A DNA stretch of 1,956 nucleotides from Escherichia coli (lineage in GTDB: Bacteria > Pseudomonadota > Gammaproteobacteria > Enterobacterales > Enterobacteriaceae), in NCBI RefSeq assembly GCF_003334765.1, contig NZ_QOWT01000076.1, one strand, 5' to 3'. Positions 1 to 1,956 of this stretch are shown here, one piece after another. The translations under genes and the position numbers were made by a program. Numbering within the stretch: the first letter of the stretch is position 1; the number at the start of each line of letters is the position of its first letter. Below the pieces are notes generated by a model. It made no database searches. It was not told where the DNA came from and saw only the letters and a list, made by a program, of their open reading frames with translations.

Positions 1-533
1 TTCTGGCAACCCATCGCATCAGTTGTGATGATTTTTCCTTTAATATCCAGCATGTTAAGAAGTTCAGGGATAGCTGTGATCTCATTGGATTTCTTATCCG
101 TCTTGATCTGCCCGATGACCAGACTGTGCATTGTTGAGAACGCACTAATGACATGAATCGCTCCCCTGCGGCGACTCTTGTCATAAGAGTGCCGGAGCGT
201 TTTTCCATCAATTGCAATGACGTCTTTATCATTTGATGAATGGCAATCACGCATCCAGTTAATAAAGCACTCGTGAAATTTTGCAGGACTGATACAGGAT
301 ACAACTCTGGCAATAGTATCGTGAACAGGAATACCATTTTCAAAATCACCATATTGCTTCAAGAAATCGAGATGTGTTTCCCCGAAATCCTCTATATCTT
401 CCCAACTTTCTGCACCAGAAATAACGGCAAAAATAGTCAATAGTAGGATGCCTGACAATTTATGCTCTACTTTCCAGGCTTATCTGTAATCGGGAATAAT
501 AGAAATATGTTCCATCAATTTTTTAAGTTCCAT
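1..533 (-). pseudogene. ISAs1-family (H-repeat-associated type) transposase, N-terminal ~177 codons, 3'-partial (runs off the window start); interrupted by an in-frame TAA at codon 18
   Basis: Hand translation of the minus strand from the ATG at 531-533 gives MELKKLMEHISIIPDYR, then TAA (plus 480-482), then in the same frame [159 protein letters not shown], open to position 3. The pattern IxDxR...K.EHxLxxILLL..xAVISGA.xWxxIExFG ... GIPxHDTxxRV is the DDE_Tnp_1-associated N-terminal domain of ISAs1-family transposases. No minus-strand stop occurs in this frame between 479 and 1. Confidence 0.85.
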
Positions 534-538
534 TTGTT

Positions 539-544
539 CACCTT
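539..544 (-). promoter_or_regulatory. Ribosome-binding site for the transposase gene
   Basis: Minus-strand AAGGTG (plus-strand cacctt at 539-544), 5 nt upstream of the ATG at 533. Confidence 0.5.
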
Positions 545-758
545 ATTTATGTAAGGAGTATTTGATCATGTATAAGCTATGAAAAACAGCTTTAGGTAAT
601 AAGGAATATCTCAATTTTTAAACATAAAATGCGAATTATTTAGTACAAAAAAGTAGCGTTACGTGATCTTTCCCTGCAAATGGAACGCAAAATAAACACC
701 TATTCCATGAGTTATATAATTTTTCACAATGATTAATTTGTTTTCTCAGGAAGAGATT

Positions 759-1328
759 TTATTTCTCTTCACTACGAATTAGTTCATGCTGTATCTTTAT
801 TAAACATTCGTAAGACTCATTTTTGTTCGGGAGATGTGCTGTCATTCGAGCATAAGTTGGTTTCTCATCTTTAAAATATTTTACCATGATTGAATTATCA
901 AGGACTGCCAACAACTGAACTGGATCACTGCTCTTTTTTTGATAGATACCCGCTCTTATATAACTTCTAAACCGATCGCCGAGAAACGCCGTTTTTTCTG
1001 CTGTATTTATCAACTCCTGCAACGTTCCTTTGATGGCATGATTTTCATTAAGGCGTAGTGACCCGACGCGAATTAAGAGTCTCGCCCCGCTTGGTGTGAA
1101 TTTATTATTTTTACATGTACCCAGTTCTGTTTGCCAATAATACTCACCGATGTCCTCATTCTGATACCATCTCCACATGGCTTTATTATTTAAGACAGGA
1201 AACGCGGAAAAAATAGTACCCTTAGCGAAAATAGTAAAACAATCATGATCTTTAGCTTGTATTTCGCAATCAGCTATAACACCAAAACTAACAAATATCA
1301 TCAGCAAAAAGAACAAAACTCTTTTCAT
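759..1328 (-). CDS. Putative cognate immunity protein for the Rhs CT toxin; Sec-exported periplasmic protein (189 aa precursor)
   Basis: Track ORF 759..1328 (-). Its ATG (1326-1328) overlaps the toxin TGA (1325-1327) as ATGA. N-terminus [19 protein letters not shown]|DCEIQ has a basic n-region, a hydrophobic h-region and a V-I-A signal peptidase I site. An SD-like AGAGGAA lies 6 nt upstream. The gene is AT-rich (hand-sampled stretches about 28-43% GC). Position immediately 3' of a polymorphic toxin CT is the canonical immunity position. Confidence 0.75.
1272..1328 (-). other. Predicted Sec signal peptide of the immunity protein (19 aa, cleavage after VIA)
   Basis: [19 protein letters not shown] followed by DCEIQ. 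There is no lipobox: the residue before Cys is Asp, not G/A/S, so signal peptidase II processing is unlikely. Confidence 0.65.
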
Positions 1329-1956
1329 TTTCTTATTCCTCTCGATGTTCTCTGTTTCATCTTAGCTAAAATTTCACCCAAATCATCTATCCCTGCTGTT
1401 GCTGGCCCATCGGGTTTATTAATGTCTGGGAATAAATAGGGTTCTGCACAAGTATATCCTGGTGGTAATTGAGTTGTTGGCCAATTTGTCTGTGGCAGGT
1501 AATCACTTGCTGTCTTTGTATCCATCCCTGGATACTGGGAATCATCCTGTGGCGTACAAGTCAGATTTGGTTTTACCCACTTCCTGCAATACAGTGTGTA
1601 GTCGTAAGGGCTTAATGCTCTGAAGAATGTTTTGAAAACATTAGGCGCACTACTGGCCTGGTCAATAGGATATGGCAGTCTTAATTGTTTCGCTATGTCC
1701 GGCAATTTACTTGGATCGGGCGTAGGCGGTTTGTTGGGTCTCGCTCCATATCCGCCATTATTTAAGTGTCCATATTTTGATGCCAGTCCCATTGAATCTA
1801 TATACTGAACCGGATTCAGCGGATACTGATAAAAATTCCATCCCCCCTTCAGCCCAATCGGATCCTGAGTGATATACCTCCCCTGCAGCGGGTCATAATA
1901 GCGGTGGCGGTTGTAATACAGGCCGGACTCCTCATCATACTGCTGCCCCGGCAGGC
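1325..1956 (-). CDS. Rhs family (YD-repeat) protein, C-terminal fragment: end of the conserved core plus variable CT toxin domain; 5'-partial, continues beyond the window end
   Basis: The minus-strand frame of the 155-aa track ORF stays open from its Met (1790-1792) up to position 1954 with no stop. Hand translation of 1793-1954 gives [54 protein letters not shown], followed by [14 protein letters not shown]... This matches the hallmark end of the Rhs repeat-associated core ([12 protein letters not shown]...QDPIGL.GG.N.YQY..NP....D..GL). The Met at 1792 is therefore internal, not the true start. Stop TGA at 1325-1327. Confidence 0.9.
1328..1783 (-). other. Variable Rhs C-terminal toxin domain (152 aa) of unknown activity
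   Basis: Sequence after the GL junction: [152 protein letters not shown]. It sits exactly where Rhs CT toxins sit and is followed by a coupled small ORF. I see no HExxH, HxxxH or other canonical nuclease/peptidase motif, and the single His precedes all three Cys. Confidence 0.7.
1335..1341 (-). promoter_or_regulatory. Ribosome-binding site for the immunity gene
   Basis: Minus-strand AGAGGAA (plus-strand ttcctct at 1335-1341), 6 nt upstream of the ATG at 1328, located inside the 3' end of the toxin coding sequence. Confidence 0.5.
1784..1813 (-). other. Rhs core/CT junction motif (PxxxxDPxGL-type; here [10 protein letters not shown]), the predicted autoproteolytic demarcation site
   Basis: Ten codons, P(1811-1813) V Q Y I D S M G L(1784-1786), with the same spacing as the PxxxxDPxGL motif that ends Rhs cores, except that Ser replaces the Pro after Asp. 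Confidence 0.75.
1814..1956 (-). other. Conserved Rhs core terminal region (partial), relatively GC-rich
   Basis: Encodes ...[43 protein letters not shown]. Hand-counted GC for 1793-1956 is about 52% (86/164), clearly higher than the downstream CT and immunity sequence. Confidence 0.85.

Follow-up and report, generated by a model that had tools for sequence, protein, structure and literature searches.

The ybfL transposase gene of the H-rpt element at the Escherichia coli rhsC locus carries a nonsense codon at codon 18

The window, by which we mean the whole 1956-bp stretch of DNA analysed here, is the E. coli rhsC locus: an orphan Rhs tip, then ybfC, then an H-rpt/ISEc1-like element of the ISAs1 family. 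It is 100% identical over its entire length to the rhsC locus of strain ML35 and of at least 15 other complete genomes, and matches covering 80% or more of it were obtained in more than 3000 genomes. Along the ML35 chromosome come, in order, rhsC, ybfB, an orphan fragment of Rhs core plus tip, ybfC, a transposase pseudogene, a truncated ybfD, ybgA and phrB. Within the window, the 3′ end of the orphan Rhs core fragment and its C-terminal tip (ybfO-like) occupy 1325-1956 on the minus strand. This fragment matches NCBIfam RHS_core positions 1205-1261 as well as TIGR03696, contains the DPIGL core-end motif, and stands in the existing annotation as an RHS repeat-associated core domain pseudogene. 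It is followed by ybfC (759-1328, minus strand), which RefSeq annotates as ‘protein YbfC’ and whose 189-aa product gave no match in NCBIfam. The stop codon of the Rhs tip ORF overlaps the ATG of ybfC in the tetranucleotide ATGA (1328-1325, minus strand). Toxin and immunity genes that form a pair are typically coupled by stop/start overlaps of this kind.

The remainder of the window is largely insertion sequence. BLAST of the element against the loci fetched for comparison (given L numbers below) identified positions 1-676, on the minus strand, as the left 676 bp of a 1290-bp H-rpt IS that is ISEc1-like and belongs to the ISAs1 family. The element starts with CAGGGAAAGATC at window position 676 and finishes with ...ATCTTTCCCTG, its right end lying outside the window. 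The two ends read CAGGGAAAGAT...ATCTTTCCCTG, and the left terminal inverted repeat (19 nt; 659-677, minus strand) is 89% complementary to the right end (L001 5386-5404). Immediately outside CAGGG the flanks differ between loci, and the 1290-bp unit recurs with unrelated flanks. On its right side the ybfL element abuts another partial H-rpt, ybfD, which comprises element positions 26-910, and it therefore lacks the clean pair of flanks in which a target-site duplication would show. The original description of H-rpts at RhsC is reportedly that of Zhao and colleagues from 1993. H-rpts are listed as insertion sequences although their transposition has not been observed (PMC3032704).

The transposase gene of this element runs on the minus strand, and the initial annotation was right in placing the beginning of a broken transposase frame at 480-533. 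As it had also described, a ribosome-binding site precedes the start codon: a Shine-Dalgarno-like AAGGTG, read from the sequence at 539-544, lies 5 nt upstream of an ATG at 533-531. The first 17 codons (MELKKLMEHISIIPDYR; 483-533) translate to an N-terminus identical to that of the intact transposase YhhI, and codon 18 is TAA (480-482). Beyond this stop the same frame is open to the window edge (1-479, codons 19-177), and in the full locus it continues to codon 378 with codon 18 as its sole stop. Codon 18 is CAA (Gln) in all other H-rpt copies examined (ybfQ, ybfD and yhhI), which is the sense codon that had been suggested for this comparison. CAA and TAA are separated by a single C-to-T transition, and the base that follows is G (TAAG). 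This change is the only defect of the window copy of the element. A scan of positions 400-800 for promoters and terminators returned nothing above shuffled expectation.

A 16-nt inverted repeat, 88% complementary, was observed between 677-692, outside the IS left end, and 521-536, in the region of the start codon. Its pairing could occlude the ATG in a read-in transcript from ybfC. We rejected it as an RBS-sequestering hairpin and regard it as probably a chance occurrence, since its outer arm belongs to locus-specific flanking DNA that other H-rpt loci lack.

Restoring Gln18 gives a product of 378 aa with both domains expected of the family, namely DDE_Tnp_1_assoc (PF13808) at residues 8-94 (E = 9.9e-32) and DDE_Tnp_1 (PF01609) at residues 102-343 (E = 7.1e-31), both from Pfam. 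The restored product also scores 414.6 bits (cut-off 70) against NF033564, the NCBIfam model for ISAs1 family transposases, but this profile begins only at residue 29 and so could not alone reveal a shared upstream Met or the motif that precedes the stop. Position 18 is covered instead by the Pfam domain, within which it falls, and by an alignment with 14 full-length relatives of 97-66% identity, whose named sources are Escherichia, Salmonella, Citrobacter, Serratia, Enterobacter, Dickeya, Raoultella and Entomohabitans. In this alignment the residues I13-P14-D15-Y16-R17-Q18 (IPDYRQ) are invariant, and the equivalent Met is the start in all 14 relatives. The stop therefore lies inside a conserved N-terminal motif, as had been proposed from the window alone. 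The idea that all intact relatives start downstream of this position is ruled out, since YhhI and the 14 relatives share the upstream Met and IPDYRQ, Gln18 included.

When set beside the ISAs1 family as defined by ISfinder, NF033564 and the pair PF13808 and PF01609, the element agrees in its DDE transposase with both domains, in its length of about 1.3 kb and in its short terminal inverted repeats. It departs from the family in one respect: members carry the DDE transposase as a single uninterrupted ORF, whereas the frame in the window is broken by TAA at codon 18 and cannot encode the full-length enzyme. Because YhhI and the 14 relatives are uninterrupted, the window copy is, to judge from its sequence, a defective ISAs1-family member by descent and not an active IS.

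A premature stop where intact homologues have a sense codon is the mark of a nonsense pseudogene, provided that the stop is a real allele. The initial annotation had named a single-base sequencing or assembly error as the alternative, under which the gene would be intact. A one-base error in a single read of a single assembly is possible a priori, and we found no other support for it. Against it, at least 16 complete genomes, all independent, share the window without a single difference, and all of them carry TAA and not a sense codon at 480-482. We further searched for the 83-mer at window 440-522, which has the stop at its centre. Its exact TAA version occurs in 2621 complete genome records, which come from many laboratories and platforms and include K-12 MG1655, and its CAA version occurs in five. 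These counts rule out a sequencing error, the probability of which is negligible, and the stop is a real allele.

The same counts qualify the description of the IS copy as fixed beside the Rhs tip. Of the 5426 complete E. coli genomes, about 48% carry the TAA allele, and the CAA form of the haplotype persists in the five records, so that the word ‘fixed’ holds only approximately. Three of the CAA cases were examined. In each, the CAA copy is the N-terminal end of a truncated copy of ybfD type, and the arrangement has no ybfL. Such a copy has the ybfL 5′ haplotype without the mutation and is therefore ancestral or else a recombinant.

Comparison of the window with L002, L003, L004 and L005 also showed the H-rpt array at rhsC to be polymorphic, its variants differing in whether they contain a 380-bp ybfQ fragment and in whether they contain ybfL. 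In the array of the window and ML35, ybfL comes directly after the ybfC flank (window 534-760). The MB50-type array contains ybfQ and a truncated ybfD-like copy, the latter having the ybfL 5′ haplotype with CAA. The K-12-type array has, between ybfC and ybfL, an extra 380-bp H-rpt fragment, ybfQ (L002 3303-3682), whose codon 18 is CAA.

Apart from this extra fragment, K-12 has the same neighbourhood as the window (rhsC, ybfB, the ybfO-like tip, ybfC, H-rpts, ybgA and phr). Its ybfL (b0705), the middle H-rpt of the RhsC element, is identical to the window element over all 1290 bp, TAA included, and is annotated in MG1655 as a pseudogene. RefSeq/PGAP likewise tags the window CDS as ‘ISAs1 family transposase’, pseudo, with ‘internal stop’. 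Both records support the earlier description of an inactivated IS copy beside the Rhs tip. The window CDS is the known and already annotated E. coli pseudogene ybfL, an ordinary IS pseudogene with a nonsense mutation. In the open-access literature on ybfL, H-rpt and ISEc1 we found no paper that discusses the ybfL stop codon. The biological weight of the observation is small: the feature was correctly spotted, and the pseudogene is already in the annotation. Its practical use is for annotation, where the CDS deserves a pseudo flag and should not be restored on the assumption of a sequencing error.

The closest intact comparison is with the ISEc1/H-rptB element at rhsB, which encodes YhhI (378 aa; WP_000420923.1). 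The two elements have the same length, the same terminal CAGGGAAAGAT repeats and the same first 17 residues, and they are about 96.2% identical in nucleotide sequence. They differ at codon 18, which is CAA in a complete 378-codon ORF in yhhI and TAA in ybfL.

We consider it highly probable that a C-to-T mutation in the ybfL copy destroyed Gln18, that full-length transposase is no longer made, and that the gene is a plain nonsense pseudogene of an IS. In the mechanism that we propose, a single C-to-T transition would have turned the invariant Gln18 codon, CAA, into TAA, and translation from the normal ATG with its Shine-Dalgarno sequence would end after 17 residues, leaving the ybfL copy without a full-length DDE transposase. 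The mutation presumably arose once, on a particular 5′ haplotype, and is now present in roughly half of sequenced E. coli. Gene conversion or recombination would also have carried the TAA to H-rpt elements of other Rhs loci. The stop would be recent compared with the divergence between ybfL and yhhI, which probably built up while both lineages were active. We infer that the ybfL copy yields no functional protein.

Whether translation could resume downstream of the stop bears directly on this last point. In-frame restart codons are present at TTG26 (458-456), TTG32 (440-438), TTG58 and ATG94 (254-252), among them the two that the initial annotation had named, the TTG at codon 32 and the ATG at codon 94. 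Reinitiation at TTG26, TTG32 or ATG94 might yield a truncated protein that is still functional, for example as a transposition inhibitor or a domesticated factor. This would account for the persistence of an open downstream frame, with 360 codons uninterrupted in most full-length TAA copies, and it would agree with the low dN/dS against intact YhhI (0.04). The product from TTG26 would still span the NF033564 model, which starts at residue 29, and the K-12 record draws the ybfL pseudogene from this very codon (L002 3901). However, inspection of TTG26, TTG32, TTG58 and ATG94 found no convincing upstream Shine-Dalgarno sequence at any of them, and a restart at each would drop the invariant IPDYRQ and either cut into PF13808 or remove it altogether. 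In the K-12 record and in PGAP alike, moreover, the gene has pseudogene status.

The state of the frame downstream of the stop might suggest continuing constraint. In ML35, K-12, NC19 and three yafV-locus copies, the 378-codon frame is interrupted nowhere but at codon 18. The ybfL and intact yhhI sequences are separated by 29 synonymous and only 5 non-synonymous changes (dS 0.135, dN/dS 0.04), but as a test of constraint after the stop this ratio is uninformative, since the divergence predates the stop and the ybfL alleles at rhsC are nearly identical. The low dN/dS needs no present-day selection, and the divergence comes most simply from the time when both lineages were active. Few extra lesions are to be expected in any case, because the ybfL alleles at the rhsC locus differ from one another at only 0-4 bases per 1290. 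Where more change has accumulated, lesions are indeed seen among the TAA copies: two of the nine full-length copies sampled are flagged ‘frameshifted; internal stop’ (L010 and L016; MMC-J-0105 and H5), and three further copies are 3′-truncated at about position 916 (L009, L011 and L012). Constraint on a restarted product does not predict these frameshifts and truncations, and we regard a functional product of reinitiation as very improbable.

Full-length transposase might alternatively be made at a low level by programmed readthrough or by a suppressor tRNA, as a form of regulation. The mutation left all else intact, and some laboratory E. coli carry ochre suppressors. On the other hand, both release factors recognize TAA, and TAAG is reportedly, from work by Poole and colleagues in 1995, among the stronger termination contexts in E. 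coli. Our inspection of this stop context found no sign of programmed recoding. Every relative examined encodes its ISAs1-family transposase in one uninterrupted ORF, and the intact copies use CAA. Regulation by readthrough is more improbable still than a restarted product. Nothing points to rescue by either readthrough or reinitiation, and rescue is unlikely. The nonsense pseudogene remains our reading of the ybfL copy.

The stop is found beyond rhsC as well. TAA, together with the 5′ haplotype around it (approximately element positions 100-404), is shared by H-rpt copies from two further Rhs loci, which adjoin yafV/ivy/fadE and pptA/yddH respectively. The yafV-side copies lie at L007 1948-3237, L008 448-1737, L015 1501-2788 and L016 1501-2789, and the pptA-side copies at 822-1737 in L009, L011 and L012. 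Outside the TAA tract, the copies on both the yafV side and the pptA side are yhhI/ISEc1-like. A TAA tract in a yhhI-like backbone indicates that these H-rpt copies are mosaics, and thus that gene conversion or recombination probably spread the nonsense allele among them.

Spread of the TAA tract by gene conversion to three or more Rhs loci, in copies whose downstream frame mostly remains open, could also mean that selection favours the nonsense allele itself, or an N-terminally truncated product begun anew at codon 26 or 32, as opposed to neutral decay. If so, it might serve, for example, to silence or regulate H-rpt transposase activity beside the Rhs toxin loci. We think it very improbable that selection of this kind is at work. 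The shared tract is, in practical terms, a convenient marker with which to trace recombination among H-rpt copies at different Rhs loci.

The differences between ybfL and yhhI are themselves unevenly placed. Of 50 differences in all, 13 fall in a 118-bp stretch around the ORF start, at element positions 131-248 (approximately window 546-429). This clustering suggests that element positions 131-248 of ybfL may derive from a more divergent H-rpt lineage.

Follow-up and report, generated by a model that had tools for sequence, protein, structure and literature searches.

The stretch of Escherichia coli DNA analysed here, hereafter the window (1956 bp), comes from the E. coli RhsC locus. At least 16 complete E. 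coli chromosomes match it over its whole length with 100% identity, and at least 80% of it is found, in one place, in about 3000 of 5426 E. coli genomes. Flanking sequence was taken from ML35, which is identical to the window (L001; the minus strand of the window corresponds to L001 9001-10956). In ML35 the window sequence lies inside the RhsC island, between ybfA and ybgA, as expected of an E. coli RhsC element, and the gene order is ybfA-rhsC-ybfB-ybfO-ybfC-H-repeats-ybgA. The arrangement of the window is thus of the ML35 type, and K-12 has the same locus. (ML35 also carries an IS5-like insertion of the ISKpn26 family between rhsC and ybfB, at L001 6550-7530, which K-12 lacks.) In genomes without RhsC, the ybfA terminator is joined to a point 50 bp before the start of ybgA, which leaves about 37 bp between the end of the H-repeat array and the island's right edge. 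What the window shows is therefore the distal end of RhsC, an E. coli toxin locus in which an H-rpt array has long been described, and its arrangement is ordinary and already known. A search of both strands for Rfam families (E<=1) found none. The genes of the window are all on the minus strand, in the order Rhs fragment, ybfC, AT-rich spacer and transposase gene, and its features are as follows (window coordinates, with the basis of each assignment in brackets).

1784..1956, minus strand: C-terminal end of the Rhs core, with the DPIGL motif (NCBIfam RHS_core and Rhs_assc_core, residues 1-57)
1325..1783, minus strand: variable C-terminal tip, presumed toxin domain, 152 aa plus stop (translation, family scans)
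1328..759, minus strand: ybfC, 189 aa, signal-peptide-like N-terminus, presumed immunity gene (open reading frame; role by position)
719..758, minus strand: conserved ybfC 3′ flank, about 40 bp (alignment, megablast, blastn-short)
677..718, minus strand: junction-specific segment of about 42 bp, too short to encode anything (k-mer searches)
676..666, minus strand: left terminal inverted repeat, CAGGGAAAGAT (start of the independent copies; 11 bp identical in eight copies)
534..665, minus strand: rest of the 143-nt untranslated leader (sequence)
521..536, no strand: inner arm of a 16-nt inverted repeat, covering the transposase start codon (repeat search, shuffle test)
1..533, minus strand: ISAs1-family transposase gene (ybfL in K-12), codons 1-177 of 378, running off the window edge (NCBIfam NF033564)

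The Rhs reading frame (1954..1325, minus strand) matches NCBIfam RHS_core over residues 1-57 with an E-value of 8e-32, and the core ends just past DPIGL. The organisation is that of RhsC, in that a core ending in the PxxxxDPxGL motif is followed by a variable tip and then by an overlapping small gene; the start of ybfC overlaps the Rhs stop in the sequence ATGA. From these positions we presume that the Rhs tip is a toxin and YbfC its immunity protein. Scans of YbfC and of the tip against Pfam and NCBIfam gave no family matches. The signal-peptide-like N-terminus of YbfC hints at a site of action in the periplasm.

The Rhs piece in the window lineage is an N-terminally truncated orphan, which RefSeq annotates as ‘missing N-terminus’ and which corresponds to the K-12 pseudogene ybfO. 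Full-length rhsC ends about 2.6-3 kb further upstream, and the tip in the window, which lies downstream of rhsC and ybfB, is distinct from the rhsC tip. In O157:H7, a ybfO-type tip and ybfC form the end of the full-length RhsC (L008 805-5570), and in E597 a full-length Rhs at RhsB ends in the same tip together with ybfC (L010 817-5570). The tip and ybfC of the window lineage are thus a displaced orphan pair. They resemble the orphan Rhs tips formed by C-terminal displacement (Jackson et al. 2009, PMC2935791), where, as in the window, a truncated core, a tip and a gene in the immunity position lie downstream of a full-length rhs gene with a different tip; the likeness extends to the fact that the window's tip ends a full-length gene in another lineage. 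The displacement model differs in being about toxin modules, and a term search of that paper's text found no mention of transposases or insertion sequences. An earlier note on this DNA, made from the letters of the window, had recognised a core, a C-terminal tip, an immunity gene and an ISAs1-family element in one orientation, and had likened them to the architecture of Rhs elements with H-repeats. All of these parts are present on the minus strand, and identity and synteny make the window E. coli RhsC itself. The succession of tip, ybfC and IS also stands, with the addition that the tip belongs to the truncated orphan ybfO and not to full-length rhsC.

We read positions 1-676 of the window (minus strand) as the first 676 bases of an H-repeat, an ISEc1 copy of the ISAs1 family that opens the distal H-repeat array of RhsC (probability about 0.93). 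The position of the left terminus follows from a comparison with seven other copies, namely those at K-12 RhsB (yhhI) and K-12 RhsE (ydcC), on three plasmids, and at RhsC of O157:H7 and of strain 48. Each independent copy starts with CAGGGAAAGAT and ends with ATCTTGCCCTG, except that the RhsC copy of the window lineage ends with ATCTTTCCCTG instead. Plasmid copies start to match at L001 10281-10282, that is, at window positions 676-675, and chromosomal copies at other loci start to match at L001 10281, or a few bases earlier by chance. Base 676 is therefore the first base of the element. Among the eight independent copies, mean pairwise identity rises from 0.27 over the 30 bp preceding the left end to 1.00 in the first 11 bp; it is 0.97 both over leader positions 31-140 and in the last 30 bp inside the right end, and it drops to 0.26 in the 30 bp beyond that end. 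The terminal repeats thus coincide with the loss of homology at both ends of the element.

The partner of the left repeat lies outside the window, 1290 bp away, at L001 11560-11570. There, ATCTTTCCCTG is a perfect inverse (11/11) of CAGGGAAAGAT, and an inverted-repeat finder extends the arms to 19 nt, with 17/19 matches (89%), at L001 10280-10298 and 11553-11571. The element of the window lineage accordingly runs from L001 10281 to 11570 and measures 1290 bp, and the seven other copies measure 1291 bp. These results bear out the expectations of the earlier note, which had placed the IS terminus somewhere within 534-758 and probably 100-150 bp upstream of the transposase ATG (the distance is 143 bp), and which had expected a matching inverted repeat to turn up at the other end once flanking sequence was at hand.

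Members of the ISAs1 family generate target duplications of 8-10 bp, as recorded in ISfinder. No exact flanking repeat (0 bp) was found at any of the nine copies examined for such a duplication. For the window copy, whose right end runs straight into another copy, this is a weak test; taken over all nine, the result means that none of them looks like a fresh simple insertion. (At the RhsB locus of E597, we noticed two 11-mers that resemble H-repeat termini, TAGGGAAAGAT and CAAGGCAAGAT, about 30 bp apart at L010 10371-10430, and this pair may be the remnant of an element.)

The gene inside the element supports the family assignment. Window codons 19-177 match NCBIfam NF033564, the ISAs1 family transposase model, with 218.7 bits and an E-value of 1e-64 (the cut-off is 70 bits), and intact yhhI matches the same model with an E-value of 1e-123. 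Copies that are near-identical, at 94-97% of nucleotides, include a plasmid copy annotated as ISEc1 in RefSeq. The element is thus of the ISAs1 family, as had been proposed from the letters of the window, and of no other IS family. In keeping with an ISAs1/ISEc1 element, it has a family transposase, terminal repeats at both ends and a length in the range of about 1.2-1.5 kb with one long gene; it lacks a flanking target-site duplication, and it lacks an intact transposase, since codon 18 is TAA (482..480, minus strand). Annotation likewise treats the gene as a pseudogene with an internal stop. Judging by this TAA, the transposase of the window is dead. The same codon is TAA in K-12 ybfL and CAA in ybfD, the second copy. 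Since the TAA is common to K-12 ybfL and the window, the mutation must be older than the split of the two arrangements. A published paper states that H-repeats have not been seen to transpose (PMC3032704), and full-text literature searches on H-rpt returned passing mentions only.

The transposase ATG is at position 533, 143 nt inside the element. On the minus strand, the leader contains the hexamers TTTTCA (585..580) and AATACT (562..557), separated by 17 nt, and a ribosome-binding site, AAGGTG (544..539). For the K-12 ybfC>ybfQ spacer, Shimada et al. list this hexamer pair as a constitutive RpoD promoter (PMC3946193), and because of this listing we consider that the element probably has its own promoter close to the transposase gene. 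A simple consensus promoter scan of positions 400-900 did not flag TTTTCA-17-AATACT, and its result was not above the shuffled expectation. A terminator scan of the same positions found none after ybfC.

At its right end, the first copy is fused directly to a second one, ybfD (L001 11571-12518), which begins at about element position 24. Roughly 23 nt are missing from the start of the ybfD copy, and with them the left terminal repeat; the copy also carries an internal deletion, and its right end, at L001 12518, is degenerate and reads AAATTTGTCCTG. Zhao and co-workers reportedly described H-rpt in 1993 as an IS-like element of 1291 bp in RhsB, of which RhsC has three partial copies in tandem, and this length is the copy length that we measured. 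The RhsC array of K-12, consisting of ybfQ, ybfL and ybfD, is the H-rptC array, reportedly described in the same paper (Zhao et al. 1993, J Bacteriol 175:2799). It shares with the window lineage its locus, the 82-bp spacer, the IS junction, the full copy whose codon 18 is TAA and whose right end is ATCTTTCCCTG, and the fused ybfD. What sets it apart is ybfQ, an extra 5′ fragment of 380 bp that separates the full copy from the spacer (the extra copy start is at L002 9303, and the full copy is at 9683). The full copy itself is alike in K-12 and the window lineage, in its leader variant, its TAA and its right-end variant.

The two copy starts in K-12 are identical over 45 bp. Because of this identity, we infer that the window arrangement is the K-12 arrangement minus ybfQ, and that it would have arisen by recombination between the two identical H-repeat starts. 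That the 380-bp difference would be a deletion rather than a gain is an argument from parsimony. We estimate, from spread sampling and identity bands, that the window type occurs in roughly 250-270 genomes and the K-12 type in roughly 2400-2500, making the latter about 10 times more common. In A65EC (L012 507-1270), the whole rhsC region has been lost, with endpoints just inside the left edge of the island and inside an H-repeat; we count this deletion as support for recombination and deletion at H-repeats.

The closest relatives at other loci are ISEc1 (H-rptB, yhhI, at RhsB) and H-rptE (ydcC). Like the window copy, they have the CAGGGAAAGAT start, a single 378-codon gene, a leader of 143-144 nt and no target duplication, and they are among the copies with 94-97% nucleotide identity. 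They differ in having an intact reading frame and a length of 1291 rather than 1290 bp. Their right end, ATCTTGCCCTG, is complementary to the left end at 10/11 positions, whereas that of the window copy is complementary at 11/11, and leader positions 12-24 read CATCAGAAGTTCA in the yhhI and ydcC copies but CACGTAACGCTA in the window copy. Like the ISAs1 family at large (the prototype being ISAs1 of Aeromonas salmonicida), the window copy has one gene, is about 1.3 kb long and is bounded by short terminal inverted repeats, although the flanking direct repeats of the family are absent here.

Mapping the terminus also divides the AT-rich spacer of 225 bp at 534-758, which has 25-33% G+C. The part that is not IS is the 82 bp from 677 to 758, and the IS and ybfC are in the same orientation. 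These 82 bp contain no ORF and no recognisable remnant of a toxin or immunity gene. They fall into two segments. The one next to ybfC, about 40 bp long, is common to the ybfC copies of O157:H7, strain 48 and E597, which belong to other lineages and include other Rhs loci, and in genomes without a directly adjoining H-repeat, megablast matches stop 38-43 bp past the ybfC stop. The other segment, of 42 bp, is specific to the junction. A 49-mer that spans it (window 677-725) is found in 2744 of the 5426 complete E. coli genomes, with a single occurrence in each, and in no other place. Among representatives of 100,044 GTDB species, a 25-mer within it was found in two contigs only, and both have the same junction. 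(These two contigs, at L013 1645-1669 and L014 1247-1271, are from MAGs binned as Candidatus Nanosynbacter and Flavobacterium psychrophilum, and have a ybfC-H-repeat junction of the K-12 type; they are most likely E. coli contamination of the bins.) We also considered whether the 42 bp could be an inverted, degenerate H-repeat start, and rejected this since identity past the first 16 nt is near the expectation for AT-rich sequence.

The earlier note had raised the question of whether the IS truncated a further orphan module at this place. It is conceivable, though on balance unlikely, that the arrival of the IS, or an adjacent deletion mediated by it, removed or cut such a toxin/immunity module after ybfC, leaving 677-718 as its stump. 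In O157:H7 and strain 48 (both at RhsC) and in E597 (at RhsB), the same ybfC flank of about 40 bp leads into an open stretch of 38 codons that lacks a start codon, and behind this comes a gene annotated as an NTF2-fold immunity gene, with a DUF6258 gene after that in two of these three loci. The O157 orphan stretch, scanned together with its neighbours against NCBIfam, gave no match. An H-repeat follows these orphan genes in O157:H7 and strain 48, and none is in view before the E597 sequence ends. The window lineage is without these genes, and its homology to the other lineages ends about 40 bp past ybfC, as a lost module would predict. However, the 42 bp have no match in the modules of O157, strain 48 or E597, elsewhere in the 5426 E. 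coli genomes, or elsewhere in the 100,044 species representatives. Moreover, the sequences that flank the H-repeats of O157 and strain 48 are different from, and unrelated to, the 42 bp, so that the junction seen in the window does not follow from an O157-like state by one deletion. The RhsC H-repeats of O157:H7 and strain 48 differ from those of the window lineage at both their left and their right junctions. These differences among lineages mean that the history of RhsC comprises several events, with no evident order or polarity. Of the earlier question, then, the part that stands is that 82 bp of spacer remain, free of any recognisable remnant, and that orphan immunity genes do occur at this place in other lineages.

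The 16 nt of the junction-specific segment next to the IS also take part in an inverted repeat. Its outer arm (677-692) abuts the IS end from the outside, and it matches the inner arm over the transposase start codon at 14/16 positions, making this the best inverted repeat in the window. In principle, pairing of the two arms could hide the start codon in transcripts that read through from ybfC, and so block activation of the transposase from outside, and in a variant of this reading the flank beside the window copy might have been shaped to do so. We regard such a function as very improbable. Among 1000 shuffles of the spacer, a 14/16 match arose anywhere in the first 200 nt in 15 and over the ATG in none, and in the predicted read-through RNA the two arms form a helix in both the minimum-energy and the centroid fold. 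Yet the test was picked after the repeat had been seen, which is why the repeat may be due to chance, and the overall fold is not unusual (z -1.57). In addition, the outer arm is flanking sequence and hence is present beside no other copy of the element, and the gene that would be silenced is already dead. The inverted repeat of 521-536 and 677-692 is probably a chance match.

The reading of 1-676 as the start of an H-repeat in the RhsC array suggests how this copy would behave at present. It is a DDE-type IS whose two ends are intact and whose one gene is interrupted near its start by a nonsense codon, so the copy would be unable to move on its own and would be a vertically inherited relic. 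Because both of its ends are intact, an intact transposase supplied by the yhhI or ydcC copies might still act on it. With the junction found in one place each in 2744 of 5426 genomes, the boundary between ybfC and the H-repeat appears to be fixed and clonally inherited in about half of E. coli. The main effect of the element today would be to offer repeated DNA at which homologous recombination and deletions can take place.

A more specific role along these lines is that the H-repeats serve as a working downstream homology anchor which, together with the upstream rhs core, lets tip/immunity cassettes be swapped among RhsB, RhsC and RhsE by double crossover. In that case, the H-repeats at the distal ends of Rhs loci would have been retained as a portable downstream block of homology for such swaps. 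Both the mechanism and the retention strike us as improbable, if somewhat less so than a function for the start-codon repeat. It is true that an H-repeat lies at the distal end, in rhs orientation, in all five of the Rhs-linked cases examined, that the ybfO-type tip, ybfC and the NTF2 gene are found together at RhsC in O157 and at RhsB in E597, and that the absence of a target duplication from every copy is as expected if recombination reshuffles the flanks. However, the element also occurs on plasmids, with no Rhs genes within a 600 bp flank on either side, and at one and the same locus the right flanks vary among lineages. Nor was any exchange with an H-repeat endpoint demonstrated, and the sample comprises five loci.

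For the window itself, the mapping amounts to a tidy annotation, with the IS end at 676, a 143-nt leader, 82 bp of true spacer and a dead transposase, and it matters little beyond that. Two points are of wider relevance, namely the lack of a target duplication at every copy examined and the differences among lineages in the H-repeat junctions at RhsC. Both fit the old view that H-repeats are recombination substrates and no longer active transposons.

Follow-up and report, generated by a model that had tools for sequence, protein, structure and literature searches.

In enterobacterial Rhs-CT/RhsI modules, the closest described systems, the Rhs core runs up to a PxxxxD(P)xGL motif, beyond which come a variable tip of higher AT content and a small gene coupled to it (PMC3150448; PMC2935791). 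The tip is carried by a full-length Rhs protein or by an orphan fragment behind another rhs gene, and remnants of H-repeats or ISAs1 lie nearby. The locus that we analysed here, a stretch of 1,956 nucleotides from Escherichia coli (the window), shares these features and differs in two respects. Its tip (CT) lies outside every described toxin family, and its partner YbfC is predicted to be exported, whereas the tips and partners that have been tested (DNases, RNases and ADP-ribosyltransferases) are cytoplasmic.

Rhs tips usually act in the cytoplasm (PMC12994826), and Tse5 is the existing precedent for an envelope-acting Rhs toxin (PMC9637101). Tse5 (RhsP1) of Pseudomonas aeruginosa, which is paired with Tsi5, resembles this CT in being an Rhs-borne C-terminal domain of about 150 residues with no predicted enzymatic activity (PMC9637101, PMC10684867). 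[quoted passage not shown] However, Tse5-CT forms pores and contains transmembrane as well as amphipathic helices, whereas this CT lacks a hydrophobic segment; Tsi5 is an inner-membrane protein with two transmembrane segments, whereas YbfC is predicted to be soluble and rich in beta structure and to have a cleavable signal peptide; and the two pairs have no sequence similarity. Periplasmic T6SS cargo effectors (Tae/Tai amidases, Tge/Tgi muramidases, Tlde1, Tle/Tli lipases and Tox-Act1/Imm-Act1) also combine a small effector with a periplasmic immunity protein and follow the same logic, by which a toxin is taken to act where its immunity protein resides (PMC12994826). These are usually stand-alone cargo, whereas this CT is an Rhs tip, and their Cys-His, Glu, GxSxG and SHGC residue sets are not conserved in this CT, which gave no profile match.

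Layout and distribution of the rhsC-locus tip

The window is the distal RhsC element of E. coli, at the rhsC locus. The ORF list and the translation place all of the features in question on the minus strand, at the positions that the original prediction had given (Table 1). The Rhs frame is open upstream as far as the window edge, with 40 residues read before the ASKYG at the start of the tip, and represents the end of an Rhs core with its PxxxxDxxGL demarcation. The tip begins at ASK, directly after the core and its demarcation motif, a variant in which Ser replaces Pro; 28 residues were read up to this boundary. In the full-length protein, the Pfam domain RHS (PF03527) matches just upstream of the tip, with an E value of 3.7e-14 for the corresponding core region in L025. 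The final 11 residues of the core are followed by the CT and then by a 189-aa gene, which is the annotated E. coli K-12 gene ybfC. Translational coupling of the two genes, as originally claimed, was borne out by an ATGA overlap and a GAGGA Shine-Dalgarno sequence, and the identical 4-nt overlap is annotated in ML35, E2865, KGu016 and O157. Scans of Rfam and for promoters and terminators returned nothing notable.

Table 1 Features of the CT-ybfC locus in the window
Feature	Position	Strand	Remarks
Rhs core 3' end	1784..1956	-	Runs off the window; annotated as RHS core or fragment in 100%-identical genomes
DPIGL	1850-1864	-	Inside the Rhs core 3' end
Core/tip demarcation (10 residues)	1784-1813	-	From translation
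ORF from the ATG of MGL	1325..1792	-	155 aa
CT, 152 aa after MGL	1328-1783	-	Reads 1783 to 1328; stop TGA at 1325-1327
CT residues 1-33, Pro/Gly-rich linker	1685..1783	-	Poorly conserved
CT residues 34-152, conserved putative toxin core	1328..1684	-	Alignments A1, A4 and A6
Coupling junction	1325..1341	-	GAGGA Shine-Dalgarno and ATGA, read from sequence
GAGGA Shine-Dalgarno	1337-1341	-	8 nt upstream of the ybfC ATG
ATGA overlap	1325-1328	-	ybfC ATG (1328-1326) overlaps CT TGA (1327-1325)
ybfC ORF	759..1328	-	189 aa
ybfC signal peptide, residues 1-19	1272..1328	-	Cleavage before D; n/h/c-region heuristics
Mature YbfC, 170 aa, candidate immunity protein	759..1271	-	Stop at 759-761

Among 5426 complete E. 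coli genomes, 3571 (~66%) carry the CT, nearly all of them as a single copy, and in 2954 genomes it is at least 99% identical. The original prediction had put the pair forward as the best candidate for a previously undescribed system, and this part did not hold: ybfC has long been annotated, the CT belongs to the rhsC-locus Rhs of these many genomes, and an in silico study of EHEC already lists the pair as RhsC/RhsCI (PMC7216683). We disregarded the VipE-like and TPR guesses of that study, which rest on a TM score of 0.57 and an E value of 0.21. Transcripts of ybfC and rhsC have been detected and co-vary in STEC (PMC6033998), and 'ybfOC' has been handled as a single operon in K-12 (PMC3946193). 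We found no functional work on ybfC, ybfO or the pair in the searchable literature.

The window is 100% identical to E. coli ML35 and others, where the annotation reads RHS fragment, ybfC and ISAs1, and of the 16 genomes with a 100% match to the window, 13 have the Rhs feature annotated as a fragment. In ML35 and the K-12-type strain PG20180058 (CT 100% identical), the CT sits on an N-terminally truncated orphan Rhs downstream of rhsC-ybfB. This orphan piece, which the annotations of ML35 and K-12-type strains call a pseudogene without an N terminus, is flanked by decayed ISAs1 copies; the CT in this arrangement is stored, not deployed. The arrangement in the window is most like that of ML35 and K-12. 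A full-length Rhs protein of 1399 aa bears the CT in O157:H7 86-24, KGu016 and E2865, and in E2865 both the CT and ybfC are identical to those of the window. These full-length carriers match DUF6531, multiple RHS_repeat (YD repeat) units and the RHS core, with a weak match to a PAAR motif at the N terminus (E 0.19). In E. coli, the locus has ybfA/kdp and ybgA on either side or else adjoins nikR, with no adjacent vgrG or T6SS genes.

Pairing of the CT with YbfC

A profile search of 1.84 billion proteins found 28 relatives of the CT. A second, more diverse profile run against 5.8 billion proteins revealed no new architectures, and its matches were Rhs-linked or fragments. A YbfC homologue was found directly downstream of the CT in all seven distant relatives whose contigs were looked up. 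Compared with the window, the CT core of these relatives is 38-45% identical and the partner 20-33% identical. Six of the seven partners are ~188-207 aa long and aligned along their whole length, the L022 copy being a truncated ORF of 108 aa, and all seven have an N-terminal signal-like segment. Pairwise identities of CT and YbfC were correlated (r = 0.89, Mantel p about 0.0008), with r = 0.76 after close enterobacterial copies were left out, and the YbfC partner diverges faster than the CT. One distant relative is located in an array of Rhs orphans, with VgrG, DUF2169 and PAAR-like genes next to it. Taken as sequence comparisons, these observations support a link between CT and YbfC that appears much stronger than the original prediction could know.

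The 189-aa protein had been proposed to carry a cleavable Sec signal peptide, and heuristic checks agreed, with an MKR n-region, a 14-residue h-region (mean Kyte-Doolittle value of 3.46 over 10 residues) and a cleavage site between V-I-A and D that obeys the -3/-1 rule. Mature YbfC has no later hydrophobic or transmembrane segment (maximum KD19 of 0.76), and neither a lipobox (Cys at +2) nor a twin-Arg motif is present. The same kind of heuristics detected a signal-peptide-like N terminus in all nine members of the YbfC family that were examined, and other hydrophobic segments were absent from these members, the truncated L022 copy excepted. Mature YbfC is predicted to be mostly beta (beta-sandwich-like), soluble and exported. 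In the family alignment, C30 and C175 are invariant, and C21 and C72 are both present in four lineages and both missing in three. The invariance of one pair and the joint gain or loss of the other suggest disulfides; the cysteines of YbfC behave as disulfide-bonded pairs would, as an oxidising compartment predicts.

The CT domain and its candidate site of action

The composition of the CT agreed with its earlier description as a Pro-, Tyr-, Thr- and Asp-rich domain with three cysteines: P accounts for 13.8%, T for 8.6%, D for 7.9% and Y for 6.6% of the 152 residues, the cysteines are C66, C76 and C112, and there is one His only. The linker had pLDDT values below 50 in both AF2 runs, and most distant relatives align to the CT profile only from about residue 34 onward. 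The core contains the motifs SPYDYTxYCxxW, a second Cys (LTC), PGxDxKT, DYxP, LPxGYxC and AGIDD, and ends in an amphipathic cationic helix followed by a terminal R-K. Residues 61-120 were modelled as beta strands (pLDDT 71-82). In alignment A6, S58, P59, C66, W69, D94, P107, C112, A130 and D134 are invariant; the family has no conserved His, no invariant Glu (E114 varies) and no GxSxG in the CT.

The original prediction had found no recognisable catalytic signature in the CT, and this remained true against sequence databases. Pfam gave no significant match for the CT, for YbfC or for any member of the YbfC alignment, NCBIfam, PADLOC and PHROGs gave none for the pair, and profiles of both families matched PDB sequences only by chance (E > 0.6). 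These searches support the view that sequence comparison links the CT to no characterised protein; a check by structure is weak because the CT model is of low confidence. Judged by its residue pattern, the conserved set (no His, no invariant Glu, two to three Asp and three Cys) fits no known effector class.

We considered and rejected several specific assignments. Colicin M-like lipid II phosphatases have the catalytic motif DxYDx5HR; a 12-residue stretch of the CT has Y-D, but with a different spacing and with neither the first Asp nor a His, and R67 is not a conserved position. A Tae, Tge, Tle or Tlde1 identity was set aside in the absence of a Cys-His, catalytic Glu, GxSxG/HxKxxxxD or SHGC set and of any profile match. 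An odd number of conserved cysteines and the lack of an identifiable catalytic set leave a wall-acting CT enzyme without direct support.

We consider it on balance probable that the CT is an Rhs polymorphic-toxin tip of the rhsC locus that acts in the periplasm and is neutralised by exported YbfC. This reading is strengthened but unproven: it gains from the YbfC homologue behind all seven relatives, the co-divergence of the pair and the cysteine pattern of YbfC, and within it we infer the toxicity of the CT, its binding and neutralisation by YbfC, and its site of action. On a full-length Rhs, the CT would be enclosed in the YD-repeat shell, released when the Rhs autoprotease cuts after MGL, and injected by a T6SS into the periplasm of a neighbour. 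The core of ~120 residues would act there as a soluble toxin on an envelope target and stay out of the cytoplasm; this target could be the cell wall, a wall precursor or a periplasmic protein, and the three conserved cysteines may need periplasmic oxidation. YbfC, exported by Sec and stabilised by one or two disulfides, would bind and block the CT in the periplasm of carrier cells. In strains with the orphan, the CT would not be deliverable, and the module may be kept as immunity to toxin-deploying kin and as a reservoir for recombination. A finding in O157:H7 is awkward for a simple toxin/immunity reading. All three genomes examined have an intact full-length toxin gene and a ybfC with a +1 frameshift in the signal-peptide codons, which implies that exported YbfC is not indispensable to the carrier, at least with a silent T6SS.

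A bolder version, which we offer only tentatively, is that the CT may found a new class of small Cys-bearing periplasmic toxins with novel fold and chemistry, and YbfC a new beta-sandwich immunity family. The CT could then be, for example, a stoichiometric inhibitor of, or an unusual enzyme acting on, a step of cell-envelope assembly, and the structural relatives of YbfC would reach Betaproteobacteria, Planctomycetes and Lentisphaerae.

Alternative explanations and significance

The CT might instead perturb the inner membrane from the periplasm, by depolarisation or a pore, using its cationic amphipathic C-terminal helix much as Tse5 does, with YbfC sequestering it. The C-terminal 18 residues are the most amphipathic segment of the CT (muH 0.63, net basic), a D-D...R-K pattern is kept across the family, no catalytic set can be recognised, and Tse5-CT (149 aa), which is about as long and likewise lacks a predicted enzymatic activity, is toxic once it is sent to the periplasm (PMC9637101). 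We nevertheless regard this explanation as unlikely. The amphipathic moment falls under the Eisenberg surface-seeking line at that hydrophobicity, and a search of the CT for hydrophobic or transmembrane-prone segments found none (maximum KD19 of 0.14), whereas Tse5-CT has transmembrane regions. Tsi5 is an integral membrane protein, whereas mature YbfC has no transmembrane segment and is predicted to be beta-rich; for the same reasons, we rejected a Tse5-like pore former as an assignment for the CT.

It is also quite improbable that the CT crosses the inner membrane and acts in the cytoplasm, like most Rhs and CDI tips, with YbfC as an exported accessory or passenger. O157:H7 tolerates its frameshifted ybfC, as this explanation would allow, and a fused CT-(G4S)6-YbfC AF2 model provided no evidence of binding, as it held no interface information and CT confidence did not rise with YbfC. 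However, no further ORF that could encode immunity separates the CT from the next mobile element in the window, the coupled YbfC homologue recurs behind every distant CT relative examined and the two co-diverge, and YbfC homologues survive as orphans after loss of the CT, as is typical of immunity genes.

Least probable is an inert relic, in which the CT is the dead fragment of a displaced Rhs tip in this genome type and ybfC a functionless leftover: the truncated, pseudogene-annotated Rhs piece, its decayed ISAs1 flanks and decayed copies elsewhere (for example at L011, where the CT is frameshifted and a stop interrupts the partner gene) would suit a relic, but both genes are intact, dN/dS of 0.10-0.30 for each indicates purifying selection and thus real genes rather than chance ORFs, the CT is conserved across thousands of genomes and occurs with an identical ybfC on the full-length Rhs of E2865, and storage and immunity are known roles of orphan Rhs modules (PMC3150448), with which the orphan status agrees.

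Both ybfC and the ybfO/rhsC-locus tip are among the remaining E. coli K-12 genes of unknown function, and the pair is widespread in the species, including EHEC, where a full-length Rhs carries the tip. If the pair is indeed a periplasm-acting toxin and its immunity protein, the CT would be an Rhs effector that works in the periplasm by a soluble, non-membrane mechanism, which is uncommon for Rhs tips, and the pair would define a new family of toxins and a new family of immunity proteins, and might expose a new point of vulnerability in envelope biology. Should the new-class version also be true, it would explain what a K-12 y-gene carried by roughly two thirds of E. coli does, and would reveal a new envelope target. 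The system is directly testable by standard E. coli genetics, and it provides a clean case for asking why non-attacking strains keep orphan immunity and why O157:H7 has lost it.

A coupled Rhs tip and ybfC at the RhsC element

By ORF translation, all relevant genes of the window lie on the minus strand. Translation and composition confirmed in every particular the 152-residue C-terminal tip (CT) proposed beyond the Rhs junction, which is rich in Pro, Thr, Asp and Tyr and holds three Cys and one His. Its predicted translational coupling to ybfC was borne out by the start-stop overlap and by a GAGGA read directly from the sequence 8 nt upstream of the ybfC ATG. YbfC also has the signal peptide expected of it: the predicted n, h and c regions have a textbook layout, V and A occupy positions -3 and -1 with cleavage after residue 19, before D, and no further hydrophobic segment was found in the mature protein. 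G+C falls from ~0.47 at the Rhs core end (1700-1956) to 0.29-0.33 over ybfC and the intergenic region (500-900), a drop of the kind usually seen where an Rhs core gives way to an acquired tip with its immunity cargo.

Features of the Rhs tip locus and of the ybfC lesion in O157:H7
Feature	Position	Strand	Detail
Rhs core 3' end	frame enters at right window edge	minus	PxxxxD(P)xGL demarcation motif read in translation
CT	1328-1783; TGA 1325-1327	minus	152 residues beyond demarcation, from translation
ybfC	759-1328	minus	189 aa; ATG overlaps CT stop as ATGA
ISAs1/H-repeat transposase start	3-533, left of ybfC	minus	N-terminal 177 codons; in-frame TAA at codon 18 (480-482)
O157:H7 ybfC lesion	9456-10026 of L002 (an O157:H7 genome); ~1300-1315 of window		+1 T in T-run (T9), signal-peptide codons

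E. coli ML35, among other strains, matches the window over its full length at 100% identity. Of 5426 complete E. coli genomes, 3032 contain 80% or more of the window; when the CT DNA is taken alone, 3571 carry it, nearly always in single copy. The locus, between kdp/ybfA and ybgA/phrB, is the RhsC element, annotated in the order RHS fragment, ybfC ('protein YbfC', WP_000832338.1), ISAs1 pseudogene. In ML35 and a K-12-type O16:H48 strain, CT is an orphan tip, carried by an N-terminally truncated Rhs fragment that follows rhsC and ybfB and precedes ybfC and ISAs1 remnants. ML35 annotation calls the window's transposase copy 'ISAs1 family transposase, internal stop', and in K-12-type strains an additional ybfQ fragment separates ybfC from the ISAs1 copy.

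An intact 1399-aa Rhs protein (DUF6531, many RHS repeats and an RHS core domain) terminates in this tip in O157:H7 strains 86-24, AUSMDU00002545 and TT12A, in bovine E2865 and in KGu016, where this copy sits at the nikR locus. In a spread sample, 15 of 39 carriers bore the annotation 'RHS element core protein', and the five of these that we checked were all full length; extrapolation from annotation names gives a very rough figure of 40% for carriers that may deploy the tip. The window covers only 164 nt of Rhs core, from which its source arrangement (orphan or full length) is not readable; among the 16 genomes with a 100% match, the annotation is of the fragment type in 13, 'RHS element core protein' in two and 'RHS repeat domain-containing protein' in one.

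Relatives of CT and its partner

Neither CT nor YbfC matched Pfam, NCBIfam, PADLOC, PHROGs or PDB sequences, in keeping with the earlier view that CT bears no recognisable catalytic signature. Each protein has its close relatives in Enterobacteriaceae alone, in the genera Escherichia, Salmonella, Citrobacter, Kluyvera, Phytobacter and Pseudocitrobacter. A CT profile gave just 28 matches among 1.84 billion representative proteins, and a more diverse profile run against 5.8 billion added few matches and zero new architectures; the Rhs DPxGL motif precedes CT in every relative whose N-terminus is present. Short contigs from MAGs labelled 'Flavobacterium psychrophilum' (L004, QFQM01000662.1) and 'Candidatus Nanosynbacter' (L005, JARKOR010000224.1) carry CT and ybfC 98-100% identical to E. 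coli and are almost certainly mis-binned E. coli DNA.

Functional work on ybfC or ybfO did not turn up in the literature searched. Primer rhsCR (TAGGCGGTTTGTTGGGTCTC), which types 'rhsC' in EHEC EDL933, matches window 1723-1742 exactly, so the 'RhsC' tip of that in-silico EHEC paper, which offers weak structural guesses only, is this CT (PMC7216683). In a STEC transcriptome, the genes with higher expression in HUS-associated strains include rhsC and ybfC, the latter listed as 'putative secreted protein' (PMC6033998), and a K-12 promoter survey handled ybfOC as a single operon (PMC3946193).

We fetched the contigs of seven distant relatives, 38-45% identical to the window's CT in the CT core. 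An ORF aligning with YbfC, overlapping CT or within ~30 nt of it, follows in all seven, and each has a basic/hydrophobic/small-residue N-terminus. Six of these partners (188-207 aa) align from end to end with 20-33% identity; the L022 partner is cut short at 108 aa, probably by a frameshift, and aligns over its N-terminal half. Pairwise identities of CT cores and partners are correlated (r = 0.89, Mantel p ~0.0008; r = 0.76 once two close enterobacterial copies are left out). The partner family diverges faster than the CT core; immunity proteins are usually the faster-diverging member. In the family alignment, YbfC C30 and C175 are invariant, and C21 and C72 are jointly present in four lineages and jointly absent in three. 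This pattern is that expected of two disulfides, which would lead us to expect an oxidising compartment. Both CT and ybfC are under purifying selection, as dN/dS is 0.10-0.30.

YbfC homologues 71-72% identical occur without CT on three contigs (L006, L007 and L008). The one in L007 (Pseudocitrobacter vendiensis, 8843-10567), directly after an H-repeat/ISAs1 element, appears to be an orphan immunity-like gene left behind by toxin loss or displacement; survival without the toxin is typical of orphan immunity genes. Phytobacter ursingii ATCC 27989T carries, on two contigs, an intact pair (L009) and a decayed copy (L011) with CT frameshifted near its end and an in-frame stop in the ybfC homologue. 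In Citrobacter youngae (L010), an intact ybfC homologue lies beside mere CT fragments. On a metagenome contig (L012, 1-8981), a distant CT and YbfC-like pair belongs to a series of Rhs fragments that have small ORFs downstream, and VgrG (Gp5_C), DUF2169 and a PAAR-like gene come next; the arrangement is that of a T6SS auxiliary cluster in which orphan tips are stacked.

The original prediction cast CT and YbfC as a toxin with its exported immunity protein. Cognate pairing with a signal-bearing partner stood; the two activities are putative, read from sequence. Taken together, pairing, N-termini, co-divergence, Cys pattern, orphan survival and selection make CT, on comparative evidence, a well-supported candidate for a cognate toxin with an exported partner.

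Candidate mode of action

The best reading of these sequences is that CT would be a soluble periplasmic toxin. The Rhs autoprotease would cut CT off after MGL, and the T6SS would deliver it. Once in the periplasm of the target cell, its cysteines might be oxidised; T6SS effectors that depend on DsbA are known. CT would act on the wall, wall precursors or a periplasmic protein, and YbfC would block it through direct binding.

Family alignments of CT give S58, P59, C66, W69, D94, P107, C112, A130 and D134 as invariant and D61, Y62, C76 and G109 as nearly so. Peripheral action on the membrane may still apply, since no segment of CT is more amphipathic than its cationic last 18 residues (muH 0.63). 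A Tse5/Tsi5-type pore-former fits poorly: TM regions are present in Tse5-CT, and its immunity protein Tsi5 resides in the membrane (PMC9637101), whereas CT has no hydrophobic stretch (KD19 maximum 0.14) and YbfC is predicted to be soluble. The Tae, Tge, Tle, Tlde1 and ColM classes were rejected on their defining residues: the alignments show neither a conserved His nor a conserved Glu (E114 varies), and GxSxG and ColM-like motifs are absent.

Against soluble periplasmic action stands the finding that Rhs tips are mostly cytoplasm-acting (PMC12994826). No vgrG adjoins the E. coli loci of CT, the PAAR match of the full-length Rhs is weak, and a T6SS neighbourhood was seen in one distant relative only. 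Three O157:H7 genomes, assembled independently, were examined (L002, L023 and L024); in each, the full-length toxin gene is intact but ybfC is frameshifted, its product reading MKRVLFFFADDIC*; both are intact in E2865 and KGu016. The lesion could be lineage-specific immunity loss or reflect a slippage-prone tract. Possible readings are a silent T6SS or RhsC, translation restart at Met10 or slippage restoring frame; otherwise, exported YbfC is dispensable in O157:H7.

Rhs polymorphic toxins that have a coupled immunity gene and are kept as orphan modules are a well-known type of system, and the annotation of both genes is long-standing; the novelty lies in the family. The putative toxin domain appears undescribed, narrowly distributed and found on Rhs proteins only, and its partner is predicted to be an undescribed exported beta-sandwich protein. 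Because an exported partner is paired with CT, a soluble periplasmic mode of action would be implied, which is unusual for Rhs.

Follow-up and report, generated by a model that had tools for sequence, protein, structure and literature searches.

A candidate exported, disulfide-bonded immunity protein encoded behind an orphan Rhs toxin tip in Escherichia coli

The ybfO-ybfC locus

The stretch of DNA analysed here, hereafter the window, comprises 1,956 nucleotides of an Escherichia coli genome (RefSeq assembly GCF_003334765.1, contig NZ_QOWT01000076.1), and many E. coli chromosomes, including that of K-12 MG1655, match it at 100% identity. It holds the end of an Rhs gene, the gene ybfC and a degenerate transposase gene. 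All of the features are on the minus strand and are listed here by descending coordinates, with the basis of the assignment in brackets.

1784..1956, minus strand: end of the conserved Rhs core (TIGR03696, RHS repeat-associated core), which runs off the window (NCBIfam)
1328..1783, minus strand: Rhs C-terminal toxin domain of the ybfO type, 152 aa following a DSMGL cleavage-type motif (translation, alignment A4)
1336..1343, minus strand: Shine-Dalgarno-like GAGAGGAA preceding ybfC, within the final codons of the Rhs fragment (sequence reading)
1325..1328, minus strand: ATGA, the start codon of ybfC over the stop codon of the Rhs fragment, a 4-base overlap (ORF list, translation)
759..1328, minus strand: ybfC open reading frame, 189 codons plus stop, encoding a candidate RhsI-type immunity protein (ORF list, annotation, dN/dS)
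1272..1328, minus strand: predicted signal peptide, codons 1-19 (rule-based call and family comparison)
762..1271, minus strand: predicted mature YbfC domain, residues 20-189, beta-rich with two short helices
1266..1268, minus strand: Cys21 codon, predicted disulfide partner Cys72 (co-presence/absence)
1239..1241, minus strand: Cys30 codon, predicted disulfide partner Cys175 (44 of 45 family members)
1113..1115, minus strand: Cys72 codon, predicted disulfide partner Cys21 (co-presence/absence)
804..806, minus strand: Cys175 codon, predicted disulfide partner Cys30 (45 of 45 family members)
761..759, minus strand: ybfC stop codon
758..534: AT-rich spacer
1..533, minus strand: ISAs1-family (H-repeat) transposase pseudogene, of which the window holds the 5' part; codon 18 is an in-frame stop (translation, annotation)

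According to the annotation of matching genomes, the Rhs piece is an orphan fragment, truncated at its N-terminus and lying 3' of rhsC-ybfB, in the position of ybfO; its residues 1-57 are matched by the NCBIfam models NF041261 (RHS_core) and TIGR03696. The core is closed by a motif (window 1784-1801, minus strand) whose usual form is DPxGL; the window and Citrobacter share the form DSMGL, Phytobacter has DALGL, Kluyvera has DPKGL and distant relatives have DPLGL. At the other end of the window, the pseudogene at 1-533 corresponds to the ybfQ/ybfL/ybfD region of K-12-type genomes. The G+C content falls stepwise from 52.6% at the end of the Rhs core to 43.1% in the toxin tip, 36.7% in ybfC and 28.4% in the spacer, and a step-down of this kind, here over 534-1956, is typical of horizontally exchanged tip/immunity cassettes.

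ybfC is a real gene under purifying selection, since it is annotated in thousands of E. coli genomes and its dN/dS lies between 0.10 and 0.27 in comparisons with E. coli, Citrobacter, Kluyvera, Pseudocitrobacter, Phytobacter and a metagenomic relative. The ATGA overlap with the Rhs fragment is the signature of a predicted translational coupling. Toxin tip and ybfC together form a module; 3615 of 5426 complete E. coli genomes carry it, with one copy in each. A sigma-70-like site, CTGGCA-18-AATAAT, is located at the junction of Rhs core and tip (1786..1757, minus strand) and could act as a ybfC promoter independent of the truncated Rhs; in a promoter scan of the window the count of sigma-70-like sites was not above the shuffled expectation. 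Literature searches found no functional study of ybfC, ybfO or b0704, and in the literature searched ybfC figures in two places only, as a 'putative secreted protein' that, together with rhsC, was differentially expressed between HUS and non-HUS groups of STEC (PMC6033998), and in a listing of operons as '(ybfOC)' (PMC3946193).

Leader, cysteines and predicted location of YbfC

A word-indexed search with YbfC returned only enterobacterial homologues, 58-99% identical and devoid of Pfam domains, while a profile search of 1.84 billion cluster representatives recovered 74 YbfC-family proteins, mostly of 180-205 aa and matching end to end. Against Pfam, NCBIfam and PDB sequences, both the single sequence and a 45-sequence profile produced noise only. 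The AF2 model of YbfC is of moderate confidence (pLDDT 73.9); when it was compared with AFDB50 using Foldseek, the matches were confined to uncharacterised members of the YbfC family (from Salmonella, Delftia, Paracidovorax, Planctomycetes and Lentisphaera), and no resemblance to a known immunity protein was found. Two records in which part of YbfC is joined to a WbuC-type cupin domain (P0039 and P0048; PF19480) are probably gene-call or assembly chimeras. Likewise, two short contigs that are 98-100% identical to the E. coli module, yet sit in MAGs named Flavobacterium psychrophilum and Candidatus Nanosynbacter (L008, L009), most likely represent binning contamination.

YbfC opens with MKR (net charge +2), followed by a hydrophobic core of 15 residues whose best 15-residue Kyte-Doolittle window is 2.99, and a signal peptidase I site is predicted after Ala19 (VIA-DC), with Gly16 at -4, Val17 at -3, Ala19 at -1 and Asp at +1. 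The call is rule-based, resting on the classical -3/-1 rule and on the behaviour of the family, and the same site had been proposed in a preliminary description of this DNA. The sequence elements expected of a Sec/signal peptidase I substrate are found, namely a charged n-region, an h-region, small residues at -3 and -1 and a helix breaker. Among full-length family sequences, 58 of 59 carry a charged and hydrophobic leader with a -3/-1 end, the exception being an N-terminally truncated record; across these 59 members the leader varies in sequence and keeps its character. Conservation starts at residue 21. Ala19 is at least 90% conserved among close homologues, and the AF2 model has a pLDDT below 50 over residues 1-18.

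Downstream of the leader, YbfC has no second hydrophobic segment, the highest 19-residue Kyte-Doolittle mean outside the leader being 1.03 against the customary transmembrane threshold of 1.6; the preliminary description, which had seen no further long hydrophobic segment, is borne out. The same holds across the family: once the first 30 residues are set aside, no 19-residue mean exceeds 1.54 in any of the 59 full-length members, and a later membrane-type segment is absent from all of them.

The four cysteines that had been reported at precursor positions 21, 30, 72 and 175 are present, and all four are invariant in 21 homologues of 59-92% identity; their occurrence goes beyond chance. In an alignment of 45 diverse family members, Cys175 occurs in every sequence and Cys30 in all but one, whereas Cys21 and Cys72 occur together in 27 sequences, are both missing from 18 and are never found singly (Fisher p = 6e-13). 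Since kinship of the sequences inflates this p-value, the Cys21/Cys72 trait was placed on a neighbour-joining tree, a rough one built without the Cys21 and Cys72 columns, on which it switches independently at least six times. Because the cysteines behave as two pairs across the family, we infer, as the simplest reading, two disulfides, with 21-72 as an optional staple and 30-175 as the core bond. An even number of conserved mature cysteines acting as pairs is what a disulfide-bonded protein would display, and the putative pairs fit with an oxidising compartment; hence, the earlier suggestion that these residues serve disulfide stabilisation gains support from their pairing in 45 family members.

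The position of Cys21 directly behind the leader raises the question of lipid attachment. YbfC reads V-I-A-D-C at the place of a lipobox, and the Asp at -1 of Cys21 precludes a match to the strict pattern, [LVI][ASTVI][GAS]C; the preliminary description, which had found no lipobox, was right. The feature varies within the family. Among close homologues, residue 20 varies between D, N, T, Y, A and S, and about 4 of 21 have a strict lipobox at the first cysteine (ISAC, LASC, IAAC), with Ala or Ser at -1. P0105 and P0143 also match, and many distant relatives have A-x-A straight before their first cysteine. In P0143, a distant relative, a textbook lipobox, LLSAC, precedes the domain; this relative possesses neither Cys21 nor Cys72, and its lipobox cysteine is a different and more N-terminal residue.

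Two arrangements that would leave YbfC attached to a membrane, with its domain facing the periplasm, were weighed against the predicted soluble form. Were YbfC a lipoprotein, Cys21 would be diacylglyceryl-modified after cleavage by signal peptidase II and the domain would be tethered. Its placement as the first cysteine behind the leader is suggestive of this, as are the lipoboxes of the four close homologues and of P0143 and the A-x-A-C of the distant relatives. However, the Asp at -1, like the Asn, Thr or Tyr of close homologues, fits neither the strict nor the PROSITE-type lipobox. Furthermore, Cys21 is gained and lost strictly with Cys72, as expected of a disulfide partner and not of a lipid site, and a thioether-modified cysteine cannot be a disulfide partner, which argues that Cys21 is not the attachment site; the P0143 lipobox belongs to another residue, in a protein without Cys21 and Cys72. 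We regard a lipid-anchored YbfC as very improbable. The second arrangement, in which the leader stays uncleaved and YbfC is a signal-anchored (type II) inner-membrane protein, is only slightly less improbable; it is favoured by the predictive nature of the cleavage site and by the membrane anchoring of some periplasm-facing immunity proteins, such as that for colicin M. Against a signal anchor stand a hydrophobic core of just 15 residues that runs into Gly at -4 and a Val-x-Ala site, the -3/-1 site with which the leader closes in nearly every family member, and a leader whose sequence is unconserved up to the point, residue 21, from which conservation begins. YbfC therefore looks like an exported protein that is predicted to be cleaved by signal peptidase I and to be soluble, rather than a lipoprotein or a membrane protein. 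The statement that it is not a lipoprotein is valid for the YbfC of the window and not necessarily for all members of its family, which may be periplasm-facing throughout with a minority tethered.

Pairing of YbfC with one family of Rhs tips

The four-base overlap of toxin and ybfC recurs in Citrobacter, Kluyvera, Phytobacter and metagenomic loci, amounting to at least 10 loci in other genera. In Citrobacter portucalensis and Kluyvera, a full-length Rhs protein (1381 aa and 1384 aa respectively) with a homologous tip is encoded directly upstream of a YbfC homologue; the C-terminal domains are 70-72% identical to the tip of the window and the YbfC homologues behind them are 62-67% identical to YbfC. 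At a second Citrobacter-type locus, a YbfC homologue accompanies an orphan Rhs fragment beside VgrG genes. The association extends to remote relatives: P0081, 31% identical to YbfC, lies behind an Rhs fragment in a VgrG/DUF2169/PAAR island, with a tip 39% identical to that of the window, and P0127, about 20% identical to YbfC, lies behind an Rhs fragment with a tip 33% identical. Percentage identities of toxin and YbfC fall in parallel (70/67, 72/62, 39/31, 33/20).

Within E. coli, strains F690 (L026; rhsC locus, kdp/ybfA) and 746 (L025; nik/yibA) carry the module as the primary tip of a 1399-aa Rhs, again with the four-base overlap, and genes for an NTF2-fold immunity protein and a DUF6258 protein are found downstream of the module (locus 7001-11766).

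YbfC-family genes also occur without a toxin (L010-L012, L018, L021-L024), and one stand-alone copy is situated downstream of an unrelated Rhs-immunity pair. In one such locus (L022, 1-12579), the distant relative P0114 resides, without Rhs, in an island of small genes between transposases, comprising SUFU, HEPN_AbiU2, DUF2283 and acetyltransferase genes, which looks like a poly-immunity or defence island. In Citrobacter youngae (L014) and Phytobacter ursingii (L015), only the last 25-70 residues of the tip are in frame upstream of position 6001 and the rest is scrambled, such that the toxin has apparently decayed and an intact YbfC homologue has been retained.

The immunity genes of polymorphic toxins have a standard signature in genomes, which consists of coupling to a single toxin family and divergence in parallel with it, together with orphan modules and copies that lack a toxin. 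As expected of an RhsI protein, YbfC is encoded directly 3' of a variable tip, co-varies with it and is kept with orphan tips or alone. An immunity role is therefore supported by the conserved, coupled pairing with one Rhs tip family and by the stand-alone copies, and this genomic context supports the assignment of YbfC as a putative RhsI-type immunity protein. The preliminary description had already called YbfC an immunity candidate, which fits both the overlap-coupled pairing across distant taxa and the copies that stand alone.

The alternative is that YbfC has no immunity function and is either an unrelated secreted passenger of the rhs element or an accessory factor of the toxin. The immunity role is drawn from gene context, database searches found no likeness to any described immunity family, and the name given to ybfC in the literature is 'putative secreted protein' (PMC6033998), all of which leave room for a passenger. 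Yet its position and four-base overlap behind one tip family are kept down to relatives of about 20-30% identity, and stand-alone copies exist, one of them in the island with the SUFU gene; both patterns are typical of immunity genes. An accessory function is further at odds with known T6SS adaptor and chaperone genes, which lie upstream of the effector and have cytoplasmic products. On balance, we think it unlikely that YbfC is a passenger or an accessory factor, and the immunity reading is retained below.

The toxin tip, known systems and a proposed mechanism

The tip family, as represented by 17 diverse sequences in alignment A4, is found exclusively on Rhs. Its conserved core, SPYDY..C..W...C...D..PG....D..P....P.G..C, spans about 100 residues, and behind it come a terminal helix and a basic tail. 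Three cysteines (C66, C76, C112) and four aspartates are invariant; no conserved His or Glu was found among the 17 tips. Given the odd number of invariant cysteines, one may be free, whether for catalysis or for a mixed disulfide. The basic C-terminal tail is conserved as R-x-x-G-x-R-K/R, then stop. The tip of the window is hydrophilic and basic (GRAVY -0.82, pI 9.1, 14% Pro), with a maximum 19-residue hydropathy of 0.14, and a membrane-type segment is absent from every member of the tip family. Sequence and profile searches gave no Pfam, NCBIfam or PDB match for the tip. A colicin M-like motif was considered and dropped, there being a loose 'YDY' resemblance only, with the following basic residues not conserved.

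The preliminary description had gone on to argue that a soluble periplasmic inhibitor points away from a pore-forming toxin and towards a peptidoglycan-degrading effector. The former part stands: a soluble exported immunity protein together with a hydrophilic tip without any hydrophobic segment makes a classical membrane-inserting pore-former unlikely. The latter part does not, the tip having neither a Pfam or PDB match nor a conserved His or Glu. The lack of conserved His and Glu argues against Cys-His amidases (papain/NlpC-P60-like) and His-based metallopeptidases. Moreover, phospholipases, lipid II-directed toxins and other envelope toxins likewise have known immunity proteins in the periplasm, hence the step from soluble periplasmic immunity to peptidoglycan degradation is not supported. 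The predicted location of YbfC points to the compartment in which the toxin would act, the envelope, and not to its chemistry.

The working model for YbfC is provided by the periplasmic T6SS immunity proteins (Tsi1/Tai, Tsi3, Rap and Tldi), which have a Sec leader, reside in the periplasm, as is predicted for YbfC, and are small single-domain binders, often disulfide-bonded. Among bacteriocin systems, the immunity proteins for colicin M (Cmi) and pesticin (Pim) face the periplasm and counter a soluble, enzyme-type envelope toxin, and Cmi is membrane-anchored and has a disulfide. They resemble YbfC in facing the periplasm against a soluble toxin with an envelope target, as predicted for YbfC, although homology to YbfC was not detected for either, Cmi is anchored where YbfC is predicted to be soluble, and the ybfO-type tip lacks the catalytic motif (DxYDx5HR-type) of colicin M.

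In genomic arrangement, the closest counterparts are the RhsI proteins of Dickeya, Salmonella, Serratia and E. coli Rhs systems (Poole et al. 2011, PMC3150448; Jackson et al. 2009, PMC2935791). Like ybfC, their small genes lie directly 3' of the variable tip with a coupled start, vary with the tip, are kept with displaced orphan tips and are also found alone. The Rhs toxins examined to date nearly always work in the cytoplasm, however; characterised RhsI proteins are mostly cytoplasmic and act against nucleases, deaminases and ADP-ribosyltransferases, whereas YbfC is predicted to be exported and disulfide-bonded; neither they nor other described families have any sequence or Pfam relationship to YbfC. 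A second comparison is with Tse5-CT of Pseudomonas aeruginosa, a hydrophobic, membrane-inserting Rhs pore-former whose immunity protein, Tsi5, is a membrane protein (PMC10684867). Tse5-CT is Rhs-delivered and envelope-acting, as is predicted for the ybfO-type tip, but the latter is hydrophilic and neither it nor mature YbfC has membrane segments. YbfC is thus a putative RhsI-type protein by function, akin to periplasmic T6SS immunity proteins in its predicted location, and outside the described families by sequence and fold. A soluble periplasmic immunity protein paired with an Rhs tip that acts on the envelope is uncommon, though precedented, given that a 2024 survey predicts the action of Rhs and PAAR-Rhs effectors to be almost exclusively intracellular (bioRxiv 10.1101/2024.02.26.582050).

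We propose, with a probability of about 0.7, that YbfC is the cognate RhsI-type immunity protein, exported, disulfide-bonded and soluble in the periplasm, against the ybfO-type Rhs toxin encoded directly upstream. Translation of ybfC would begin at a start codon coupled to the toxin stop. Sec would export the product, signal peptidase I would remove its leader by a cut behind Ala19, and in the periplasm the protein would be oxidised, presumably by DsbA, to form Cys21-Cys72 and Cys30-Cys175. The mature protein, of about 19.7 kDa and beta-rich, would stay in solution, where it would bind the toxin domain one-to-one and block toxin arriving from the type VI secretion system of a sibling or competitor. 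Since YbfC is predicted to act in the periplasm, the target of the toxin should be reachable from there. The strain of the window has the toxin as a displaced orphan that has lost its N-terminal part, and ybfC would for this reason function mainly as stand-alone protection against strains that bear the same tip on a full-length Rhs.

To the preliminary description, the present analysis adds disulfide covariation and cross-genus synteny for YbfC. A bolder reading is that the ybfO-type tip founds a new class of periplasm-acting Rhs toxin, with a small, cysteine-containing core of about 100 residues, a fold absent from the PDB and a chemistry or binding mode unlike those of known amidase, muramidase, lipase and pore-forming effectors, and that YbfC founds a new immunity family of beta-sandwich proteins stapled by disulfides, extending from Enterobacteriaceae to Burkholderiales, Planctomycetes and Lentisphaerae; we advance this tentatively, considering it somewhat more doubtful than not. 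If this reading is true, a function would be assigned to two uncharacterised K-12 y-genes, ybfC and ybfO, in about two thirds of E. coli genomes. A predicted exported and disulfide-bonded immunity protein would mark the ybfO-type tip as an uncommon, envelope-acting Rhs toxin and, as it has no recognisable fold or catalytic motif, the tip may hit a new target in the envelope.

Follow-up and report, generated by a model that had tools for sequence, protein, structure and literature searches.

Does the fall in GC content that runs from an Rhs core through its C-terminal tip (CT) to the adjoining gene separate DNA segments with different histories, or is it a by-product of other properties of these genes? 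The question is raised by a 1,956-nt stretch of Escherichia coli DNA (contig NZ_QOWT01000076.1), referred to here as the window. The initial annotation of this stretch described a stepwise fall in GC content across core, CT, and immunity gene, and took the last two to be a horizontally acquired cassette. Our analysis gives strong grounds for regarding the fall as the boundary of two DNA segments with different histories: a conserved Rhs core and an exchangeable, AT-rich cassette of CT and partner gene, present here as a displaced rhs-CT/ybfC module. A step in composition, a break in homology, and the occurrence of one tip in three genomic contexts were each observed directly.

A displaced rhs-CT module in the RhsC element

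The window covers the distal portion of the RhsC element of E. coli, with all genes on the minus strand (Table 1). Many complete E. coli genomes, among them that of ML35, match it at 100% identity. Between ybfA and ybgA, ML35 carries a full-length rhsC, an IS5 that disrupts the 3' region of this main rhsC, ybfB, a partial Rhs annotated as "missing N-terminus", ybfC, and two ISAs1 pseudogenes. The order in K-12 MG1655 is rhsC-ybfB-ybfO(pseudogene)-ybfC-ybfQ-ybfL-ybfD, of which the window corresponds to ybfO'/ybfC/ybfQ-ybfL. Based on the partial annotation in ML35 and the position of the ybfO pseudogene in K-12, the Rhs sequence in the window is a displaced orphan fragment, ybfO, and not an active rhs gene. 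Indeed, the fragment has the makeup of an orphan, or dissociated, rhs-CT module and not that of a full-length Rhs effector, which would span approximately 1400 aa and possess a translation start as well as an N-terminal domain. Its sole start is an internal ATG without an evident Shine-Dalgarno sequence.

Table 1. Features of the 1,956-nt window and the basis of their placement.
Feature	Position	Strand	Basis or remark
Rhs core end of orphan fragment (K-12 ybfO-like), last 57 codons	1784..1956	minus	ORF leaves window at right end
Rhs C-terminal tip (CT), 152 aa + stop; GC 43.2%, GC3 0.34	1325..1783	minus	translation
Rhs ORF stop codon	1325-1327	minus	
ATGA overlap of Rhs stop (TGA) and ybfC start (ATG)	1325..1328	minus	ORF coordinates
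ybfC, 189 aa, candidate immunity gene; GC ~37%, GC3 0.34	759..1328	minus	named YbfC in 100%-identical genomes
YbfC predicted signal peptide, residues 1-19 (MKR, hydrophobic stretch, V-I-A)	1272..1328	minus	family conservation
AT-rich spacer, ybfC to H-repeat, 28.4% GC	541..758		
H-repeat / ISAs1-family transposase pseudogene, 5' part	1..533	minus	leaves window at left end; NF033564
Compositional change-point zone	1805..1881		maximum likelihood + permutation; best 1842 (GC), 1844 (GC3)
End of nucleotide homology, orphan fragment vs main rhsC	1796..1810	minus	blastn + base-by-base alignment

The end of the core was placed using two profile models. NCBIfam NF041261 (RHS_core, E 7.7e-32) and TIGR03696 (E 2.5e-20) both aligned to residues 1-57 of the fragment and both ended at residue 57, so the core ends at window position 1784, at DSMGL. 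This demarcation motif is a variant, with D-S-M-G-L in place of the D-P-x-G-L of PxxxxDPxGL. In the identical ML35 locus, 354 core residues lie upstream of the tip, corresponding to 1062 nt of core. The orphan core and the main rhsC are 97.5% identical at the DNA level over 1036 nt (blastn), and the corresponding HSP stops at window position 1796. In a base-by-base alignment, the identity breaks approximately 27 nt before the core end, inside the last nine core codons. The main rhsC core ends in PISNIDPLGL, and the orphan core differs there.

At the opposite end of the window, the H-repeat transposase matched NCBIfam NF033564 (transpos_ISAs1) with an E-value of 1e-64 and 218.7 bits against a cut-off of 70. 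The gene opens with an ATG at 533-531 and is inactivated by an in-frame TAA at 482-480, which the ML35 annotation gives as an 'internal stop'. A search against Rfam returned no match.

One cassette in three genomic contexts

In ML35 and K-12, near-identical cores are followed by unrelated tips and unrelated partner genes, namely rhsC-CT/ybfB and ybfO-CT/ybfC. A comparison of strains, which the initial annotation had proposed as a way of finding alternative cassettes, therefore yielded different cassettes behind the same core. The distribution among 5,426 complete E. coli genomes is uneven as well: 3,615 (67%) carry the tip and ybfC, and 1,811 lack them. The displaced configuration, recognised by its ybfB-to-orphan junction, was found in 2,643 of the genomes.

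The same tip occurs in two contexts besides the displaced one. In O157:H7 86-24, it is joined directly to the full-length rhsC of that locus, without the ybfB-type tip. In AR_0015, a 96%-identical copy ends an intact Rhs of 1395 aa at the nikR-yhhJ (RhsB) locus. Across the three contexts, the core end, CT, and ybfC are 96-99% identical, and the population data are thus a clear example of one tip in three settings. In MB06021, the module has been lost, beside an IS1 element.

Diverged relatives of the cassette behave similarly. In Phytobacter ursingii, a pair of CT and YbfC homologues forms a second orphan behind an Rhs with a DUF4329 tip, and on a metagenomic contig, such a pair occurs on a VgrG-linked Rhs. 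In loci L003 and L004-L006, YbfC homologues of 60-67% identity lie directly 3' of CT homologues of 72-75% identity. GC-rich cores and AT-rich tips recur in the Phytobacter and metagenome loci. The CT and its downstream gene are therefore inherited together as a unit, as is characteristic of Rhs toxin/immunity pairs.

In the history that we propose, cassettes would enter by homologous recombination inside the conserved core. An incoming unit of core fragment, CT, and immunity gene would take the place of the resident tip and shift the latter downstream. At this locus, the incoming unit appears to have been rhsC-CT/ybfB and the displaced one ybfO-CT/ybfC. Equally, recombination between the 97.5%-identical core repeats could delete the intervening DNA and return the orphan tip to the full-length gene. 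The O157 arrangement could be either ancestral or such a derived deletion. We infer the direction of these events, and likewise that the CT acts as a toxin and that YbfC confers immunity.

The compositional step and its causes

The GC values in the initial annotation were accurate. For the 164 nt at 1793-1956, given as about 52%, we computed 52.4%; for the CT stretch at 1441-1500, given as about 45%, we computed 45.0%; and for ybfC, sampled at 28-43%, windows of 60 nt ranged from 30 to 43%. What the values had been taken to represent requires adjustment. The segment 1793-1956 had been treated as core, but its 52% is the mere shoulder of a step: the core proper has a GC content of 60-64% and a GC3 of approximately 0.73-0.75, and the core ends at 1784 and not at 1793. 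In addition, the span assigned to the fall, 1325-1956, leaves out the immunity gene that it was meant to describe (759-1328). Over the whole locus, GC content runs from 60-64% in the core fragment to approximately 43% in the CT (43.4% for 1328-1792), approximately 37% in ybfC (36.7% for 759-1328), and 28% in the spacer.

Change-point analysis located one step. Using 1325-1956 alone, the single GC change point fell at 1842 and separated 42.6% on the tip side from 60.0% on the core side, a contrast reached by 23 of 1000 permutations. The GC3 change point fell at 1844 (0.35 and 0.76) and was reached by none of 1000. For the full orphan fragment, whose part beyond the window was supplied by the identical ML35 locus, the step was again at approximately 1842 (GC 39.5 and 61.7%; LLR 51.5; 0 of 200 permutations), with GC3 values of 0.35 and 0.75. 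The 2-log-likelihood support intervals were 1834-1881 for GC and 1805-1877 for GC3. On the AT-rich side, the best further split, at 1391, was reached by 99 of 500 permutations. Thus, the stepwise fall described in the initial annotation holds as one significant step near the core end, and its second step, from CT to immunity gene, is unsupported, GC3 being equal in the two genes.

The drop begins approximately 60 nt inside the core and precedes the core end and the break in homology by some 30-60 nt. The boundary in composition is thus not in precisely the same place as that of recombination, although the offset is near the limit of resolution. Ten intrinsically AT-rich codons lie between the change point and the break and may be the source of the offset. 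The drop includes synonymous sites and lies near the core end, as in a mosaic of GC-rich core and AT-rich tip. The main rhsC shows the same pattern, with GC content decreasing from 61.9% to 44.9% at its tip and to 31.5% in ybfB. The step is also present in loci L003, L004, L007, and L008. For annotation, the GC step and the homology break together mark the stretch as a displaced RhsC tip cassette and not as an active gene.

Codon usage was evaluated against 13 flanking genes (GC 54.1%, GC3 0.59), which served as the reference for Karlin's codon bias, B, with null maxima obtained from pieces of equal length cut from these genes. The CT (B 0.75; null maximum 0.49) and ybfC (GC 36.9% in this comparison, B 0.56; null maximum 0.44) were both atypical in this test, which the initial annotation had proposed. 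The orphan core was atypical too (GC 60.4%, GC3 0.73, B 0.46; null maximum 0.34). Core and tip therefore both depart from E. coli usage, in opposite directions, with the core on the GC-rich side; to look foreign is not a property of the tip alone. Taken with the step, the three contexts, and the linkage of CT to its downstream gene, codon usage bears out the view that a GC-rich core is followed here by an exchangeable AT-rich cassette. The junction does carry a step, and related genomes do differ in the tip they hold.

Horizontal acquisition, as proposed in the initial annotation, holds in so far as the cassette moves between cores and loci; a recent import does not follow from its composition. 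Diverged homologues of the cassette, at 60-75% protein identity, still have GC3 values of 0.33-0.41 versus 0.56-0.68 in the flanking genes of their hosts, and those of the CT at 72-75% identity are among them. Since low GC3 has been kept in homologues whose synonymous sites must be saturated, AT-richness seems to be a lasting feature of the pool of tips and is not proof of recent import. Our search for an AT-rich donor found none: all carriers found were Enterobacteriaceae with genomes of 50-57% GC.

These data bear on a different reading, in which the low GC content of tip and immunity gene is maintained by selection (e.g., through H-NS-type silencing or low expression) and is not a foreign signature, the cassette perhaps being old in Enterobacteriaceae. 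Besides the persistence of low GC3, it is favoured by the wide occurrence of the E. coli tip at 96-100% identity in two-thirds of the genomes (67%), and by an AT-rich trough after every Rhs core examined. Selection, silencing, or a local bias could maintain the AT-richness. However, maintained AT-richness is compatible with exchange between loci and offers no alternative to it, and exchange was observed directly in O157:H7 and AR_0015. In addition, a scan for promoter- and terminator-like sites found nothing above the expectation from shuffled sequence. We consider this reading to be less likely than not, though it is the strongest of the competitors. Stable AT-richness leaves the evidence for movement of the cassette between cores and loci unweakened.

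A by-product of amino-acid composition, silent on origins, is much less probable still. According to this explanation, the fall would reflect a core rich in Gly, Arg, Asp, and Pro and a tip and YbfC rich in Lys, Asn, Ile, and Phe. It does account for the difference between the CT and ybfC: GC3 is 0.342 in the former and 0.337 in the latter, and the CT has GC1 and GC2 values of 0.46 and 0.49, compared with 0.43 and 0.34 for ybfC. The gap between 43% and 37% thus sits in codon positions 1 and 2 and mirrors amino-acid composition. Such an effect predicts that the gap recurs in homologous cassettes, and it does (44.7-47.6% in the CT; 36.8-38.7% in the YbfC homologue). The first 10 AT-rich codons of the drop likewise encode a peptide whose codons are intrinsically AT-rich. 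At the boundary of core and CT, however, it is the third positions that change most, from 0.75 to 0.35, and codon bias relative to the flanking genes exceeded that of every null sample. GC3 thus refutes amino-acid composition as the cause of the main step and leaves it standing for the minor second difference only.

Finally, that the main step arose by chance or from hand-sampling of short stretches is practically inconceivable: the core sample in the window is just 164 nt, the core and CT inside the window differ with p = 0.055 in Fisher's test, and the second step fails its permutation test, but the permutations for the main step and its replication at the main rhsC tip and in four further loci refute this reading.

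The CT/YbfC pair among known Rhs modules

The GC fall is the ordinary, long-described composition break of Rhs elements and was already known. Hill and co-workers, and Wang et al. 1998, reported that the conserved core is GC-rich and that the core extension is AT-rich and highly divergent, as relayed in PMC2935791. The K-12 RhsC element (rhsC-ybfB-ybfO-ybfC-H-rpt) has the same locus, gene order, and GC contrast of core and extension as the window; apart from the IS5 of ML35, nothing substantive is different. The fall is therefore a textbook feature that adds nothing new to biology, and the functional thread of this locus is the CT/YbfC pair with its predicted exported partner.

Dissociated tips downstream of rhs genes have been recognised by a GC peak and core homology (Jackson et al. 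2009, PMC2935791) and explained by C-terminal displacement via homologous recombination (PMC2935791). The present module resembles them in consisting of a partial core and tip behind a full-length rhs, with near-identical cores and unrelated tips, and in that the same tip occurs on a full-length gene in other strains. According to Jackson et al. 2009 (PMC2935791), the clade I loci of E. coli are generally without dissociated tips, whereas the RhsC element carries one here, displaced in ~2,643 of 5,426 genomes.

Poole et al. 2011 (PMC3150448) found orphan rhs-CT/rhsI modules joined in other strains to full-length genes, and according to Koskiniemi et al. 2014 (PMC3967940), recombination with the main rhs can activate such modules; the repeat of Salmonella LT2 spans 522 bp with an identity of 95%. 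Like these modules, the fragment in the window lacks an N-terminus and is followed by a small ORF. The near-identical repeat shared with the main gene is 1036 nt at 97.5% identity, longer and more similar than that of LT2, and could allow the orphan tip to be joined onto the main rhs. Toxicity, immunity, and activation by recombination have been demonstrated for modules of Salmonella and Dickeya; ybfO-CT/YbfC is a putative pair.

The CT is presumed to be a toxin domain from its position behind the Rhs core. It had no match in Pfam, NCBIfam, or PADLOC beyond that core. Pfam searches with the CT and YbfC gave insignificant hits only: RPN13_C (E 0.43) and OCRE (E 0.019), the latter falling in the core portion of the query. 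Among 1.84 billion proteins, the CT family is small, with 28 clusters at the 50% identity level. Members with upstream sequence always follow an Rhs core end, and several members are short fragments. Residues S58, P59, C66, W69, C76, P107, C112, A130, and D134 are invariant; they include three cysteines, and the conserved core of the family reads SPYDY...C...W...C...P.GY.C. An AF2 model of the CT, of poor quality, had no structural neighbour and matched no solved fold.

YbfC is a candidate immunity protein on the basis of its position and linkage; it had no match in Pfam, NCBIfam, or PADLOC. Our literature search on ybfO and ybfC found no functional study and no report of toxicity or immunity, and in an in silico paper on EHEC, no function is assigned to the RhsC tip or to the neighbouring gene. 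The YbfC family is restricted to Enterobacteriaceae and has four invariant cysteines. The predicted, cleavable signal peptide is conserved in 21 family members; C21 is invariant and A19 almost so, and the AF2 model has a pLDDT below 50 over residues 1-18.

Since YbfC is predicted to be exported, a toxin target in the cell envelope is suggested. It is possible, and we propose tentatively, that the ybfO-type CT and YbfC constitute an envelope-acting Rhs toxin/immunity family that is so far uncharacterised; if true, the pair would represent a new periplasm-targeting toxin activity delivered by Rhs. In the studies of Salmonella and Dickeya, the immunity proteins were expressed as cytoplasmic proteins, whereas YbfC carries a predicted signal peptide.

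The CT family and its demarcation motif

The family of the CT, the presumed toxin tip of the orphan Rhs fragment, is very small, comprising 28 clusters at 50% identity among 1.84 billion proteins; no domain or fold was assigned to it. Three cysteines of the CT are invariant; it also has an SPYDY motif, and its C-terminal tail is basic and closes with R-K. In every family member whose sequence reaches upstream of the CT, the tip is preceded by the end of an Rhs core. The demarcation motif closing the core of the orphan fragment (window 1784-1810) carries D-S-M-G-L, as compared to the canonical PxxxxDPxGL. Since DSMGL is also present in the Phytobacter homologue and one other relative, the variant travels with the CT's tip family.

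Coordinates of features in the window and in related loci (L001, ML35; L007, O157:H7; L008, AR_0015; L009, MB06021)
Feature	Location	Remark
H-repeat / ISAs1 transposase gene, inactivated	window 1-533	in-frame TAA at 480-482
ybfC	window 759-1328	presumed immunity protein gene
Predicted YbfC signal peptide, residues 1-19	window 1272-1328	conservation over 21 homologues
CT	window 1325-1783	tip of orphan Rhs fragment
ybfB	L001 14876-15202	partner gene of main rhsC tip
IS5-like element (ISKpn26 family)	L001 15427-16407	ML35, outside window
Further small genes 3' of ybfC	L007 7674-8730; L008 5173-8757	O157:H7; AR_0015
IS1A element and ybfC remnant	L009 10001-10777	strain MB06021

Predicted export of YbfC and possible target of the main RhsC tip

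A predicted signal peptide at the N-terminus is conserved among 21 YbfC homologues, in which four cysteines (C21, C30, C72, and C175) are invariant. Together, these features imply that YbfC would be an exported, disulfide-bonded protein; if so, its presumed partner toxin possibly acts in the periplasm. The ybfB gene, whose GC content is only 31.5%, encodes a 108-residue product that is very hydrophobic and resembles a multi-span membrane protein. Based on this character, the main RhsC tip may also be directed at the membrane or envelope. In ML35, the IS5-like element lies between main rhsC and ybfB, parting the tip from its partner gene and shortening rhsC at its 3' end, to 1380 codons versus 1397 in K-12.

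Decay and neighbourhood of the module

In one strain, MB06021, a deletion has removed the orphan fragment and left only 63 nt of ybfC, a remnant that adjoins an IS1A element. This shows IS-mediated decay of the orphan tip/ybfC module. Within the window, the transposase gene is inactivated at codon 18, the in-frame stop; its remainder matches NF033564 (E 1e-64), and the region is annotated in K-12 as ybfQ / ybfL (pseudogene). In O157:H7 and AR_0015, the additional small genes downstream of ybfC bear the annotations NTF2-fold immunity protein and DUF6258, and AR_0015 additionally harbors another partial Rhs fragment and yibA. The ML35/K-12 arrangement lacks these extra arrays of orphan and immunity genes.

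Follow-up and report, generated by a model that had tools for sequence, protein, structure and literature searches.

The Rhs toxin-type frame and ybfC of Escherichia coli meet in a 4-nt overlap, ATGA, and this junction is inherited across the ybfO/ybfC family. Our preferred reading, to which we give a probability of about 0.6, is that it is a genuine, inherited Rhs toxin/ybfC junction, that a ribosome-binding site encoded in the tail of the toxin gene permits reinitiation at ybfC, and that YbfC is exported and guards the cell against toxin from its siblings. The window, i.e., the whole stretch of DNA analysed (1,956 nt), is the E. coli ybfO-ybfC-ISAs1 module, and all of its genes lie on the minus strand. 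Its features are as follows.

1–533, minus strand: 5′ part of an ISAs1-family (H-repeat) transposase pseudogene, ybfQ/ybfL in K-12, marked 'internal stop' in RefSeq
557–585, minus strand: promoter-like TTTTCA-17-AATACT upstream of the transposase pseudogene, outside the toxin/ybfC unit
759–1328, minus strand: ybfC, presumed cognate immunity gene (RefSeq 'protein YbfC')
1272–1328, minus strand: signal-peptide-like N-terminus of YbfC, followed by DCE, assigned from composition and family comparison
1305–1344, minus strand: predicted RNA hairpin, with a 5′ arm (1344–1331) that holds the Shine-Dalgarno (SD) sequence, a 3′ arm (1318–1305) and the AUG in the loop
1325–1328, minus strand: ATGA, in which the ybfC start ATG (1328–1326) shares bases with the toxin stop TGA (1327–1325), in agreement with the RefSeq annotation
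1336–1342, minus strand: SD-like AGAGGAA, formed by the toxin codons AGA GGA (Arg-Gly) and the first A of ATA (Ile)
1328–1783, minus strand: toxin-type C-terminal domain of the ybfO kind, approximately 152 aa, all homologues of which are Rhs C-termini
1784–1954, minus strand: 3′ end of the Rhs core, residues 1–57 of the open frame (NCBIfam RHS_core and Rhs_assc_core); the frame exits the right edge of the window

Positions 1344–1325 read CGAGAGGAATAAGAAAATGA on the minus strand. The Rhs frame runs uninterrupted from the window edge (1954) to its TGA, and the ybfC ORF comprises 189 codons plus a stop, from ATG 1328–1326 to position 759. The initial annotation had described a toxin stop and an immunity start that share ATGA, and this was confirmed at 1328–1325 on the minus strand. 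Its choice of start codon is also correct: past an in-frame stop, the first start codon met is ATG 1328, no in-frame start lies further upstream, and all 21 full-length homologues in the alignment share M1-K2 and a signal-peptide-like N-terminus, with A19 nearly invariant. Met10 was rejected as an alternative start of YbfC because it would delete the conserved signal peptide, and a plus-strand ORF spanning the junction (1245–1439, 64 aa) was without support. The overlap was already known from the K-12 annotation, as MG1655 RefSeq places ybfO at 734220–735653 and ybfC at 735650–736219 with the same 4 nt in common. ATGA alone is trivial, since an ATG-A start (Met-Lys in ybfC) automatically produces a TGA in the +1 frame; the minus strand of the window contains 19 ATGA tetranucleotides, compared with 12.3 expected from composition. 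The non-trivial aspect is that this ATGA connects two long ORFs and is conserved.

The −4 overlap is retained at 11 of 14 distinct toxin-linked homologous junctions, down to approximately 30% protein identity. It is found in distant pairs (L019, L023, L024, L030, and L031), with identities of 29–46% for the toxin domain and 21–33% for the partner, and the exceptions are three family members with junctions of −14, +1, and +26. At the homologous junctions, GGA nnn AGA AAA TGA is near-invariant around a variable middle codon (ATA, GTT, GGG, GTG, GCA, or AGT). Among five closer lineages, 42% of the degenerate codons for invariant amino acids are identical, compared with all of the last four (R, G, R, and K). 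Full-length Rhs genes (1379–1399 aa) that end in ATGA onto a ybfC homologue are present in Phytobacter, Citrobacter, Kluyvera, and E. coli HSP425. Within E. coli, the window module occurs at a coverage of at least 80% in 3,032 of 5,426 complete genomes.

The upstream frame begins with the end of an Rhs core (NCBIfam TIGR03696 on residues 2–57, 72.7 bits against a cut-off of 32.5), which closes with a version of the PxxxxDPxGL motif and is followed by the variable C-terminal domain. This domain has three cysteines that are invariant or nearly so and a basic tail, R-G-I-R-K. Searches of Pfam and NCBIfam with the toxin-type protein gave matches to the Rhs core only and none for the C-terminal domain, and a profile search of PDB sequences with the domain found no match. 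Its AlphaFold2 model is weak (pLDDT 61), and a Foldseek search of the PDB with this model returned nothing below E = 3. GC content declines stepwise, with 52% for the core, 43% for the C-terminal domain, and 37% for ybfC. Most E. coli genomes, K-12 among them, carry the upstream gene as an orphan that is truncated at its N-terminus and annotated as a pseudogene. The first ATG of orphan ybfO has no SD sequence, so that upstream translation may be weak. In HSP425, recombination has fused the orphan module to the main rhs gene.

YbfC is probably an exported (periplasmic) β-sandwich protein, as predicted from its N-terminus, its cysteines, and its AlphaFold2 model (pLDDT 82, below 50 for residues 1–18). 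The N-terminus consists of MKR (two K/R residues), a 12-residue window with a mean hydropathy of 3.05, and V-I-A at −3 to −1 before D; each of the 16 family members examined has this signal-peptide-like layout. C30 and C175 are strictly conserved, and C21 and C72 are either both present or both absent. The signal-peptide-like N-terminus and the covarying cysteine pairs together suggest export. YbfC had no match in Pfam or NCBIfam, its profile search of PDB sequences gave chance-level matches only, and none of the known immunity families in these three databases was matched.

The initial annotation placed an SD-like AGAGGAA inside the toxin coding sequence, 6 nt upstream of the immunity start. 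The location is right, but the spacer to the ATG is 7 nt (TAAGAAA), with the GAGG core 9 nt from the ATG, and the range given for the junction (1325–1341) covers ATGA but omits the first base of AGAGGAA (1342–1336). The duplex energy with the 3′ end of 16S rRNA is −6.0 kcal/mol, a value equalled by 7.9% of window positions; the SD match of ybfC is moderate. The motif falls within the last approximately 15 nt of the toxin gene, whose final codons, AGA GGA ATA AGA AAA TGA, encode R-G-I-R-K-stop. Because the −4 overlap and GGA nnn AGA AAA TGA are conserved together, the R-G-x-R-K tail of the toxin, itself conserved, also encodes the ybfC ribosome-binding site. Copies of ybfC that lack a toxin have weaker SD matches (−4.7, −5.0, and +2.2 kcal/mol).

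With the ribosome-binding site in the last five codons of the toxin, a terminating ribosome would be placed on the ybfC start and could reinitiate there. [quoted passage not shown] By analogy with these pairs, translational coupling of ybfO-ybfC is plausible. The moderate SD sequence would permit some independent initiation at ybfC as well. The resulting YbfC would be exported to the periplasm, where it would guard against toxin arriving from sibling cells and not against newly made cytoplasmic toxin. At the truncated-orphan loci of most E. coli strains, including K-12, the overlap would be a relic of the full-length arrangement, and coupling would be limited to the extent to which ribosomes translate the orphan.

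It is possible, although clearly less probable than our reading, that ybfC is translated independently by de novo loading on the internal SD sequence and that the overlap is a by-product of a compact operon with no role in coupling. The Met-Lys start of the signal peptide would then give ATGA, and the toxin frame would end at the first stop that it met. In keeping with this, a TGA in the +1 frame follows from any ATG-A start, and every close homologue begins with ATGAAA; junctions of +1 and +26 occur within the family, and orphan ybfO is without a good start. Intact toxin-less homologues are found behind ISAs1 remnants (L004–L006) and at L023:4404, and at such copies independent initiation must suffice, if they are expressed. 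The uncoupled bioBF is a precedent (PMC6728339), and a ribosome-profiling study, as cited in PMC10666635, favours de novo initiation as the dominant mode at overlapping pairs. The persistence of both the −4 arrangement and the tail consensus to approximately 30% protein identity argues against independent translation, as do the predominance of coupling among the native −4 pairs (PMC6728339) and the weaker SD matches of the toxin-less copies. De novo loading would also be impeded in E. coli if the SD sequence is masked by the predicted hairpin, in which the probability of the SD region being unpaired is 0.01.

This hairpin is the basis of a second, unlikely alternative, namely that coupling is strict and enforced by structure. 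The SD sequence would be locked in a stem with ybfC codons 4–8, which are U-rich signal-peptide codons, and only a ribosome completing the toxin frame would open it; synthesis of YbfC would be confined to settings in which that frame is translated, leaving orphan copies nearly silent. Both the minimum free energy and the centroid fold of 111 nt contain this hairpin, with a local energy of −10.5 to −10.6 kcal/mol that is matched by 0.2–1.3% of mononucleotide shuffles, and SD masking of this kind was proposed for E. coli pairs by Huber et al. (PMC6728339). A hairpin is predicted at 5 of 11 overlap junctions (E. coli, L007, L013, L015, and, with different arms, L024) and at none of six junctions without the −4 overlap or without a toxin. 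However, six of the 11 overlap junctions have no hairpin, and 5/11 versus 0/6 is statistically unconvincing. The z-score of the 111-nt fold is merely −1.22, the background consists of mononucleotide shuffles, and the stem is heavy in A-U and G-U pairs. Pairing of a purine-rich SD sequence with U-rich Phe/Leu codons is, moreover, an expected by-product in AT-rich genes. The window contains no exact inverted repeats, the hairpin relying on G-U pairs, and an Rfam scan of it gave no match. Because its conservation in the family is mixed, we retain the hairpin only as a rival explanation. More doubtful again is the broadest proposal, an undescribed family in which a periplasm-acting Rhs toxin is paired with a disulfide-bonded β-sandwich immunity protein and the R-G-x-R-K tail doubles as the immunity ribosome-binding site; the SD-masking hairpin of E. 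coli would make immunity translation strictly toxin-dependent, and orphans would stay silent until recombination fused them to the main rhs gene, as in HSP425.

Returning to our preferred reading, the two ORFs do represent a toxin-type Rhs C-terminal domain and a conserved downstream partner, as initially annotated. A YbfC-family gene adjoins the C-terminal domain in 14 of 14 toxin-linked loci, every downstream protein matches a YbfC-family profile, and the identities of the two proteins fall together. The overlap had been taken to strengthen the immunity assignment, but it adds only a little, since the −4 overlap is the commonest type of junction in E. coli, as in bacteria generally, and the junction is in this respect ordinary. 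Of 2,987 unidirectional E. coli pairs, 707 are spaced by −8 to +6, and 69.6% of short-distance pairs encode no complex partners (PMC10666635). Nor does the −4 overlap characterise Rhs toxin-immunity pairs in general: elsewhere in K-12, the Rhs junctions are +20 (rhsA-yibA), −29 (rhsB-yhhH), −1 (rhsC-ybfB), +39 (rhsD-ybbC), and −17 (rhsE-ydcD). The assignment is far better supported by conserved synteny and co-divergence, together with the stand-alone copies, than by the overlap. It is improbable that YbfC is not an immunity protein but another exported partner, accessory or unrelated and periplasmic, that merely shares the Rhs operon: it resembles no immunity family in Pfam, NCBIfam, or the PDB, and the sole functional mention in the literature found terms it unannotated, but its divergence tracks that of the toxin-type domain, which it directly follows, a position that defines immunity genes in polymorphic toxin systems (PMC7043789, PMC7216683), its tandem and stand-alone copies (L014, L023, and L004–L006) are like orphan immunity genes, and periplasm-acting T6SS effectors have exported immunity proteins such as Tai3, as cited in PMC7216683. 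A literature search on the ybfO/ybfC pair found no experiment on toxicity or neutralisation.

The co-expression logic of a toxin/antitoxin-like pair, which the initial annotation invoked, fits poorly with the signal-peptide-like N-terminus and covarying cysteines of YbfC. From its sequence, YbfC does not appear to be a cytoplasmic type II antitoxin; being probably exported, it would not neutralise newly made cytoplasmic toxin. Type II toxin-antitoxin operons do resemble ybfO-ybfC in having two small, adjacent, co-directional, and often overlapping genes, and such behaviour is reported for the Rhs C-terminal domains of Salmonella and their immunity genes (PMC7043789). In ybfO-ybfC, however, the toxin gene comes first, the partner, as a predicted exported protein, would not share the cytoplasm with the toxin, and no DNA-binding or labile-antitoxin features are evident.

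The −4 ATGA pairs studied by Huber et al. in 2019 and 2023 (hyfHI, astDB, and menDH) are similar to ybfO-ybfC in their common strand, shared ATGA, and SD sequence within the last 15 nt, and, for the E. coli junction, in the predicted local structure over the SD sequence. They differ in that coupling here is predicted only, and in that ybfO is mostly a truncated orphan in E. coli; because YbfC looks exported, a cytoplasmic complex of the two products is not expected. The Rhs modules of E. coli and Salmonella (in the latter, main and orphan rhs-CT/rhsI) share with ybfO-ybfC a DPxGL-type core end, a variable C-terminal domain with a small cognate ORF after it, a GC content that declines along the module, orphan copies downstream of a main rhs gene, and the fusion of an orphan to the main gene by recombination. 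[quoted passage not shown] With its predicted Sec-type signal peptide and conserved cysteines, which imply periplasmic action, YbfC resembles the exported immunity proteins of periplasm-acting T6SS effectors (Tae/Tai, Tle/Tli, and similar pairs), but sequence and fold comparisons with these families gave no similarity for the toxin domain or YbfC, and ybfO-ybfC has as its toxin a C-terminal domain encapsulated by Rhs. As to linkage with a T6SS delivery apparatus, the homologous modules of L011, L012, and L019 have VgrG-type genes (Phage_GPD, Gp5_C) nearby; no such gene was found in the window or at the E. coli rhsC locus.

As a feature in itself, the overlap is of little importance, being the commonest operon junction of E. 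coli and one that the K-12 annotation already shows. Together, the ybfO-type domain and YbfC make up an uncharacterised toxin/immunity-like pair that is widespread in E. coli, and a periplasmic YbfC would mean that the Rhs toxin acts in the periplasm. The junction also offers a case for asking whether orphan immunity genes are expressed without dependence on their truncated toxins, which in turn bears on whether orphan modules protect the cell or serve as a mere recombination reservoir.

The two genes would be co-transcribed, as the junction has no space for a promoter or terminator and ybfOC is given as one transcription unit (PMC3946193). A search for an internal promoter in the C-terminal domain, which the initial annotation had suggested for immunity-only expression, yielded one weak minus-strand site (1786–1757, with 9 of 12 matches); this candidate was rejected, as the total of promoter-like sites in the window (9) does not exceed that in shuffles (6.0 ± 2.4). 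In Salmonella Rhs, an internal P2 promoter and a CTG start have been demonstrated, and the P2 start site would, by analogy, map near window position 1902. The transposase pseudogene has an in-frame TAA at codon 18 (482–480). Upstream of it, TTTTCA-17-AATACT has one exact match in the window and none in 200 shuffles, and the hexamers TTTTCA and AATACT are listed for the ybfC-ybfQ spacer (PMC3946193).

Coding sequence in the window is confined to the minus strand and comprises the following features.

Window right edge to 1325, minus strand: 3' end of the Rhs gene, an open frame of 210 codons including the stop codon (TGA, 1327-1325)
1328-759, minus strand: ybfC ORF, 189 codons
533-1, minus strand: 5' part of a transposase pseudogene (ISAs1/H-repeat) whose frame is interrupted by TAA at codon 18 (482-480), annotated in K-12 as ybfQ plus ybfL

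The whole window was matched at 100% identity by megablast against complete E. coli genomes, and the annotations beneath the match are RHS protein, 'ybfC: protein YbfC' and ISAs1 family transposase. A copy at at least 80% coverage is present in 3,032 of 5,426 complete E. coli genomes. GC content falls stepwise from the Rhs core (52%) through the C-terminal domain (43%) and ybfC (37%) to the spacer (28%), the usual sign of a putative toxin/immunity cassette that differs in origin from the conserved core. The AT-rich spacer (28% GC) that separates ybfC from the transposase pseudogene contains a promoter-like site (557-585, minus strand, TTTTCA-17-AATACT), whose hexamers agree with those that a genomic SELEX study (PMC3946193) gives for the ybfC-ybfQ spacer. 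The top promoter-like match of the window is predicted at 693-720 on the plus strand (TAAACA-16-TATAAT, 10/12), directed rightward and antisense to the 3' end of ybfC. The stop codon of ybfC lies within a 7-bp inverted repeat, GAAGAGA ... TCTCTTC (751-772). The repeat was seen by eye and was unreported by the terminator scan; with no T run after it on the coding strand, it does not resemble an intrinsic terminator.

The toxin-ybfC junction, minus-strand positions 1344-1325, reads CGAGAGGAATAAGAAAATGA. The ATG at 1328-1326 and the TGA at 1327-1325 overlap at the coordinates proposed in the initial annotation, read on the minus strand. The AGAGGAA element described there is also present (1342-1336), but it is spaced 7 nt rather than 6 nt from the ATG, and the range 1325-1341 loses its first base. 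[quoted passage not shown] The ATG is secure as the start codon, since it is the first start past an in-frame stop and the N-terminus is conserved (M-K-R, a hydrophobic stretch and A|xCE in 21 full-length homologues). The tetranucleotide ATGA by itself means nothing, because it occurs 19 times on the minus strand of the window against 12.3 expected, and any Met-Lys start yields a +1 TGA. The overlap is an ordinary feature already annotated in K-12 MG1655, where the ybfO pseudogene (734220-735653) and ybfC (735650-736219) share the same 4 nt. Compared with this distance of -4 (negative, overlap; positive, gap, in nt), the other K-12 Rhs junctions are rhsA-yibA +20, rhsB-yhhH -29, rhsC-ybfB -1, rhsD-ybbC +39 and rhsE-ydcD -17. 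Tight spacing is usual among K-12 Rhs pairs, but ATGA is not diagnostic of a toxin-immunity pair.

Homologous loci were collected by a genome scan using a YbfC alignment, by exact-protein look-ups of YbfC homologues, and by look-ups of distant toxin-domain homologues from an exhaustive HMMER search. The -4 overlap was found in 11 of 14 distinct toxin-linked junctions. In Phytobacter (L007), Citrobacter (L013, L014) and Kluyvera (L015-L018), full-length Rhs genes (1379-1392 aa) overlap a ybfC homologue through their terminal ATGA. The -4 overlap is also kept in the distant pairs L019, L023, L024, L030 and L031, which share 29-46% identity with the window in the toxin domain and 21-33% in the partner. 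The exceptions are L021 (GTG start, 14-nt overlap), L029 (+1) and L032 (+26). GGA nnn AGA AAA TGA is nearly invariant among the homologous junctions, with the middle codon free to vary. Five closer lineages use identical codons at only 42% of amino-acid-invariant degenerate sites, yet the last four such codons (R, G, R, K) are all identical. The nucleotides that encode the R-G-x-R-K tail of the toxin thus also form the ribosome-binding site of ybfC. The junction looks constrained, but the -4 overlap is not obligatory. In L024 (1387-1773), the next gene downstream of the ybfC homologue likewise begins with a 4-nt overlap.

The -4 overlap is the commonest junction type in E. coli (PMC6728339, PMC10666635), and 707 of 2,987 unidirectional pairs lie at distances of -8 to +6 (PMC10666635). 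[quoted passage not shown] Complex partners are encoded by 30.4% of short-distance pairs compared with 6.8% of distant pairs (PMC10666635). Based on this literature, translational coupling between the toxin gene and ybfC is plausible, while the presence of the overlap makes only a modest difference to the odds that the two products interact. A model in which the ybfC Shine-Dalgarno sequence is masked in a hairpin fits the predicted fold of the E. coli sequence: the Shine-Dalgarno region (1344-1331) pairs with ybfC codons 4-8 (1318-1305) at about -10.5 kcal/mol, an energy reached by 0.2-1.3% of shuffles, and its unpaired probability is 0.01. However, of the 11 overlap junctions only 5 are predicted to form a comparable hairpin (and none of the 6 other junctions), the z-score of the 111-nt fold is unremarkable (-1.22), and pairing of a purine-rich Shine-Dalgarno sequence with the U-rich codons of a signal peptide is to be expected as a by-product.

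The initial annotation took the overlap as strengthening the immunity assignment. Beyond the modest shift in interaction odds it adds little, and gene context is much stronger support for an immunity role of YbfC. In each of the 14 toxin-linked loci the toxin domain is directly followed by a YbfC-family gene, and the two diverge in parallel; tandem or stand-alone copies occur in L014, in L023 (4404) and, behind ISAs1 remnants, in L004-L006. Such copies are typical of orphan immunity genes. Neither protein matched a described family in Pfam, NCBIfam or profile searches of PDB sequences. In alignment, three cysteines of the toxin domain are conserved, two of them invariant and the third almost so, and no catalytic motif is recognizable; the AF2 model of the domain is weak, with no fold match. 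The domain (1328-1783) also contains a linker rich in proline and, at its C-terminus, a basic amphipathic helix. The AF2 model of YbfC is a beta-sandwich (pLDDT 82) with only generic or uncharacterized fold matches.

An N-terminus with a K/R n-region, a hydrophobic h-region and small residues ahead of the mature protein was seen in each of the 16 YbfC-family members examined. Two cysteines of the family, C30 and C175, are invariant, whereas C21 and C72 are jointly present or jointly absent. This signal-peptide-like N-terminus and cysteine pattern point to an exported, periplasmic YbfC with two disulfide bonds; a relative in AFDB carries the name 'Periplasmic protein'. Exported immunity proteins are known for T6SS effectors acting in the periplasm (cited in PMC7216683). 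The toxin/antitoxin-like rationale first offered for co-expression fits poorly, as a YbfC predicted to be exported would not neutralize toxin that has just been synthesized in the cytoplasm. The benefit of co-expression would instead be protection against toxin delivered by siblings. The uncharacterized pair itself is of most interest here, the overlap being of low interest: the ybfO-type C-terminal domain is probably an Rhs toxin that acts in the periplasm, with YbfC as the corresponding immunity protein.

Intact toxin-less ybfC homologs are located at L004 1660, L005 6001, L006 222 and L023 4404. Those of Citrobacter, Pseudocitrobacter and an Escherichia species lie behind ISAs1 transposase remnants, with approximately 18 nt of toxin-tail-like sequence left. 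[quoted passage not shown]

In ML35 and K-12 MG1655, the window match is an orphan module downstream of rhsC-ybfB, and the gene upstream of ybfC is an N-terminally truncated pseudogene whose first ATG lacks a Shine-Dalgarno sequence. In some E. coli strains, such as HSP425 (L033, 8325-12524), a C-terminal domain and ybfC sequence with 100% identity to the window comes after a full-length 1399-aa Rhs gene, an arrangement that looks like the orphan module joined to the main rhs gene via recombination. Because identical sequence occurs in both settings, the window itself does not reveal whether its own copy is orphan or armed. Orphan Rhs C-terminal domains of Salmonella are transcribed from an internal promoter, located 89 nt before the sequence that encodes the DPxGL motif, and their translation begins at a CTG; this promoter reportedly occurs in E. 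coli as well. A start site of this type, transferred to the window, would fall near position 1902. Two short contigs filed as MAGs of Flavobacterium psychrophilum and Candidatus Nanosynbacter (L002 and L003) match ybfO-ybfC of E. coli at 98-100% identity and are probably mis-binned E. coli DNA.

Follow-up and report, generated by a model that had tools for sequence, protein, structure and literature searches.

The DSMGL sequence at the core/CT junction of an Escherichia coli Rhs polymorphic toxin is best explained as a variant of the second DPxG[LWF] autoproteolysis box in which Ser is naturally tolerated, probably with full retention of function, a reading to which we assign a probability of about 85% on the basis of the sequence and of analogy with characterized effectors. 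As a minority form of the Rhs self-cleavage site that has been documented before, DSMGL is ordinary. The Ser itself will be unsurprising to a specialist, and its significance lies mainly in annotation practice. The junction was analyzed within a 1,956-nt stretch of E. coli DNA, termed the window, the features of which are listed in Table 1.

TABLE 1 Features of the 1,956-nt window surrounding the DSMGL junction
Feature	Position	Strand	Comment
ISAs1-family (H-repeat) transposase pseudogene, 5′ part	1..533	minus	Internal stop; runs off the window start; annotation mapped from 10424-11560 of a matching genome locus to window position 533 downwards
ybfC, 189 aa	759..1328	minus	Presumed cognate immunity gene, by position only; annotated 'protein YbfC' in all matching genomes
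Rhs ORF, 3′ end	1325..1956	minus	Last 57 core codons, 152-codon CT and stop codon (1325-1327); runs off the window end
CT tip, 152 aa (ASKYGHL...RGIRK)	1328..1783	minus	16.9 kDa, pI 9.1 (predicted released fragment)
Second box DSMGL in PxxxxDxxGL context (10 residues)	1784..1813	minus	Predicted cleavage after Leu (1784-1786)
Ser codon TCA	1793..1795	minus	One transition from Pro CCA
First aspartyl box DPIGL	1850..1864	minus	Asp equivalent to RhsA D1324 and TseI D1407; 22 residues upstream of the second Asp

Architecture of the junction

Translation of the minus strand from 1784 to 1813 gave exactly the 10-residue junction peptide given in an initial annotation of the window, encoded by CCG GTT CAG TAT ATA GAT TCA ATG GGA CTG with the Asp codon at positions 1796 to 1798. 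The plus strand of the same interval reads QSH*IYILNR, a nonsense translation which places the feature on the minus strand; no strand had been given in the initial annotation. The NCBIfam profile RHS_core matched residues 1 to 57 of the translation (E = 7.7e-32; profile positions 1205 to 1261 of 1261), and TIGR03696 (Rhs_assc_core) matched residues 2 to 57 with a score of 72.7 bits against a cut-off of 32.5 (profile positions 20 to 76 of 76). Both matches stopped exactly at the Leu of DSMGL, residue 57 of the translation, indicating that this is a true Rhs core end rather than a chance string and confirming the earlier assignment of a core/CT junction to this site. With the profile for the full-length Rhs element core protein, NF041261 (cut-off, 2000 bits), the score was 110 bits; of the core, only the final 57 codons lie within the window.

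A two-box architecture was observed, consisting of DPIGL, a spacer of 17 residues and DSMGL, with an Asp-to-Asp distance of 22. Both catalytic-Asp boxes were present at canonical spacing, and the sole departure from the short consensus was the Ser after the second Asp, as had been pointed out previously; a strict DPxGL pattern, with Pro at this position, did not match. The computed mass of the predicted released fragment, 16.9 kDa, agreed with the earlier estimate of ∼17 kDa. GC content fell from 59 to 68% (about 60%) in the core to 37 to 47% across the CT and ybfC.

As TCA differs from the Pro codon CCA by a single base, a sequencing or assembly error was considered and excluded. The window is identical in many independent complete genomes, and the same codon occurs across complete genomes produced by many laboratories on different platforms. 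DSMGL is fixed in thousands of E. coli genomes and was present in all of the protein clusters with thousands of members (more than 2,000), every full-length copy examined had GAT TCA, and the same pair of codons was found in Phytobacter. These population data refute an error, which is left with a vanishingly small probability, and the suggestion in the initial annotation that resequencing might reveal a Pro codon was contradicted by the presence of GAT TCA throughout independent genomes.

The published cleavage motif and a Ser-type junction in a functional effector

An extended RHS cleavage motif, DP(I/L)GxxGGxxxxxYxxxxxxxxD(P/S)xG(L/W), described as 'most commonly I, P and L', was reported by Lewis et al. 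(2019; PMC6833914) and restated in the Tse15 structure paper (PMC11461821). The 27-residue stretch spanning both boxes of the E. coli protein matches DP(I/L)GxxGGx5Yx8D(P/S)xG(L/W) at every position. The Ser of the published motif stems from Acinetobacter baumannii group-16 effectors, including AB307-0294_16, which is Tde16, formerly Rhs2 (supplementary alignment, PMC6833914), and the pre-cleavage region of Tde16 ends ...PITWIDSKGL as read from the OCR'd version of that alignment (PMC6833914). Tde16 is a confirmed T6SS-delivered DNase effector with activity against E. coli prey (PMC6833914, PMC11461821). Its clade and toxin domains were detected in supernatants from which cage peptides were essentially absent, in two secretome experiments, the peptide maps of which are indirect evidence of cleavage. 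Tde16 is, therefore, functional with DSKGL, indicating that a Ser-type junction works in a real effector.

In both proteins the second catalytic Asp is followed directly by Ser and a DPIGL box lies upstream, and D(P/S)xG(L/W) covers both. They differ in that Tde16 belongs to an unrelated Rhs clade, is VgrG16 dependent and carries an AHH nuclease CT, and in that the function of Tde16 and the separation of its toxin from the cage were shown by experiment while the function of the E. coli protein is judged by sequence. The initial annotation had suggested that the substitution could alter cleavage efficiency; by analogy, the activity of Tde16, with its toxin secreted apart from the cage, makes a disabling effect of the Ser unlikely.

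The initial annotation had recognized the motif as an intramolecular aspartyl autoproteolysis site, in accordance with work on Photorhabdus laumondii Rhs1 (PMC8636562), Pseudomonas protegens RhsA (PMC8765631) and Aeromonas dhakensis TseI (PMC7170923). For Rhs1, D1338N prevents cleavage, and A1343 is the first toxin residue (PMC8636562); the catalytic residues of RhsA are D1324 and D1346, with cleavage after W1350 (PMC8765631), and those of TseI are D1407 and D1429 (PMC7170923). These three proteins share with the E. coli protein the two boxes, the 22-residue Asp-to-Asp distance and cleavage (predicted for the latter) four residues past the second Asp, and Rhs1 also has the same Ala at P1′; they differ in having Pro after the second Asp and in their N-terminal regions and toxins. 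Mutagenesis in all three concerned the Asps only (PMC8636562, PMC8765631, PMC7170923), and no mutation of the Pro after the second Asp was found in the literature searched. Searches for literal DSMGL-type motif strings returned only unrelated papers. Among Rhs structures with inspected alignments (three distinct proteins, five printed), Pro was present in all, including 7q97 (DPLGW), 8uy4 (DPKGL) and 8h8a (DPTG); 8h8b, which is the same protein as 8h8a, reads APTGF. The remark 'except RhsA in EDL933' by Pei et al. (2020) was discarded as a lead, as it refers to Z5014, a different locus, and DSMGL is absent from their dataset.

Frequency of Ser after the second Asp

The residue following the second Asp was tabulated in three samples. 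Sample 1 comprised matches to the core end and CT and was mostly enterobacterial and biased by the query. The 109 junctions obtained had P in 87, S in 16, A in 4 and Q in 2. Ser occurred in at least three unrelated enterobacterial CT families of this sample, and sisters of some of these families carried Pro, an example being the pair KFHVNGDPSDFNQA after DSLGL versus KFEVDGDPTDFNQA after DPLGL. A name look-up for the other Ser-type junctions yielded generic annotations only (E. coli, Salmonella, Hafnia alvei and metagenomes), none of which named a characterized effector.

Sample 2 was generated with a profile built from eight diverse Rhs core ends and stopping before the motif, such that no residue was favored at the position of interest. 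A database of 1.84 billion representatives gave 183,991 matches, and 141 junctions were extracted by regular expression from the best 150, 12 sequences having no recognizable motif; these best 150 do not amount to a random sample of the ∼184,000. Among these junctions, P was present in 126 (89%), S in 6, A and T in 2 each and L, R, E, I and Y in one each. When counted by distinct CT type within the same best 150 of 183,991 matches, P accounted for 109 of 123 and S for 5 of 123, so that Ser, at about 4% of junction types, ranks first among the residues other than Pro. The spacer between the boxes was 17 residues in 103 and 18 residues in 36 of these 141 junctions.

The initial annotation had termed the motif non-canonical, which was an overstatement given this frequency and the published D(P/S)xG(L/W) form (PMC6833914). 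It had also proposed that Ser would be unremarkable if an alignment of a broad set of Rhs core termini showed it to be common and compatible with cleavage; Ser emerged from the sampled junctions as the leading alternative to Pro, and the variant is essentially unremarkable on these terms. Pro after the second Asp does not define the Rhs autoprotease plug, since the published motif permits P or S and 11% of the sampled junctions lack Pro. Tools or in-silico cleavage scripts relying on strict DPxGL will lose about 1/9 of Rhs junctions, and a safer pattern is D[PSA..]xG[LWF] combined with an upstream DPxG box at 17 to 18 residues.

Sample 3 was restricted to the YbfO-type CT family and contained P in 10, S in 6 and A in 3, with the residue switching among close relatives. 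DS was found in E. coli, Salmonella enterica and Phytobacter, DP in S. salamae at 75% CT identity and DA in a metagenomic relative at 70%. This switching among P, S and A inside one CT family spoke against the possibility, raised in the initial annotation, that Ser marks a distinct Rhs subfamily.

The strong preference for Pro in the best 150 of 183,991 matches lends some weight to an alternative in which the change from Pro to Ser slows autoproteolysis or makes it conditional, providing a tuned or attenuated tip release specific to the YbfO-type CT family. The presence of Pro in all of the structures with inspected alignments, the tolerance by O157:H7 of an intact toxin gene next to a frameshifted ybfC (see below) and the persistence of Ser despite a divergence (dS) of about 0.75 within the enterobacterial branch of this family point in the same direction. 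However, close relatives carry Pro or Ala without any other systematic change, such that the residue looks neutral rather than adaptive, and Tde16 kills prey efficiently with DSKGL, its toxin leaving the cage. Tuning of release is, on balance, unlikely.

One protein of 574 aa (P0149) exhibited two successive junction boxes, DEFGL and DIWGL, each behind a DPIGL box. This arrangement suggests a tandem or nested duplication of the core end, with no Pro after the Asp in either box.

Identity of the locus

A search of the genome collection found the window to be 100% identical to many complete E. coli chromosomes, and at least 80% of it was present in 3,032 of 5,426 E. coli genomes with annotations of RHS protein, ybfC and ISAs1 transposase. 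The gene order in strain ML35 is kdpA, kdpF, ybfA, rhsC, an IS5 insertion, ybfB, a truncated RHS pseudogene ('missing N-terminus'), ybfC, an ISAs1 pseudogene and ybfD. The locus is the K-12 rhsC locus, and the truncated Rhs gene is the orphan ybfO/rhsO. K-12 ybfO (rhsO)/ybfC is essentially the same DNA, with 99.5% identity across the core end, junction and CT, a shared downstream ybfC and a shared gene order (rhsC, ybfB, truncated Rhs, ybfC and ISAs1 remnants); there was no difference in the motif. In genomes identical over the window, the Rhs gene was annotated either as an RHS pseudogene or as an RHS element core protein, and matches of 100% identity were of both kinds, orphans and full-length copies.

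The whole window had 36,263 matching places across the E. coli collection, the median genome having 8. Downstream of ybfC, the ISAs1 (H-repeat) transposase gene is interrupted by an internal stop and has further ISAs1 fragments (ybfD) behind it, and the insertion between rhsC and ybfB in ML35 is an IS5-like ISKpn26 element (window, 1 to 533; locus L001, 6550 to 7530).

Orphan and full-length copies of the module

Homologous-protein searches gave only short proteins (up to about 360 aa), and full-length carriers were obtained from the E. coli genome collection. The query for this search joined 1,500 nt of core to the junction and CT, so that 80% coverage required more than rhsC or the orphan by itself. 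Coverage was sharply bimodal. In 1,074 of 5,426 genomes, among them ETEC H10407 (ETEC_RS03880, WP_000015214.1) and O157:H7, coverage was 95 to 100% and the annotations were 'RHS element core protein' and ybfC. Most of the remaining records matched at 76%, corresponding to the orphan form, K-12 included, and amounting to about two thirds of carriers. Thus, the fused state is present in about 20% of E. coli genomes, with most other carriers of the module being in the orphan state. Translation of four full-length copies gave in each case 1,399 aa without stops and the same junction peptide with codons GAT TCA, while in ML35 and K-12-type genomes the gene was an orphan, annotated as a pseudogene 'missing N-terminus' behind rhsC-ybfB.

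Ungapped comparison of the DNA of rhsC and the orphan showed about 97% identity over about 1,045 nt, with a break from position −12 relative to the Asp codon; most of the 54 mismatches in the 1,083 nt compared were past the break. The DxxGL codons of the two genes differ at both synonymous and non-synonymous sites. The homology stops four codons (12 nt) short of the Asp, and the motif is therefore kept by function within a variable cassette and not by homology. The full-length DSMGL protein of HSP425 was identical to ML35 RhsC at 1231 of 1242 pre-junction residues, and ML35 RhsC ends in PISNIDPLGL. One core lineage can, therefore, carry either residue depending on the attached tip, indicating that the Ser belongs to the CT module; the same RhsC core bearing DPLGL in ML35 and DSMGL in HSP425 is a further observation at odds with a distinct Rhs subfamily.

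The full-length copies were mosaics at the amino acid level, being rhsC-like far upstream and orphan-like nearer to the junction; in natural main/orphan recombinants, the crossovers lie hundreds of codons upstream of the motif. Read from these sequences, crossovers occur anywhere in the upstream homology tract and not at the motif. The initial annotation had placed the precise recombination boundary for CT swapping at the motif, and neither the position of these crossovers nor the end of rhsC/orphan homology upstream of the Asp agrees with this.

Orphan rhs-CT/rhsI modules are known as a class (Poole 2011; Koskiniemi 2014), to which the ML35 and K-12-type copies belong as core fragments that lack a start codon, lie behind a main rhs gene and share a high-identity core tract with it. 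By analogy, the mosaics fit homologous recombination between main gene and orphan as demonstrated in Salmonella Typhimurium LT2 (PMC3967940). Compared with the LT2 orphan rhs-CT/rhsI (STM0292), the E. coli locus exhibits both the orphan and a natural fused state. The homology tract is 522 bp at 95% identity in LT2 versus about 1,045 bp at about 97% in E. coli, and the CT families differ. Recombination was demonstrated experimentally in LT2 (PMC3967940), whereas in E. coli it is deduced from natural variants. The locus offers a clean natural example of the orphan-to-main model of Rhs recombination.

In strain 21AH057, the source of one of the four translated copies, the DSMGL tip differs by three substitutions and is carried by a full-length Rhs gene beside nikR, a second chromosomal locus (locus L005, 763 to 5528), indicating that the cassette moves between rhs loci. 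At this second locus the Rhs gene is followed by a co-diverged YbfC homologue (annotated 'hypothetical protein') and then by genes for NTF2-fold and DUF6258 proteins resembling stranded immunity genes.

Two further rearranged forms were observed in E. coli assemblies. In P0002 (13 member sequences), the first ∼104 residues of RhsC are joined straight to a stretch with DSMGL and the tip, the entire shell being deleted, and in P0005 the N-terminus of an ISAs1 transposase is joined to a stretch ending in DSMGL and the tip. These forms point to frequent illegitimate rearrangement at the locus.

The homologous DS-type tip of Phytobacter ursingii is also an orphan (locus L007, 950 to 4638 and 6001 to 7119). 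The main Rhs gene of this strain is split in two (947 and 293 aa, with a DUF4329 tip) and is followed by an Imm-NTF2-2 gene, ahead of the orphan. The 3′ end of the orphan is frameshifted and the gene downstream is broken into ORFs of 32 and 142 aa, so that this copy appears to be decaying.

Selection on the CT tip

The dN/dS ratio of the CT was 0.25 in comparison with Phytobacter (dS, 0.75), 0.37 in comparison with the DA-type metagenomic homologue and 0.10 between the two E. coli loci. Intact full-length genes and a low dN/dS of the CT indicate that the module is maintained by selection, which is purifying in the case of the CT; for K-12-type copies, which are silent orphans, any selection would be indirect.

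These data bear on the alternative that the Ser disables cleavage and that the module is a decaying relic in a silent orphan. Such decay would be in keeping with the K-12-type ORF, which is without an N-terminus and annotated as a pseudogene, with the ISAs1 pseudogene and IS insertions around the orphan and with the frameshift at the 3′ end of the Phytobacter copy and the broken state of the gene behind it. However, about 1,074 genomes keep an intact 1,399-aa DSMGL ORF without stops, the dN/dS of the CT is well below 1 and ybfC has been kept in more than 3,000 genomes. Furthermore, unrelated CT families and an effector known to function also have Ser at this position, and both catalytic Asps are intact. 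We consider a disabled relic to be very improbable.

The YbfO-type tip family is small, with 44 matches from E. coli, Salmonella, Phytobacter, Delftia and metagenomes. Alignment of the family revealed an invariant SPxDYT motif, three invariant Cys residues and a conserved basic tail at the C-terminus, with RK or RR as the last residues. Neither Pfam nor NCBIfam had a family matching the CT. An AlphaFold2 model of the CT derived from a 12-sequence alignment was of low confidence (pLDDT, 58.7), and a Foldseek search of the PDB with this model gave no match (best E = 2). This putative toxin could be worth characterizing.

Proposed mechanism

If DSMGL is a functional variant of the second box, folding of the Rhs shell would be followed by autoproteolysis in a C-terminal plug using both Asps, D1221 and D1243 of the 1,399-aa protein. 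The chain would be cut after L1247, freeing a 152-aa YbfO-type tip starting at A1248, and the cotranslated downstream YbfC would presumably neutralize the freed tip; toxicity of the tip and immunity conferred by YbfC are both inferred. The residue after the second Asp is non-catalytic and variable, with Pro the commonest and Ser next. Ser is here inherited with the AT-rich CT/immunity cassette and not with the conserved core. In K-12-type strains this cassette is a silent orphan behind rhsC-ybfB, and in about a fifth of E. coli genomes it is joined to a full-length core, as expected from recombination in the ∼1 kb of shared core.

ybfC and the O157:H7 strains

The ATG of ybfC overlaps the stop codon of the Rhs gene by 4 nt as ATGA (1325 to 1328), an overlap typical of translationally coupled toxin-immunity pairs. 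ybfC co-occurs with the CT at two loci, where the sequences co-vary, and is retained in more than 3,000 E. coli genomes. No Pfam or NCBIfam family matched YbfC. The N-terminus of YbfC resembles a signal peptide, which hints at a periplasmic site of action.

An intact Rhs toxin gene next to a broken ybfC, as found in O157:H7, is unexpected. This pairing would be easier to tolerate if the toxin were inactive or not deployed, and it counts against our main explanation. It could also be accounted for if the choice of Pro, Ser or Ala behind the second Asp were a rate-setting dial for toxin release and the YbfO-type tip used Ser to delay or condition autoproteolysis, a proposal that we regard as distinctly unlikely. 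Under this proposal, the signal peptide of YbfC would point to a possible periplasmic action of the tip.

In three independent O157 assemblies (Xuzhou21, FWSEC0004 and AR-0428), the full-length DSMGL Rhs gene is intact and encodes the same protein, WP_000015262.1. The adjacent ybfC, which corresponds to window positions 759 to 1328, is annotated as 'frameshifted' in all three (L004, 4959 to 5529; L010, 2859 to 3429; L011, 2871 to 3441). For Xuzhou21 the ybfC translation is MKRVLFFFADDIC*, as would result from insertion of a single T into a run of T near codon 8. Codon 10 of the original frame is an ATG, still in frame, from which a YbfC protein without the signal-peptide start might be produced.

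Follow-up and report, generated by a model that had tools for sequence, protein, structure and literature searches.

The 1956-base stretch of Escherichia coli DNA analysed here (the window) is found, at an identity of at least 99%, in hundreds of complete E. coli chromosomes, several of which match it at 100%, and is part of the rhsC element of this species. The genes ybfO and ybfC and an ISAs1 pseudogene all lie on its minus strand. The first of these is an orphan Rhs fragment without an N-terminus, annotated as an RHS repeat-associated core domain protein, and its last 209 codons fall within the window. They encode the end of the Rhs core followed by a C-terminal region (CT) of 152 residues, the first 33 of which are the segment under study. 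The features of the window are as follows, with the basis of each assignment in brackets.

1325-1954 and beyond, minus strand: end of ybfO (open reading frame list, annotation)
1784-1954, minus strand: C-terminal end of the Rhs core of ybfO (translation, comparison with RhsC, annotation)
1784-1813, minus strand: variant of the autoproteolysis motif, 10 residues, ending in DSMGL (translation)
1685-1783, minus strand: the segment under study, CT residues 1-33 of 152 (exact translation, 33 codons)
1760-1783, minus strand: variable junction, CT residues 1-8, ASKYGHLN (alignment, regional identities)
1673-1759, minus strand: probable basic, Pro-rich spacer, CT residues 9-37 (homologue comparison, dN/dS, pLDDT, charge)
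1328-1672, minus strand: conserved, putative toxin domain, CT residues 38-152, YPID...GIRK (HMM ranges, alignments, AlphaFold2)
1418-1612, minus strand: confidently predicted core of that domain, CT residues 58-122 approximately (AlphaFold2)
CT residues 130-152 approximately, minus strand: C-terminal basic amphipathic helix, ending in a near-invariant R-K
1325-1327, minus strand: stop codon of ybfO, overlapping the ATG of ybfC as ATGA (open reading frame list)
759-1328, minus strand: ybfC, 189 aa, presumed cognate immunity protein (annotation and the presence of homologues downstream of CT homologues)
1-533, minus strand: 5' part of an ISAs1-family (H-repeat) transposase pseudogene (translation; annotated as 'internal stop')

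The ISAs1 pseudogene, which carries an in-frame TAA at nt 480-482 (codon 18), is context and lies outside the toxin module. Positions 521-536 at the start of the ISAs1 gene and positions 677-692 in the AT-rich intergenic region between ybfC and ISAs1 form an inverted repeat of 16 nt (88% complementary), which may be an IS end or a product of chance. The search for a feature or RNA on the opposite strand returned no Rfam match, no promoter-like sites above the level of shuffled sequences and no relevant repeats, and the GC profile is in no way special at 1685-1783. The Met of DSMGL gives rise to a spurious open reading frame of 155 aa (1325-1792), which has been entered in some databases as a separate 'Rhs-like' protein. 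The PCR primer rhsCR, which is used to type rhsC of the EHEC strain EDL933 (PMC7216683), matches positions 1723-1742 exactly on the plus strand, within the Pro-rich segment.

The end of the Rhs core defines where the exchanged part of ybfO begins. The core is 95% identical to that of RhsC from the same element (rhsC being L001 13453-17595) up to YQYPLNP, after which the two proteins diverge completely and continue into unrelated CTs. This identity stops short of GL by 9 residues, and the last residues of the core are therefore exchanged along with the CT. Self-cleavage of Rhs proteins comes after the motif PxxxxDPxGL (PMC8765631), and the ybfO core ends in a variant of this motif in which Ser replaces the Pro (DSMGL). 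The GL junction from which the sequence-only reading had measured its segment is therefore the right landmark, and exact translation places the 33 residues encoded by 1685-1783 directly after it. Homologues carry DPMGL, DPKGL, DSLGL or DALGL at the same point, and the Pro position of DPxGL seems, from this comparison, to tolerate substitution. Release of the CT at the variant motif by aspartyl autoproteolysis is assumed by analogy with characterised systems (PMC8765631; bioRxiv 10.1101/2024.02.26.582050). The Pfam families PF03527 and PF25023 are recorded on the cluster representative P0002. An in-frame core with its motif, an abrupt divergence at or just before that motif and a downstream gene for the presumed cognate immunity protein are thus found together here, as in other Rhs C-terminal modules.

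Of 5426 complete E. coli genomes, 3571 (about two thirds) have the CT, which is carried in K-12 by the orphan ybfO and in O157:H7 as the tip of a full-length RhsC. More specifically, the rhsC locus of O157:H7 TW14359, by ybfA/kdp, has the CT and ybfC at the end of a 1399-aa Rhs protein whose N-terminus is of PAAR type (L007 7001-11200), and in strain FDAARGOS_1279 they end a 1395-aa PAAR-Rhs by nikR and the nik operon (L008 7001-11188). Both copies share 97.7-99% nucleotide identity with the module of the window, whose own strain has the CT on the orphan ybfO only. A distant homologue is found in an orphan array adjoining VgrG and DUF2169 genes. Two tandem orphan copies of a homologous tip occur in a Burkholderiales-type locus (L006). 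The last core residues, the spacer, the toxin region and ybfC together are a mobile Rhs 'tip' module.

The gene that accompanies the CT is informative as to the probable site of action. A YbfC homologue lies directly downstream of the CT homologue in all 8 loci compared (L002, L004, L006 and L009-L013), at 24-66% identity, and on this pairing YbfC is presumed to be the cognate immunity protein. The 4-nt ATGA overlap of ybfO with ybfC is kept in 5 of these 8 loci, which suggests that the two genes are translationally coupled. Judged by eye, YbfC begins with a Sec-type signal peptide of 19 residues followed by DC, and the same inspection finds a hydrophobic N-terminus resembling a signal peptide in each of the 8 homologues. 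Export of YbfC points to the periplasm as the site of toxin action, and this is probably where the YbfO CT would act. A recent survey has Rhs effectors acting almost exclusively in the cytoplasm, and because of such reports a periplasmic Rhs toxin would be unusual.

The putative toxin domain of residues 38-152 contains three conserved Cys (C66, C76 and C112), many conserved aromatic residues and Pro, and no conserved His; the Cys residues are consistent with a disulfide-stabilised fold formed in the periplasm. Neither the CT nor YbfC has a match in Pfam, NCBIfam or the PDB by sequence, and the domain has no relatives by sequence or fold in the PDB and AFDB outside its own small family. An in-silico study of EHEC likewise obtained only a weak threading match for the RhsC tip, to VipE at a TM of 0.574, and no functional study of the YbfO CT or YbfC was found in the literature. 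The sequence-only reading had judged the folded part to be small for an enzyme. Rhs toxins that measure about 110-137 residues after cleavage are on record (bioRxiv 10.1101/2024.02.26.582050), which makes about 115 residues an unremarkable size for such a domain, and that remark does not hold.

Structure prediction separates the CT into confident and unconfident parts. AlphaFold2 with an alignment of 8 sequences from the close family gave a mean pLDDT of 40 and was uninformative throughout, and with 27 sequences including distant homologues the mean rose to 63.6. In successive blocks of ten residues the pLDDT values of the latter model are 38, 45, 49, 44, 46, 60, 84, 82, 85, 81, 86, 82, 53, 58, 61 and 50. 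Residues 1-47 thus stand at 38-49 and residues 61-120, in which three beta-strands and short helices are predicted, at 81-86, in an alignment that is shallow (27 sequences) and gappy over the spacer, so that confidence is lowered there by that alone. Low values are also seen outside the spacer, at the conserved residues 38-57 and in the tail (residues 123-152), where a C-terminal helix is predicted at residues 132-148 with a pLDDT of 50-61. A short helix is proposed by the same model at residues 30-33. The expectation that residues 1-33 would be left out of the folded core is borne out insofar as the model places them in no confident structure (pLDDT below 50), with the reservation that residues 38-57 are weak too.

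The composition of the segment is that of a linker, although its Pro content by itself is not distinctive within the CT. Proline occurs 6 times and glycine 4 times among the 33 residues (30% Pro plus Gly), with PNKPPTPDP at residues 16-24, and the segment is indeed rich in these two amino acids as originally described. Proline makes up about 4.4% of a generic proteome, and against this background the Pro count of the segment is significant (binomial p=0.003). Outside the segment, however, the CT is rich in Pro as well (15 of 119 residues, 12.6%; for the whole CT 21 of 152, 13.8%, p=4e-6), and by comparison with the CT itself the Pro content of the segment is not significantly raised (p=0.30). 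The PNKPPTPDP cluster likewise lies within the range of CT shuffles, at a p of about 0.14-0.16. Pro-richness is therefore not special to the segment, nor does the family require it, since in other subfamilies the corresponding spacers are rich in Ser, Thr, Asn, Gln and Lys instead. What sets the segment apart from the remainder of the CT is its content of Gly (12% vs 5%), of Pro plus Gly (30% vs 18%) and of hydrophobic residues (15% vs 30%), a bias towards Pro, Gly and polar residues and away from hydrophobic ones that is typical of linkers. On two crude scales it is also the most disorder-prone part of the CT (TOP-IDP 0.27, FoldIndex -0.25). The CT has a mass of 16.9 kDa and a pI of 9.1. Its acidic core lies between two basic parts, residues 1-38 with a charge of +4 and the C-terminal tail with +3, and the spacer carries most of the net positive charge.

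Within the enterobacterial clade the constraint on the CT varies along its length. Mean pairwise identities by region are as follows.

CT residues 1-8: 50%, the sole region with indels
CT residues 9-33: 71%, no indels
CT residues 39-57: 82%
CT residues 58-122: 79%
CT residues 123-152: 65%

Estimates of dN/dS (Nei-Gojobori) are lowest in residues 58-122 (0.15), intermediate in residues 9-38 (about 0.25) and highest in residues 123-152 (0.43), values that are small in number and noisy since they derive from 5 sequences in ten pairs. All close homologues (63-77% identical) are enterobacterial Rhs tips and all keep the segment, with the spacer motif RPxxPPxPxPxKLPxIAxxL conserved throughout the clade. 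On these comparisons the spacer is clearly under purifying selection in enterobacteria, whether for composition or for sequence. A linker would be expected to be relaxed in sequence, and this one, at a dN/dS of 0.25 and free of indels over residues 9-33, is not; the notion of a freely flexible linker has to be given up to the extent that the sequence does not drift freely. By this sequence measure the constraint exceeds the needs of a purely passive linker, which keeps alive the rival reading of a functional arm or leader. The sole histidine of the CT, His6, was considered as a catalytic residue and rejected because homologues have R or N at this position.

A different picture emerges when the comparison is extended beyond the enterobacteria. 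A profile of the close family searched against 1.84 billion representative proteins gave 27 matches, among which the distant Rhs CTs P0036, P0039, P0040, P0041 and P0044 align only from profile position 35-37 to position 152. In these distant homologues 25-40 residues separate DPxGL from the start of the domain, (Y/H/L)P(I/L/V)D...SPYDYTQYC, and these residues are unrelated in sequence and have net charges from 0 to +6. A Pro-rich spacer is found in only two clades, the others being rich in Ser, Thr, Asn, Gln and Lys or charged. Hypervariability in sequence and length between conserved flanks, a further mark of a linker, is thus evident in spacers of 25-40 residues. P0037 and P0040 are 78% identical in the domain and 33% identical, with indels, in the spacer; P0036 and P0037 are 67% identical in the spacer and 55% in the domain. 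These discordant histories indicate that spacer and domain are decoupled, and this is the clearest result to come from the homologue comparison.

Taken together, the starting point of the distant matches, the unrelated spacers and the discordant histories place the module boundary just before Y38 (nt 1672/1673). The earlier reading had ended its linker at about residue 33. The existence of a separate, non-globular spacer is supported by the homologues, the decoupled histories and the pLDDT values, and it is the end point that requires revision, to a boundary at about residue 37 with a domain starting from Y38-P-I-D. In a survey of about 17 Rhs CT starts, some fold at once and some begin with polar spacers, and the ybfO CT stands at the Pro-rich extreme. 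Homologues of 115-125 aa that appeared to be natural, spacer-less 'stand-alone' proteins were also considered and were rejected. The Delftia orphan (L013 3630-4348) is frameshifted inside the end of the core, and its 115-aa 'hypothetical protein' is consequently an artefact of open reading frame calling.

It is thus probable that the folded toxin core does not include residues 1-37 of the CT and that these form a non-globular spacer. The segment would be the main part of this basic spacer of about 37 residues, which would join the autoproteolysis motif (...IDSMGL, with A as the first residue behind it) to the toxin domain, which is compact and some 115 residues long. Aspartyl autoproteolysis would take place behind GL, and the acidic Rhs cage would then hold the CT in an unfolded or partly folded state, in which the spacer could provide slack between the toxin domain and the C-terminal plug of the cage. 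The interior of the Rhs cage is described as negatively charged and the toxins inside it as unfolded or as molten globules (bioRxiv 10.1101/2024.02.26.582050); from this we infer that the spacer gives slack and may aid retention or exit electrostatically. A role of the spacer in encapsulation or release, as the sequence-only reading proposed, is plausible. After delivery by the T6SS the CT would exit the cage and fold in the periplasm of the target, probably with disulfides, and YbfC would neutralise the presumed toxin in the periplasm of sibling cells.

A different explanation is that the segment is no linker and forms instead part of the toxin itself, folding conditionally, for example as an arm to bind the target or YbfC or as a stretch that completes the fold once disulfides have formed. 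Purifying selection at a dN/dS of 0.25, the 71% identity of residues 9-33 without indels, the conservation of RPxxPPxPxPxKLPxIAxxL and the short helix that AlphaFold2 proposes at residues 30-33 are all in keeping with such a part. Moreover, since the adjoining conserved residues 38-57 also have a low pLDDT, low pLDDT is no proof of disorder. Against this explanation, homologues with a 78%-identical toxin domain have an unrelated spacer, and distant members without any equivalent sequence still keep both the domain and a YbfC-type partner. This makes an integral role unlikely. The notion that there is no distinct linker at all, the whole CT being Pro-rich and largely non-globular and the segment a local fluctuation within it, draws on the Pro content of 12.6% outside the segment, the comparison with the CT as a whole (p=0.30) and the Pro cluster that falls within shuffles, as well as on a negative FoldIndex over much of residues 65-110, the mean pLDDT of 63.6 and the lack of fold relatives. 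It is quite improbable given that residues 58-122 are predicted at a pLDDT of 81-86 with three beta-strands and are strongly conserved in distant homologues, including the three Cys and many aromatic residues, and that conservation has a sharp boundary at about residue 37.

The location of the segment between delivery scaffold and toxin, its charge of +4 and the length of 25-40 residues across the family could also be accommodated by a translocation or entry element for membrane crossing, analogous to the N-terminal entry domain of CdiA-CT. The signal peptide of the immunity protein in 8 of 8 loci points instead to action in the periplasm, for which crossing of the inner membrane is needless. 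The segment is in addition far shorter than known entry domains, has no hydrophobic stretch and is unconserved in sequence between subfamilies, and there is very little chance that it serves for entry. A non-globular spacer in front of the toxin domain is accordingly preferred over these alternatives. A bolder extension would make the YbfO/RhsC-type CT and YbfC a structurally new family of small, disulfide-dependent periplasmic Rhs toxins, in which the basic, Pro-rich leader is a polyproline-type tether that binds the acidic interior of the cage and leads the toxin out; this extension is speculative and, as a whole, unlikely.

The practical value of the boundary at about residue 37/38 (nt 1672/1673) is that it tells experimenters which construct to express for a very common and uncharacterised toxin. 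The spacer alone matters little. The toxin/YbfC pair, with no recognisable family or fold and with an immunity protein that is exported, is a candidate member of the class of Rhs toxins that act in the periplasm, which is said to be rare, and this uncharacterised, probably periplasmic pair is a more interesting lead than the spacer.

Comparison with known systems shows how far the ybfO arrangement conforms to established types. Pro-rich extended spacers with (Glu-Pro)n and (Lys-Pro)n repeats are known from TonB, and the ybfO spacer resembles that of TonB in its X-Pro periodicity (KP-PT-PD-PS...LP) and basic character, which are compatible with an extended, polyproline-II-like rod. The likeness does not amount to homology: the run is only about 14 residues long and occurs in another context, and a compartment-spanning role has no support here. 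Willett and colleagues reportedly described CdiA-CT in 2015 as bipartite, with an N-terminal cytoplasm-entry domain and a C-terminal toxin following VENN. CdiA entry domains are folded, have about 100 or more residues and specify the inner-membrane receptor. As in CdiA-CT, a variable part lies N-terminal to the toxin domain in the ybfO family and is able to recombine independently; unlike in CdiA-CT, this part is non-globular and only 25-40 residues long, and the toxin probably stays in the periplasm.

Closer parallels are found among the Rhs proteins themselves. The 'linker domain' of RhsP from Vibrio parahaemolyticus is, in the account of it given by a later preprint, a distinct element between core and toxin as the ybfO spacer is, but one described there as ordered in the structure (Tang et al. 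2022, cited in bioRxiv 10.1101/2024.02.26.582050); as against that account, no confident structure is predicted for the ybfO spacer, which is hypervariable. With the PAAR-Rhs of Salmonella bongori and RhsA of Pseudomonas protegens the ybfO CT shares its position after a PxxxxDPxGL-type motif, the downstream immunity gene and modular swapping. It differs from both in a longer (about 37 aa), basic and Pro-rich spacer, in the motif DSMGL, in a toxin domain of no recognisable family or fold and in an exported immunity protein. The cleaved toxin of the S. bongori Rhs also has an N-terminal stretch of low confidence that is probably disordered (bioRxiv 10.1101/2024.02.26.582050). Other Rhs proteins are thus already known to have a short N-terminal stretch of poor structure in the cleaved toxin, or a linker between the core and the toxin, and in their company the ybfO spacer is ordinary.
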